Source: Blastocladiella emersonii ATCC 22665 | Taxonomy: Eukaryota; Fungi; Blastocladiomycota | Direction: 5' to 3' | Assembly (NCBI GenBank): GCA_025594325.1 | Contig: JANHCV010000007.1 | Coordinates: forward strand, 1,736,001 to 1,800,000 | Length of the DNA: 64,000 nucleotides | Part shown: in pieces, positions 1 to 64,000 of the stretch | How the letters are laid out: every line of letters starts with the position of its first letter | Position numbering within the stretch: position 1 is the first letter of the stretch | Program-made: the position numbers and the translations under genes | The notes under the pieces: model-generated | What the model was told of the DNA's origin: nothing | Database searches by the model: none | Seen by the model: only the letters and a program-made list of their open reading frames with translations

Positions 1-2
1 GC

Positions 3-812
3 CCGGCCCCCGCCACCGACCTCGCGTGGGTTGCGACGTGGGACGCGGGCGACGCCGACACCTGGCGCGCGTGTTTTACGATTCTCGCGACAGACCCGCG
101 CACGTCGCCGGGCGCAGGGCTCGCGCTCGACCTGGCGATTGTGGGCGGGCACCTCGGCCTGGTGCACCTACTCCTGCGCACGCCGGGCGCAATCCCACCC
201 GCGCGCCGCGGCCGCGCGCTGCGTGTCGCCGCACAGACGGGCCGGTGGCCGGTCGTGTGTGCGCTGCTGCGCGAGCACGCGGCGGACATGGACCCGCGGG
301 CCGACGGGTACGCGGCGGTGCACGTCGCCCTCACACGGGGCCACGCGGCGGCGGCGGTCGCGCTGCTGAGCGACGCGCGCGTGGACCGGTCCGCGGGCGA
401 CGGCGCGTTCCTGCGAGCGGCGGCGCGCGGCGGGATGGTTGAGGTTGTGCGGGTCCTGGTCGACGATCCGCGCGTCGACCCGGGCGCGGACGACTGCGCG
501 GCGCTGCAGGAGGCGGCGGACGCGGGGCACGCCGAGATTGTGCGGGTGCTCCTTGCGACGGGCCGCGTGGATCCGACGGCCAATGCACAGTTCGCGCTGC
601 AGCTCGCGTGTCTCCACGGGCACGAGGAGGTGGTCCGCGAGCTGCTGGCGCACCCAAAGGTCGACCCGTCGGCGGACGGGAACGCGGCGGCGGTCATGGC
701 GGTGCGCCACGGGCACACGGAGATGGTCAAGGTGCTCATGGAGAGCCCGCGGTTTCGCATCGAGGTGCCGCGCGAGGCGCGGCCGGGGACGGGGTCGCGG
801 ATGCAGCAGTAG
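3..812 (+). CDS. Ankyrin-repeat protein (5' end outside window)
   Basis: Frame is open from base 3. Repeated motifs LRAAARGGMVEVVRVLVDDPRVDP, LQEAADAGHAEIVRVLL, LQLACLHGHEEVVRELL and AVRHGHTEMVKVL. Confidence 0.85.
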   Translation, partial: PAPATDLAWVATWDAGDADTWRACFTILATDPRTSPGAGLALDLAIVGGHLGLVHLLLRTPGAIPPARRGRALRVAAQTGRWPVVCALLREHAADMDPRADGYAAVHVALTRGHAAAAVALLSDARVDRSAGDGAFLRAAARGGMVEVVRVLVDDPRVDPGADDCAALQEAADAGHAEIVRVLLATGRVDPTANAQFALQLACLHGHEEVVRELLAHPKVDPSADGNAAAVMAVRHGHTEMVKVLMESPRFRIEVPREARPGTGSRMQQ

Positions 813-838
813 CGCGGGGAAGGATATACATTGCACGT

Positions 839-1946
839 TCAGTACCACCAGAAATAGTAGGCGCCCGCGGCGACGGCCGTGAGCAGACTCGAGGCAAAGT
901 TGACGGCCTCGTTGTTGAGTAGCGCGTGGCCCGAGACCAGCTTGGTCTTGGGACCCGGCCGCTTCGCGATGCACTTGCGCTCCTCATCGTAGTAGGTCGC
1001 CTGCACCATGGCGCCGAGCAGCGAGTCGAGCTACACGGAGACTTGTTAGCGTTGCGTCCGTTCGCCCATAGCATCGCGATCGCGTACCATGGATCCAGCG
1101 AACCCAAACACGCCGCCGAGCGCGACGAGCTGCCACGCGGGGGTCGCGGTGAACCATGCGGCCGAACCCGCGCACGCCTCAGCGGGCCACATCCATGCGA
1201 CGCCCGCGGCGGTGAGCCCCATGAGCGCGCCGCCCGCCACACTGGCGAGGGTGCCGATGGGCGTCAGGCCGCCGTTGGTGCCGTGCGGAACCTAAACAAC
1301 GCAGGAGGTGAGTTCTGAGCACACGAAAGGGCAAGCTCGTCCCGCACGTACACGTTGACCCGTCGTGATGAGCACGGGCAGCTTGGTCGACGGGAACGCG
1401 GTGCCGATCTCGCTCGCGAACGTGTCGCCGGCGCAGCACGCGTAGTGGCTAGACGTTTCGCCGCACCGAACGAGTCAGTCGACAGCCGCGCGCGACCTCG
1501 TCGCGGACGCAACGTACGCGAGGTACGCGGCCGCGAGCGCGCGGTCCCACGCCGCACACGCGTCGCCAGCCGCGGCCGCGAGGTAGGAGTGCGCAACAGT
1601 GATCGCAGTACCCGTTGCAGCCGTGCACAGCACCTGCCAGACGTCACGGTTGCCCTCTACAGGCGTGGCCGACTCAGTTCCCACTGCTGCAGCGCATCGT
1701 CACGCCCAGCGTACCCGAATGGTATCCCTCCTCGATCTTCGCCTTGTGCGCCTTACCGATCTTGGTCACCCGCGAGCCAGAGAGGTAGAAGGCGAGGAGG
1801 ACGGCGCCGAAGACGGGGTCGGCGCGGGAGAAGGTGGCGAGGCCGACGGCGACGCCCGCCGCGGCACCCGAGGGCGCGAGCGAGCGCTTTCGCAATCCGT
1901 GGGCGCCGAGGGCGAGGGAGAGGCCAGTTGCGGCGACGAGATGCAT
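839..1946 (-). CDS. TMEM19/DUF92-family membrane protein, multi-exon
   Basis: Spliced pieces MHLVAATGLSLALGAHGLRKRSLAPSGA, SRVTKIGKAHKAKIEEGY, GNRDVWQVL, CAGDTFASEIG, VPPGTNGGLTPIG, DSLLGAMVQATYYD and LLNNEAVN match DUF92 motifs. GT-AG introns lie between them. Confidence 0.85.
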
Positions 1947-2270
1947 GGCAGTCTGCGGTGGTTGAGGGAGCGAGGACCGTGCGTGGCGTCGCTCGCCTTC
2001 AAGACGCGAAGCGCCACTCATTCTCGGTGAGAGATCCTCCGGTCCCAACGAGTTCAGGCCGGACGAGTGGCTAAGGAACCTGACGAGAGAGATCAGGGAA
2101 CACAGGACAAGACGAGACAGGGGAGACGAGTTTAACAAGAAATTCCGCGCACTGCTATATTGACAACCGCAACACCGAACAGAAGGGGCCCGTCAGGACC
2201 GCCCCCGCCCGAGCGAGACGCCTATCCTCATGGCAGGGACGACGACACAAGGCAACCAAGAAGGGCGCGC

Positions 2271-2918
2271 TTAGGCAGCGACGCGCTTGAAGTACTTGGC
2301 GAGCGAGCCGTGGTTGTTGTGGATCTTGACGCCGTTGCCGTCGGGGACGACCGAGCCGTTCTGGATACCCTCGGCGAAGGCCTCGCGCGAGAGCTTGGTG
2401 AAGCCCCACTTCTTAGAGACGAGGATCTTCTGGCGGCCGGGGAACTTGTACTTGGCGCGGCGGAGAGCCTCGATGACGACGGCCTTGTTCGAGTCCTTGG
2501 TGCGGATCGAGAAAAGGATCTGGCCAATGGCGACGCGGGCCACGACACCGTACGGCTTACCGTAGGCACCACGCATACCGGTCTGGAGACGATCGGCGCC
2601 GGCGCACGACAGCATCTTGTTGATGCGGAGCACGTGCCACGGGTGGACGCGCACGCGCAGGTGGAACGAGTCCTTGCCGGCCTGCTTGATGATGAAGCGG
2701 TTAGCCGTGACGCGGGCGGCCTCGAGCGCCTCGGACGAGATCTGCTGCAGCTCGTCCGACAGCAGGTGCACGCAGAGCGGGAACTCCTCGACACCGGCCT
2801 TCTTGCGGCCCATGTCGTAGATCCGGATCTTGGCGTCGGGGACACCACGGCAGAACCGCGACTTGGGGTACGGCTTGTTCTTGCAGTAGCGGTAGCAACG
2901 CGACGGACGACGACCCAT
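2271..2918 (-). CDS. RPL10: 60S ribosomal protein L10 (uL16)
   Basis: [35 protein letters not shown]...[20 protein letters not shown] is the canonical uL16 sequence. Confidence 0.99.
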
Positions 2919-4127
2919 CTTGGACTAGAGAGGGCAAGCAAGCGAGCGAGGAACAGGGCCCGTTGTGGGATGGGAGGGTTTGGGTGAGGGTCTGAGTGGG
3001 AGGGTCCAGAGTGGGCGATTTGTGGGAGAAGGGCGGAGTGAGGGAAGCGCCAGCGACCGCGACTCCGGCGATGACCATGATCCGTGGAGCGCTGGGGAAC
3101 AGGACCGGCCCTAGGTGCGCTCGCGACACGCCCACGAACACAGGCATGAACGAGACCACCACGGGGGGCGCTCGAGTATACCTGCAAACGCCACCGCGAT
3201 CGCCGGCGCCACGAGAACGAGCAGCGTCCGCGACTTCCGAGTCGCAGTACCGGACGCTAGCCCATTTTCACGGACGCAACGGCGACGCAGGTTCGCCCGA
3301 CGTGAGCCCCGCGCGCCGTCCACCACCGTGCGTTCTGCACACGAGGAAACGCGCACGTCCGTTTCAACGGCAGCGCCGACGCCGGCCCCCGTGCGGAGGT
3401 TACAACGTCGAACACAAATCCGTTCCGCGGAACGTGCGGCGGCCGTCCCATCCGCATTCGGCGATGGTGCCACCAGCGGTTTCGAAAATGCGATAGTGGC
3501 GCGGCCTAGGGTTGTCTCGAGCGGCGATTCCGCGAGGTGCCACGCAGCATCCATCCGGGCGTTTACAGCGACGAGAGGCTCCTCGCATCACCCGGATGGC
3601 GCCGCGTGCCCTCCATAGTAGGGCGTCGGTCGGCCGCTCGGGGGCGTAGGTCGGCCATGCGCCGTGCAGCGTGCGGGCACGGTCGTCGTCGTCGCGGTCG
3701 TTGCGCGTGGTGCGCGTGGGGTGCGTGATGCGTGTGTAGGTCCGTTGCGTACAATCTGGACAAATGTCGAGGAGGGAGCGAGTAGGGTCTGTGAACGGGG
3801 CTTTCGTAGCAGCAGGGGCTGGGCGGGTGGGCAGGGATGGGAGGGGACACGTGAGTGGGCTGAACTGGCTGACGCCACACGGTGAAGGACTTACGCTTCT
3901 GCCTCAGCGGCGGCGCCCCCGCCCTTTTGTACGGCGCGCTCCCTCCACAGCTTGCGGGCTTGCCGCGCGCTGCCGACGGCCGGGTTACGTCAGGCTCAGC
4001 CTGTGCATTTGTCAGCTGTGCTGTGCACGACGCGAGCGAGGCCGCGTCGACTCAACTCATCTGGCGAGAGAACATGGGCGACGCAACGAGTGTATTCCTC
4101 GCGGGCGGCGTGACGCGCCCTCCTCGC

Positions 4128-6897
4128 TCAGTCTTCCTCCTCTTCCTCTTCCTCGAGGATGGTCATGGACCGCTGCGGGCGCGGCGGGATGCCCCCGCGC
4201 GCTTGCTGCGAACCGAGTCCACCCGCAAAGTCAGCCTCGCCCTCGGGCAACGCCTCGCACCTCGCGCATCCGTCGGTGCCGTCACACCCGCCGTCGCCCC
4301 CATCGTCCTCGGCGGCCTCGGCGCGCGACGCGAGCTCCTGCTCGAGCGCGACGAGCGAGTTGCGGGCAAACGCGTGCCAGCGCGCGGCTGGCGCGGGGCT
4401 CGCAGCCGGCCACTGCGCGTCGGCGTCGGCGGGCGGGACGACCGCGGGGTGCTGCTGCGCGTCGCGCGGCGAGCGGCGGAGGCGTTCCGCGAGCAGCGTG
4501 TACGTGGCGAACTCGAGCGACGGCGTGCGCGTGGCCGCGAGCGCGCGCACGCGGTGCGGGTCTGGGAACTCGCTCGGGAACTGCTGGCACATGGAGCGCA
4601 CCAGGGCCTCGTTGATGGGCACGCGTGGGGGTGGAGGGAGGGGAGTGTCCGGGTCGGTGCACTCGGCGGGGGTTTCCGAGGGGACGAACAGGTGCGGGCA
4701 GTCGGCGCGCTCGAGCGCGAACCATGCGGCTGACTGGACCTCGTGGATGGTCGCACGCTTGAGCGGGTCCGGGTTGAGCATGTGCACGATGAGGGCGCGG
4801 AGGTCTGTTCACGCTCAATCGTCAGTCGAGTGCTCAAAGCACGGCCATGCAGCTGAGAAACATACCGCTCGACATGGTCGACGGGAAATCAATCTGCCCC
4901 GCCATCATCTGCTGGTACATGCGAACGAGGTTCCCCTCGTCGAACGGGAGGTACCCGGTGACCATGACAAACAGCGACACGCCGAGCGACCAGATGTCCG
5001 CGGGCATGCCGGCGTACGGCTGCTTGGCGAGCATCTCGGGCGCCGAGTAGCTGATGCTTCCGCAGAACGTGGTCATGAGTTGGTGCTGCGACTCGAGGAT
5101 GTTGGTGAACCCGAAGTCGATGAGCTGCACCTGCCCGTCGCCGTTGATGAGGATGTTGTCGGGCTTGAGGTCGCGGTGCACGATCCCGCGCGAGTGGCAG
5201 TACTCGAGCGCGTGCGCGACCTGCGCGACGAGGTGCCGCGCGCGGGACTCGCTCATGCCCGTGCGCAGCTCGTCGGGCAGCTGGCCGTCGCTGAGCAGCC
5301 GCAGCTGCGAGCCCGTGCCCGCGCCTACGGTCGCCGACGCCACCGGTGCCGCGCCGCGCTCGCGGTCCGCCCGGAGCGCGCGCTCGACCTGGGCCGTCCG
5401 CTCGCGCGCGTGGTTGACGAGATACTCGAGCAAGTCTCCTCCGGGCTCGAACTGGAACACGAGCTGGACGGCGGTGGGCGTGTCCATGACCTGGAGGAGC
5501 GACGCGATGTTCGGGTGCGCGAGCGACGCCGTGACGGCGATCTCGCGCATGGCCGCGTGCCACGACGCCGGGTCGAGCTGCAGCGTCGCCTTGTCGAGGC
5601 ACTTGACGACGACCGACTCGCCCGTCAGCACGTGCGTCGCCAGCTTGATCTTGCCCGCAGACCCCTCGACGAGCGTGCGCTGCATCGCGTACATGGCGGG
5701 TGTCGAGGTCATGGCGACGGGGCGCAGCGAGGCTACGTGGATGTGGCCCTCGCCCGTCGCACCGAGGCTCGGCGTCGGGTATGCCGGGAGCGACGCGGGC
5801 GGTTGCTGTTGCTGTTGCTGCGGCGTGGACGGTTGCGCGGCAGGCGTCGACTTGGAGAAATCGACTACCACCGGCGACGCCTCCACCGTCTCGGTCTCCC
5901 CCGCGGTCGAGACGTCTGCGAAGGACCGAATGAGGCCCGACAGCGCGGCGAGCCGTTCAATCGGCGTCATCTGGGCGGCGTCCGCGGGTGAGACGGGCGC
6001 GACGCGTGGGTCGCGGAGCGCGAACGCACTGCCGTGGCGCGCGGGGGTTGCCGAGAGCGACGACGACGTTGGGGTATCACCGCCGTCCTCGGCGAGGTTG
6101 CCCGGCGCGCTGATGGCGCGGTTGCCCGGACCCAGCGCGTGGTCGCTCGGGACGCGCAGCGGAGACAGCGTGTTGCGGTCGAGGTGTCCGGCGCTCGCCG
6201 TCGGGCGCGAGCGCGCTGCGGCGGCGGAGAGCGAGAGGAGCTTGATGTTGCCGTTCCCGCTGTCGCCCGCCGACGAGTCGGTCTCGGCCCCGCCAGCGCC
6301 GCTGGTCTGCAGCGACTCGCCGGCGCTGCCGGTACGGTGCGAGAGCGGCGTCGACGACGAAGCCGAAGTATGAATTGCATCGTGGCTGTGTGCGCGCAGG
6401 GATCCCGACCGGCCACCGGCCTCGCCGTCGGGCGCCGCGAGCCGCGTGGTGGGGACGGGCACGAGGACGTTGCCGGCGGACCCGTGGTGGCCACCGCCGC
6501 CGAGCGCAGCGACCGAGGCGGCGGGGAGGCTCGACTCGGAGTGCGTGCTGCACGTCGACACGGCGAGGACGTGCGGGACGCGGTACCGGATGTCGCCGTT
6601 GGTGCCGGGCAGGCAGTCGCCCGACCCGAGCGTGTCGCTGTCGACGCTCAGGGTTGACGAGGTGGTAGACGACAGGCTGGAGGCGGTATAGTTGGTGGCG
6701 GCACGGGGCGGTTCAGGGACTCGCGCGACGACGGGCGACGGTGGGAGCGGGGTGGTCCACGCCGCGACGGACGAGGGCTCGCACGGCGCGGTGCGCGGCT
6801 CGGTGGCAGCAGCACATGACGGCGGCGGAGAAGGTGGCGGTTGCGGAGGTCGTGGCGGCAGCGGCTCGACCAGGGGAAGAAGCGGCGGGTGGGTCAT
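4128..6897 (-). CDS. Ser/Thr protein kinase, CAMK group (MARK/SNF1/KIN1-like), long low-complexity N-terminus; intron ~4805-4865
   Basis: VVVKCLDK, HPNIASL, HRDLKPDN, DFGF, TFCGSISYSAPE and DIWSLGV motifs. Splicing restores SSDLRALIVHMLNPDP. The start codon (MTHPP) is inferred. Confidence 0.9.
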
Positions 6898-7175
6898 GGT
6901 TACGAGGCCGCGAACATGCTCGGCGGCGGGACGGGTTGCAGGTGAGGTGGCGGTGGTGGTGTTGCAGCTAGTCGAGCCGTTTACATGCGAGATCCATGAG
7001 AGAGCGGAGCGATGTGGTGGGAGGGAGGATGAGATGATCACGAAAAAATACGAGACAAGGGGAGGAGACGAGGGAGACACGAAGCCACGCGACGAACATG
7101 CCGCCCGCCCTCTTTGCCGCCCTCACCTCTTCTCTCCCGCATCCTCCACGAATAGACCCTCAGTGCAACGTAAAC

Positions 7176-7659
7176 ATGTCGCAAGCGCCCGCCAACCAGG
7201 CCTGGAAGGCCACGACCACGGCCAAGCCCGCCGCGCCCGCGCCGTGAGTTCCCCTCTCCTTGCAGCCTTGGTGCCTCCCTGCTGACACGGGGCGACTCTC
7301 TTAGCGCCGCGGCACCCAAGCCCGCCGTCGACGACGACGACTGGGAGACGGACCCGGACTTTGTCAACGACGTGAGCGAGAAGCAGAGCCGGTGGGGGTC
7401 CAAGTCGATCCCGGAGACCATGGACTCGCGCACCAACGAGAAGGTCAAGCTGTCTGGTACGCTCTCCCGTCGCTGACACCGTCGCCGTGCGCCGTCACTG
7501 AACTCGCCCGCCCACGTAGAGATCCGCGACGCCGTCAAGGAGACGCACGACGCGGCGCGCATCGAAGAGTACAAGGCGACCTCCAACTTCAGCCGCGGGT
7601 ACGGCGGTCAGTTTGGCGTTGAGAAGGACCGCATGGACAAGTCGGCGCACCGCCACTAG
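7176..7659 (+). CDS. Miniature cortactin/HS1-like protein, 119 aa, 3 exons (7176-7243, 7305-7456, 7520-7659)
   Basis: Spliced product contains [25 protein letters not shown] and [17 protein letters not shown], i.e. the cortactin N-terminal acidic motif plus an HS1 repeat. Exon lengths sum to 360 nt. Confidence 0.9.
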
Positions 7660-7911
7660 CTCATCGTTTATATACGTGGACCGTTTGTGAGAGAGCGTGC
7701 GAGCGAGAGCCGCTGCTGAGCCACCACGAAAAAAACGCATGTCGCGAGGCCCATGGCGGCGGGTCATGCCGCGCCGCGTGACTGAAATCAACTCGCCCTC
7801 ACAGCGATCCCCGCTCCGCGCCACCCTCTGCGCCGCCGCCGCTGACCTCGCCACTGGGCAAAGAGAGAGAGATCGCCGTGACGACGTCGTAACGCAACCT
7901 CACACCCTACC

Positions 7912-9564
7912 ATGATTACTTCGCTCAAGTGGATCCGGCGCGGCGCGTGTGCCTCGGAGCCGCGCCGCGTGGTCGCCGACAGCGAGGAGTACAAGCGCAT
8001 GGCCGAGCGCGCGGGCTTCGAGCTCGACGACGCCAAAGACGAGCTCGAGCGTGCGCAGCTCGCGGCTGGCAGCGGCACCGTCGACGACGGCGACGAGGAC
8101 GGCAACTGGAACGACGGCGAGGACGGCGACGAGAGCGACTCGGGCGTCGACAGCGACGATGACGACGATGCCATGGACGTCGAGCCCGCTGACGAGCTCG
8201 CCGAGTACAAGCTCGACGACTACGACAACGAGCCCACGTCGGCAATTGAGAGTACGGTTTGCTCGCCGCTAGGTCACGGCTGATCCGTCCACCGCTCACC
8301 TGCTTCACATCACCCCCCAGACGTCAACATCTTCAGCAACGTCAAGTCGGTCGCGTACCACGCCGACGGGTCCGAGGACCCGTACGTGACCAACGTGGAC
8401 GACGAGCTCGAGGAGGAGGACGAGGAGGCGCTCCTGATCGCTCCCTACGACAGCGTGCTGGTGGTTGCGACCAAGGCCGACGACATTCCGCAGCTCGAGT
8501 TCCAGGTCCTCGAGGGCGAGCCCGACGAGGACGACGACGACGAGGACGAGGTCGCCGACACCCGCACCAACCTGTACACGCACCACGACGTGATGCTGCC
8601 CGCCATCGCGTTCGACGTCGAGTGGTTCGACTACGTGCCCGGCGCCAAGACCGAGTTCAAGTCGACGGCGCACTCGACCGACACGGGCAGCTTCGTCGCG
8701 GTCGCCGGCCACACGTCCGATATCGAGCTGTGGGACGCGGACGTGATCGACGCCATGTTCCCCGTGGCCGTGCTCGGCGCGCCGCGCGGCAAGGACGCGG
8801 CGGGCAACCTGCAGGCCAAGTCCAAGAAGGTCAACGACGCGTACCACGTGTCGTCGGTGCTGTCGCTGTCGTGGAACGCCAGCCACCGCAACTTCCTCGC
8901 GTCCGGGTCCGCCGACACGACCGTCAAGATCTGGGACCTCGACACGCTGAGCGCGGTGCGCTCGCTTGTCCCGCACGTCGCCACGCCGACGGCGCGCAAG
9001 GGCGCCAAGGTGTGCCTGACGCGGTGGGCGCCCGCGGCGCCGACGTGCCTGCTGACGGGCGGGTTCGACTCGTCGGTGCGCTTCTTCGACACGCGGTCGC
9101 CCGAGTCGGCGCTGCGCGTGAACCTGACGGCGGACCCGGAGTCGGCCGTGTTCAACCACCCGGCGTCGGACTCGCAGGTGTTTGTGTCGACCGAGGACGG
9201 GCACATTGTGCTGGTCGACCTGCGCAACGCCGCGTCGCCCGTGTGGACGCTCAAGGCGCACGACGGCGGGTCCGCGGCGTGCATCTCGCTGACGCCCATG
9301 GGCACGACGCTGGCGTCGGTCGGCGGCAAGGACAAGACGGTCAAGCTGTGGAACGTGGCGTCGGGCAAGCCCGAGCAGCGGCACGCTCGCCAGCTCCAGC
9401 TCGGCCAGCTGTTCACGTGCGCGTGGTGCCCCGACCAGGAGGGCGTGCTCGCCGTCGGCGGCGAGCGCGGGTCCGTCGTCCTCGACCTCAACATGAATGC
9501 CGTCATCACGGCGAACGCCAACTTTGGCGGCGAGGACGGCGACTCGGAGAGCGACGGCGAGTAG
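7912..9564 (+). CDS. PWP1: Periodic tryptophan protein 1 (WD40, rRNA processing); intron 8252-8320
   Basis: MITSLKWIRRG start, acidic region, NLYTHHDVMLPA, and WD repeats (LASGSADTTVKIWDL). Confidence 0.92.
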
Positions 9565-9660
9565 ACGGGTCGGTGGTTGTTGCGGTATAAATCTTAGTTC
9601 TTCTCACCTCGGTCGTCATGCGCGGTTATGTACAAAATCGTGTTGTTTTGGGGAGGAGAA

Positions 9661-10425
9661 TCAAAAGAGCGCGTCGTCGGAGCGCGAAAAGTAGTGGCCG
9701 TACGCGACGATGGTGCCGTACACGAGCACGCCGCCCGTCACGGACATGATGCCGGCGGTCGGGTCGATCTACGCGCTGGCGCGTTAGTGGGGTTGGTGCG
9801 GGTGGGCTGCGCGACAACGTACGATGCCCGAGCGCGTGAGGGCCAGCGGGAGACCTACACCAGTGCAGGCGTGAGCGGCGGCGCGACTTGACGTGAAGCG
9901 AGCGCGTGCGTACCGAAGCCCGACACGACGAGGAACGAGGTCAGGAAGAAGCCGGCGTCCCTCCACCCGCTACACGCGTGCGATGCATCAGCAACCGGTT
10001 CCTGCGCGGGTGAGGCGCAGCACGGACGGACCTGCTGCTCTGGTCCGAGAAGACGTCGTCGGCGCCGGTGCACCGCGTGCAGATCATGTTGGGCAGCGGC
10101 GCGAGAATGTACGTGAAGACTGGGACGGGCAGGGCGTCAGTGAGACCTCGGGGGTCCGAATGACGCCAGTGACGGACCGATGAGCAGCGGGAGCCAGTTG
10201 CTGTACAGGGCGCACGCCAGGACGACGAGCAGGAAGCCGGTCGCGAGGGCGGTCGCGAGGGCAATGACACTGAGAAGATCACGGTGTTAGGTCGGGCCTC
10301 GAGAGCAGCGTGCCGGGTCCCATCGTACGCTACACGATCGGGCGCAGTGAGTGCCACCGCGTCGCGCAGCACGCTCCCCTTCATTCATCGCGGAGGCATA
10401 CTTCTTACTCCAGCGGGGCGGGCCA
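9661..10425 (-). CDS. VPS55: Vacuolar protein sorting 55 (OB-RGRP family), ~6 exons
   Basis: Spliced VIALATALATGFLLVVLACALYSNWLPLLI / VFTYILAPLPNMIC / GWRDAGFFLTSFLVVSGF / GLPLALTRSGI / IDPTAGIMSVTGGVLVYGTIVAY. Confidence 0.88.
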
Positions 10426-10656
10426 TGGTGTCGATGCGTAGAGTTACGTTGCGTGTAGGTTCGGGTTAGCCGAGAAGGCAGAGGGAGGGAGGAGAGCGGA
10501 GGGAAGAAGGAAGAGCGGCGCGAGCAGCGCGACGGGCGCACGCGGGCCCAGCTGACGCTCTCGCTCGCGGCGCGCCCGGTCTGTCTCCCGCCTCGAGCCG
10601 GCCGCGAAACCGTCTCCCGCCGCCGCTCCCCTGGTCCTCGAACCCCAAAACCCGCT

Positions 10657-11931
10657 ATGTATGAGCTACCGCGCCGCGCAAACAAGCGCAAGAGCATCGA
10701 AAAGGCCAAGCGCGCCGCCGACCCGCTCCCCGCCGGCACCTCGCTCGCGTCCGCATCGGCACCCCCACCGCCTGCCCACACGCAGACGCAGAAGCAGCTG
10801 AAGCGCAAGGAGAAGAAGCTCAACAAGCGCCAGCTCAAGGCCGCCCTCGCTGCCGCTACCGGACCACAACTCGACGACGACGTGGCAACCATGGCGCCAT
10901 CACCACACTCGCACCCCGCCGCCGCTGCCGCCGCGGCTGCCCCGGCGTTCGTCCCGGGACCGCCCAAGCCGTACCTGGTCATCCTCGGTCCGTGCTGCAT
11001 CCCTGTTGCCCAACCACGTGGCCATGAACTGACCCGACTTGCCCGCGTAGACCTGAACGGCTGCCTCATTGCGCGCCCGAGCAAGGAGGAGCACGCGCGG
11101 GCGCGCAAGTCGCCGCACGGTCTGCCGTTCCGCGTCGCGTCCGTGGCCAGGAAGCCCGTGTACCTGCGGCCGCACCTGGCGGGGTTCGCGCGTGTCCTGG
11201 CCGAGAACCCGCGCCTCGACTTCGCCGTGTGGACGTCGGCGGCGCCAGAGAACGCGGCCAAGCTGATCGAGCTGTCGCTCGGCGAGGATTTCGCGCGCCG
11301 GCTGCGGTTCGTGTGGGGCCGCAACAAGTGCACGGCCGACGACCGCAACCCGGACAAGCCGTGGGCCACGCTCAAGGACCTGCGCAACGTGTTCCACGCC
11401 CACCCCGAGTACGCGCCCGAGCGCACCGTCATCGTCGACGACTCCATGTACAAGTGCCGCCTCAACCCCGACAACGCCGTGGTGCTGCCGCAGTGGGACC
11501 TCGCCGACCACTCGCGCTCGCCGCTCGACGACGCCGTCTTGCTCGACCTCGCCGCGTACCTCCACCTCCTCGCCCGCGCGAGCCCCACCGACGTGCGCGA
11601 GTGGATCCGCCCACACCCGTTCTCGATCCCGCAGCTCACGCCCGGTGCGGCGGCGGGCGACATGCAGCGCGTCCGGTTCGTCTCAAACCCGGCGTGGAAC
11701 TTTGTCGCCCCACCATCACCACCACCGGCGGCTGCCGCTGCGCCGGGTACGACGGCGGACGGGACCAGCGTCGCTGCCGGCGGCCTCGAGGCGTCCGTCT
11801 CCTTACCCGTGTCCGGGTCGTGGGTCGACCTGTGCGGCCCGATCGAGCTCGTCATGGACGGCGACGACGAGGACGCGTACTGGGAACAGGTCGAGTCTGA
11901 GACCGAGTCCCAGGCCGAGACTAGGGTCTAA
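10657..11931 (+). CDS. NIF/FCP1-like HAD-fold phosphatase-domain protein, paralog 1; intron 10988-11050
   Basis: After splicing LVILDLNGCL; also YLRPHL..F, FAVWTSA, FVWGRNKC, LKDLRNV and TVIVDDSMYKCRLNPDN. The N-terminus is Lys-rich. Confidence 0.85.
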   Translation: MYELPRRANKRKSIEKAKRAADPLPAGTSLASASAPPPPAHTQTQKQLKRKEKKLNKRQLKAALAAATGPQLDDDVATMAPSPHSHPAAAAAAAAPAFVPGPPKPYLVILGPCCIPVAQPRGHELTRLARVDLNGCLIARPSKEEHARARKSPHGLPFRVASVARKPVYLRPHLAGFARVLAENPRLDFAVWTSAAPENAAKLIELSLGEDFARRLRFVWGRNKCTADDRNPDKPWATLKDLRNVFHAHPEYAPERTVIVDDSMYKCRLNPDNAVVLPQWDLADHSRSPLDDAVLLDLAAYLHLLARASPTDVREWIRPHPFSIPQLTPGAAAGDMQRVRFVSNPAWNFVAPPSPPPAAAAAPGTTADGTSVAAGGLEASVSLPVSGSWVDLCGPIELVMDGDDEDAYWEQVESETESQAETRV

Positions 11932-11986
11932 TATATTCTGTGCGTGTCCGCGAACAACCCGCAGCGCACTGGAGCTCTCCCCGCCG

Positions 11987-13167
11987 ATGAAGTCCCTGTT
12001 CCCGCGAGCGCGACTCGCTCTAGCACAGACGAGACAACTCCATGCATTCACCATGAAGGACGCTGCACATGTATCGACCGCTGCCATCGCCAAGAACGAC
12101 GCGAGCGAGAAGCTGAAGGTGGACGTGGAAAAGAAGCGGCTCTTGGTGATCCTCGGTCCGACCACCCTCGGCCATCACCTCCGCGCACCCACACTCACGC
12201 GAACCGTACCGACCGCGTAGACCTCAACGGCTGCCTCGTCGCGCGCCCGGACCGCGAGGAAGAGCGGGCCGCGCTCGCACTCCACGCGCTGCCGCCGCGC
12301 GCGGGCAAGGCCGGGAACAAGGCCGTGTACGTGCGGCCGCACACGCGCGAGTTCCTGGACCGCGCGCTCGCGCACACCAACGTCGACGTGGCCGTGTGGT
12401 CGTCAGCGATGCTGCACAACATCCGGCGCATCGTGGCCATGGTCGGCGGCAACGACACCCCGCCGCTGATTGACCGGTTCAAGCTGGTCCTGGGCCGCGA
12501 CGAGTGCACGCCCGTCACCGACGGCGAGACGCCGTGGGCGACCATCAAGGACCTGACCACCGTGTACCGGGCGCACCCGGAGACGTACGCGGCCGAGCGC
12601 ACCGTCATGGTCGACGACTCGCTGTTCAAGTGCCGCAAGAACCCGGGCAACGCGCTGGTGCTCCCGACCTGGGTCATTGACGACGCGGCGCGCCCGCCGC
12701 TCGACGATACCGCGCTCGTCCGGCTCGCTGACTACCTCGACCTCCTCGCGCGCGCGGACCCCAGCGACGTGCGCAAGTGGATGCGCGAGCACCCGTTCTC
12801 GCTGCCCGTCGAGGTGCCGGCTTCGGGCAAGCCGGCCAAGGCGCCGCCGGCGTCCAAGAAGAAGAACCCTGCGGCCGGCCATCCGCTGCTCCAGGTCAAG
12901 TTTGTGGTCAACCCGGACAAGGATTTCGCACCGCCGACCGGCCCCGACGGCACGGCCATGAGCGCCGCCGACGCCGCCGAGGGTGAGGGGCTCCTCGCGT
13001 CGTGGGACGAGCTCGCCGCCGCGCTCCCGCCGACCATGGACTCGGACGACGTGGACGCCATGGCCGCGGCAGCTGCCAAGGCCGACAAGGCTGCGAAGGC
13101 GCCGGTCAAGCGGAATCGGTCCAGATCGGCGCGCAGATCACGTTCGCCGGTGAGAAAGGATAGCTAG
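11987..13167 (+). CDS. NIF/FCP1-like protein, paralog 2; intron 12156-12220; possible mitochondrial presequence
   Basis: LLVILDLNGCLV, YVRPH, VAVWSSA, IKDLTTV and TVMVDDSLFKC. The intron is at the same position as in paralog 1. The start could be 11987 (MKSLFPRARL) or 12053. Confidence 0.85.
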
Positions 13168-13352
13168 ATAAATTTTTGTGGCAAACATGAATGACCTCGA
13201 GTGCCTAGAAACGGGTCGCGTGACCCCACGCGCAGTCGAAAAACAGTGGCTCGACGAGGCGCAGGCAACCTCCCGCCGCCTCAAACCGACGAAGCGCTCG
13301 CCTCCTCACGCTCGACCCACCATCCGAGCATCTGCCAGTATCCACCATCAAC

Positions 13353-13804
13353 ATGGTCCGCACACTCTCCATGCAACTGCAACGATGACAAACATGTAAG
13401 CTCACACGCGCTCCCGCCGAACCTAGTCTGCCCCGAACCCCAAGGCCTTCCCCCTGGCTGATGCCACCCTCACCAACACGATCCTGGACCTCGTCCAGCA
13501 GGCGTCGCACTACAAGCAGCTGAAGAAGGGCGCCAACGAGGCCACCAAGACGCTCAACCGCGGTATCTCCGAGTTCATCGTCATGGCCGCCGACGCCGAG
13601 CCCATCGAGATCCTCCTCCACCTGCCCCTCCTGTGCGAGGACAAGAACGTGCCCTACGTGTTCGTCCCCTCCAAGGTCGCCCTCGGCCGCGCCTGCGGTG
13701 TGTCGCGCTCGGTCATCTCGGCCTCGATCACCACCAACGACGCCTCGGACCTCGTGCCCCAGATCAACACCATCAAGCAGAGCATCGAGAAGCTCCTCAT
13801 CTAA
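13353..13804 (+). CDS. SNU13: U4/box C/D snoRNP 15.5K protein; ATG followed by intron 13356-13426
   Basis: NPKAFPLAD...[55 protein letters not shown]. Confidence 0.97.
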
Positions 13805-14145
13805 GGTGTTTGTGTGACGTGTGGTGTCCCGACCTCGGCCCGATGCAGTCTCCCCCTACCTACCGGGTGGCTCCGATGGAAGTGTTCTGATGACGTGCCT
13901 CCCCTGCCGCACCTCATGGGCCGTGGCACCGCGCTGCACCTGTAATACATGAATCTCTTGAAATCCGTTACTTGTTGTCTCTCGCGGTTGTTGGTTTGCA
14001 AAGAGGGAGTTGAGTTTGGTCAAGGTCGAATCTGGGTGTGCGATCGGCGCGCCGAGCCTCCTCCGCGCTTTCTTCCCTCTCTCCCCAGGCCGCCCGTGAT
14101 CCCTGCGGCCTTCCACTTCACACTCGCTGCAACGCATCAACAACC

Positions 14146-16375
14146 ATGACCATCGCCATGCTCCTCGCGGGCCGCGCCCGCACGCCGTTCGCCGCCGCCC
14201 TGGCGACGCGCGGCCTCCTGTCCTCGCGCCGGTCCCTGTCGACGACGCTCAAGTACTCGCCCGCCGTCCGCGCGGCGCTCGATGCCAAGAAGCCCGTGGT
14301 CGCGCTCGAGAGCACCATCATCACGCACGGCATGCCGTTCCCGCAGAACGTGGAGACGGCGCGCATGGTCGAGGACCTGATCCGCGAGGGCGGCGCCGAG
14401 CCCGCCACCATCGCCATCCTCGACGGCGAGATCCACGTCGGCTTGACCAACGACACGCTCATGACGCTCGGCCAGCTCAAGCGCGATAACGTCACCAAGA
14501 CGTCGCGCCGCGACTTTGCCGCGGTCCTCGCGCGGAAGGGCAACGGCGCTACGACGGTCAGTGGCACGATGCTCGTCGCGGAGAAGGCTGGGATCGAGGT
14601 GTTTGTCACCGGTATGTTGCGGCGGGTCGCATCTGAGTCGCGACGAGGCTCACTCGTGAACCCGTGTAGGCGGCATCGGCGGCGTGCACCGCGGCGCCGA
14701 AGAGTCCATGGACGTGAGCGCGGACCTGACGGAGCTGGGCCGCACGCCCGTGGCCGTCGTGTGCGCGGGCGTGAAGAGCATCCTCGACATTCCCAAGACG
14801 CTCGAGTACCTCGAGACGCAGGGCGTGACCGTGACGACATACGGCCCGCGCGGCGAGTTCCCGGCCTTCTACACGGCGCACAGCGGCATCGCGTCGCCCA
14901 ACCACTCGACGACCATCGACGAGTGCGCTGCCATGATCTACCACAACCGCGCCCTCGACCTCAAGTCGGGCGTCGTCATCGCCGTCCCGATCCCCGAAAA
15001 GGACGCGGCGAACGCCGGGCTCATCCAGGCTGCTGTCGATACGGCCGTCGCCGAGGCCGAGGCTAACGGGATCAAGGGCAAGGACGCCACGCCGTTCCTC
15101 CTCGCCCGCGTCGCCGAGCTCACCCGCGGCGCCTCGCTCGCCGCCAACATTGCTCTCATCAAGAACAATGCGCGCGTCGGCGCCAAGGTCGCCGTCGAGC
15201 TCGCCAAGATGCGCGGCATCACGCCCGCCGCTGCTCCCACCGCCTCCCCCAAGGCGACCAAGGCCGCCAAGGTGCCCGTCGTCGTCGGCGGCCTCGTCCT
15301 CGACGTGACCAGCACCCTCAACAGCGACGTGGTCGAGAACCACTCGTCGTACCCGGGCTCGGTCGCGCAGACGCCCGGCGGCGTCGGCCGCAACATTGCC
15401 GAGGCCATGCACCGCGTCGGCGCCACCCCCACGCTCGTGTCGGCCGTCGGCGACGACCTCGCCGGCCAGATGCTGACCTCGTCGACCGCCGCCCTTGACA
15501 TGCCGACCGACGGCATCGCCGTCGTCCCCGGCCACGGTACCGCCGTCTACAACGCCCTGCACACGCGCAGCGGCGAGCTCGTCACCGCCGTCGCCGACAT
15601 GGGCATCCTGCACCGCGTGCGCGCCAACGCCGCGCACCTGGACCGCGCGAGCGTTGTCGTCGTCGACGGGAACCTCGCGCCCGCCGAGTTTGCCCGCGTC
15701 GTCGCGGCCGCCAACGAGCGCAACGTACCCGTCGTGTTCGAGCCGACCTCGGTCCCCAAGTCGGTCGCGATGCCGTGGATCCGCGACCTCCCGCGCGACG
15801 CCATCACGTACGCGACGCCGAACCGCGTCGAGCTCGAGGCCATGGCCGAGGCGTGGCTGCAGACCAACTCGCCGCGCGCTATCGTGTACGACCAGCTGCA
15901 GCTCCTCCCCGGGTGCACGCCGCGCGCGCCGATCCAGGCGACGCCGCTCGCCGACCTCATCAAGCCCGCGACGCTCGTCGCGCACAAGATCCCGCGACTC
16001 CTCGTCAAGCTCGGCGACGACGGCGTCATGTACCTCGAGCGCGTGTCGCGCGCGTTCCGCGCGCCGCATCAGATCGCCGGCAACGCCTTCTACCAGCACC
16101 CGGCGTGGACCTGGGGCGCGATCTACAAGGGCGCGCCCATGGAGGACGTGTTCCTCGTCGGCTGGTCCGCGCCGTCGCGCGGCGTCAAGGTGACCAACGT
16201 CACGGGCGCCGGCGACACGCTGGTCGGCGCGTTTGTCGCGGGCCTTCACGCTCACGGCCACGAGGTCGAGACGATCCCGGCCCTCGTCCGCAACGCCCGG
16301 ATCGCGGCCGAGATGACGCTCGCCAGCGATAAGGCCGTCTCGCCGTCCATCTCGCCCGCGCTCATGAAGCTGTGA
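14146..16375 (+). CDS. Bifunctional pseudouridine-5'-phosphate glycosidase (PsuG/IndA) + PfkB-family pseudouridine kinase; intron 14612-14669
   Basis: VVALESTIITHGMPFPQN, ATTVSGTM, TGGIGGVHRG, GKDATPFLL, then PGGVGRNIAE, AVGDD and NVTGAGDT. N-terminus resembles a mitochondrial presequence. Confidence 0.93.
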
Positions 16376-16582
16376 GTGAGCGCGCGGTGCGCTCCGCCGT
16401 AGTTGAGCGGAAATACTATATACTCTCTAGTAGTTGGCCACATTCCTTCAAAAGCCGTCGTCGAGCGGGAATACACTTATACTCTCCAGTAGGTTGCCAC
16501 GTTCGTTCAAAAGAGTCGTCGAATCTATACAGGGAGGTCACGCGCATCGAATCCGAAAATCACAACACAACAGGACGATCAA

Positions 16583-18100
16583 TCAGGAGCGGTGGTGCAT
16601 CATGGGGGCCGCGGTGGCCGTCGGCTTGGCCATCATCTTGCGCGAGGGCGCCGACGCCGTAGCCGTGGGCGGCTGCGCGTTCTTCTTGTCGCCGTCGGCC
16701 TGCTTCTTGGCCTTGTCGGCCATCTCGCGCTCGCGCTTGGCCTTCTCCTCCTGCTCCTTGGCCTTGTCAGCGAGCTCGCGCTCGCGGCGGCCCTCCTCGT
16801 TCATGCGGTTGCGGTTTTCCTCGCGGCGGCGCTCGGCGTCGCCGGCCTCGTTCTGGCGGCGCTGCTCGTACCCGCGGACGTCGGTCTCGACGCGGATCAC
16901 CTGGTTGCGGCTGCCGTGGATCTCGCGGCACGAGTCGAGCGCAAACGTGTCGACGGGGAACACGGTCGGGCCCGCGACGATCGCGTTGGTGTTGTCGGCG
17001 CCGACGGCCTGGTTGCCGCGGACCACCATCAGGTACACGTCGCCGCGCGCCTCGCGCGGCACCACGCACTCGCCGTTGGTGATGGGCGCGATCTCCGACT
17101 TCTCGGCGAACAGGAAGTTGCACGACAGCCCGTTGCCGCGCGCCGCCTCGGTCTTGATCTTGATCTTGTCGCCGGGGCGCGCCGTCACCGTGTTGAGCTC
17201 GAGCGCAGGCAGCGGCTTGATCCCGAGGTCGACGTCGCACTTGCGGATGAACGGCGCGGCCATGGCGAGGACCTGGTTGCCGGCCAGCGGCACGTCGAAC
17301 GCCTCGGACGCCGGGTCGATGTTGTTGAGCGCGTTCAGGAACGACGCGTGGCGCGCCTCGACCGTCGCGATCGTGCCGGCAGCCATCTGCAGCTTCTTGT
17401 CGCTGACGCTCGACAGCGCGCCCGCGTACGCCGAAACGCCCACCTTCTCGAGCACGCGCGCCGTGGCCAGGAACGTCTTGACATCCAGCAGGTTGAAGGT
17501 GAACTCGCACTGCGACACGGCCTTGCCGCCCATCGCCTTGATCGCCGCGTCGAGCGTTTTCACGTGCGCCTGCTCGTGCTCCAGAAGATGCATCAGATCG
17601 CGGAACGCCTGGCCGGCGTTGGCCACGCCAGCGCGGCGCATCTCGGCTTCTGGGAAGCGGCGAAGGCCCTCCTATAACACACGTGCGAGGTTGGAAGATC
17701 AGTACGATGGCGCGAGTGGGTAGGTATTGTGGCGCCGGCGCTGCGGGAAACTGAGCCACCGAGCCCCCATGGACGTGAGTGGCTGACGCGAGAGGCGAAA
17801 CAGGTACGTTGGAGCGGCCGCGCCACGCGTCCCTGAGCGATCCGTGAGCTCCGCGCGCGACTTCGCGCCCAGCTCCTTTAGTCGATGGGTAACTGAAGAG
17901 ACAGAAAATGCACATACAGTATAGAAGCTCGCTTCGAGGAGCTCCAACTGAAGCGCGAAATTCAATATCCCAATGTCTCCGTTGCGGCCGTTGTTGCCGT
18001 TGTTGTTGTTGTTGTTCTGGCGGCGCTCGAGGACCGGGGCCGCCGAGGAGACGCACGCGAACAGCGCGAGCGCCGAGAGGACGTGGACGACGATGCGCAT
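16583..18100 (-). CDS. Secreted ferritin-like domain (Rds1-like) protein with charged C-terminal tail; intron 17672-17917
   Basis: Signal peptide MRIVVHVLSALALFACVSSA; DIGILNFALQLELLEASFYT|EGLRRF, HEQAHVKTL, LEKVGVSAYAG, IATVEARHAS. Confidence 0.88.
17988..18015 (-). repeat. (AAC)n microsatellite encoding poly-Asn after the signal peptide/KEX2-like RR site
   Basis: GTT triplet runs on the + strand translate to QNNNNNNGNNG. Confidence 0.8.
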
Positions 18101-18695
18101 CGTGGGTGGTGGTGGTGATGGTGGTGTTGATGGAATGTCGATGGTACGACGCGAGCGGGGGATGATGGGTTTCGTGATGTGGGGAGCGGACCGGCCGCGA
18201 GCAGAATAGTTGTGCGATCAACGCAGTCGAGGAAGATGGACCAGCCGAGGTGGTACGGTTGCTGTCCAGCAGCGTCGTCGTAGTTGTTGCGAGAGAGGGG
18301 GGATGTGCAGGGACGTTTGGCAGGCAGACCGAGGGGACGGGGGACGCGCCGACCTTTTGTACAGAGTCGGTCAGAGACCGGGCCCCGCTTGGCGGGCTGA
18401 GTTCAGCCGTGAGCCACGCTTGCCATCCCACCCGGATCATCGCTGAGCCACACGACAGCGCCACTAGGTCTCCGCCCCCCGCCCCCGAACGCTCCTCAGG
18501 CGGCCAGCCCTCAAGCTTGTTTCCAACATGGTGCGCCATGTGTTACGATTCATGATCGGCAATGACCGTCACGCTCAAGAACCATGAGCGGAGGGAAAGC
18601 AGAGACTGACTTGAAAGTGAAAGCGGTGTATTGGTTTGAATCGGGTCCCACGACCACATGGTCAGTCGGTCGCGAGCGAGTGGGTTACGGACGCA

Positions 18696-19209
18696 TCACG
18701 CGTCGTGCTCCATGGCCAGCATCTCCTGCTCCCACGCGTCCTCGACGCCGTCCTCGAGACTCATGCCCGTCGATGCCGATGCGCCCGCCGCGTCCTCGGC
18801 AAAGTCGACGAGCTCCATGGACGAGTGGAAGCCCTCAAACAGGTGGTCGGCCGCCGAGTACTCGTGCTGCGGGACCGCGGCCGCCGATGCCGCCGACTCC
18901 TCGGACTTGGCCGAGTCGACCCGCACGTAGCGCTCGAAGTTGGTCATGTCAATGGGCGTGTGGTGGTCGTGGTCGTCGAGGTCCTCCTACACGTCACGGT
19001 GCGATAAGTACGCGGGCTGTCGTGATGAGCAGGATGCGGTGACGGACCGGCGACTCGAACTTGCGCGGCGCCAGCGCCCACTCGGCCTCGGGGATCAGCG
19101 GCAGGATGGACTCGAGGAAGACGTCGCTCTGCGCAGTCGCGGGTGGTGCAAGCGCGACCACGGCGAGCACAACGGCGACGGCCAGGGCGAGGACGGTTTT
19201 GCAGTACAT
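18696..19209 (-). CDS. Small acidic secreted protein of unknown function, 2 exons
   Basis: Signal peptide MYCKTVLALAVAVVLAVVALAPPATA. A 61-nt GTCCGT...GTGTAG intron joins KFESP to EDLDDHDHHTPIDMTNFERY in frame. Confidence 0.65.
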
Positions 19210-19412
19210 GGCGTCGAGTGATGGTTGCTTCCTCTTAGTGAACCGTGTAATGAACGGGAGGACGGAGGCTGCACCTGCAGGGAACCGCGATTCGCGTCGC
19301 GCAGCAGCTCGCGCAGCGGAAACGCGTGTCGCGAGGTGCGAGACATCAGGTGACCGGCGCCGCTTTGTTGAGCGCCGATCATTCACGGGCTGTCTCCCCG
19401 CCGATACCGCCC

Positions 19413-20337
19413 ATGAACACGATGAACGCTCTCCGCCAGCTCGCCACTCGCCGCATTGCTGCCAGCGCTGTTGCCGCTACCGCCGCGCGCGCGGATCCCG
19501 CCCGCCTCGCCGCCGCGAGCGTGCCCCGCGTGGCTGCCGCCGCCTCATGGGCGCAGATCGCTCGCCGCACCTTTGCCACCGAGGCCAAGGACTCGCCCAT
19601 CATGCCGCCTGCTGGTGCCGCTGCGCCCGCTGCCGAAGGCGAGCAGCCGAAGCTGACGCCCGAGGAGATCGCCGTCAACCACGAGAAGGCGCTCAAGCTC
19701 CTCGACGAGGGCAACGAAGCGCTCGCCAACGACAAGGTCCAGCTCGCCCTCGCCAAGTACATTGAGTCGGTCAAGCTGTCGCCCACGTCCGAGGCCCTCT
19801 TCAACGCAGGCAACGTGTTCCTGCAGATGGGTACGCTTCGGTGGTGACGTGACCCGTAAACCGGCCCGCTGACCCGATCTGTGCCGCGTAGGTCGCACCG
19901 AGGAGGCCATGGCGCAGTACGAGGACTCGCTCGAGCTCGGCGAGCACCCCGACACGCTCGTCAACATGGCCAACGTGACGTTCATGGTGCGCAAGGACGT
20001 GGACGGCGCGATCGCCCTGTACCAGCGCGCGCTCCGCGCCAACGCCATGATCCACGGGCCCGAGTTCACCCCCGAGGCCGCCACCATGCACGGCGAGATT
20101 AACTTCAACCTCGCCTGCATCAGCGACGTCGCCGCCAGCCAGCTGCCGCTCCCCGAGAAGCTCGACGAGGCCGTCGAGCACTGGGTCCGCGCCGAGCGGT
20201 CGTTCGCCGAGGCCAACAAGGCTGGCATCGAGCGCGCCGAGATGCTCATGCGCAACGTCGTCGCTAAGCGCGCGGGCAAGGTCGCCGAGTTCGCCAAGAA
20301 GCCCGAGGCTGAGGCCGCGACGGAGACTAAGGCGTGA
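19413..20337 (+). CDS. TPR-repeat protein with mitochondrial-type presequence; intron 19831-19891
   Basis: Arg/Ala-rich N-terminus. Helical repeats ALKLLDEGNEAL, EALFNAGNVFLQMG|RTEEAMAQYEDSL, ALYQRAL and INFNLAC. Confidence 0.8.
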
Positions 20338-20529
20338 GTGTTGAAGAGTTAAAACTAGTGTACTTTGAACTTCTCGAGGGTCGACTGGAAAGTGGCTGGA
20401 CTCCGAGTCGGAGCGAACACGCGAGTGTCCAGAACGCCCAAAACGCCCGCGACCCGCCGCGCTTGGTCCTCCCTCTCCGCGATCCCACGCGCTTCACATG
20501 CAGCCCATGAACTGAACCCACGCTCAATT

Positions 20530-20944
20530 ATGCCTCCAACACTCCACATTGCTCCTATCGTCGAGAAAATTTTCGTCTACGCGGTGAAAATGAGCGACCC
20601 GGACGACGTTCCTGGCATGATGCAGTACGCGCGCGTCATGCGCGAGGACGACATTCCCGGCGCTGCCCGCGCGATCCTCCAGCATGCGCCGTCTCTCTCC
20701 ATGAAACGAGCGAGTGCACGCGGCGCCGTCCGACTTCTCGATAAATGGCTCCAGTCCGGCCTGCCCGTTGCTTTCTCCCCGGCCGCGCTTCGTGCCGCCG
20801 AACTGCATCGACAACTCGGCTCGCTCGAGTGGTGGCGCCGCTCAGGGCTCGTCCCGGCACTCGAGGACTTGCCCGACTTGGACAACCTGATTCTGACCAC
20901 GTTGGGTCTCTGCCGTCACGCGACCTTCACGGACGACGACGAGG
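20530..20944 (+). CDS. Ankyrin-like helical N-terminal region, probably exon 1 of the LRR gene
   Basis: SMKRASARGAVRLLDKWLQSGLPVAFSPAAL..GSLEWWRRSGL. A phase-1 GT at 20945 and AG at 21071 would join it in frame to the LRR ORF (inference). Confidence 0.5.
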
Positions 20945-21071
20945 GTGTCCGTGTACGCTCCCCAGCCGTTCGCTTGCCGTTTCCCGTGCTGACGAAACGC
21001 CGTGTAGTGGGAGGTTCGGCCGCGCGATACGGATCGCGGTATACGTGCAGCAGTAGGTGCGATTTCGTCAG

Positions 21072-22279
21072 GCGAACTTGATGTCCTTGCAATCGAACAT
21101 GAGCGGATTAGCCTCGAGGGTATCCTTGCTCTCAACGACGCCATGGCGAGCCCTCTCGCAGCGCTTGGTTCACTCAAATTCAACTTTTGCACGCTCGACC
21201 TGCCCCGCCTGGGCGCGCTCCGGCTCGCGCCATCGCTCACTTTCATCACCATCGAGCGCGCTTGGCTCAAGCACCTGCCGCTCGCGGACGAGCTCGATGG
21301 GTGGGCCTGGCCGCCGCAGCTCGAGAACTTGTCGTTCTTCAGTACTCCGATCAGTACGATCAATCTTGCTCTTCGACTGCTTGGGACTCTTTCAAACAGC
21401 CTGGAATCTCTCAAAATCGACGCTTGCTGGCTCGGCGACGAGGTTTTGATTGCCCTTGCTCCGCTCCTACCACGCGGGCTCAAGTCGTTGATGATCGGGA
21501 GCAACGGTCTCACTGGCGCGGGATTCACTCGCGCTAGTCCCGACCTTCCGCACTCGCTTCGCTCGCTCAAGCTTCAGTTCGAAAATCTCGGTACCTTTAT
21601 CGACGACGAACCGCTGCAGTTTGCCCTTCCTCTCAATCTCACTGAGCTCGAGTTGACGGCGTGCCAGCTCGACTATCTTGGAACATCTGCCTTCCTCAAT
21701 GCTCTTCCGCTCCATCTTGAGACACTGAGCCTGATGCAGACGGGCGTGTCCAACTCGCGCGTCGCGGCCCTGGCAAGTTTGTTCCCACCAACCCTCAAGC
21801 ATCTCACCTTTTCGGAGCCATCGCTTGACGCCGAGTCGCAACTCCAACTCGCTCGCGCGTTTCCTCGAGATCTTGAGTCTCTTAGCCTGCCAGGGAACTA
21901 CAATCCAACGCGGAACTCGATCGCGTCTATTATCAGTCTTATTCCACGATCGTTGCGTTCTCTTGATCTCAGCGAGAATCAGCTTGAAGAAGCAGACGTT
22001 GCAGGCCTCGCCCAGCACATGCCACCAAAGCTCGAGGTGCTGTCGCTCTCCATGACGTCCCTGAACGATCAATTGCTCGAGGTCCTGGCCCTGGCGCTTC
22101 CATCGACTCTGACGACACTGAATCTCAGATGCAACATGATCACCAACGCAGGTGCCACATCGCTCGCCACGCACCTGCCACCGGGTCTCGTGGAGCTCGA
22201 TTTGAGAGGCAATGAAGTGAACGCGCAAGGCGCACAGGCGATCCGAACTGTGCTCTCACACGCGCTTGTACGGGTTTGA
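21072..22279 (+). CDS. RNI-like leucine-rich repeat protein
   Basis: Recurrent LPxxLxxLxLxxNxI units (LPRGLKSLMIGSNGL, IPRSLRSLDLSENQL, LPSTLTTLNLRCNMIT, LPPGLVELDLRGNEV). Confidence 0.85.
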
Positions 22280-24148
22280 GAGTACTCGTACACCTTGGAC
22301 GTTGGTCAGGACCATCTTAATTTAACAAGATTTTCATGCACATCACTGCCCCTGAAAATGACGGCATCGTTGAACTCGTTGCTAAGTCGCGCGCGAAGCG
22401 AACGTGGTGGCGCCTCGTCACGCGAGTGGCGCAGCGCGTTGTCCGGGGCGCCATTTCTCCTTAGCCTCTGCACTCAATCGCGAACATGTCGATATGAAGC
22501 ATCGTAAATACAGATATCCATCCAAGTTGGTAACTTCAGACGGCGTTGACGTGTCTCGATAGCTCCGCCCTCACTTGAACTCGTGGTGAAAAAGCGCGTG
22601 GATTCAGCGTAGTCGCTTCGCTGCAAGACTCGTTGTACGAGTTGCAGGGCGACGTGATGGGCATACTGATGCTCGCGTGGGGGTGGGCGTGGGTTGCCAA
22701 CGCGTGAACGCGAGCGCCATGAGTCATGATTCATGCGCCACGCGCCCACCGTTCCACGCCGCTGCCGCGCTGTCTACCAACCGCTTCTCCTCCTGCCGAC
22801 ACTTCAGCGGGCACAGCGCAGGACGCCTAGATGTAGACTGCATGCAATAGATGGAGGGCGTGTTAAGGAATGCAGCTGGAGGTCCGAGTCTGCCTGTCGC
22901 GCGCCGCCAATTTGAGTGCAAATCGTCAACGTGTTCCGTCCCCATCACTAGGCGCGATTGACGGCAGGCGCGTGCCGGGGCTGCGCAAGGAAGCATTGGG
23001 TGCCGGCTGTACCTGGTCCAGCACCAAGCTCAAGGCGACGGGCGAACCCGCTGACGCCCGCTGTGCCTTACTGTGCTCCGTGGGACGGGAATGCGTCAAA
23101 TGAGCTTGTAATCGTGTTGTCCAGGGCGATCTGGCCGCTCAACGGTCTGGTGCATCGTCGCCGCTGGAATAGGCGTTCCTGGTGCATTCATGCCGTACAT
23201 GTGGATTGAAGGCTCAGGGCGAGCGCCGTCGGGCTGTATCTCATGCTGCGGCACGTGTAACAACGGCGTTCGGCGTTCTGCCAGACACGTCGTCCGTTGC
23301 GCCATTCTCGTTGACGCCCCGAGATCATCACTTGCAGACCCTTCAACAGCACGTTCAACGTCGTGAAGCACAAGTCGCACGACAGGTGCTCGAGTCGCGG
23401 TCGCTGGCGTATTTCTGCGAGCGAGTTCAAGGTTCAGGCTTGTAGCTCGCTCAGCGCAGCTACTGTGCAGACCAAAGCGACCGAGTACTATTCCCGAATT
23501 CTCCCACTGGCACAAATCTTTCTGGCCCGTCAGCCGTCACCGAAATCCTGCACGCACACGGGCAGCCGTGGTACTCGCGGCAGATGTGCGGGCGCTGTGA
23601 AAAATTGCGCACCGCCCGTGCACCTGCCGCGCTCGCAACGCGTACTGCACCGTGTGCTCGCGTGGAACCAAGTTCTCGGTCGATGGCTCGGCGAGCAGGG
23701 TAAGTGGAAGAAGCGCGGTCCGAATCTGAATTCATTCTCCAATGATATGTTATGGTGGCCCCGAAGCGGCGGCGTGCAGTATTCAAGCAGCTTCTCGCTC
23801 AAACGTTCTCGAGCGAGGTGTTGAGAGGCTTCGCGAGCATGGCCGCCGGGGCCGCCGCCACGACGCGAGCGTAATCTAGGCAAGTAACGTGTCCAGTTTC
23901 ATCGACTGCATGGCCATTGCTGGCGTCTTCTGTTGCGGGAGAAGACACGACTCGCGTCGCGACGTCGCGGCGCGGTCGCCGAGGCCAGGCGACCGCAAAA
24001 CCGCGCGAAACGAAGGTCAGGTGAGGTCGGCTGAGGGCGGCTTTCAACACCTTGATCGTCACTGCACCCTTTCACTCTGGCAGCCCTCTGCTCGCGAGTA
24101 CCCGCACCACGTAGCGCAACGAATCACGCAACTGGCCGCACCGCCGCC

Positions 24149-25314
24149 ATGATGAACTTCTCGTGCCTGCTCCGGGCGCTGCCGCACGTCGCGGCCCCCG
24201 TGGCCCGCCGCGCCGCCGCCGCGACGTGGTCCGCACGCACCCTGGCCACCGTCGCGCCCGTCACGCTGTCCAACATCTCCGACAACATGGGCTCCGTCAA
24301 GACGGTAGGTTTTGCGTCCTCTGCCCGCTGCGCCTACGGGAGCGAGATCACGATGACTGATCGTCAACGACGGTCGCTCGATGCGCTCGACCTGGTTTTT
24401 GCCTGCGTTTAGAAGTGCCGCATTGGTCGCGGTAACGGTTCCGGCCGCGGCGGCACCAGTGGCCGCGGTCACAAGGGCCAGAAGGCTCGCCGCGGCACGG
24501 GCAAGCCGCGTCTCGGCTTCGAGGGTGGCCAGACCCCGCTCATGAAGCGTATCCCGAAGCGCGGCTTCAAGAACATGTACGGTTCTTTGGGAGGGTACAC
24601 TGCGCGCGCTCGCGGGACCCTCACCGCGGCCCGCTCGCCTCGTGTAGCCACGGCAAGGACCTCGGCAAGGTTAACCTCGACAAGCTGCAGCGGTGGATCG
24701 AGGTCGGCCGCATCGACCCCAGCAAGCCCATCACCATGAAGGAGCTGTATGACGCGCGCCTGATTCACAGCATCAAGGACGGCGTCAAGCTGCTCGGCGA
24801 CGTACGCGTGCTTCCCTCCGCGGCCGATCCCGCGCCTCGCACTCACACCCACCTCCCCGGTAACTAGGGCGCGGCGTACCTCCGCACGCCGATCCACATT
24901 GAGGTGACGCAGGCGTCCAAGACGGCCATCGAGGCCGTTGAGAAGCTCGGCGGCAAGGTCGTGTGCGTCTACTACAACAAGCTGGGTCTGCGCGCGCTCG
25001 TGAAGCCGCACAAGTTCCGTGTGCTGCCGCGTCGCGCCGAGCCCACGGCCACCCGCGACATCGACTACTACTCGTCGCAGGAGCACCGCGGCTACCTCGC
25101 CCTCGGCGTCGCCCCGACCTACCCGGCACCAACCGCCTCCTTCTACAACGGCGCCGCCGCGCCCGTCCAGTATTCGCTGCCGCCCATGGCCCCGATCAAG
25201 CCCACGGTCAAGCTGCTCGCCGCCCGCGAGGCCCTCGCCAAGGCTGCCGGCGTGGCACCGCCCGCTGCCGAGAAGGTCGCCGAGGAGGCTGCCACTACCG
25301 AGGCCAAGGCGTAG
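24149..25314 (+). CDS. MRPL10: Mitochondrial large ribosomal protein uL15m, ~5 exons
   Basis: [57 protein letters not shown] and [12 protein letters not shown]. Confidence 0.93.
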
Positions 25315-25425
25315 AGCGCCGCTCGTCCCGTATTTGTTCCAGCTCATTTGTCTCTGTCAATCACCACCCATATAGTTTTCACCTTACTACGAACAGTCGA
25401 TACTATTGGTTTGGTTGCGATCGCG

Positions 25426-27194
25426 CTAGTAGCGGCACTCGCCAAAGTACCGCGGCACGGGGACCACGTCGCGCACGCTCTCGGCACCCGCGAGATACCG
25501 CACGAGGCGATCGAACCCGAGCCCGAACCCGCCGTGCGGCGCCCCGCCGTACCGGCGCAGGTCGAGGTACCACGCGTACGGCTCGGGGTCCATGCCGGCA
25601 TCGCGCAGCTGGCGCGCGAGCGCCTCGGGGTCGTGCTGGCGGAGCGACCCGCCCACGAGCTCGCCGATGCCCGGGACCAGCAGGTCGAAGCACGCGACCG
25701 TGGTGCGGTCGGGCGACTCGGAAGAGGAGAGCGCGTTCGGGAGCATGTAGAAGGGCTTGAGCGGAGCCGGGTAGTCGGTGACGAATACGGGCCGGCCGAC
25801 GTCGGCCGCGAGCAGCGTCTCGTGCTCGGCCTGCAGCGCGAGGCCCCACTTGACCGGGTACTTGAACATTTTCGCCCGCTTGTGCGACGCGAGGTACGCC
25901 ACCGCGTCCGTGTAGCTGAGGACCGCGAACGGCCGCTCGGCGAGGTCGCGCACGCGGGCCTCGGCGGCGGCGCGCCGCGCTGTGCGGGCCGCGGGCGATT
26001 TGTCGCCGCCCGCGTCGGCGAGGTCGGCGAGCAGCGTCACGTCAGCGAGGTTGACGCGGCGCGCGGCGGCCTGCACGCACCCGGTCGTCAGGTCGAGCAG
26101 CGGCTGCAGCGAGTCGACGAACGAGACCTCGGCCTCGAGCATGTAGAACTCGGACAGGTGACGCGTCGACAGCGACTGCTCGGCGCGGAACGCGGGAGAG
26201 AAGGTGTAGACGCGCGGGTGCGCGTGCGCGAACATTTCGAGGTGCAGCTGGCCCGAGACGGTCAGGTTGACGCTGGGCGTGCTGAAGTACGGCTTGGCGG
26301 GGTCTGCCCCGGGGGCCACATCGCTCGGCGCGACGACCTTGAACGTCTCGCCCGCGCCCTCGCAGTCGCTCGACGTGAGCAGCGGCGTGTGGATGTGCAC
26401 GAACCCGGACTGCTGGAAGTAGTCGTGCAGGCCGACGTAGGACGCGTTGCGCACGCGCGACGCCGCCGAGAAGATGTTGGACCGCGGGCGCAGGTGCGTG
26501 ATCTCGCGCAGGAAGTCGATGCCGTGCTTCTTCTTCTGCAGCGGGTACGACGGGTCGCAGCCGCCAACCACGGTCACGTCGGCCGGCTCGGCGTGCAGCT
26601 CGACGTCCTGCTGCAGGCCCGCCGGGCTGGGCTTGAGCGTGCCGGCGACGCGGATGGCGACGCCCGTCGCGAGGCTACGCGACGAAATGGTTGGCCACGG
26701 TCAGAGAACGGCTCGTTCCGAATCATCAACTCAAGACCGTACTCACGAAGCGCGCCAGGAACGACGATCTGGAGGTGCGCAGCGGTGGTGCCGTCTGAGA
26801 GCTGGATGAAAGTGTGCGTCTTTTGCACGCGGAAGGTCTTGACCCAGCCCTGGGACGTGACTCGCGAGTCGAGCGGCAAGGCGAAGATCTCGGCCACGGT
26901 CGCGCCGAAGGTGGGCACGCCGGATGTCTCGCCCAAACGGTCAGCCAGTGACGGCCTCACGGTGGTCCCGCCCACTTTCGCGGTCGCAGCGGCCGCCGGC
27001 GCATCGGTTCCGGCGGAGGGCGGTACCGATGAAGACGGCGGCGCCGATGCCGTGGACATGGCGGCTGAGCCGCGCACACTCGGAGCCATGGAGGCGGCGG
27101 CCTTGGCCTTGGCCAAGGCTGCCGCCGTGCCCGCGAGATGTGTACGGGTCCGCGCGGCCGTGGCGACGGCGGTTCTTCTGGCGGCGTGATGCAT
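25426..27194 (-). CDS. SLM5: Mitochondrial asparaginyl-tRNA synthetase; one intron ~26676-26743
   Basis: OB anticodon domain, HLRPRSN, SSDCEGAGETF, LTVSGQLHLE, FRAEQSLSTRHLSEFYMLE, and GGAPHGGFGLGFDRL. Confidence 0.93.
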
Positions 27195-27849
27195 GGTGTG
27201 TCTAGAGCGTCGCGGCCATGGACAACTTAGCTGCTGGTGCTGGCCCCCGTTCACTTCGCGTGATGGCCAGCGTGTTGGCCACGGCCAACACGCTCAACGG
27301 ACTCGGAGGAGAAGTGAAAACACGAATCAGGTGAAGGCACGCGGAGGCTGAGTTTTGCTCTTGCACACCAGCCGCCACAGCGGCTGGTGAGCGGCGGCCA
27401 AGTCCTCGAGGCCAGCCCACCCAGCTTTTGCCTCAGCTCCCCCCGACGGCCACGTTCTTTTTGGAAGGGACAAGGTGCCTACACCTTCACTGCAATGTAA
27501 ATCCATGTATCCGGCCACCGCGCCGTCGTCGAGAACAGCCGACTCACGGACTCGCCGCCGAATTCTCGCCCGCCACCGTCTATGTGTCGTCCTCGTCGCT
27601 CGGGTCTGCACGTCCATCCATCCGTCTACCATCCGCACTCGCTGCGTCGATACCACCTCGCCGGCCTTCCCTTCTCGCTGTCCGGTCGCCTCGCTGCTCT
27701 GTTCGCCGTCCGCTCGCTGTACGCTCGTTCATCGCCCCCTGCGTCGTCGATCCGCCGTGAACCGCCGCCGTTGCGTGCTCTGGTCTGTCCTCCCTGAATT
27801 CTGCTCGTTTTCGGACTTGCCGGATCGCTCTGCTGGACCGCTCTTGTGA

Positions 27850-28734
<885 letters not shown>

Positions 28735-29749
28735 TGATGCAGCTGATTTCCAGGTTGAGCGGGGTGCTGACGCGACGGCCGCAGTCACACCAACCACCGC
28801 AATAGCTTTGCCAAGGAGCATAACTTCGTTTGCTGCGACTTCGCTGAACCACGCCGCGCTGTGCTGGGCTGTCACCTCAAACGTGGCAGGACAAGTTATC
28901 GCCGCAGCCTGGTCGCTCAGGAGCGTTCATGCTTCCCGCCGCCGTAATGCTAAACCACGCGATCGGCACTAGCCATTGAGGAGCGTCCGCTCAAGGCCCA
29001 AAATCGGCTCGTCCTTGACATCCACCGCGTTCGTCTGAAGCCGCGACAAGCGCACCTGCCATTCGTTACTCAAGCACAACTATATCACGTCCCCACAAAA
29101 AAAAAAAAAAATCCTGAGCTTTGTTGGCCTGATCGTGCCTGTCAACTGGAGCGTGCGGTTTGACATTGACCACGTCCTACTCGTCGGTTCCAACGTGACT
29201 CTTACCATCGATATGGAGAAGCTCTTCGCGGTCCAGCGATACAAGGTCCTTGCGGCGCCCATTTGGGTCAAAGCCAACAACCCGCACCACGCGAACATCT
29301 GAATCATTTTTGTACGGCTCAACACCCTGTCCGACAACGGCATGATCCCGCTTCTGCTCCAGCTTGCAACGCGGGTCGTAAACGCCGCCATGTCGAGCGA
29401 GCGCAGTGGGCGCCAGGACGGCAACCTCTGCACTTGCTCGCGTCGCGCCACTTGCTTGCTGTGGCGCATCGCGTTCCAAAACGGAACAAGTTCCGATCGC
29501 TCCTGCGATCACCTGTTCACCTTTTCAAGCTCTCGGCGAGTCGGCCGGCGTGATCCGCGACGTGTTTTGTACGCTCATGTAGAAGTCGCACGGAATCGTG
29601 GTGATCAGGCGGGACAAGGTCCTGCTCATTGGCGAGCCCAACATTCTGCATATTCCGATCTCGCCTTCGCCAGCCAGCGAGTACACACAAGGATTCACCT
29701 TCACGGGCTCTCCAACATTGTTCCCGTACAACGTTGGCTGCCTTACAAG

Positions 29750-30740
29750 CAAGCTGGAATCATGGCGCAGACACCTCTGTCCCCCTGGACAATTTCATGG
29801 AATCGCATGCACCATTGGCTTTGCCTTGCGCTCGCCCTGGTGGCCCGGCCTACACAGGACCGTCAAGCTGATTGCGAAGTCGTGTCTCGTTTGCACGCAG
29901 GCCAAGGTTCTGCAGCACCAGCCCGATGGCAAGTATCAGCCGCTGGCCACGCCGCCGTGGTGTTGGTCGTCAATCTCCATGGACTTCATCACGGACCTGC
30001 CGCGCAGCAAGGACAACACATGCAATATAGTTGTCGTCGATCTGTTCTCCAAGATGACGCACTTCATCCCGCTCGCCACACTGTTGAACGCCGCCACGAC
30101 CGCCAACGTGTTCCTCAAGCACGTGGTGCGACCGTACGGGCTGCCCTACAACATTGTCTCGGACTGCGGGTTGCAGTTCACGTCGCGGTTCTGGTCAGCC
30201 TCGTTCAACGCGCTTGAGATCAAAGCCAAGCTTTTGACGGCGTACCAACCGCCGCAGATCGAGCGCATGAGTCAGTTATTTGAGGTGTACCTGCGCATGT
30301 TTGTCAACGAGGAGCAGTCGAACTGGGCCAAGCTGCTGCTCTACGCCGATCAACAACTTGGTCAACGAGTCGATGGGCGTGTCGCCATTCATGGCCAACT
30401 ACGGGTTTCACCCACGTCTTTCGGCGGCGCTGGTGCGATCGGATTGGATCCCGTTGGCCGCGTTGCTTGCCGAGCACATTTTCGAGATCAAGGGCGACCC
30501 GCAGCAGAAGATCGATTGCGCCAAGAAGATGTAAAAAAAGCACGCCAACCGCCGTCGCCACAAGAGCCCCAAGTACAAACTCAGCGACACCGCTGCTGAA
30601 AACCAAGAACATGCGCGTCGACCTGCCCAAGGCCAGCTTCGTGCGCCTGATTTGCAAGTTGGCTGTCAAGCTTGAGTTGCCGCCGACCATGGTGCGTGTT
30701 CACACGGTGTTCCATGCCTTACTCATCATTGTGTAACGGT
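29750..30740 (+). mobile_element. Degenerate Ty3/gypsy pol relic (RNase H fragment, integrase)
   Basis: WWPGL...KSCLVC, WSSISMDFITDLPRS, IVVVDLFSKMTHFIP, GLPYNIVSD, IERMSQ, VKLELPPTMVRVHTVFH, with frameshifts. No LTRs found. Confidence 0.9.
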
Positions 30741-31409
30741 CCTACCGCGACGTTTGCGTTCCCTCCAGCTTTTTCCAGGTTGGTTCCAAATGAAGCAGAC
30801 TCAAAGCTTCATCGAAATTGTTTTGAACTCGCCCCAAGAAGAAAGCTCAAGCCCGTGGAACAATCGCGTAGCGCTACTTCCGTTGCAATGAGTCTTGGGC
30901 GATCCTGCCTTGTTGCTTTTGGTGCACGAGGACTGGGTTGGGCGACTTCAAGTCGCGTGGTTCATTTCACGTGACCGCTCGCCACGCGATCGAGCGTCTG
31001 GGCATGTGCTGGTATGAGCGGGAAGTCGACGTTATGCGATTCGCAAAGCAGTAGTCGGTGACAAGGAAGCAGATTTCGTGGGCCGCAGCATTGACGGGTC
31101 CATGCAAATCGCACAAGTTGATTGCTCAAGGAATGGGCACCCGAATTGAACCGATTGCTTCCGCGATAGCGCATTAACCTGAATTTCCGTACTGCGCCGC
31201 GCTCATTCAATGAGCGCGGCGGTCGGTCGCTCATGCTGGCCAGCAGCTCAACGCCTCAAGTTCCCGGCGCGGACTCGGTAATCGTGTTGCAGCGCACGCT
31301 CCAAACGTGCGCCTAGACTGTGCTCAATCCGATTGACGTCGCGGTGGGAGCGCAATGCGCGGGTATATGAGCTTGCGCAGGTGGCTGTACAGCTGCTTGA
31401 ACCACACAA

Positions 31410-33300
31410 CTGTTGACACGGCCAATGACGCCATTCATGAACTCAGAACTACACGATGCGAAGCCCACAATAGCTGGTTAGTCAACGCGTTGTTGGGTCG
31501 GTTAATATGACGCAGTGATGTACGGCGTGTTGATGTTCCGCGTCACAATAATACGTGCGTCAGCGAACAGCTTGAGGCCCGATGGAATGTGGTCGGTCTT
31601 GCTCGAGGGAAGCAGTTTCGCACAGTTGAGCAGGCGCTGGTCACTGTTGTTCTGTCCGTTGCTCTCAATGACGAGCTGCCGCCAATGGAGTGGTCCAGTT
31701 GCCGAGGGCTTGCGGACAAGATCGATGCAATCGAGGTCAAAGATCTTGTCAGGCTGGAGCCCGAGGTGCCGCGCGTGTTTCGCAGTGGCCATCGTGTTCC
31801 ACGCGTCACGCACCGAGTTCTGCGCCGTGATGAGCACCTGGTCGCTCCAGTTGTGGAGTCGTTCTGGATACTGGCCGAGTACAACGTCTGCTCGGTGCGT
31901 GCAGAGGTACTTGACCACGCGCTGTGAGACGTTGCAGTTGCGCTGGTCCTAGAGCACGCCAAGGAACCCCGCGTCGCCCGACTGCCGCATCTGCTGGAGG
32001 AGGAAGAAGACCGAGCTTCTGATCACAACCAATGATGGCGTCGGTTTGAGTTCTGCTGACCGTTGGCCCTACTTGCGCTTCAATGCGCGCCTCCTCATCT
32101 GTTGCCAAGGCTCGCCATTGACCTGCATCAGGTCGCCATCATAACTTTGTTGACGTCGGGCTCGGGTTTGACCACCTGCTTAGATGAAATCGTGAGCGAG
32201 CGCGCCATGACAGGCTTGAACTGGAAAAAGTCGCCAAACGGGAGGACGTGCAGGCCGCCAAACGAACAATGGTCGCGGCTTGGGTACAGCGCGTCAAAGC
32301 GCAAGTGCATGGCGGCAAAGAGCTCGGCGCCGACCATGGAGATCTCATTGATGAGGACAAACTTGACGGGGCGGAACGAGGCCTCAAGCTTGGCCTTGGC
32401 TTTGTTGCTCATCGGCTTGGTCGCTGAGACGACGGTGCCAATACTGTACATGGGATGGATCGTAGAGCCGCCAATGGGCGCTACTTGGCGAGGTGATCAA
32501 GTCAGTGGTCGGGCCGCTTTTCAGGTTGCGCCGCGGCACATGAGTGGCGCGTCGCGAGAGCAAGTCGCGTACTCTTGACCATCTGAGCTGGCGGCGCACT
32601 CGCCAAGTCCTCGGCCTCCAGGTTGTCCTCGTGCACGCCGCTGCGCTCGCTCGCCTTGAGATCGGCGTTGTTGACGCCTGTGACGCGCGACTCCATGCCG
32701 GCCAGCATGCCGTCCTCGAGCAGCGCGTTGATGCGCTCCATATCGATGGTGATGTTGGCGTAGGACGGATTGTGCTCCTTGAGCCACTGGGGAGCAGCGG
32801 GAACGCATCTCAAAACTGGCCCCACCGTTACAGCGCAATCTGGTCCCGATGCCCGTTTCTGGCCACGATTGGGGCCCAAGGCGTGGGGCGGGGCAGGTCG
32901 GCCGCCAGCGCGGAATCGCGGCTCAAGTGTAGCTGGGGACGCTATGGCCGCGATCTTGCCCAGATCTGGGCCAAAGAATGTGCGGAGCACGTGTTCATTT
33001 TGAGCGAGGGAAACGGAGCCGCGGGTGAGCTGAGTGCGTGCAGAGCGATACAGTACAGGACACAAAGAACTGGTACGTGGTGGTGTTGGCGCCGCCCGTC
33101 AGCGGGAGGCACAGGAACCGGATCTCAGCGCTCGTGATGCACAGTTTCCACAGCCGCTTGCCGTGGCGCGTCAGGGACGCGGCGAACGTGTCCTGCACCT
33201 TGTTGGACGACACGCTCGCTCACGTTCCAGGTGTATTGGCCAGGCGCGCATCCACCACCAAGGTCCGGCTCGGCCGCACAACAAGCCCCTCATCATTGGG
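31410..33300 (-). mobile_element. Helitron RepHel relic, copy 1 (internally deleted)
   Basis: QWLKEHNPSYANITID (Helitron N-terminal region), IGGSTIH, VLINEISMVG, FGGLHVLPFGDFFQFKPV, LKLFADARIIVTRNIN. Confidence 0.85.
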
Positions 33301-35059
33301 TACGACTTTCTCGTTGAACTCGCTTCCTGACTGCACCTGACTCTCGTTCTACCCGTAGTTGAGTCGCCCGCAAGACACGCAAAACCTGACCAAGCGGCCC
33401 GGTCCCCCACGGCCGTGACGGAAAAGGTGCTATCACATTCGTTCCTCGCTGATCTGCTCGACCTCGTTGCTGACATTGATGCTCCCGTGACTCGTAGACC
33501 GACAGGTCTGCGCTTCGGGAGAGACTAAGCCTACTGCTGAGAACGCGCTGCCTGGTACCTTTTTGTTCCCAACGCGGGACTGCGTCGTGCAAAGTGATGT
33601 CTGGCCTTGGGCTTTGGCGCCAGGCTTTCCAAATTGGTCGCAAGCTTCAAGCGCGTAGGTTTGAGCAGCATGCTCCGATCTGTGACAAGAACTTCTTCAT
33701 CATCCTCAATCCTCGGGCAACGCTACCACTGGGCGCCGGACAAACCAGCACAGCAGCAGATGGCCCTTTTCTTAGCTAAGAATCTTAAGAAAACTGAGGG
33801 GGAGCTGCCTGGGCGAAGCGCTGCCGCCGCGGCGCGTGCGGCGGAGCAAGGCGGAGAAAGGCCGCCCATATCCTTTGAGGTGCCTAGCGTGCGCAGCGGC
33901 GGCCTCGCGCGTGAATTGCGCGAGGCGGCGCGGCCTGAAACGCCCGCGGGCTGGCGCGGTGGCAGCTTGAGCGCAAGCGCGCGCGCGACTTCGGGTGCCC
34001 TGCTCCTTCACGTCACGATGACGCAACACGGCCCGCTTGCCCAGGGTCCTTCGCCGGTCCTTTGCGAAATCCGTGCGCACGGCCGCGGTGGTCGCCGCGC
34101 CCCACCGCGCCCCGCTGCCCGCCTCGGTCGCTGGCCACGGACATAAAAGCCGACCGCGGCCCTCACCCATCTCGCGCTCTTCACCTCGCCCTCGCCCACC
34201 ACGATGCTCGAGTGGTACATGTCCTCATGGAGTCCCAAACGGCGGCCATGCGTGCTGACCACCAACCATGTAGACGTCGCCGCAGGACTCCCTCGCAACC
34301 GTGCGCGCTCGCGCCAGGCGTTCTTCACGGTACGCTGCCCCGCCGCCGACCGCTCGCTCGCCACGACCACCGGCTAACGGATCGCGTTCTCCTCTGCGCG
34401 TAGATGGCTGCCGCGCCGCGACACGTCGCTCGTCTGTCCCAGCTCGCTCGACCCGCTCGTGATCCTTGACGTACGTCCCCATCTACTCGCGCAAGCTCGC
34501 TCTTTGGATCGCCGACTCACCGCTCTCCTCGCCCATCTTCCTCTAGCACGCCGTCCGCACCAACACGTCCTGGTCCAGGTCGCGATCATCGCCGCCGTCG
34601 TCCTCAACAACCGCGCGAGCGGTCCGCTCGCGCAAGGCGCGCCATCTTCAGGGCGGCCGCCGCCGTTGCGTGTGCGGGTCGCTGCCGCTAGCTGTGCGGG
34701 TCGCGGGCGGCGGGGTGGGCGGGGTGCGCGCGCGTGCAGGCGGGTGGCCCTGCTCGAGGAGGGACCCTACCCGCGCGAGTGGTGCAGCAGCGGAAGCGCG
34801 ACCCGGTGCGCGCGATCGATCCGCGATCATCATGTTTTGGATCCTCATGACCGACCTAATCTCGCGCGCGCGCGAGCTGGCGGCGGAATCGCCCGCTTGC
34901 GGCACCGGATGGCGGCGTTGCCAAGGGCTAAGAAAAATAAGAACTTCTTCCTGTTCAAAAAGTGCCTGCTTTTGCCTGTGTTCTCGCTCTAAGAAATGCG
35001 CGGTTTGCTGCTGTGTAGAGAATGACGTGTCAAAATCGCTATGTATTAATGAGCTAAGG

Positions 35060-36312
35060 ACTAGGTAGTGGTTGCCTCCACCAGACTTTGCAGTCGAGCG
35101 TACTCAGCAAGTACATGTTAATCCTGTGTTTGATTCAGGCCTTGGATACCTGGATCACGCAGGATCAGGATGTCATCACCGCGCCGTACACGCGATAGGA
35201 TCATGTACAGGAAGCGCGACGGTAACGATCCACGCGTCATGTTGGCGAGATCAACAATGACCTTTTTGGGGGTCATCCCTTGGGCCTTGTGCGCCGTCAG
35301 CGCGTACGCAAGCTCGAGCGGGAACTGGGCTCAATGGATCGTCTTGGATGTGCTGGCCACCTTGTTCTTGAGGCGGAACAAGGCGATCTTGCGGCGCAGC
35401 GGGAAGCAGCCGTTGGGGATCCCGGGTAGCTTGGGCATGCAACCCAGATCCTTGTTGGGCCGGATGATGACTGCATCAATGTTGTTGTTTGCGTCGGTGG
35501 CAAAGCCTTCAACACGGCCCATGACCACGTTGACGATGCCACGACTACACGATGCAAAGCGAGGAAGCGCTGGTGAGTCCAAGCGCCTAATGGCTGGCGA
35601 ATATGACGCGGAGACGTACGGCGTGTTGATGTTCCGCGTCACAATGACACGCGCGCCAGCAAACAGCTTGAGGGTAGATGGGATGTGGTCCGTCTTGCTT
35701 GCTGGAAGCAGTTTTGTGAAGTTGAGCATGCGCTGGTCGCTCTCGCTCTGACCGCTGCTCTCAATGACAAGCTGCGGCCAAAGGAGTGGTCCAGTTGTGG
35801 AGGGCTTGCAGACGAGATCAACGCACTCGAGGTCAAAGATTTTGTCAGGTTGGAGACCGAGGCAACGCGCGTGTTTCGCGGCGGCCATTGAATTCCACGC
35901 GTCGCGCACCAAGTTCTGCGCCGTAATGAGGACCTGGTCGCTCCAGTCGTCGAGCTGGCCTGGGTGCTGGCCCAGTACAACGTCTGCTCGCCGCGAGCTG
36001 AGGTACTCAATCACGCGCTGCGAGATGATGCAGTTGCGCAGGTCCTGGAGCACGTTGAGGAAGCTCGCGTCGCCCAACTGCCGCATCTGCTGCACAAGGA
36101 AGAAGACCGAGTCAAAGGCAAGCCACTGATCGCAACCAATGTTGGCGTCATTTTGAGTTCTGCTGACCGCTGGCCGCTCCTTGCGCTTGGACGCGCGCTT
36201 CTTCTGCTGCTGCTGCTGCTGAGGCTCGCCGTCGACCTGCATCGAGTTGCCATCATGAGCTGCATCCACCTTGGGTTTGGGTGCGCGTTTGACCGGCTGC
36301 TCAGATGGAACC
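35060..36312 (-). mobile_element. Helitron PIF1-type helicase relic, copy 2, C-terminal half
   Basis: QQMRQ, LKLFAGARVIVTRNIN, QFPLELAYALTAHKAQGMT and YMILSRVR. CTAG followed by T at ~35059-35062 on the minus strand may be the 3' end. Confidence 0.88.
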
Positions 36313-36523
36313 TGTAGCGTGGCAAGGAGGGGGACACAAGGAGACCACGATACAGCTAGTCAGGGATGTGTATTCCTGCCTCCAGCCCCAAACCCAAGGC
36401 GGGGTGAGGGGAGCGTGGATGCAAATGCCGGGAGCGCTGCCGCAGGCAGCAGGCGGCGCAGGAACAGGTGCGCAGTCGGTCACATGCGACCAGGTGGCTG
36501 GTTGCCACACGCGTTGGTTAACA
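36313..36523 (-). repeat. 3' LTR (211 bp)
   Basis: TGTAGCG...GGTTAACA. It has 11 substitutions relative to 41535-41745. Confidence 0.95.
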
Positions 36524-36535
36524 TCACCCCCTCCC
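36524..36535 (-). promoter_or_regulatory. Polypurine tract
   Basis: GGGAGGGGGTGA lies immediately 5' of the 3' LTR on the minus strand. Confidence 0.8.
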
Positions 36536-36714
36536 AGACCGCGCATGGGCGTAGCGGCGGAATGGAGAGCGGCACCAGCCAAAGGCGCGGTGGCTGACAA
36601 GCTTGGTGGTGCACTGCGTTGGCAGGCGGTGCACGGCGCAGGCAAGCAATGAGCCGGCTGGCGACTTCTTGGGCAAAACCTGCAACTACTTGGCCGAGGC
36701 TTGGCGGGGAGCTG

Positions 36715-37050
36715 GATCTTGAAGGAAGATGTGGAAGATGGGGCTCGGCGACCTTGGAGGCGAGCTGCACAGCAGCAATTGCTGGCGCTTGAGCCGGGTG
36801 TCGGCCAAGATCTTCTGGTGGTGGTTGAAGATGGCGCAGGTGGGCTTGGCGACCTTGGAGGCGAGCTGCGGCAGCTATTGCTGGCGCTCAAGCTGGGTGT
36901 TGGCCGAGATCTTCTGGTGGTAGTCGAAGATGGCGCAGGCAGGCTTGGCAACCTTGGAAGTGTGCCGCAGCAGCTGTCGCTGGCGCTTGAGCTGGGTTTT
37001 GGCCGAGATCTTCTTGTGCTCGCTCGAGCTGGGTGTCAGCCAAGATCTTC
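36715..37050. repeat. ~99-bp tandem repeat x~3.3 at the integrase C-terminus
   Basis: GATCTT anchors at 36715, 36809, 36908 and 37007. Confidence 0.85.
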
Positions 37051-37059
37051 TTGTGGTAG

Positions 37060-38060
37060 TTGTTGATCACGTACGCGCCGCCCTGGTTACGGCGGATCAC
37101 CATGTACAGGCCCTCGTAGCGCAGGTTGACGCGGGAGGCGCAGTCGGTGGTGATGCGCATGACAATGGCGCCCGCGGGGATGTTGGTGGCAATGATCTTG
37201 CGGTGCTGATCAACGCGCGCCTGCATGACGGCGTTGCGGTTGGCGGTGCGCTGCGCGATGGCGGGGAACACGGCCTCGGTCATGAGCTTGAGGCGGGCGA
37301 GCTGCTCCTGCTTGGTCATGTCACGCAAGGCCAGCTGCGCGCGGTAGTCGCAGAGCGCGTTGGACGGGCGCGCAAAGATGAGCAAGAAGGGTGTTGAGCC
37401 GTGACGCGCGTGCACGCGCATGTTGTAGGCATACTGGATGGCCGGGACCATGGAAGGCCAGCGGTCGAGCTGCCCATTGAGCGAGGGGAGCAGCATCTGC
37501 TTGATTGAGCGGACGAGACGCTCCGAGGCGCCGTTGGCCTGCAGGTGGTACGGCGAGACAAGGCGGCGGTCGATGCCGGCCATGTCGGCGAGCGAGGCGA
37601 TGATCTGGTTGGCGAACTCGGGGCCGTTGTTGGAGACTGGATGATGCGCAGGAAGCCGAACTGGAAGCAGGTCGTGAGGAAGCCGCAGGCGACCTCGGCG
37701 GCTGATGTGGAGCGGATCGGGTGGAGCCACGCAAACCAGGTGCAGATGTCGATGCTCACGAGCACGTGCATGTATCCGTTGGGCGAGATCGGCAGCTGCA
37801 GGCAGTCCATGGACAGGTGGTCCAGCGGGAGCTCGGCCTCGATTGAGCGCATCGGGTGGAAGCCCTGGCGCGTTGTCAAGAAGCAGGCGCACGGGATGCA
37901 GCCGGCAATGACGCGCTGGCAGTCGGCAAGCATGCCAGACCATTTGTGGCCGAGGACAATGAGCTGCTGCTGTGTGGCTGCGGGACCCGAGTGACCCCAG
38001 TTGTGCACGTCGCAGATGAGCTGCTCGCGCTGGTTGCGGGGCACAAGCGCCGTGTTGAGG
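37060..38060 (-). pseudogene. Retroelement integrase relic
   Basis: HNWGH...CIPC zinc-binding motif, LDHLSMDCLQLP, VLVSID, NNGPEF, NGASERLVRSIKQML, RYEG.Y; frameshifted. Confidence 0.9.
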
Positions 38061-38066
38061 CGCTGG

Positions 38067-38290
38067 GCGAGGGGAACGGTGCCTATTGGCGAGAAAACTG
38101 GGCGAACCACAACCACCCTGTTGGATGGCGCGGCCGTGAAGGCGAAGGTTCGCTTGGCGGGCATGAGGGAGGCCGGCGCGAGGGGAACAGTGCCTATTGG
38201 CAAGAAAACTGGGCAACAACCACCCTGTTGGATGGCGCGGCCGTGAAGGCGAAGGTTTGCTTGGCGGGCGTGAGGGAGGCTGGCGCGAGG
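38067..38290. repeat. ~110-bp tandem duplication between RNase H and integrase
   Basis: GCGAGGGGAAC..GTGCCTATTGGC..AAAACTGGGC..CCACCCTGTTGGATGGCGCGGCCGTGAAGGCGAAGG occurs at 38067 and 38178. Confidence 0.85.
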
Positions 38291-38781
38291 AAGAAGTGGC
38301 GGGCGCGATTGTCTGCGAGGGAGAGATCGCGCGCCATGAGCTCCTTGAGCTCGCCGTTGTCAAGCGGGTTGAGCTGCAACGGCGCGGGAGAGGATCTGCA
38401 AGGACCCCCCCCCCCACCAGCGGGCACCCACGGGGAGGACGCAATACTGGTTGACGGGCCGCACGGTCAATGTTGACAAGGCGTGCGCGTGCGTTGGTGT
38501 TGTAGAGGCGCAACAGGATGTTGGGCAGGACGTTGAGGACACTGGGCAGGTGGGCGACAGGAGCGTGTTGAGCCAGTTGGCAAGGATGGGCGAGAGTCGC
38601 TTTTGCAAGAACATGTGGGTGAGCGCGGCTTGAGCGTAGTGCAGGCAAGCGCGACGTAGGTGGGCGCGACGTGAGCGTGGCGCAGGCGCGCGAGACATGG
38701 GCGAACGCGTTGTAGGCAATTGTGACGCAGAGCAGGTGAGCGCAGCGCAGGCGATTGAGGCACAGCGCAGGCGCGGCGTGA

Positions 38782-38862
38782 GCGCGGCGCAGGCAAAGGC
38801 GGCGTAGGCAAACGTGGCGCGGCGCAGGCAAAGGCGGCGTAGGCAAACGTGGCGCGGCGCAG
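38782..38862. repeat. 35-bp perfect tandem repeat x2.3
   Basis: GCGCGGCGCAGGCAAAGGCGGCGTAGGCAAACGTG at 38782 and 38817. Confidence 0.9.
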
Positions 38863-38899
38863 GCGAGCACAGCGTTGGCCAGCGCAGCGTGAGCTTGGG

Positions 38900-39140
38900 C
38901 GTGGAGGTAGTGGCACCAGACGTGGCACGCGTTGAGGTGGCGGTGCCGGCCGCGGAGGTGGATGACGCGGCGGTTGTGCGCAGAGACTATGCAGATGAGC
39001 TTGAGCTTGGAGACTGAGAGTGTGCGCTCGGCCGACTGCAGAGAGCAGGATGCAGAGTTGAAGCAGCGTGGGGAGTTGCGGATACCCTGGAGGTGGGTGG
39101 CGCCAATGCCGACGTACAAGGCGTTGGTGGCAAACGAAGA
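38900..39140 (-). pseudogene. RT-associated RNase H relic
   Basis: VGIGATHLQ...FNSASCSLQSAERTLSVSKLKLICIVSAHNRRVIHLRGRH resembles the GIGAxL...AERNYS..LE...YL.GR motif. Confidence 0.75.
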
Positions 39141-40772
39141 ACAGCTTGGAGTAGTGTTGTTGAGCAGGCGAGGCGCGGTGCGGCGCTGACGACGGCCTTG
39201 ATGGCGAGGAACTGCTAGTACTCGCCTGTCCACGGTGCCGCAGATGTTGGAGTTGACGCGCTTGCAGTCGCGCAGCCCGCCAAGCGGGTGCGTGACGGCC
39301 GAGGCAGAAAGACAACAGGCGAGCTGGGGCGCTCCGGTGGCGTGGAGCCGGCGAGCTCGGCCAATGCGGGGGGAATCGCAGAGCATGGTGTGGGAGAAGC
39401 TGCATGAGGTGCCGTGGAAGACGTTGCTGGGGGTGCTGAAGCAGAAGACGTTGCCAAAGATGTTGAGGATGGATTGTGGGTGGCAGCAGGCGTGGCGACG
39501 CGCCCAGCAGTGGCGGGCCTGACCAAAGGAGCGCAAGGACCTCAGGCGCTATTGCGCGATGATGATGAAGCCGGAGGAGCGCGCAAGGATGACGTCAGCC
39601 CTATTGGGCTGCAATGACGACGTCAGCCCCTGCGAGATGTTGTTGGTGATGGAGGTATCATTATTATGTTGTACGCTATCGCGTGTGTGCAGGGCGGTGC
39701 AGCGCCGACGTTGAGGCCGCAGCAGAGGTTGTAGCGCCACCGCACAAGCGCAAGTGGGGACCATGAGCCGTGCAGGACCCGGACCGCCGTGGATGGACGA
39801 TGAGGACGTCGTGACGCCGCGAGGGGCAGGTACGGGGATCACTTGGGCACATGAGGGTGGCGAGCTGGTCGTGGGGCGGGTGCGTGAGGTGCGCAGGGCG
39901 CGCGCAGCCGATGGTGGCAGGCGGTCGGCAAGGTAGCAGAGACGCGCAGGAGAGTCGAGGCTGAGAACGTGGAGGATGGGGAGCGGGAGGCTGGGCGGGC
40001 GAAACGCGAGGAACTTGAGCGAGAAGAACGTGGGCAGCCAGTGACAGCGCAGGCCAGGTGGCAGCGACAGCAACGGTGCGCAGCCGACCACGGGGTGGTG
40101 GGGGAGGTACACGGCTGGAATTTGAGCAGGCGCGCGAGCGTGACAGAGTGCCGGCGGCCATGGAGCTTGAGGGCGGGCTGGATGCGCACAGCTGGAGGTC
40201 GACGCAAAGGCGCGCAACGGACGGCGGGGGCAGTGGCGGCGACCGACTGCTGCAGGCGTGCAAGCAGGCGACCTGGCGGCCGGGTGCAGCGCCGTGAGGT
40301 GGCAGATGATGTAGATGTTTTGATGTCGTTGGTGTGGTAGATATGGATGTGGGCGGCGGCTGGCGACGGCGGGCCAAGCAGGGCGGGCGCGCGTGGCAGC
40401 AGCTGGCAACAGTGGGCCGAGAGGGGCAAGCGCGCACGGCGGCGCCGCGGCTGCACGAGTAGTAGCCGCCGCGGTTGAGGTTGTTCTTCGTTGTTGTAGT
40501 CAATATGAGCGGGGGCCAGCGATGGCGGGCCGAGCAGGACGAGCGCGCATGGCGTCGCCGCGGCTGCACGAGGCAGCGGCCGCAATGATGAGGGCGAGCG
40601 GCTGCGTCAAAGACGGCGGCGGCGGCGAAGGAACTGGCGGGTGGGCGGGTATGCAGGGCACGGCGGCGAGTACGCGACGCCGTGGCCGAGGATGACAAGG
40701 GCGAGCAACGTGGTCCAGCTATCGCAGGAACCGCACGAAGATGCAAGACGGTGATGCCAGGCACGCGCGACG

Positions 40773-41010
40773 GCGCTGCGGCGATCTGCGCGAGCGGCGG
40801 GCGCAGGCGCAACGGGGAGGGCAGGCGGCCGAGGAAGCGACCAGCACGCGAAGCGCGAGCCGAGGGCCAGCAGTGGCGCCTGCTCGAGGGTGTGCACGGT
40901 GGTGGAGCGCGGGCGCGACAGCGCTGCGGCGATCTGCGCAAGCGGCGGGCGCGGGCGCGACGGGGAGGGCAGGCGGTGGCGCCTGCGCAAGGGTGTGCAC
41001 GGTGGCGGAG
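40773..41010. repeat. ~148-bp imperfect duplication in the gag-side region
   Basis: GCGCTGCGGCGATCTGCGC.AGCGGCGGGCGC.GGCGC.ACGGGGAGGGCAGGCGG at 40773 and 40921. Confidence 0.75.
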
Positions 41011-41519
41011 CGCAGCGAGATAGCCAAGATGCAGACGGCGCGCATTGCAGAGACAGGCAGGCGCGCGGTCCCGAGGGCGCCGAGGGGGAAGAAGAACCCG
41101 TGCGACCAGAGCGGTCGGGTGGGTGGTGGCGAGCAGGGTGGCGAGCACCGTGGCAGACGCACTCAAAACTAGACTAACACACAAGGCGAGCAGCAACGGT
41201 GGCGTACAGTGGCGGGAAACAGCCCGTGACACTGGATGGGCTGCATGGCGGGCAAGGGGGAGACTGAGGCGGCGGCTGACTGCCTCTGAGGCGTTGGGCG
41301 TGCAAAAGCGACTGCACTGGTGCCAGCAGAGTGCGCGCTAAGCGCGGCGCGAGCAGGAGGGCCAGGCGGACGGCGTGGTAGGGGATAGCACAAGGCGAGC
41401 GCCGTGTTGCACAAGAAACCGAGAGCTTGAAGGAGAAGAAAAAAAACGGACCAGGCCAGATGGCGGGCAGCGTCTGAGTGGTAGAGAGGGTGATGGGAGG
41501 TTTGGATGCCATGAGGACA

Positions 41520-41527
41520 ACTAGCTG
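41520..41527 (-). promoter_or_regulatory. Candidate self-priming primer-binding site
   Basis: Minus-strand CAGCTAGT, 7 nt past the 5' LTR, is complementary to ACTAGCTG inside the LTR (41575-41582). No TGG tRNA-type PBS is present. Confidence 0.55.
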
Positions 41528-41534
41528 AAAAAAA

Positions 41535-41745
41535 TGCAGCGTGGCGAGGAGGGGGACACGAGGAGACCACGATACAGCTAGTCAGGGATGTGTATTCCTG
41601 CCTCCGGCCCCAAACCCAAGGCGGGGTGAGGGGAGCGTGGATGCAAATGCTGGGAGCGCCGCTGTGGGCAGCAGGCGGCGCAGGAACAGGTGCGCGGTCG
41701 GTCACATGCGACCAGGTGGCTGGTTGCCACACGCGTCGGTTAACA
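41535..41745 (-). repeat. 5' LTR (211 bp)
   Basis: TGCAGCG...GGTTAACA; direct repeat of 36313-36523. Confidence 0.95.
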
Positions 41746-42431
41746 GAACCGTGAGCGAGCGGGCCATGACGGGCTCAAACTGGAAAAAGTTGCCAAACGC
41801 AAGGATGTGCAGGTTGCCAAACGGACGGTGGTCGTGGCTTGGGTATAGCGCGTCGAAGCGCAAGTGCATTGCGGCGAACAGCTTGGCGCCGACCATGGAG
41901 ATCTCGTCAATAAGGACAAACTTGACGGAGCAAAACGAGCCCTCGAGCTCGGCCTTGCCACTCCACCCCCACCCCGTCACAGCGGCTGGCATCTGCTCAG
42001 ATCAGCTAATGTCCTCGCTCTTTTCACTCTTCGCGCGACAGATCACCCAAAAAAAAATATATAATCCAGAACACTTCTGTGCATCAACGCCCCGCGCAGC
42101 GGATCAGCCCTGCGCAGCAGTGGGGAGGGGGGGCCCAGGGGGGAGGGTCTCCCTCCCTCCGGCGTCAAGAAAGTCAGTTCAACTACTCAATCACGGCTTA
42201 TATTCAGGATCGTTCGGATCGAGGATTGCAGCGTCGTTGAGTGGCTCAATATTCGGCAAGCTCCGCGGCCCTGTTGGCCCGCTCAATTTCGCAGTACTGC
42301 CGATCGTACGCCTTCCTCTGCTCCTTCTTCTCTGCAAAGTAGGCCTTGCGCCCAGCTTCATCCATTGCATCAAGTTTGCGCTTCAGCGTGTTCGTCTCCA
42401 TGGCGGGGGATTGCATTTTTTGGGGTGGCAA
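41746..42431 (-). mobile_element. Helitron copy 2, N-terminal half (helicase motifs II-III and upstream relic)
   Basis: VKFVLIDEISMVGAKLFAAMHLRFDAL...FGNLHILAFGNFFQFEPV. It continues into 36312 once the LTR element is removed. Confidence 0.88.
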
Positions 42432-44835
42432 ACGGAGCGAGAGGAGTGACGTCAGTGGCGCGTCGAGCTATCCAGGTCGTGCCCCCGTGCCCACCTCGCC
42501 ATGGACGAGCATGAGGAGCTGCTTGATGTCAGCGTCGCCCCGCTTGATGGCATCGAGGAGGGTGTGCGGCGACATGCGCTGAGCTGCGGAGCACGCTCAC
42601 ACGCTCCGCTACCGCCAGGTGGGTCGAGATTTGGGGCAGCCGGGTTGGAGGGTTCTCGGCCTTGGGCCGGTCTCCCTGCCAGCCTCCCTGCCTCTGCGCG
42701 CGCCCAGCCCCATAGGTTTTTCTCCTGTTGTGCTGCCGTTCGTGAGCTCTGTTTGGTGACTGTGTGGTGACAATGAGTCGTTTTTTTTTTTTTTTGTCTT
42801 TCCTTTGCATTTTTCCTCCTCTAGCACGTGAATACACCTGGGCGAATTTTCAAAAAAAAAAAAAAAGCTTGATGGCATCAAGCGTCAACTCGACGTGCTC
42901 GACGACGCGGCGCTGCTCGACGTTGACATCGGGAAATGGGGGGTCACCCCGCTGCAGTGGATCACGAAGATCTTCCTAGATCACTATGATCTACAAAGAT
43001 CTTAGCCCTGCGGAAATCTAGCCCCACTTGACCAGTCCGGAGTGGTTCCGCTCGTGAAGATCTTGGCACCTGACATAGATCTACAAGTAATCTATGGTGC
43101 TCGACCACAAATCTAGGAAGGAGTCGAGCGCTTGCACTTGCGCAGCGAATGACTTTGAGACAAAACTCGCGCGGCGCGTCCTTGACTCTCAACTCGCAAC
43201 ACCGATCATCGCTGCCTTTGTCCTCCATAGTCGCGTTTGGAATAAATCAAGCAGTTCACTTGACTATGTCTCAGTCGTGCATCAGCGCGTCGCACAGGCG
43301 GGTCGGGAGAACTGTGGTTCAAGTGAGCAAACAGGGAGCACCACACATGCAGTGTGACCAACGAAGTGGGAAGGGGAGAGGGCCAGGGGCATTGATTCCC
43401 TTGAGGCGGTGTGCAGGATCGGCGTCAAGGAACGTGAAAATGGAGCTGTTGAAGAGCTGTACGGGCACGACAGGGATCAAGGTTGCGGGTGCCTGCCAGT
43501 GTGCCTTCAAGCGGGAGCGAGGTCGTAAGCAGGCGTGATCACGACGTTGTGGCGCTGCCAACAATCCTGCAGGACGGATCAGCGAGTTCCATCTCGCACA
43601 TCTCACCACGTAGCAGGTCGGGCAGAGCAGCGACGGCCAGGATCCACAGCTGTTTTGAGATCGTTTGACCACGGAACCACGCGGCAAGGGAGTTGCAGCG
43701 TGTCAGTGATGAGATCTTCAGACCTGCGTTGTGTATGCTTGACAAGAGGGGAGGAGGCATGGTCCAACGCAACGCGGTGAACCTGCCAAGCAAGGCGGTG
43801 GTCAAGCGCACGTGAGGATCGGTGGCGTTTGTTTTGGGCGAAGTCCTTTGCTTGGTTGCCACCGCCGACCGCCCACCCTCGCCGCCGCCGACTTCCTCTC
43901 TCCTCCCCCACCACTCGCCCTTCCCCCCAAATCCCCTACAACGCATCCAACTCCATGCACTTGCTCCAGGACTGCATCAGGCACATCGCCATGGCCTGCG
44001 CCGGGTACGAGACAGACCCTCCCTGCGCCATTGTGTGCACGCCACCTTGCCACCTCGCACGGCCGCCACCAACTGCTGCCTCACGCCGCACCGCTGATCG
44101 TCGCATCGGCCTGCCCTCGCTGACGCTTTGTTCGTGCACTCGCTGTCCAGGTCCCGCTGCTTCTGATGCTGCACGCCCAAGTTGCGTGACGACACCTATA
44201 CAACTTGCGGTCTCCCTGATCACTGCTGACGCCGGCGACGTGGCCGCCCTCGTCAATCCCGGTGTCGTGCCCTTTGTCAAGCTCGCAACAGCGTGCAGCC
44301 GCAAGCACGTGGCACTGCGTGTCGTTCTCAGCTGTAGCTTTAGCAAAGCTGAGTTTCTGTGGGAGCAATTGAAACCTATCAGGCATATCAACCTTGCTCT
44401 TGTGGTCACATGAGTGGCTCAGTGACCGTTTTCGATTTTTGTCGCGCAACGAGTTCCGTTGTTTTTCGCTTTCACTTCATTCCGACCCCTGCAACGTAAA
44501 TCTGGACTGTGCTTTGCCTAGTCCCCAACAGTTCGAGGCTGTTCACTTCGAGGGGAGCGAGGTCCTGTGCAGCGGTTCCCGTGCGCAGGCGCGACAAGAC
44601 GGACCTCGCTTGAAACTGACTGTTCAGCATCACGTGACCTGACATCAATCCTGTCTGGCTGCATTTTCGCGCCCTTGGAAGCTCTCCCACTCCACGCCCG
44701 CTCGCTCGCGCTTGCCGCTGCTCGTTGACGCTCTTTGAGACCTCCTGTGCTGACCAGCTCTTTACCCGCCACTCCTACCCCATGCAGCGCTTAATACTTC
44801 GCGATCCGGCGTCTGCCTGGCCGCCATGCGGCCAC

Positions 44836-44842
44836 ATATAAA
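44836..44842 (+). promoter_or_regulatory. TATA box (TATAAA) ~55 nt upstream of cargo gene A
   Basis: CATATAAAGG followed by a pyrimidine-rich leader and CACCATG. Confidence 0.55.
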
Positions 44843-44895
44843 GGCGCGCGGGCCGCCGCTGACAGTCCTTGCTCTCCTCTACCACTCGCAACACC

Positions 44896-46426
44896 ATGAA
44901 CTTCTCTCCCACGTTCTCGCTGCGCTGCTCGTTGCGCTTCACGGTTCTCTCCAAGCTTTGTCTCCGCCGTCAAGCCCCTTCCTCTTCTTCAACATTGAGA
45001 TCCCTGTCCACTACTCGCCTGGTGTTCCCCTCATCAACGCCAACGCCTCGACCAATCCGCTCGGCTTGCTGCAGGCCACGGCTGCCGCGTACCGCGGCAG
45101 CCTGCTTGTTGGCAACTTGTACAAGGCCAACGGCTTCATCAAGATTGACGTGTGCCCGTCCGTGACGGCTCCAACCTTTGACGCCCCCAAGACGCTCGTG
45201 TTCTACCCGGTCGCTTCCAGCCTGCTCGGTCAACTTGACCCCGCCATCCGCTACCCCGACCCCGCAATCATCAGCGGCCTGTTCACCTTTGGTTTGGTCG
45301 TCCTCATTGATTTGTTCCCTCACCGCGCTCACACACATCTCCCACTTCTAGGCGGCGGCAAGACGTTCGCCATGTGCCAACCCACGCTTGAACTGGCCCA
45401 GCCCATGACCATCATGAATGGCACGTTGCAGTTCCTCAACCCGATGCACCGTGGCCAGCCTGCTCCCCGCGCAACCACATGGTCCATGAGCTGTGTGATC
45501 CCGACCAACCGGTACGTCCTGATCCGCTGTTTGACTCTTCTGCGAATCTTCTCACTCACAAATCGATGTGCAGTGTGCATGGCAGTAAGGGCCTGTGGGT
45601 GACAGGCAAGACCATGCTTGTCTCTGGCCCGCTGTTCTGCGGCTTCGAGGGTGCGGCTAACGACAACCACTTCACCATGTCCTCGTCCGTCGCCTTCTTC
45701 ATCACCAAGATGCGGTCAGTCGCCACTGCGACGGCTCCGCCTCCTTTGCAGGGCCCCAACGGTCCGCCCATGTTCACGGCCGGTCCCTCGTCGCCCGCCA
45801 AGATGGTTCCCGGCGCTGCGGCCGCGCCCGCTGCGCTCGTCCCGCTCATGGCCGCGTGCACCACCTGCTCGCCGACTTCCACCTCGGCGTCCGTCAACGC
45901 GCCGTCGGGCGGCACCACGTTGGGCAGCACCACGTCCGGCAGCGCCACAACGCCGTCGGGACCTGCGGCGTCGGCCATCGTCCAGGAGCTTGACATCAAC
46001 CTGCAGGAGTGGGACGACGTCGGCAGCGAGTCCGACATGACCGTGGTTCCCGCGTCGTCGTCCGCCGTGACCAAGAACAAGAACATCACCAAGATCGTCG
46101 TCGACTCGGAGGCCGATGAGGAGGTCGACGCCAACGAGGAGGAGAGCGAGTGCAAGTCGGGCCCGTCGTCGTTGTCAAGCCGCGCGCGCAAGATGGCCAC
46201 CAAGGCCAAGGGCTGCGACAAGAACAAGACGGTCAAGACCCCGCCGGCCTCGCCCACCAAGCGTACCCGCACGTCAGCCGTCAAGGGCAAGTCCGGCGCT
46301 GCCGTCCCTGCCGCCCAAGACAACGACGAGGCCGACGACGACGACTTGGCGACCCCGCCGGCCTCGCCAACCAAGCGCGCGCGTTGCGGTCCCGCCAAGG
46401 GCAAGGGCAAGGACCGCTCGGCCTGA
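44896..46426 (+). CDS. Cargo gene A: beta-rich N-terminal domain plus acidic/basic disordered tail, ~4 exons
   Basis: Frame-preserving introns at 45292-45351 and 45512-45573, plus a probable first intron at ~44913-44973 with a weak donor. The tail carries TPPASPTKR twice. Confidence 0.65.
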
Positions 46427-46594
46427 TCCTGATCCTGTTCCTTCCTTCGTTTCTTTCGAAAATACTTCCGCTGTCTGATATATTCCAAACTCTTTTTCTT
46501 CCAACTGGTTACTACTCGAATTTGTGAGGTGCTCGTCGACTGGCGAGCTCAAAGAGTTTACCCCTGAACTCTGAGAACGCGTTTCAAAGACGCG

Positions 46595-46853
46595 TTGCGT
46601 GACGCGTCGCGTCGGCGCTCGCGTTCGTGTTCTCACAACAATGACCCTGAACAAGGTCATTGCCGACTTCGGCGACCCCAAGCTCCCGCATCGTTTTCCT
46701 GCCCGGTACCCGTACATGGTCCTCTCTCGAGCGCGCAGGACCGAGGACATCCTCATCATCCAGTTCAACAGTCGGGTTCTTGTGCAGAAGGCATTACAGC
46801 ACGTGGCGAAGGACATGGAGCGACTGTCCCTGCTGAGCAGGATTGAGAATTGA
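46595..46853 (+). pseudogene. PIF1-type helicase C-terminal relic with internal deletion
   Basis: VGARVRVLT joined directly to MTLNKVIADF...YPYMVLSRARRTEDILI. Confidence 0.8.
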
Positions 46854-46946
46854 TAAACTACTTCACTTTCACCAACTGAAACAGTCTCAAGAAGCCAAGT
46901 AAAGCTACAGCTGAGACCCAAGTGTGTGCGCAGCACACACACCTAG

Positions 46947-47724
46947 TTGCCGTGATCGAGGTCCCGTACAACGTGCGGCGCGCGCGTCAACGGTGCCCAG
47001 CAACCGCAAGTACGAGGTTCTGCTCGGTATCACTTTTGACCTGACCCGCTGGACAACACGGTACGTGTGCGGCCGTCCGCGTCAGGCTGCCACCCGACCA
47101 GCGATCTGACCCTGACCGCCCCGCCTACAGAACCTACGTCCGTGACATTATCAAGCTGCTCGCCCACGGCACCCTCTCGTGCACCCTAGGCGACCGGCCC
47201 CCCTCCTCGAATCGTACGTGCTCTCTTTGCGTGTTTGGCCGCGCGCGCTAACGCCACCGCTGGCCGACGTAGCAAGGCTGCTCGGGCCGCTCCTGTTCGC
47301 CGTCGTGGATCGACTCGCGCCTCACCGCACGCCCGTCGACATGGTCGCGTGCATCATGGTGTGCCTCATCAAGCTGGTACGCGTCACGCACAATCTTCAC
47401 TCGCTTTGTAGCTCACACTTGGGCGCGCCTGTGTAGATTGCTCCCGTGGTCCAGTCGTACGTGCAGGGGTCGGCGGCGCCCATTATGGATGTCAACATGT
47501 TCCGCCGCAGCTACTTCTGCTCGCTGGTCTCGATCATCGAGCGCCGCCAAACCGCTTGCCCGCTCGTCCGCATGATCACGGAGGAGGTCCAGCGCCGGTC
47601 GTTCACCAAGTCCACCGCTGCTGCCGCTGCCGCTGCGACCGCAGCCTCGGCGGCGGGTGCCCTAGGCGCGAGTCCGTACGAAGTCGCGCTGGATAGTGAC
47701 GACGACGACGATGACGACGCGTAG
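46947..47724 (+). CDS. Cargo gene B: 4 in-frame exons, 5' end missing or unrecognised, acidic tail
   Basis: Canonical introns join IEVPYNV..WTTR|TYVRDIIKLL..SSN|PRLLGPLLFAVV..LIKL|IAPVVQSY..DSDDDDDDDA*. Confidence 0.55.
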
Positions 47725-49179
47725 ATTTGATGCACAATACAGATCTGTTTCTCACTCATCGAACTCTCCCGTTGTGTGCTGAGACCTCTCGCTTGGCGAA
47801 GATCGCTTGAAAATCTCACAGATCTCCTCAGCGGCGGGGAATCTACGTTCGCTGCGAAGATCTATCGGTCTGAACGGAGTCGAGCTCAGCCGGACGGGAG
47901 GCATCGATCTATGGTGAGATCTATAGAAAACATAGGTTTGCAGTGGATTTCTACCTAGATCTTTCCCAGCTATTTTGGCCCCCGAAACCCTCAGATCTAT
48001 GAGAGATCTAGCTGGATCTCTTCGAGAACTTAACCCCCAATTTCCCACTGCGGTTCATGTCACCAAAGAGCGCTTCGTTTCAGCGTAGCTTAACGCCGAT
48101 ACGAGAAACGGATGTCGCCCAGCCTCGCTGAAAATCGTTCTCCGTAGCCAGCGCCAGGCGCTCGAAGGAGCGAAGCGTGCATTTGACGAAATAGAGCCGT
48201 TAGTGGGCCGCTGAGCGTGACGACGATCCCGAGAGACATGATGCAGCCAGTCCCAAGCACTTTCGAGCGAGAGTATACATGGTCTATAAGTGCGTGCGGA
48301 GATCCAGCGTGCGCGGCAGTTGAAGCGTACAGGTGCAGGGTGCGAGAGGAAGGTTGAGCACGATGCACGGAAGGCTGAGGAGATGACGGAGATGGTGATG
48401 GACACGGCGAAGGAGGTAGACGCAGAAGGGAGGAAAGGGTGTATAACGACGGCTAATAGTAGCAGCGATCCAGAACAAAACCAGAGGGAGCGGAGACGCT
48501 CGCTTGAGGTGAGCGTGCGACCCCGCGGCGAGGCAGTCCGCCGGCGGTGACTGGAAGTGTGGCGCCGCCGGCGCGTGCCACTCGCGTGATTGCCCGACGC
48601 GTCTCTCGCGGTCGGGCCAGCGTGCGCGTGTGTACTTGAACTGCGGCGGTGACTCGACGCCTTGACCGCGACACCGCACGTGCGGTCGTCACTCAAGTGC
48701 GCCGATCGCACGACTCGACTCGCACTTCGCTCACCGCTCGTAGGCGACCTCTCACACAGTCGCACACTTTCGAAGACTGAGAGAGGCTTCTCGATCCGCG
48801 AGTCCCCTACGCGATCACCGTCGCGCGCTCGTCCGAGTCCGCGCCGCGAGACGCGCTGCGCCACCATCTGATCCGCCTGATGCCCGACGCCCTGCCCGAC
48901 GCCACCCGACCCAACCGTTTTGCTCTGTTTCTTCCGGCGGCGCCACGCCCTGCCCATCAGATAGCGCAAGCGTCGCGTTCCTGTTCCGTGTTTCCGAGCT
49001 TCGCGTCGCCGTCGCCGGGCCCGAGTTCGTCCGACGCTTCTATTCTGGCACTCGCCGCTGACCAACCTCGAGGTGACCGTTGCGGTCCACCTGGCCATAC
49101 AAAAGGCGGGGGCGGGGCCTCGTTCAGGTCCCCGCTCTCTCAACGAACCTCGAAGCAGCAACGTAACATTACGATCATC

Positions 49180-49977
49180 ATGGCCAGTCTCCAGCACCTC
49201 GAGGGCACCGACACCACGGCGTATGTCCCTCGCCTCCCGCCCGCGATCCTCCCACACGCACCTGACGTCTGATCGCGACCGTGTAGCACCGACAACGTGG
49301 CGTACATCCAGACCCACGCGACGCGCGGCGACCCGGCGTCGGTGCTGACGGCCATGGACGCGTTCGCGCGGTCGCGCGGCGGCCTGATGCACGTGGGCGA
49401 CGACAAGGGCCCCCTCGTCGTGGAGCGGATCCTGGGCCAGTGGACGCCGACGACGGCGTCGGACGACGAACCCCTCGTCATGGTCGAGCTGGGCGCGTTC
49501 CTGGGCTACTCGGCGGTGCTGCTGGCGTCGGCGCTGCGCGCCAAGTTCCCGACGCGCAAGGTGATCCGGTACCTGTCGTTCGAGGTGGACCCCACGCGCG
49601 TGGCGGCGGCGCAGGCGGCGGCCGACTGGGCGGGGCTCGGCGACATTGTGCGCGTGTGCCACGGGTCGCTCGAGCAGCAGCTGGCGCCCGGCGGCGCGCT
49701 GGCCGACGTGCCGCGCGTCGACCTGTGCTTCATCGACCACTGGAAGCAGCTGTACAAGGCGGACGCGGAGCGGCTGGTCGCCAGCGGCAAGCTGGTGCCC
49801 GGGTCGGCGCTGATTGCCGACAACGTGATCACGCCCGGCGCGCCCGAGTACCTGGCGTATATCCGCGCGCACAAGCGGTTCGACTCGGTGCACTACCCGA
49901 CGGTCCTCGAGTACACGGACGGCAAGGTCGCGGACGGGATCGAGGTCAGCGTGTTCCGCGCCACGGACCGCGCGTGA
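49180..49977 (+). CDS. Catechol O-methyltransferase-like SAM-dependent methyltransferase; intron 49221-49286
   Basis: GDPASVLTAMDAF, LMHVGDDKG, VELGAFLGYS, LCFIDHWKQLYKAD, LIADNVITPGAPEYLAY. Confidence 0.9.
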
Positions 49978-50041
49978 GGTCGCGGTGTTTCACGTGAGGA
50001 AGACTGTACAATATAACAAGAGGAAACGGTTCTGTGTATCT

Positions 50042-50566
50042 AGCTACTCTGCCGCCTCCTCGGCCCGCTTGGCCCCGCGCACGTACTTGGTGTGGCTCCC
50101 GCGGACCGCGAGCTCGCCTTGCTCCGTCAAGATGCGGACCGACGTGAAGGCGAGCGACTTGCCGACGCGGTCGGCCTCGGCGACGATACGCAGCGTGTCG
50201 CCGTTGCGCGCGGCAGCGGTGAGGTACGACACGGCGAGGTCCGACGACACGCCCGTGGTGGCGAACCCGAGCGCGCCGATCGACAGCGACCCGGCAATGT
50301 CGACGAGCGTCGCGGACATGCCGCCGTGCAGGGCGCCGTGCAGGTTCTATCCCGCAGGTGTGAGGGCGGCTTAGGGAGAGGGTCAGAGGGTGCAAGAGTA
50401 CCAGGTGGTGCGGCTCGACACGCATCGAGCACTCGACGCGGCCCGCGGGCGTCGCCGTCTCGACCCTGAGCCCGCTCAGCAGCAGGGCGTTGAACCCGCC
50501 CTTGGCGACGCACGCGGCGAGGTACGCGCGGGCGTGTTGCAGGGACTTGGTGCAGTGGGCATGCAT
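50042..50566 (-). CDS. Acyl-CoA thioesterase 13/THEM2-like HotDog protein, copy b (1 intron)
   Basis: KGGFNALLLSGL, VECSMRVEPHHL|NLHGALHGGMSATLVD, GVSSDLAVSYL, VGKSLAFTSV, GSHTKY. Confidence 0.9.
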
Positions 50567-50581
50567 TCGCTCCGTATATTC

Positions 50582-51198
50582 TCAAGAACTCAGGGTAGCA
50601 GGGTCGACGCGCTCGACGCCGCGGACGTACTTGGTGTGGCTGCCGCGCACCGCGAGGGTTCCGTCGGTGGTCATGATGCGGACCGAGGTGAAGGCGAGAG
50701 TCTTGCCCATGCGGTCGGCGTCGGCGACGATGCGCAGGGTGTCGCCGGCGCGCGGGGCGGCCAGGTACGAGACTTGGATGTCGGCGGAGACGCCCGTCGC
50801 GCTGTACCCCAAGGCGCCGACGGCGAGCGAGCCCACGATGTCGACGAGCGTCGCGCTCACGCCGCCGTGCAGGGTGCCGTTCAGGTTCTAGGCGAAGCGA
50901 GGGGGTGTATTGGTGACTGTGGGCGGGCGCAGGGAGGGTGGCGGACGTACGAGGTGGTGCTGCTCGACCGGCATCGTGCACGCGACGTGGCCAGCGGGGT
51001 CGGCGTCCTCGACGTGAAGCTACACGTCCCACGGGTCAGCACTTGCGCCCGCACAACTGCCTCAGCGCGACAGCGTACCCGACTGAGCACGACGGCGTCG
51101 TACCCCTGCTTGGCGAGACAGTCGCGCAGGATGGTGCGGGTGTTTTGCAGCGACTGGGCGCGCGTGAGGGTGCGAGCGGCGGCGGCGAGCGGGGTCAT
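50582..51198 (-). CDS. Acyl-CoA thioesterase 13/THEM2-like HotDog protein, copy a (2 introns)
   Basis: KQGYDAVVLSR|LHVEDAD..VEQHHL|NLNGTLHGGVSATLVD, GVSADIQVSYL, GSHTKY. The ATG sits in GCCGCCACAATG. Confidence 0.9.
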
Positions 51199-51807
51199 TG
51201 TGGCGGCGGGGAGGGAGGAGCGAGCAGCACGACGGCGGGTTCGGCTTCGTCGTCGGGGCTCTTCTGCAGCAGGGCGCCGAGGACGGGGAACGGGTCGAGC
51301 GAGGTGCCCGCGCGGACGTGGAAGTAGATGGTGGTCGAGTCTGGGCTGCACACGGCGAGGATAAGGTTTGGTGGCGGGTCGGTGTGGCCCGCGGACGCGA
51401 GGGCGGCGAGGGACTCGTCGATGCTACACCGCGCTCGGGCGTGAGTTGGAGCGCATGCTTGGCGGAGTGGGCGGGACACATACGCGCCGAGCGGAAAGCG
51501 GGTCAGCATCGGCCACGCGAGGATCCAGTATTCGGCCGTGTCGGGGTGCAGCTGCGCGAGGACGAGGCACTGCGGCAGGCCGGGCACGACGATCGGTTCG
51601 GCCGACGCCCAGAAGCGCGCTATGCGGCTCTCTGCGTGTCAGCGTGCGTCTCTCAGAGCGGGAGCGGCGCCGAGTACCGTAGCGCAGGTCGGCGAGGACC
51701 TGGGCGACGTGGGCGGCGTGGCGCGGGGCCTTGGCGAGGGCGGCCGAGTCGGCGTCGTGGTGGCGGCCTCGGTGCGGGCCCGGCGTGGCCGTGTCGGGAG
51801 CGTTCAT
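51195..51807 (-). CDS. tRNA-splicing endonuclease subunit Sen15-like (2 introns)
   Basis: Spliced VAQVLADLRY|ESRIARFW..YWILAWPML..LGA|IDESL..NLILAVCSPDSTTIYFHV resembles the Sen15 LAIVxxDSTIVYY motif. Confidence 0.7.
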
Positions 51808-52382
51808 GGGCCTACGTTTGCGTGGCGCTGAGAGAGGGAGAGAACGAGCGACGCGGCGGTCATTTGCACGTTGAGTCGGCGGCGCGTGGGGCGCTCGTGA
51901 CGCGTCGCCGCTCCCAACGGCCGCGTTCGGCTGCGCATCGCTCGCCCTCCCTCTCTCACTTCCCGTTCCCCATAACGCTGAATGTATCATACGCTGCCTG
52001 CCGTGTAACTGGCAGCAACACGCACCCCACGCATCGACTCGAACGGACTCCCGAATCGGGCGCCCCCACCCCATTCCCCAGCACAGCTGAGCTCCGCCCC
52101 GGCAGCCCCCCTCGGCCCGGGCGAGCTCTCGACACGGTGCTCGGCCACTCCAGCGCATCCGCTCCGCGCGCCGCTGACGCCCGCCTGCTCCTGCCCGCGG
52201 CTCCCACGCCGCCGCCTTCGCGTTCCCCGACGCGCGACCCACCCCCGCGCACCACCACCACCGCCCTCTCGACGTGGTTCCGCCCGCCCGCCGCACTCCT
52301 CCGCCTCGTCCTGCGCGTGACCGCGCGCCGCCGCCGCCGCGCCGCCAAGTTCGCCGCGAGACCGTCCCCGTCGGGCCTTGAG

Positions 52383-54432
52383 ATGGCGTCGTTCATGCAG
52401 CCCGACGAGCCCATCGGTGCCGGAACCGCCACTGGCGGGTCCATGGACCAGCTCATGCACTCGGGCGGCGCGTCCATGGCGTCGTCGATCGGACTCAGCA
52501 ACCCGAACCTGCTCAACCTGACGGACGAGGAGCTCGACGCGCAGATCCAGCAGGCCGCGTACCTCCCGACCGCCAACACCAACGCCATGGTGGATGCGGG
52601 GACAGGTGCTGGGTCGCTGTCCATGTCCACGTCCACGGCGACCGTCACCCAGCAGCAACCGCGCGCCCCCGGTCTCACGCACGCGTCGTCGTCCACGTCG
52701 ACCATGACGGGTACGATCATGGGCGGGTCGCTGTTCCAGACGCTTCCCACTTCCGGAAACAACGGCGGGCTGGCGCCGTCGCAGCGCAACGCGTCGACGC
52801 CCGGGTTCTGCTGCAACATTGAGGTGTCGCTCGACACGCTCAAGCAGACGGTGCTGATGCAAGCGCAGGGACTCGAGCAGCAACCGCCCAACCCCGCCGT
52901 GCCTGCCGGCACGCGCACGCTCGAGGCGAGCACGGCGCTCGTCAACCTGATCCGGGTCGTCGACACGCCCAAGGCGCACGACGGGAGCGGGTCGTCGTAC
53001 ACGGCGTACGTGATCAAGTACGGCGACCGCGAGCTCAAGCGCCGGTACTCGGAGTTTGCCTCGCTGCGCAAGTGCCTGGGCAAGCTGTACCCGACGCAGG
53101 TGATCCCGCCCATCCCCGAGAAACACTCGCTCGCCGACTACGCGACGAAACAGACCCGCGCCAAGCAGGACCGCGTCATCATCGACAAGCGCAAGCGCAT
53201 GCTCCAGCTGTTCCTCAACCGGATCGCCTGGCACCCGATCCTCTCGACGGAACACCTGTTCCACCGGTTCCTCGAGCCGGGGGTGCTGTGGAGCGATATC
53301 CTGCACTCGGCCAAAGTCACCACGCTGCCGAAATCCTCGGCCGCCTCGGGGGTGGGGGGCGTGGGCGTCGTTGGCGGCGTCGTGGTCGGGGCGGGCGGGA
53401 GCGCGGGCGTGGCGGGCGCCGGGTCGTCGCTCGCGGCCTCGTTCCTGTCGACGCTGACGAGCGCGGCGACGGGCAACAGCGGCCCGCCGGCGACGGCCGT
53501 CAAGAACCCGGACCCGAAGTTTGTGCAGATCGAGGAGTTCACGCTCAAGTTCGAGTCGATCCTGCGCGACCAGCTCGAGAAGGCGCACCGGCGGCTCGGC
53601 AAGCGGTACGTCGAGCTGTCGACCGACTACACGGAGCTCGCCGCCGCGTACAACGCGCTATCCCTGTCCGAGGCGCCCGCGGTGGCCTCGGCGCTGGACC
53701 ACGTCGAGCGCGCCTTCAACCACCACCACGGGTCGATTGCGAACCTCGCGCGCCAGCTCGACGAGGTGGTGGGCGAGCCCCTGCACGAGTACGTGCAGTT
53801 TGTCGAGGTGATCAAGGGCGTGCTTCGGCACCGCACCGAGCACCAGCTCGCGTTCGAGGCGACGTGCGACGCGCTCGAGGCGAAACGCGCGTACCTCGCG
53901 CAGCTCGAGAAGATGGAGGCCGAGGCGCAGCGGCTCAGCGACGCGCTGCGACGCGAGGGGTACGTACTTCTTTTGTGGGAACGGGTGCGGGCGGGACTGA
54001 CGTTGGGGGGGGGCGTGTAGCGATCCGACGGCGACACCATCGGGCACGTTGGGCGGCTCGTCGAGCCCGGCGCCCGCCAAAAAGGCAAGCAGCAGCGGCG
54101 GCATGGGCGGCGGGTTCGTCTCCGCACTGAGCGAGCGGTTCACGGCGATCCTGGACGCGGACCCGGCGGCGACGCGGCGGCACAACCTGGCCAAGACGCG
54201 CGACGTGATGGCGCTGCTCGAGGCGCAGCGCGAGAAGCAGTCGAATGACGTGGTGCAGGCGTCGGCGGCGATCGCGCAGGACCTCGACCGGTTCCAGCAG
54301 CAGAAGGCGCGCGACCTCCGCGACATGCTCCTCCGCACGGCGCGCGCCCACGCCGAGTTTGCCCGCAAGAACCTCGCCCTCTGGCACGACGCGCGCCGCG
54401 AGGTCAGCAAGATCCCGACGGGCGAGCTGTGA
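52383..54432 (+). CDS. PX-BAR sorting nexin, Snx41/Atg20-like; intron 53960-54020
   Basis: KRRYSEFASLR..LYPTQVIPPIPEKH..KRKRMLQLFLNRIAWHPIL..FLEP, followed by BAR coiled coil. Confidence 0.9.
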
Positions 54433-54625
54433 GTGCTCGCGTGTGTGTTGTTTGAAGCGTTTTCTTTGTACTCTTGCTGTGACTGCGTGTCAGGGGAGGG
54501 AAGAGGGTGTTGGGGAGGCGTGGCGCAAGCAAGGGAACTGGCGCAAGTCGCTGCTGTGCCACCCACCGACCCGCCGACTCGGGTGATCGCAAGCGGCGGG
54601 CGCTGGGGCCAACGCGCCGCTGCAG

Positions 54626-54723
54626 GGATTTTCATGCCGACGCATCTGGTGGTGGCGAGGGTTATTCTTGCGACGGATTTTCATGCCGACGCATCTGGTG
54701 GTGGCGAGGGTTATTCTTGCGAC
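54626..54723. repeat. 49-bp perfect tandem duplication (intergenic)
   Basis: GGATTTTCATGCCGACGCATCTGGTGGTGGCGAGGGTTATTCTTGCGAC at 54626 and 54675. Confidence 0.9.
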
Positions 54724-54899
54724 GACGGCTGCCGTTGTCCCTGAGCGCTGGCCTGGTCGGCGCCGACCAACGAACGGATTGCACGCGAGCGCGAGACAGT
54801 CACGCGGCGATTGCGAGACGCGCCGCGCTCCCTCCGCCCGCGACCCCGTCCCCATCCCGTAGATCCCGCACTGCGAACGACGACTTGGTGCAACTCGCC

Positions 54900-55346
54900 A
54901 TGCTCGCGCGTCGCTCTTACCTCCTCCTCATCGCGTCCGTGGGGCGCCCCCGCTCGGCCGTGGCCGCGGCGACGGCGGCTGCGAAGGCCAAGGGATCCGC
55001 GGTATCCGGCCGCCGCCTTGGTGGACCCACGCTGGCCATCCCCGCTGCGTCCTCGGATTCAACCGCCCACGCGATTGCCCACGGCGGCGGCGTGTGGCGG
55101 CGGCAGTCGCAGTCGACGAGCGGCGCCACGGGTCCTCTCCGCTCCGCGCCTCCGCTCCCGCTGACTACGCCGCTTCCGTCCCCGTTGCTCCGTGGCGATG
55201 CGACATCGTTTCGCGTCGCCGCTGCCGCCTTTGCGCTCCGTGGGGCCGGCACCTCGTCGCGCGCTGGGGTTGCTGCTGTTTCCCTCGGCGCGCGGCGGGC
55301 CATGAGCACCACCACCACCGTGGCCACGGCGTCAAAGCCCGTCCAG
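54900..55346 (+). CDS. Probable alternative first exon (mitochondrial-type presequence) of the lipase gene
   Basis: MLARRSYLLL..RRAMSTTTTV, 149 codons ending at CAG|GT in phase 0. The next AG (55525-55526) rejoins the lipase frame. Confidence 0.5.
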
Positions 55347-55433
55347 GTATAAATGGGCGACGTCTCCCGCCTCTCCCCCCTCCTCTCGCGTCTCTAACCC
55401 TCGGGATTCCCTCCCTCCTCTCCCTCTGTGTCC

Positions 55434-56649
55434 ATGCCATCGACCACAACCACGACTACCATGACATCGACTGCTCCAACCGCGACCGCCACCACGGCCA
55501 TCACCCCGACCGTCGCCACGGCCAAGCCGACGCCCGTGGCCCTGCCCATCGCGCCGCCCGCGCGCGCCGCCGCGGATGAAGATCTCGCCAACCCCAAGGA
55601 GGGCGAGTGGACGACGCTCGCTGACGGGACGCAGGTGTACACGCGCACCTGGCGCGTCCCTGTACGCTTTCCTCTCCTCCCACCCCTCAATCCCTCGCCA
55701 CTGACCCCGCAATGTGTAGGACGGCACCCCGCTCCGCGCGACGCTGACGTGGGTGCACGGCCTCGGCGAGCACCTGGGCCGGTACGACACACTCTTCACG
55801 TCCTACGCCGCGCAAGGCATCCAGGTGCACTCGTGGGACCAGCGCGGGTTCGGCCGCACCGTGCTGCGGTCGGGCAAGAAGGGCCACAACGGCGGGTGGC
55901 GCGTGGTCATGGGCGACGTGAAATCCGCGCTCGAACGCAACACGGTGGACGGGGTCCCGCGGTTCCTCGGCGGCCAGTCGATGGGCGGCCTGATCGCGCT
56001 CGACTTCCACCGCCAGTTCGGCGCCATGATGGCGCTCGCGGGCGTCATCGCCACCTCGCCCGCCGTCGCCACCTGGCCGCACCAGCGCCCGCCCGCCGCC
56101 GTCGTCGCGCTGCTGCGCGTCCTCAAGAAGGCCGCCCCGCGCGCCGCGCTCACGTCCAAGATCGAGGCGGGCACGCTGTCGCGCGACCCCGCCGCGCTCG
56201 CCGCCCACGCCGCCGACCCGCTGATCCACGCCGCCATGTCGCTGACGACGGGCGCCGCGATCCTCGACTCGGGCGCCGTGCTGTCGTCGGCCGCGGGCGC
56301 GAAGATGATCCCGGACAAGATCCCGCTGCTCCTCGCGCACGGTACCGCCGACGCCGTCACGTACGCGCCGGGGACCGAGGCGCTGTTCGACCACGCGGAC
56401 CAGGTGACGGACCGCACCCTGTGGCTCGTCGAGGACGCGGTCCACGAGCTGCACCTCGATGTTGAGCCGGTCCGCGGCGAGATGGCCGCCCGGTACGCGG
56501 CGTGGATCCTCGACCGCGCGGATTGCGTGAAGCGGGCGGTCTTGGTCAAGGAGACGCTCAAGTTTGGTGAGGCTGCGGCGCCAAAACCCGCGGAGGCCGC
56601 GGACGTCGAGGTGGCCACGGCCACGGCGACCACGACCACCGTCGCCTGA
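55434..56649 (+). CDS. Alpha/beta hydrolase, monoacylglycerol lipase/lysophospholipase-like; intron 55662-55719
   Basis: VHGLGEHLGRY, WDQRGFGRT, nucleophile GQSMGG, LLAHGTAD and HELH. Confidence 0.9.
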
Positions 56650-56735
56650 GAAACGAAGAAACTTTGGGAATGGGAATACCGCTTGTAAATAGACTGCATC
56701 TTGCATTTCATTGCACAAAAAAATCGTCTCCATCA

Positions 56736-59700
56736 TCAGCGCCCGCTCGCGCTGCTCGCCGTACTCCCATCCCCGCCACCTAACATCAGGCTGCCGACCT
56801 CGAACTTGGCCTTGGCCTTGGCCTTCCCCTTGCCCTTCGCTACGCCGCCGCGGTGGTGGTGCGCGGCGCCGAGGTGCGGGACAGGCGTCGGTGCTGCTCT
56901 TGATGACGGGCCCGCGGTCCCGTTCGGCACACCACTGAATATCCCTTCGGCCGTCGCTGCGTCGCCGTTACAGCACGCGTCCTCGCCCTTGCCCGCCGCC
57001 TCGGGGCTCGCGGGCACGCGGATGATCCGGGTCACGGCGTCGGCGCCGGTGCGACGGGACAGCGTCGAGGGGACGTCGAACGGGTCGTCGCGCCTCCCGC
57101 CGCCCGCGACGGACGACGCAGTATCACCCTGCGTCGGCGCGCCGTCGTCGTCGCCGGCGACGAGCAGGAACAGCGGGAGCACGACGAGTCCGCCGGCGAG
57201 CCCGGCGCCGAGCGTCGCGAGGTACATGACAAAGTAGTACTTCCTGAAGATCGCCGACCTAGCGAACGCGAGGACCGCAACCCCCACCAACTTGGTCCAC
57301 CCGATCCCCGACAGCACGCTGGCGCCCGCGCCCACAAGCGCGCGGGCCGTGCGCTGGGTCCGGGTCAACCCGACCCCGCCCGCGCGCGCCGTCGCGAGCG
57401 CGTACGCGCGCAGGACGTGGACGCAGAACTCGACGCCGAGCCCGGTGCCCATGACGAGGTTGACGACCGAGACGCCGTTGAGCGGGACCTGCGCGGCGCC
57501 GAGCGCGGCCGCCGCGAGGAGCGTCACGACGACGGCGAGCGCCGCGACCAGGACCACCGCGTGCCGCACCGAGCCCAGCAGGACGACCGCCGCCGCGAAC
57601 ACGACCAGGTGCGCGAGCCCGAGCAGCTTCCACGTCAGCGCGGCGAGGTCCGCGTACTGCGCGAAGAAGGGGTGGAAGACCGAGTACACGTCAATGTCCC
57701 GGCGCTGGGTCAGCCGCGCCGCCTCGTCCGCGACCGCCGTGTGCGCGCCGAGCGCCGCGATCAGCGCCGTCTGGTTGCTCAGCGGGACCGACGCCGCGCG
57801 GAACGCGAACGCGACGCGGTCGCCGCCGCCGCCGCCGCCGCGCAGGCTGACGGTATCCGCGTACGCGCCGCCGGCCTGCGGGCACGCGGCGGACGGCGAC
57901 GCCGCGAGCCACTGCGCGAGGAGCGGGCGGAGGTCGCCCGCGGCGGCGAGCGTGGCGCGGAGACTCGTCGGGTCCCACCTCCCGGGCGCGACGCAGGGGG
58001 TGCAGTCCGCGGGATCGTCCGTCTCGGGGTCGCAATACCCGTTCCCGCCAACGCGGCGCGAGCAGCACGCGGGCATGGCGAACGGGTCGTCGGCGTCCTC
58101 GGCGGGGGGCGGCTGGAGCCAGTACGCGAAATCGTCGAGCCACGCGGTCGGCGGGGACGCCAGGAAGCTCGCGCTTGGCCGCTTGCGCTCCTGCTCGAGG
58201 ATGTTGGGCAGCGACACGTTGCGGCAGTCGGCGAACCGGCCGCACTGGTCGGCGAGATCGCCGAAATTCCGCAGGTCGGCGCCGAGGACCATGTAGTAGA
58301 CGGGCGGGCCGACGTCAAAGTGTTGCTCGAGCCCGTCAAAGTACGCGGCGAGGTGCGAGTCGGCGGGCAGGGCTTCGCGCTGGTCGAGCCCGAGCTGCAC
58401 GTTCCCGGCCAGCAGGAGCGCGCTGCCGAGACACACGCCGGCGACGGTCGCGAGCAATGCGCGGCGCCAGCGGATGAGCCACCGGACGTACCGCGTCCAC
58501 GGTTTCGCCGAGTGCTTGAGCTCGGGGACGTGGATCAGCGCGAGGACCGCGACGAACAGCGTGCACTGGAGGAAGAAGAGGCACGCGAGCGTCGTCGCCG
58601 CGTACAGGGCAAAGGTGGCGACGGCGGGGATCTCGACGAGCGACGCGGCCAGGAACACGAGCAGCTCGCACGTGAATGAGAGGAGGAACCCGGGCCCCTG
58701 GCGCGCGAGCGCGGCGGCCACGCGGTACTGCGACGTCGGGAACACGCGCACCGCGTGCAGCGCCTCGACGAGGAGGAACACGTTGTCGACGCCGATGGCG
58801 AGCGCGAGGAACGGCAGTACCTCGAGCAGGATGAACGATGCGGGCACCGCGGCCCACGCCATGATGCCCATGGCCATGCCGACGCTGAGCAGGACGAGCA
58901 CCACCGCCGTGAACCCGACGGTCGCGCTGCGCAGCGTCGCGATAATGTACCCGACCATGGCCACGTACGACACGGCGACGATCAGGGTGTCGGCGGACGT
59001 GGCGCGCGCGACCTCGGTCTCGATGGACGACTCGGTCGAGTACGCGAGCTGCAGATTTGCGGGACCGCCGCGCAGCTCGCCCGCGCGCCGCGCGAGCACG
59101 TCGCGGAGCCACGCCTCCCACGCCTCGGCGCGCTCGACGACCAAGGGCTGGTCGGCGCGCCGCGCGTTGACGTTGACGTACGTGACGATGAGCGCGCGGC
59201 GGTCGCGGTCGAGCACCATATCGGGCCGGAGCGGCTGGTTGAATTTCGGGAGACACGCCGACTGCGCGGGGTTGGCGAGGCACGACTCGAGGTGTGCGCG
59301 CCAGCGCGGCCCGCTCGCCGTGAACTTGGCCTCGTCGTCCTGCCAGTACCCGGTGATGGACTGCACAACGCACCCGTCGGGCGTCGGGACCGCGGGGAGC
59401 GGGTGCAGGCACACGTCGGCGAGCGAGACTCCCCCAAAAGTGCTGCGGGACTTGATCTCGGCCTGCAGGTCGAACAGCGCGCGGATCGCGGGCTCCGTGA
59501 CGATCGACGCCGCGTCGCTCGCGTTGGCGCGGGTCAGGAACAGCTGCTGGGTGCGGTAAAAGGGCCCGAAATGCTCGTCGAACTTGGCCTTGGCGAGCGC
59601 CGCGCGCGACGCGGGCGGAACCCACAGGTCGATCGGGTCAGTCACGACGCGGTGCGGGGTGACGACGAGGCCGGCGGCGCACGCGGCGGCGACCGCCAAC

Positions 59701-61047
59701 GCGACGACGATCGTGAGGATGGGCCGGTGCGCGCACGCGAGGCCGAGACGCAGGAACGCGGCCTCGACGAGCGACGTGGGCGCGGGCGCGCGGATCACGT
59801 TGACCTCAATCTCGATGTCGCCAGGCCCGACGACGACGCCGCGCGACACGGGGTGCGACCGGTGCCCGAGCTCGTCCTCGATGCTGTCGGCCTCGGACGA
59901 CGCGTCGCTGTCGTCTTCCTCGGCGCCGGGGACGGGCTTGACGCCGCGCGGCCACTGCGCCTCGGTGTCCGCAGCGGGACCGTCGAGCAGCCGCGCGCGC
60001 TCCTCGTCGTCGCGCGTCTGGGCGCGCTCATCCTCGTCGTCGTGCCCGTGCGTGGGCGACTCGACCCGCCGGCCGTCGGACCCGGCGGCCGCGAGCCTGC
60101 GTCGCGTGCGGAGGCGGCGCCACTTGCGGGCGGCGACCTTGGTGCCGAGGACCGTGCCCCATGCGGCGAGGAGGACGAGGACGATCACAGCGCCCGCGAC
60201 GGCGCGGCACGACCAGGTGCCGCAGTCGGGGAGCTCCGAGATGAGCCCTGGCCGCCCACCCGGGATCAGCGGGTTGTGCAGGGGCGGGAGGACAGGGCAC
60301 ACGGGCGAGCAGTCGACGCACGAGCACCGGTGGGCGTCGCCGGTCGACCCGTTGCACGCGGCGGCGGGTGGGCCGTGCGGGGTCAGGGCGGTCGCGCTGG
60401 GCGCGGGGAAGGCGATGGGGAACGGCGACCCGCCGACCTCGGGTTTCGGCGCGCCCATGAAGTCGAGGAACGCCTGCGGGGTGCGGGCGCCGCCGCCGAT
60501 AAAGTCCATGGCGAACCGGTTGTCGGCGCCGAACTTGATGTCCTTGCAGCTGTCGAAGAAACCCGTCGCGAACGCCGGGTCGACGGCGTAATCGACGCCC
60601 ATCACGACCTGCTTCCCCGATGGCGCGAGGGTCGCGGTGGCCGTGACGTTGAGGAAGCTCGCCTGGTCTGGGTGGCAGATAAAGTCGCACCAGAAGGCCT
60701 GCATGTTGTCCCAGCACGCGGGGCACGCGGCCACGAACCGCGCGGCGATCTGGATCGACGACTCGAGGGTGCCGAGCTGCGCCGCGTCGCAGCACACGGG
60801 GCCCGAGGCGTACCGCGCACCGCACTTTTGGACCAGGCGCGCGCGGAAGTCGGGCGACGCGGGCTATCAGGGGAAGCGGTGTCAGGGTCATGGCCGTGGT
60901 CGGCGGCCAAGGGGAGCGTACCTCGACGGCGGGCAGGTCGACGGGGCAGTTGAGCGGCGGCGAGAAGGCCGACTTGCGGCCGCACTGGCCGTACATGACG
61001 CAGCGGCCCTGGCCGGTGGAAGGCGGGGCGGCGGTGGCCATGGCCAT
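56736..61047 (-). CDS. NCR1: Niemann-Pick C1-like sterol transporter; intron 60864-60921
   Basis: RCVMYGQCG..LNCP, CCDAAQL, CPACWDN...FWCDFICHPDQ, CSCVDCSPVC, FGPFYRTQQL, sterol-sensing domain (LEVLPFLALAIGVDNVFLL), SVFHPFFAQY. Confidence 0.96.
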
Positions 61048-61466
61048 GGTCAACGATGGTTGTCGTGTGCGATGGTCGCGATGTAGCGTGAGATCCATGG
61101 TTTGCGTGATGGCGAGCAGAGTGCGGCGACTCTCAGTTCGCGGAGATTAGATTCATTAACGTTGTGGGTCGGGAGAGACAAGGTGCGAAGCGGCGAGCGA
61201 CGCGTTGGGGACGAGCGAGCGAGGGGACCGACGCGGCGCACGTGCGGCTTGCGCGCGCGCCACCACTCGCCTTTCACGCGAAGCAGGATGGAATAGAAAA
61301 AGTCATCAATCATATACAGAGCTGATACGGGGGGAGTGCAAATCAAGAGGCGAGCGGGCGGCCGGGCAGGGGGTAGGTGGTTGGTAGTCGGGGAGGGAGC
61401 GGGAGGGCCAAATATACAAGGAAGAGAGACACGGTTGAAGAGGCAGCACGGCGAGGCGGGCGGCCA

Positions 61467-62005
61467 TCAGACCTTGGTCGCGACGCACTTCTCGCCCATG
61501 AGCTTTCCGGCGAGCTGGTCGTGCGACGCCTTGCGGCACGAGTCGAGGTTGCCGCACTGGTGCGCCTCGGGGAGCCGGTGGCGCGAGCAGAACTTGGACG
61601 AGCAGTGGCGGCAGTCGCCGACGATGCGCGCAATCTTGTCCGAGCACCCGGGCAGGTTGCAACGCGTCGCGCTCTTCTTGGGCGCCGCCGGCGTGGGGGT
61701 CGCCGACGAGGGCGCCGCCGCGCGCGCCTCGACGACCACTGTCGCGCCGTCAACCAGACCCGCGGACGCGAGCGTCACCGACTCGTCGGCCAGCTCGGCG
61801 CCGCCGAACGTCAGCTTCTGGTTCGACACGGTCACGCCCTCCTTGGCCTGCACCTGCGCCTTGAGCGCGCCCACCGTGTCCGACGGCTGCGCCTCGGTCG
61901 CGAACGACTACGTGGTTGCGGGGGCGGCGGGTGAGTCGCCGGGTCGCATCATGGCACTCGACGACGACGACGCACCTTGCCGTTGAACTGGACAGTCAGC
62001 TGCAT
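61467..62005 (-). CDS. Ubiquitin-like domain + AN1-type zinc finger protein; intron 61908-61975
   Basis: MQLTVQFNGK|..TVGALKAQVQAKEG..QKLTFGG and CNLPGC..CRHCSSKFCSRHRLPEAHQC. Confidence 0.9.
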
Positions 62006-62170
62006 GGTGTTGCGGGAGGTGGGTGTGTTGGTGTGGGTGGTGGGGAGAGTAGGATGCAGGCAGAGGACCGACGCTGTGGACGACGGTGCAGTGCGAGCAG
62101 TGTTGGTGCGCGAGTGGGTGCGGGAGAGGGAGTTGAGCGGAGCGAGGACGGGCGCGGGGGCCGGCCGGGC

Positions 62171-62177
62171 TTTATAG
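62171..62177 (-). promoter_or_regulatory. TATA box upstream of the UBL-AN1 gene
   Basis: CCTATAAAG on the minus strand, ~165 nt upstream of the ATG. Confidence 0.5.
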
Positions 62178-62732
62178 GGCGGGAGGACCGTGGCAGTAGT
62201 GACTAAGAGCGTCGGCGCCACACACGCGAGCGAGAGCGAAACGACGTGATGGAAGGGCGGCGAAGTCCAAGTCCGAGTCGATTCGGCGCCGACTCGGTAG
62301 GCCGCTCTCGCCCTCCTGGGCACGATATGATTTTTTTAATCATCCTCCGTGAGCCGTGGCCGCCGTGGGCCGCCCGTAATAGCGGCCACCGTGGGAGATG
62401 GGCGACGGCGGCGGCCACCGTGACGATGACGCCACGCCTGACCTGCCCTGCTGACGTCTCCCTCGCCATCGCCATCGCGGCCGTGACCGTGACCACCGCC
62501 ACCACCCAAGCGGACCGTCTTGTGGCGGAGCGCGCGCCGCATGAGCGCAGCAGGGCGGCATGACTCGGGCTTGCTCTCTGACTCGCACCTCATGTCCGCG
62601 TGACCGCCGCGTGGCTGTGGCGCAGCGCCTTCCTGCTGTGGCGCAACGCTCGGACGCCACTCGCCACGCTCCCAACACGAACACGAGTGAGCAACACTGA
62701 GGAGTAGATATATAGTAAGTCAAGGAGCTCAC

Positions 62733-63755
62733 TTACGCCTGAACCAGGTTGGTCTCCATCTCGCTCGCGACCTTCTCGCCGAGCACGCGGCGCACGACCT
62801 CGAGCGACATGTCCCACAGGCGGGCCTGCATGGCCTCATCGCGGGCAAATGCCGAGGGCGTCGCCACCTCGCCGTACGGGACAAAGTAGGTGCCCGACGG
62901 TGCCTTGGCGTTGCCCTCCTCCGTATCGAGCGCCGCGTGGGTCGCGGCCGCGAGCGTGGTGCGCGCGCCGTTCTCGGGGTTCTTGGCAAACACCTTGGAC
63001 GCGACCGTGGCGAGCCCGGCCACGAACCCGCCGTACGCGCCGCCAATGTTGCGCTGCAGCTCCGTGTCGACGTAGCCCGGGTGCACCGCGTACACCTTGG
63101 CCCAGGGCGCGCGCGCCGCCACGTACTTGGTGAAGAGCAGGTTGCACAGCTTCGACTGCCCGTACGCGCCCGTCGGCGAGTAGATGGCCTCGGACGCGTG
63201 CTTGCCGGCCGCGTCCTTGGCGTCGCCCTCGCGCACCATGACCTGGTCGAGCGTCGACAGGCCCCAGCTGTACGGCATCGTGTGCGCGAGCGACGACAGG
63301 TTGACAATGCGCGGCGGCGTCGGCCCGTCGCGGCGCAGCGACGGCAGCAGGAGCATCGTCCACACGAAATGCGCAAAGTGGTTGACGCCGATCTGCGACT
63401 CGAGCCCGTCCTTGGTCAGCGCGTACGGGCACATCATGATGCCCGCGTTGTTGACGAGCACGTCGATCTTGAGCCCGCGCGCGGCGAGCTTGCGCGCGGC
63501 CGCCTCGACCTGCTGCAGCGAGTTGAGGTCGAGCTCGGCAAACTCGAGAGGCGGGCACGCGTCGCCGAGCTCCTCCTGGATCGACGCGATCGCAGCGAGC
63601 GCCTTGGCCTCGGACCGGCACGCCAGCACCACGCGCGCGCCGTGCTTGGCCAGCTGCCGCGTCGTCGTGAGCCCGATGCCCGTGTTGGCGCCCGTCACCA
63701 CAAACACCTTGCCGTGGAGGTCCGGGATCTGGTCCACCGAGAATCCTGCGCCCAT
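62733..63755 (-). CDS. Short-chain dehydrogenase/reductase (RDH12/WWOX-like)
   Basis: VTGANTGIG, LVNNAGIM, GVNHFAHF, NLSS, YGQSK and HPGYVDTEL. Confidence 0.95.
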   Translation of the reverse strand: MGAGFSVDQIPDLHGKVFVVTGANTGIGLTTTRQLAKHGARVVLACRSEAKALAAIASIQEELGDACPPLEFAELDLNSLQQVEAAARKLAARGLKIDVLVNNAGIMMCPYALTKDGLESQIGVNHFAHFVWTMLLLPSLRRDGPTPPRIVNLSSLAHTMPYSWGLSTLDQVMVREGDAKDAAGKHASEAIYSPTGAYGQSKLCNLLFTKYVAARAPWAKVYAVHPGYVDTELQRNIGGAYGGFVAGLATVASKVFAKNPENGARTTLAAATHAALDTEEGNAKAPSGTYFVPYGEVATPSAFARDEAMQARLWDMSLEVVRRVLGEKVASEMETNLVQA

Positions 63756-64000
63756 GTTGTTGTTGATGATGATGATACGTTGCAAAGTAGAGTGTTCACT
63801 GAGAGCGCGGGGGAGAGAGGGGCGAGGGCGGCGGGCGCCTTTGAGCGCGCGCGATGCGCCCCGGCCAAGGCGCGCTTACTCATGCCGAGGCGCCGCCACG
63901 TGGCCACGCCGCTCACGTGACGCGCCAAATGATCCGGTCGCACGCGCGCGTTTCCGGCACTGGCCGAAAGGGAAGGGACGCGGCGGTCCAGAGCGCGCGG

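Follow-up and report, generated by a model that had tools for sequence, protein, structure and literature searches.

A short, SH3-less cortactin/HS1-type protein in the zoosporic fungus Blastocladiella emersonii and its probable origin by C-terminal loss

Blastocladiella emersonii encodes a protein of 119 residues, here called mini-cortactin, which on the evidence of its alignments is the orthologue, in fungi, of the cortactin/HS1 N-terminal module, in a reduced architecture. Its gene occupies positions 7176–7659 on the forward (+) strand of the window, that is, the whole 64 kb stretch of B. emersonii DNA that was analysed. The reading favoured here is that of a gene under selection, orthologous to the N-terminal part of cortactin, that lost its C-terminal part in the fungal stem lineage and whose product would bind Arp3 and act as an NtA-like stabiliser. 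The probability assigned to this account as a whole is roughly 0.7.

Direct reading and translation of the window gave a three-exon gene with a coding total of 360 nt (119 codons plus the stop), and all of the elements described in this paragraph lie on the + strand. Exon 1 (7176–7243) runs from the ATG into codon 23, of which it holds two bases, and encodes an N-terminal segment (MSQAP..WKA..) that is the counterpart of the MWKA start in animal cortactin; this N-terminus is kept in Catenaria (locus 3857–3910) and B. britannica. Intron 1 (7244–7304, 61 nt) is bounded by GTGAGT...TTAG, contains a CTGAC branch-point-like site, and would terminate the open reading frame if unspliced, at an in-frame TGA (7245–7247). 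Exon 2 (7305–7456) encodes the acidic region, the DDDDW-E motif with the codon for W36 (7342–7344), and the segment equivalent to the Arp3-surface “meander” of cortactin, and its conserved block is invariant across the alignments of relatives. Intron 2 (7457–7519, 63 nt) is bounded by GTACGC...GTAG and carries CTGAC sites, and the B. britannica gene is interrupted at the corresponding point, between ..LS and EIRD.. of the protein, by an intron as well. Exon 3 (7520–7659) supplies the remainder of the NtA helix, a linker, half of an HS1 repeat, and the TAG stop (7657–7659), which directly follows ...SAHRH. The codons split by the two introns are those of P23 and E74, and the splice sites of both introns are canonical.

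An in-frame ATG also occurs further upstream, and the 26 open codons that follow it (7098–7175, +) are free of stops up to 7176. A start at 7098 would prepend an unconserved MPPALF... extension, given transcription from far enough upstream. The start at 7176 is preferred because the relatives begin at its equivalent, and the segment 7098–7175, which is not conserved in them, is probably 5′ UTR.

The spliced model is identical to a public GenBank protein of B. emersonii ATCC 22665, which has 119 residues and is named HS1 protein. The three exon translations also match the string given in the original prediction, which had proposed a spliced product of this length. Whole-protein searches used the identical GenBank protein, and the exons were otherwise searched singly. 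In a 2006 EST survey of B. emersonii, contig BeAS153 had “cortactin” as its best match (score 97) and was tabulated among the sequences shared with animals, in the class found only in animals (PMC1550239). The correspondence between BeAS153 and the gene at 7176–7659 is by name only, and it fits with expression of this gene. The 3′ end and splice junctions of mini-cortactin are probable in light of the public model, conservation, and this EST contig.

The likeness to cortactin is concentrated in exons 2 and 3. Searched singly, exon 2 matched PDB 8tah chain H, a 76-residue cortactin NtA, with an E-value of 6.6e-11, and full-length cortactin in PDB 8p94 (chain I) with an E-value of 3.8e-09; its residues 10–36 (7333–7413, +) align with cortactin residues 19–45 and are identical at 23 of 27 positions. 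For exon 3, the top-scoring stretch against 8p94 chain I corresponds to cortactin 59–102, in the same order as the NtA helix and repeat 1, and weaker matches were obtained to the other six repeats of that cortactin. The DDW (DWE) acidic motif is present, with W36 invariant in 40 relatives. A phmmer search with the 119-residue protein against 1.84 billion representatives returned 392 relatives with E-values of 1e-3 or lower, led by multi-repeat cortactins of 400–900 residues that are aligned at their N-termini. Similarity of this kind, as measured in these alignments, far exceeds chance, and the colinearity with the N-terminal part of cortactin proposed in the original prediction is borne out by the matched residues (approximately 19–45 and 59–102).

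An amphipathic α-helix is predicted for residues 72–93 (7450–7578, +), where the coding sequence is split by intron 2, and is the counterpart of cortactin I55–T76. In an AlphaFold2 monomer model, this helix is the sole confident element (pLDDT approximately 85), and its pattern of hydrophobic positions is largely retained in the alignment of relatives. For cortactin itself, the helix is likewise the only element that AlphaFold2 predicts with confidence (PMC11102864).

The repeat is incomplete. The Pfam HS1_rep model (PF02218), whose gathering cut-off is 27 bits, gave a score of 38.4 bits for exon 3 and one of 36.1 bits for the whole protein, and the match (7597–7650, +) spans only profile positions 1–18 of 36, equivalent to approximately residues 83–102 of the cortactin repeat at 80–116. 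Mini-cortactin therefore holds the first half of the repeat, some 20–23 residues of repeat 1, and the chain ends two residues past the HS1 match. An NtA followed by one HS1 repeat had been predicted; the NtA part of this description stands, and the full repeat has to be replaced by a half. No SH3 domain was found by Pfam in the 119-residue protein, and the helical and proline-rich region of cortactin is absent as well.

Such a short product could be an artefact of annotation or assembly, with the gene continuing to further repeats and an SH3 domain past an intron that escaped detection or by way of another 3′ exon. Animal cortactin genes do yield many isoforms, including products of approximately 200 residues in fish, which lends this explanation some plausibility, but it is very improbable given what lies downstream. 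The in-frame TAG is immediate, and a gene on the same strand begins only 252 nt further on. When the 64 kb window was read in all six frames, the HS1 motif G[FYW]GG.[FYW]G[VIL] was found once only, and tblastn detected no SH3 domain in the window, with matches confined to the NtA and the repeat. The tblastn queries were the SH3-bearing proteins of Fonticula, Thecamonas, and Chromosphaera together with one multi-repeat, SH3-bearing relative, and they also detected no SH3 domain in the 4–5 kb flanks on either side of five other fungal orthologues. Hidden downstream exons of mini-cortactin were rejected on the basis of these regex and tblastn searches, and the prediction of a fungal, SH3-less cortactin-type protein with a stop directly after the repeat and nothing cortactin-like beyond it holds. 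At the level of sequence, neither the window nor the five orthologous loci gave any sign of an extension to extra repeats or an SH3 domain.

The same explanation is opposed by conservation of the C-terminus, as Catenaria anguillulae keeps both the last residues and the place of the stop despite heavy synonymous divergence. The Catenaria orthologue has the identical SAHRH-stop ending, and of the 52 codons compared with B. emersonii in conserved blocks, 29 show synonymous differences only and one changes the residue, although these blocks were picked for conservation and hence the comparison provides no estimate of dN/dS. Since the codon differences are mostly synonymous, they point to purifying selection on the protein, its last ten residues included.

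The gene downstream (7912–9564, +) encodes an unrelated WD40 β-propeller protein with an acidic N-terminal exon, an intron at approximately 8262–8330, and Pfam WD40 matches. Judging from its MITSLKWIRRGA-type start, we presume that this neighbour resembles PWP1. The spacer between the two genes (7660–7911, +; 252 nt) would accommodate the 3′ UTR and the next promoter and is without HS1 or SH3 coding capacity. Upstream of mini-cortactin there is a protein-kinase gene on the reverse strand (4837–6900, −), and B. britannica also has a protein-kinase gene upstream on the opposite strand (its locus 390–2422, −), which suggests local synteny within Blastocladiella. The window contains precisely two copies of the 10-mer CACGAAAAAA, where 0.02 copies are expected by chance. 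These copies (7039–7048 and 7725–7734, +) are each followed by (T/A)ACG; the first precedes the ATG of mini-cortactin by 137 nt, and the second precedes the ATG at 7912 by 187 nt. In a host genome of 66% G+C, this 10-mer may belong to a promoter or a transcription start, or be associated with poly(A) addition. In Gonapodya, mini-cortactin is adjoined by a convergent gene on the opposite strand (its locus 5505–6658, −) with a faint SH3_9 match. This neighbour was rejected as a source of a cortactin SH3 domain, being on the opposite strand and giving no tblastn match to cortactin SH3 domains.

Short orthologues without SH3 were found in 13 zoosporic fungal species of the Blastocladiomycota, Chytridiomycota, and Olpidium, and the size of this family is 97–131 residues apart from over-extended, partial, and contig-cut models. 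A word-index search with the 119-residue protein alone retrieved 19 proteins, few of them fungal, so that a profile built from fungal members was needed. Human HCLS1, one of the matches to this profile, was set aside. Within the Blastocladiomycota, SH3-less members are encoded by B. emersonii (119 residues), B. britannica (123), Sorochytrium (128), Paraphysoderma (122), and Catenaria (102, a partial model whose exon 1 is visible in the DNA). Those of the Chytridiomycota, also without SH3, come from Gonapodya (112), Synchytrium endobioticum (101), S. microbalum (161, in a model over-extended at the N-terminus), Gaertneriomyces (97), Fimicolochytrium (131), and Quaeritorhiza (70, truncated where its contig stops), and Olpidium bornovanus (Olpidiomycota) has an SH3-less protein of 130 residues. 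No protein of Dikarya, Mucoromycota, or Zoopagomycota was named among the matches listed. We propose a grouping characterised by a DDW acidic block, a helix, and one repeat or a remnant of it, followed directly by the stop, which the B. emersonii protein as predicted fits.

Within this grouping, the repeat is the part that varies. A good half-repeat is retained in Gonapodya, Paraphysoderma, and B. emersonii, B. britannica ends eight residues earlier (GVEKKK-stop), and the Spizellomycetales and Synchytrium have only an SYGV remnant. Because the repeat is so unevenly conserved, what stays constant throughout the fungal family is the acidic block and the helix, and the repeat part of these proteins may contribute little. 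Intron positions vary as well. In the NtA block, ..QSRWG.. is split by an intron after the R in both Catenaria (locus 4094–4175) and the chytrid Quaeritorhiza (5133–5230), the NtA-block intron of B. britannica lies inside ..NDVSEK.. after the V (locus 4175–4243), and the B. emersonii block is free of introns.

Outside Fungi, three relatives combine the NtA and one repeat with a C-terminal SH3 domain (Pfam SH3 E-values 1e-13 to 1e-21). These are H696_04303 of Fonticula alba (381 residues), which belongs to the Holomycota outside Fungi; a 369-residue protein of the ichthyosporean Chromosphaera perkinsii (Holozoa); and “cortactin isoform F” of Thecamonas trahens (184 residues), an apusomonad outside Opisthokonta. 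The SH3 tails of all three have the cortactin-like pattern ..WW.G...G.FP.NYVE... Teleosts also have products named “cortactin isoform F” (about 30 entries), which are approximately 190–210 residues long and consist of the NtA, one to two repeats, and SH3; such short fish cortactin/HS1 isoforms resemble the architecture seen in Thecamonas. Of the groups for which the original prediction had called for a search, chytrids and Blastocladiomycota have short forms, and SH3 is kept in the holozoan Chromosphaera.

This distribution bears on the direction of change. The original prediction had interpreted mini-cortactin as an ancestral stand-alone module, in which case the short form of NtA plus repeat would have come first and animals would have added further repeats and SH3 later. 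Every named fungal member is indeed short and without SH3, and the repeats did multiply within Holozoa, from one in Chromosphaera to 3.5–6.5 in animals. Nevertheless, an SH3 domain of cortactin type is present in Thecamonas, in Holozoa, and in Fonticula, which belongs to the fungal branch of Opisthokonta, so that an ancestral short form would need two to three independent fusions of a like SH3 domain at the same site, where the alternative is one loss in the fungal stem. We therefore consider an ancestral short module quite improbable, and the SH3-bearing one-repeat relatives in three non-fungal lineages reverse the earlier inference. The polarity of the loss was assigned by parsimony over domain architectures, as the shared region of approximately 100 residues is too short, and for the most part invariant or unalignable, for a resolving tree.

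Since SH3-bearing one-repeat forms exist in Thecamonas, Fonticula, and Chromosphaera and one loss suffices to explain the fungal proteins, the fungal form appears to be derived and not ancestral, and it is most likely the result of secondary C-terminal loss. Under secondary loss, the ancestor would have had the NtA, one repeat, and SH3, a form that would survive in Thecamonas, Fonticula, and ichthyosporeans. The C-terminal helical/linker region and the SH3 domain would then have been lost in the fungal stem lineage, giving rise to the SH3-less family.

Mini-cortactin shares with animal cortactin (CTTN) and HS1 (HCLS1) the DDW acidic region, one nearly identical block, the amphipathic NtA helix, and the start of the first repeat (GYGG.FGVE.DRMDKSA). 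However, it has about half of one repeat as compared to 6.5 in cortactin and 3.5 in HS1, and it is without the helical/proline-rich region, the Src/Erk phosphorylation region, and the SH3 domain of the animal proteins, which amount to approximately 486–550 residues against 119. The forms of Thecamonas, Fonticula, and Chromosphaera are similar to the fungal proteins in having the NtA, the helix, and a single, often degenerate repeat, but they keep SH3, and those of Fonticula and Chromosphaera also have a charged coiled-coil-like region, whereas the fungal proteins end after the repeat. The other zoosporic-fungal orthologues are alike in architecture and size, with differences in the repeat remnant and in intron positions. 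A functional analogue exists in yeast Abp1, which binds Arp2/3 via acidic DDW-type motifs and is found on branched actin at endocytic patches, although its sequence and architecture (an ADF-H domain and SH3) are unrelated to cortactin. The closest counterparts in extent are recombinant NtA fragments, such as the 76-residue chain of 8tah, which have the same Arp3-binding motif, meander, and helix (PMC11102864). In comparison with these fragments, mini-cortactin is a natural gene product that continues for approximately 25 further residues into repeat 1.

How cortactin acts at branch junctions has been described by cryo-EM, in which NtA residues 21–79 bind activated Arp3 (PMC11102864). Residues D21-W22-E23 occupy a basic pocket of Arp3, residues 24–54 meander over its surface, and the helix I55–T76 lies in a hydrophobic Arp3 cleft, where it keeps the W-loop open so that the first daughter subunit can insert its D-loop (PMC11102864). 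Repeat 1 (80–116) bridges the daughter subunits DA1 and DA3 (PMC11102864). By analogy, the DDW motif of the fungal protein would insert into the basic pocket of activated Arp3, on the assumption that this pocket is conserved in B. emersonii, and the fungal helix would lie in the barbed-end cleft of Arp3. Mini-cortactin would thereby stabilise the contact between Arp3 and DA1 and displace the CA region of WASP-family/SCAR proteins. The short remnant of the repeat would reach DA1 at most, with no bridging of two subunits. Without SH3, there would be no recruitment of partners, and the protein, small and diffusible, would stabilise branches made by Arp2/3 or nucleated filaments. Binding to Arp2/3 and F-actin and stabilisation of branches are predicted from the conservation of residues that contact Arp3 in 8p94 and 8tah.

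Mini-cortactin may instead bind Arp2/3 mainly as a competitor or negative regulator that blocks WASP/SCAR CA, GMF, or coronin without stabilising filaments. As the full actin-binding repeat is missing, there might be no meaningful stabilisation of filaments, and since several fungi have a truncated or degenerate repeat, little contact with F-actin may be left. Competition between NtA and the CA of nucleation-promoting factors (NPFs) for Arp3 has been reported, but in the same work NtA favours Arp3 in its activated state (PMC11102864), and this preference suggests a role once nucleation has taken place and not inhibition. Moreover, isolated mammalian NtA protects branches in vitro, albeit more weakly than full-length cortactin (PMC11102864). 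A role primarily in inhibition is thus unlikely, and stabilisation by an NtA-like module remains the preferred reading.

More speculatively, the zoosporic fungi may possess a natural NtA-only cortactin that is a dedicated, diffusible stabiliser of Arp2/3-nucleated filaments without lattice binding or SH3. It would serve the zoospore, a stage that has no wall and is motile or amoeboid, and would have disappeared along with this stage in terrestrial fungi, in a family that predates the apusomonad-opisthokont split. This wider proposal is tentative and, taken as a whole, somewhat doubtful. The relevance to crawling zoospores and branch stabilisation suggested in the original prediction is likewise hypothetical.

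Part of this finding was already on record, since the gene is annotated in GenBank as a relative of HS1/cortactin and the EST table had flagged “cortactin.” A 2013 survey described cortactin as restricted to holozoans (PMC3748353). A literature search of a limited collection found no paper on fungal cortactin-like proteins beyond the 2006 EST table. The short family of zoosporic fungi, the SH3-bearing one-repeat forms of Fonticula and Thecamonas, and the direction of change appear to be unpublished. The novelty suggested in the original prediction is therefore retained for the fungal family, which is undescribed in the papers found, and has to be given up for the protein itself, which had been named in GenBank and preceded by the EST listing.

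In animal cells, branched actin is under the control of cortactin as one of its central regulators, and the roles of its N-terminal region as opposed to its repeats and SH3 have been studied with artificial fragments. An NtA-sized protein that selection appears to have maintained in three fungal phyla or more would provide a natural test of that region alone. Orthologues occur in two genera of the Spizellomycetales (Gaertneriomyces and Fimicolochytrium), an order that includes the transformable Spizellomyces, and if Spizellomyces has an orthologue, its function would be accessible in zoospores. The forms in Fonticula, Thecamonas, and fungi would place the origin of the combination of NtA, repeat, and SH3 before the opisthokont radiation, and the fungal short forms would add a clear case of domain loss en route to fungi.

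Follow-up and report, generated by a model that had tools for sequence, protein, structure and literature searches.

Natural eukaryotic mRNAs that encode two full-length, unrelated proteins are few, and in very few cases is it known how the second open reading frame (ORF) comes to be translated. In the Agaricomycetes, polycistronic transcripts are known, and tandem duplicates are enriched among them (PMC4503453). Reinitiation after full-length ORFs works over very short spacers in yeasts and filamentous fungi (PMC10352335), and translation of the downstream ORF by this route has been shown for the IGG spacer (PMC4471562, PMC10352335). Fungal viruses and some cellular mRNAs use AUGA or UAAUG overlaps to restart, and eukaryotic ribosomes in general reinitiate seldom and inefficiently once they have translated a long ORF (PMC5972666). 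We found no literature linking Blastocladiella to polycistronic mRNAs and nothing usable on transcription start sites in B. emersonii.

Here we describe a locus of Blastocladiella emersonii ATCC 22665, within a window of 64,000 nucleotides (contig JANHCV010000007.1, positions 1,736,001 to 1,800,000), at which a gene for Sen15, a tRNA-splicing endonuclease subunit, is followed by two thioesterase genes, teA and teB. The sequence suggests that Sen15 and teA probably share one mRNA, which is rare for a eukaryote, and we regard the two as a conserved candidate bicistron.

Results

The three genes are intact and lie in the same orientation on the minus strand. An earlier note on this DNA had described them as co-oriented and intron-containing; exon models and family assignments for all three agree with this description, and its coordinates were all recovered. 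Sen15 occupies 51807-51195, from an ATG at 51807-51805 to a TGA at 51197-51195, in three exons (51807-51678, 51619-51484 and 51423-51195) with a GC3 of 0.91. The spliced product has 164 aa and ends in PPSPPPQ; its domain extends to about residue 134, and the 30 residues after it form a tail that is not conserved. Against the Pfam Sen15 profile (PF09631) this product scores 25.5 bits, above the 22-bit gathering score, and covers positions 1-95 of 101, while the version with an intron retained scores just 16.7 bits. All six PDB matches are to TSEN15 and cover the whole domain, but they are weak (E 0.035-0.24). By its Pfam profile, the upstream gene of the trio is a member of the Sen15 family, with a predicted role, alongside Sen2, Sen34 and Sen54, in tRNA splicing.

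Upstream, Sen15 is separated by a divergent gap (51808-52382) from a SNX41-like PX gene that starts at 52383 on the plus strand. The gap, to which the earlier note had drawn attention, is confirmed, includes an AT-rich patch at 51966-52000 and is likely to be the Sen15 promoter region. On the minus strand at 51804-51863 lies a 19-codon upstream ORF, MTAASLVLSLSQRHANVGP, whose stop (TGA, 51806-51804) overlaps the Sen15 ATG in a second ATGA; its membership of the transcript is putative.

The first thioesterase gene, teA, runs from 51198 to 50582 on the minus strand (exons 51198-51079, 51019-50951 and 50887-50582), with its ATG at 51198-51196 and its TGA at 50584-50582, and encodes 164 aa. The second, teB, runs from 50566 to 50044 on the same strand (exons 50566-50402 and 50346-50044), lacks the first intron of teA and encodes 155 aa. 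Position 50566 had been put forward as the single in-frame ATG of teB; there are others, at codons 48 and 65, yet 50566 is the only sensible start because these sit within the conserved fold. Both products pass the 4HBT profile (55.4 bits for teA and 54.4 for teB, against a cut-off of 20.6) and TIGR00369 (51.9 and 50.3 bits, against 36.6), and the PDB matches of teA include Them2 (4ord, E 7.5e-25; 2f0x, E 6.9e-23). The motif N..HGG..LVD, which we take to be catalytic, as in Them2, is retained by both. Thus teA and teB are hotdog acyl-CoA thioesterases of the Them2/ACOT13 (PaaI-like) type, with predicted activity.

The teA and teB proteins are 64% identical, with a pairwise dN/dS of 0.56 and a dS of about 0.5, and no second copy of the thioesterase is seen in B. 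britannica, Allomyces or Catenaria; on these sequences, teB is a tandem duplicate specific to B. emersonii. Its fairly relaxed dN/dS, its greater distance from the outgroups (53-54% identity, compared with 57-61% for teA) and the lack of visible promoter space in front of it would suit a young, decaying and promoterless copy, and one might similarly suppose that the Sen15-like ORF does no more than regulate the thioesterase as a long upstream ORF. That one member of the trio is not expressed in either of these ways is nevertheless highly improbable, given that teB has kept an intact ORF of 155 codons, a correct intron and a GC3 of 0.95 at its present divergence from teA, and that a Sen15 domain which passes the Pfam threshold, together with its intron positions, has been kept in two deeply diverged species.

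In GenBank, all three genes are fused as one 450-aa protein (KAI9176155.1) by means of two introns. The annotation of B. emersonii was made ab initio, by funannotate with AUGUSTUS, SNAP, GlimmerHMM and GeneMark-ES, with no mention of RNA-seq (PMC9730499). The two introns (51154-51230, 77 nt, GTGCTG...CAG; 50570-50608, 39 nt, GTCGAC...GAG; both on the minus strand) are doubtful because they break every splice rule of nine trusted introns in B. emersonii, all of which begin with GTA, end with TAG and are 55-66 nt long; probably neither is real. Besides the deposited model itself, a fusion of Sen15 with two hotdog domains, or an alternative isoform joining some of the ORFs, could appeal to a branch-like CTCAC motif 10 nt before the AG of intron 1, and to the fact that this intron rejoins precisely where the conserved thioesterase core begins (SLQN...). 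However, intron 1 would remove the teA residues TLTRAQ, which are conserved with Catenaria and Allomyces, and no equivalent intron is possible in B. britannica, where exon 1 of the thioesterase is devoid of AG. GTACGT at 50630 is the sole donor of consensus type close to where teA ends, and joining it in frame costs teB its conserved N-terminal helix; indeed, a double-hotdog protein was rejected, since each way of splicing in frame from a GT to an AG across the teA stop requires a donor outside the consensus or the loss of that helix. We consider splicing into a fusion highly improbable.

The stop codon of Sen15 and the start codon of teA overlap as ATGA at 51198-51195 on the minus strand, in the context GCCGCCACAATGACC; this overlap, the central observation of the earlier note, is upheld by the sequence and the spliced models. 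Its remark that the intergenic regions leave no room also holds, since the 4-nt overlap is followed, after teA, by only 15 bases. The reading frame of teA is open upstream of its ATG, but this extension contains no ATG, has a GC3 of only 0.50 and is not coding.

In B. britannica we found an unannotated Sen15 gene, the last exon of which alone scores 31.9 bits on the Pfam profile, and which ends in PHVTQ-TGA on the ATG of the annotated thioesterase, within the same caATGAcc (L003, 1624-1627). Since this independent assembly has the same overlap of stop and start, the arrangement in B. emersonii is not due to chance or assembly error. The thioesterases of the two species are only 57% identical, and the B. 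britannica Sen15 tail is 22 codons shorter; both species have intron positions in common in Sen15 and in the thioesterase, including both introns of teA. By the configuration of adjacent same-strand ORFs that Gordon et al. (2015) used as a criterion for polycistrons, the pair of Sen15 and teA is conserved in B. britannica and teB is not. These comparisons point to a Sen15-thioesterase pair, without intergenic DNA, that was inherited by both Blastocladiella species examined, although an in-frame overlap kept in no more than two species carries little statistical weight. Similarly, the absence of premature stops in the Sen15 tail is not significant, as we estimate that only about 1-1.5 stop-creating changes would be expected, and it is not used as evidence.

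The overlap, whose conservation in related Blastocladiomycota the earlier note had proposed to check, does not extend to Allomyces or Catenaria. No Sen15 lies beside the thioesterase orthologue in Allomyces arbusculus, Catenaria anguillulae or five other fungus-like contigs, from environmental or Logan data (with four further homologues), nor among the gene calls, to which examination was confined, at a sixth fungus-like locus with a fifth homologue. The orthologue stands alone in Allomyces and Catenaria with its own upstream region, which in Allomyces measures 413 bp and is likewise divergent from a PX/SNX41-like gene. A word-indexed protein search with the intron-retaining Sen15 ORF returned no homologues, and an exhaustive phmmer search with Sen15 recovered only the fused model of B. 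emersonii itself and repeat proteins, with no Sen15 from Catenaria or Allomyces. No further Blastocladiomycota appeared in a second thioesterase search.

The sequence immediately before the thioesterase ATG is unusual for a gene body. In B. emersonii the 40 nt at 51199-51238 (minus strand), which encode the end of the Sen15 tail, form a tract rich in pyrimidines and poor in G (CT 0.75), similar to the 5' leaders found at other genes; the corresponding 40 nt in B. britannica have a CT content of 0.72 and a G content of 0.10. Windows of this length that are equally pyrimidine-rich make up 0.64% of those in gene bodies of B. emersonii and 0.2-1.7% in B. britannica. Hence in both species the tract could pass for the 5' leader or initiator of an ordinary gene, and this is as compatible with a nested start as with reinitiation. 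The B. emersonii junction is also less structured than shuffled sequence (z +1.96), and of 200 shuffles of the 80 nt with ATGA at their centre, 197 in B. emersonii and 196 in B. britannica fold better, as expected for a start site in use. We looked for the elements that promote restarting elsewhere: no TGGGA or GGGA akin to the UGGGA of TURBS, which is complementary to helix 26 of 18S rRNA and sits in a structured element, occurs within 150 nt upstream of ATGA in either species, and the folding of the 80 nt upstream is not more stable than that of shuffled sequence (z 0.06 and 0.87 in the two species), so that an element of the TURBS type was rejected in spite of the overlapping stop and restart.

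These features could equally reflect overlapping but independent transcription units, with a separate capped mRNA for each protein and ordinary scanning. The start site of teA would then lie in the pyrimidine-rich tract of the Sen15 tail and that of teB inside the 3' end of teA, for the Sen15 mRNA teA would be no more than part of a long 3' UTR, and ATGA would be a frozen accident from the common ancestor. The leader-like tract, rare in gene bodies and present in both species, favours such an arrangement, and the solitary orthologue in Allomyces and Catenaria means that the thioesterase could have kept its core promoter when Sen15 moved in over it. Co-transcribed genes of fungi are also transcribed independently (PMC4503453), and the rarity of reinitiation after long ORFs (PMC5972666) points the same way. 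On the other hand, the B. emersonii genome, with 10,031 genes in 34.27 Mb (PMC9730499), is not compact, so crowding does not explain the absence of a spacer between Sen15 and teA and nothing forces promoters into coding sequence. If the tail could vary freely, an earlier Sen15 stop would be neutral, and yet both species stop exactly on the ATG despite their 22-codon difference; moreover, only 15 nt, without a CT tract, precede the ATG of teB. Independent units are thus a serious alternative, to which we would give somewhat less than an even chance.

Leaky scanning past the Sen15 start, which the earlier note had offered as a second route to the downstream ORFs, is not supported by comparison of the two species. 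Internal ATGs are not depleted in Sen15 (1 in B. emersonii against 1.27 expected, and 4 in B. britannica against 4.55 expected), and the start context is weak only in B. emersonii (CCCATGA), that of B. britannica being strong (AAAATGG). With neither ATG depletion nor a conserved weak context for the first ORF, leaky scanning of the green-algal type was rejected.

The distribution of AT-rich sequence bears on where transcripts might end. Only three AT-rich patches occur in the 2.6 kb from 49900 to 52500, and the stretch from Sen15 to the end of teA contains none of them. This lack of a terminator-like patch at the junction argues that the Sen15 mRNA contains the teA sequence, and very likely that it carries the teA ORF. 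At the other junction, the 15-nt spacer GAATATACGGAGCGA (50567-50581, minus strand), which separates the teA stop from a teB ATG in the same reading frame, lies inside an AT-rich patch (50560-50598) resembling the AT-rich 3'-end gaps of the B. emersonii genome. A further AT-rich 3'-end region (49986-50052) is found at the 66 bp that separate the stop codons of teB and a convergent Methyltransf_24 gene (49180-49977, plus strand). The patch between teA and teB, the terminator-like character of which also suits independent units, argues for transcript ends at this point, with teB expressed differently; the tricistronic mRNA proposed in the earlier note is therefore less likely than a bicistron.

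Discussion

In explaining how teA might be expressed, we consider the best single account, tentatively and at a little under an even chance for the whole, to be a spliced mRNA of Sen15 and teA that is read by reinitiation at AUGA, with a later duplication producing teB; both the shared mRNA and the reinitiation are read from sequence. Transcription from the promoter shared with SNX41 would yield a spliced mRNA containing a complete Sen15 ORF followed by a complete teA ORF. Ribosomes finishing Sen15 at the UGA would begin again at the AUG that overlaps it in AUGA, by termination-reinitiation, in an unstructured and pyrimidine-rich context, and teA would be made as a separate protein. The thioesterase would later have been duplicated in tandem in B. 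emersonii, placing teB 15 nt behind teA, where transcription might reach it by now and then reading through the terminator-like junction, or might begin at a start site of its own. Translation of teA could thus depend on AUGA termination-reinitiation, or on a nested start in the leader-like pyrimidine tract of the Sen15 tail.

A stronger proposition is that this is a true nuclear bicistron, in which a full-length Sen15 of 135-164 codons is coupled to a Them2-type thioesterase through a conserved AUGA without a TURBS-like element. We think this rather unlikely, but were it true, the Blastocladiella pair would match, in cellular genes with introns, the ATGA coupling of prokaryotes, and tRNA processing and acyl-thioester metabolism would have been linked independently here and in the RPP14/HTD2 of vertebrates. 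In that event the 19-codon upstream ORF ending in ATGA on the Sen15 start would point to stop-restart as routine in B. emersonii.

A 4-nt overlap of intron-containing housekeeping genes, shared by two zoosporic fungi that are deeply diverged and whose genomes are roomy, offers a clean and small test case for whether a fungal ribosome, unaided by special RNA elements, can resume translation once it has read an ORF of 164 codons. The locus also corrects the three-gene fusion in GenBank, reveals a Sen15 gene that was missed in B. britannica, and serves as a warning that ab initio predictors hide such loci through invented introns.

Among described systems, the polycistronic units of Agaricomycetes (Gordon et al. 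2015, PMC4503453) and the glpks3-glnrps7 operon of Glarea lozoyensis, with its IGG spacer (PMC4471562, PMC10352335), resemble the present locus in consisting of co-oriented nuclear genes with short spacers, and share with it an enrichment of tandem duplicates and a gene order conserved in relatives. However, those systems belong to Dikarya, their spacers are short but do exist, and transcripts led to their discovery, while ours is a 4-nt overlap in Blastocladiomycota known from the genes. Overlapping stops and starts behind a long upstream ORF are found in the TURBS of caliciviruses and influenza B, the UAAUG of hypoviruses, the AUGA of victoriviruses, and in GAD and CASQ2 (PMC5972666, PMC2699510); unlike TURBS systems, the Blastocladiella junctions have neither UGGGA nor a stable upstream structure, and the genes are cellular and intron-containing. 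The polycistronic loci of green algae (PMC7896298, PMC11291117) are likewise nuclear, spliced, composed of several ORFs and conserved between species, but they are translated by leaky scanning, the hallmarks of which are not a conserved feature in Blastocladiella.

A further comparison is with the vertebrate bicistronic mRNA RPP14/HsHTD2 (PMC4705651), which also has a subunit for tRNA processing upstream and a thioester (fatty-acyl) enzyme downstream, both full-length. There the second ORF lies in the 3' UTR (in humans) and not at an ATGA overlap, and bicistronic expression has been established by experiment in humans, whereas the Blastocladiella pair is known from its sequence. HTD2 has a hotdog fold. 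The proteins of the two pairs are not homologous, since RNase P p14 takes the place of Sen15, and a dehydratase that of the Them2-type thioesterase. A functional link between tRNA splicing and thioesterases is a conjecture, but the pairing of a tRNA-processing subunit with a thioester enzyme echoes that of RPP14 and HTD2, and perhaps deserves a functional look.

Gene structure at the Sen15-thioesterase locus

Reading the stretch 49700-52500 on the minus strand and building spliced models, we recovered three intact genes, and the coordinates that the earlier note had assigned to this three-gene run all proved correct. The first (51807..51195, 3 exons, 164 aa) encodes Sen15, a tRNA-splicing endonuclease subunit, in which a core (...VLADLRYARFW...DTAEYWILAWP...LILAVCSPDSTTIYFHVRAGTSL) is followed by a 30-residue tail terminating PPSPPPQ-TGA. 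The spliced product scores 25.5 bits against the Pfam Sen15 gathering score of 22 (profile positions 1-95 of 101), compared with a sub-threshold 16.7 bits when intron 2 is retained, and its PDB sequence matches, which are weak (E 0.035-0.24), are to TSEN15 in six of six cases. The Sen15 TGA (51197-51195) overlaps the ATG (51198-51196) of thioesterase a (teA; 3 exons, 164 aa, stop 50584-50582), and thioesterase b (teB; 2 exons, 155 aa) starts at 50566, 15 bases past teA. Both are PaaI/Them2-type hotdog enzymes by profile (4HBT 55 and 54 bits, TIGR00369 52 and 50 bits), with a PDB match to Them2 at E 7.5e-25. GC3 is 0.91-0.95 across all three coding frames, and codon position 2 is the GC minimum in the Sen15 tail just as in the core; upstream of its ATG the teA frame has a GC3 of only 0.50 and contains no ATG. 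That one member of the run is silent seems to us very improbable.

Two further features of the locus may be recorded. The teA stop and teB ATG lie in one frame (50584-50564, minus strand: TGA GAA TAT ACG GAG CGA ATG, a stop followed by EYTERM), for which the chance odds are one in three; read-through of the teA TGA, if it occurs, would give a tandem double-hotdog protein. A 19-codon uORF (MTAASLVLSLSQRHANVGP and a stop; 51863-51804, minus strand) ends in a TGA overlapping the Sen15 ATG (cccATGAac), with a chance occurrence roughly estimated at ~0.3, so that the locus has two consecutive ATGA stop/start overlaps, uORF/Sen15 and then Sen15/teA.

The fused GenBank model

Queried exhaustively with phmmer, the Sen15 core gave a single true match, KAI9176155.1 (H9P43_006520), a 450 aa 'hypothetical protein' from Blastocladiella emersonii ATCC 22665 whose locus sequence matches window 40044-61807 base for base. 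This model (51807-50044, minus strand; 10001-11764 of the GenBank locus L007) fuses Sen15, teA and teB by two predicted introns, 51230..51154 (77 nt, GTGCTG...CAG) and 50608..50570 (39 nt, GTCGAC...GAG). As a standard we took nine trusted introns: five at the locus, backed by homology, and four from neighbouring genes with a single intron each, where no other splice recovers the annotated length of the protein. All nine start with GTA, end with TAG and span 55-66 nt, and both fusion introns violate all three rules. The first also removes the teA residues TLTRAQ, which align with VTKAQ in Catenaria and ISRAA in Allomyces, and the annotation was produced with funannotate and ab initio predictors, RNA-seq being unmentioned in the genome paper (PMC9730499). 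On these grounds we treat the 450-aa model as an artefact, arising because there is no intergenic space between the genes, and a genuine fusion protein made by splicing is hardly credible. Such loci are therefore invisible in public annotation, and since the B. emersonii annotation is ab initio, further closely spaced gene pairs may be concealed likewise.

The nine introns are very uniform in other respects, with a 5' GTA(C/T)(G/T)(C/T) and a CT(G/C)AC branch motif 10-25 nt before the 3' TAG (for example 51677-51620, 51483-51424, 51078-51020, 50950-50888 and 50401-50347, minus strand); this signature could be used to filter doubtful gene models.

Conservation of the overlap and origin of teB

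The nearest thioesterases are those of Catenaria anguillulae, Allomyces arbusculus and Blastocladiella britannica. The annotated B. britannica gene starts at 1624 of its locus (L003, MU624859.1), and the 775 bp upstream, annotated as empty, contain a tblastn match to B. emersonii Sen15. Here, in DNA annotated as intergenic between p450 and thioesterase genes, lies a Sen15 gene of 4 exons and 135 aa (1045-1627, ATG at 1045), the last exon of which alone clears Pfam Sen15 (31.9 bits); intron 1 agrees with that of B. emersonii in position and phase. It ends ...PGLLPHVTQ-TGA (1625-1627) on the thioesterase ATG (1624-1626), and the overlap context, CAATGACC, is identical at all eight bases in the two species. 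Both thioesterase introns are common to teA and B. britannica. Outside the ATGA context, divergence between the two loci is deep: the thioesterases share 57% identity, a value no higher than either shows with Catenaria or Allomyces, the Sen15 proteins are ~30% identical over 79 residues (tblastn), the Sen15 tails differ by 22 codons, and G+C, ~70% at the B. emersonii locus, is by eye far lower in B. britannica.

Among the species compared, the arrangement is carried by these two only. Conservation of the overlap among related Blastocladiomycota, a question raised in the earlier note, extends to B. britannica and fails in Allomyces and Catenaria, whose thioesterases lack an adjoining Sen15. Like its counterpart in the window, the Allomyces gene has a PX/SNX41-like gene as divergent neighbour, but upstream of it are 413 bp of ordinary DNA, and Sen15 is absent; in Catenaria an ESCRT-II gene lies divergently, 229 bp away. 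The Sen15 genes of these two were not located, the phmmer match being B. emersonii's own. Linkage was likewise absent from five further fungus-like contigs (four homologues) with homologous thioesterases, and from a sixth locus (the fifth homologue) seen as gene calls only. The divergent PX/SNX41-like and thioesterase pairing is common to Allomyces (L002, 3490-6860) and B. emersonii (window 50582-54400); Sen15 intervenes only in B. emersonii, and the B. britannica pair adjoins the p450 gene instead.

As teB is restricted to B. emersonii and the pair is present in both species, the conserved unit is, on comparative grounds, the Sen15-thioesterase pair, the third gene being evidently a later tandem copy. 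Identity between teB and teA is 64% (dN/dS 0.56), and of the two it is teB that has diverged more quickly from the outgroups. teB retains intron 2 and lacks the intron 1 that teA shares with its B. britannica orthologue (50402-50566, against 51079-51019 in teA); the tandem duplicate has lost one intron precisely.

Transcription and initiation

Scanning 49900-52500 for AT-rich 20-mers revealed only three patches. The first, ~160-190 nt ahead of the Sen15 ATG, falls in the probable promoter region; the second lies in the 66-bp interval between teB and a convergent methyltransferase gene; the third coincides exactly with the teA/teB junction (CTACCCTGAGTTCTTGAGAATATACGGAGCGAATGCATG). Elsewhere in the window, the gaps between convergent 3' ends are AT-rich islands of a similar kind that carry TATA/TGTA motifs. 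Judged by composition and a limited number of neighbouring genes, the basis of the promoter assignment too, the teA/teB junction may well be a point at which transcripts terminate. The scan found no terminator-like patch between Sen15 and teA; the Sen15 mRNA would thus have to carry teA sequence, and probably includes the whole of teA. Between the teB stop and that of the convergent Methyltransf_24 gene (49180-49977, plus strand) there are only 66 bp (49978-50043), against ~90-215 bp from stop to stop of the ORFs in the window's other convergent pairs (e.g., 56646/56739, 25311/25429). The two 3' UTRs must therefore either be very short or overlap each other in antisense.

In both species the thioesterase ATG is preceded by 40 nt that are unusually pyrimidine-rich and G-poor (CT 0.75 in B. 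emersonii; CT 0.72, G 0.10 in B. britannica), similar in composition to the annotated 5' leaders of neighbouring genes, and gene-body windows this leader-like are rare (0.64% in B. emersonii, 0.2-1.7% in B. britannica). The 80 nt with the ATGA at their centre are also less structured than nearly all shuffles (z +1.96 and +1.88, respectively). Composition and structure say that the thioesterase ATG is a working initiation site, and are silent on the route by which ribosomes reach it.

Two routes merit serious consideration. Translation of Sen15 and teA as a coupled bicistron is an attractive proposal, if one that falls a little short of an even chance. Nested independent units, in which teA has its own start site in the pyrimidine tract and the Sen15 mRNA runs through teA as 3' UTR, form the conventional reading, which we hold plausible without thinking it probable; it suits the leader-like tract, and also the orthologue's own promoter in Allomyces and Catenaria, where that gene stands alone. 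The two are not mutually exclusive and can coexist, because Agaricomycete loci show both transcript kinds (PMC4503453). The earlier note had envisaged a spliced tricistronic mRNA translated by reinitiation or leaky scanning. Inclusion of teB in a functional message is the weakest part of that idea and is unlikely, and leaky scanning finds no support as a conserved mechanism, since internal ATGs are as frequent as expected in the Sen15 of either species and the B. britannica Sen15 start context is strong. The sequence excludes TURBS-type tethering: it has neither a (U)GGGA within 150 nt nor a stable structure. Termination-reinitiation is rare after long ORFs as a rule, and some cellular mRNAs, such as CASQ2, use it without TURBS-type elements (PMC5972666); a 9-bp spacer suffices for reinitiation in yeasts and Aspergillus (PMC10352335), and the process is inducible in yeast (PMC11952965). 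We disfavour pure accident as the source of the overlap: the genome is roomy (10,031 genes in 34.27 Mb; PMC9730499), and Sen15 still ends exactly on the ATG in both lineages despite large in-frame changes to its tail.

Comparison with known systems

We found no report in the literature of polycistronic expression in Blastocladiomycota. Polycistronic transcripts and one 'operon' are already known from fungi, but these cases are from Dikarya and have real spacers, whereas Sen15 and the thioesterase form a conserved gene pair with a 4-nt overlap in an early-diverging fungus, and are candidates for co-expression. Restarting driven by a stop/start overlap has been described in viruses and in a small number of animal mRNAs. 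Vertebrate RPP14/HsHTD2 offers the closest biological parallel: there, a tRNA-processing subunit and an enzyme of thioester metabolism are encoded on one mRNA (PMC4705651).
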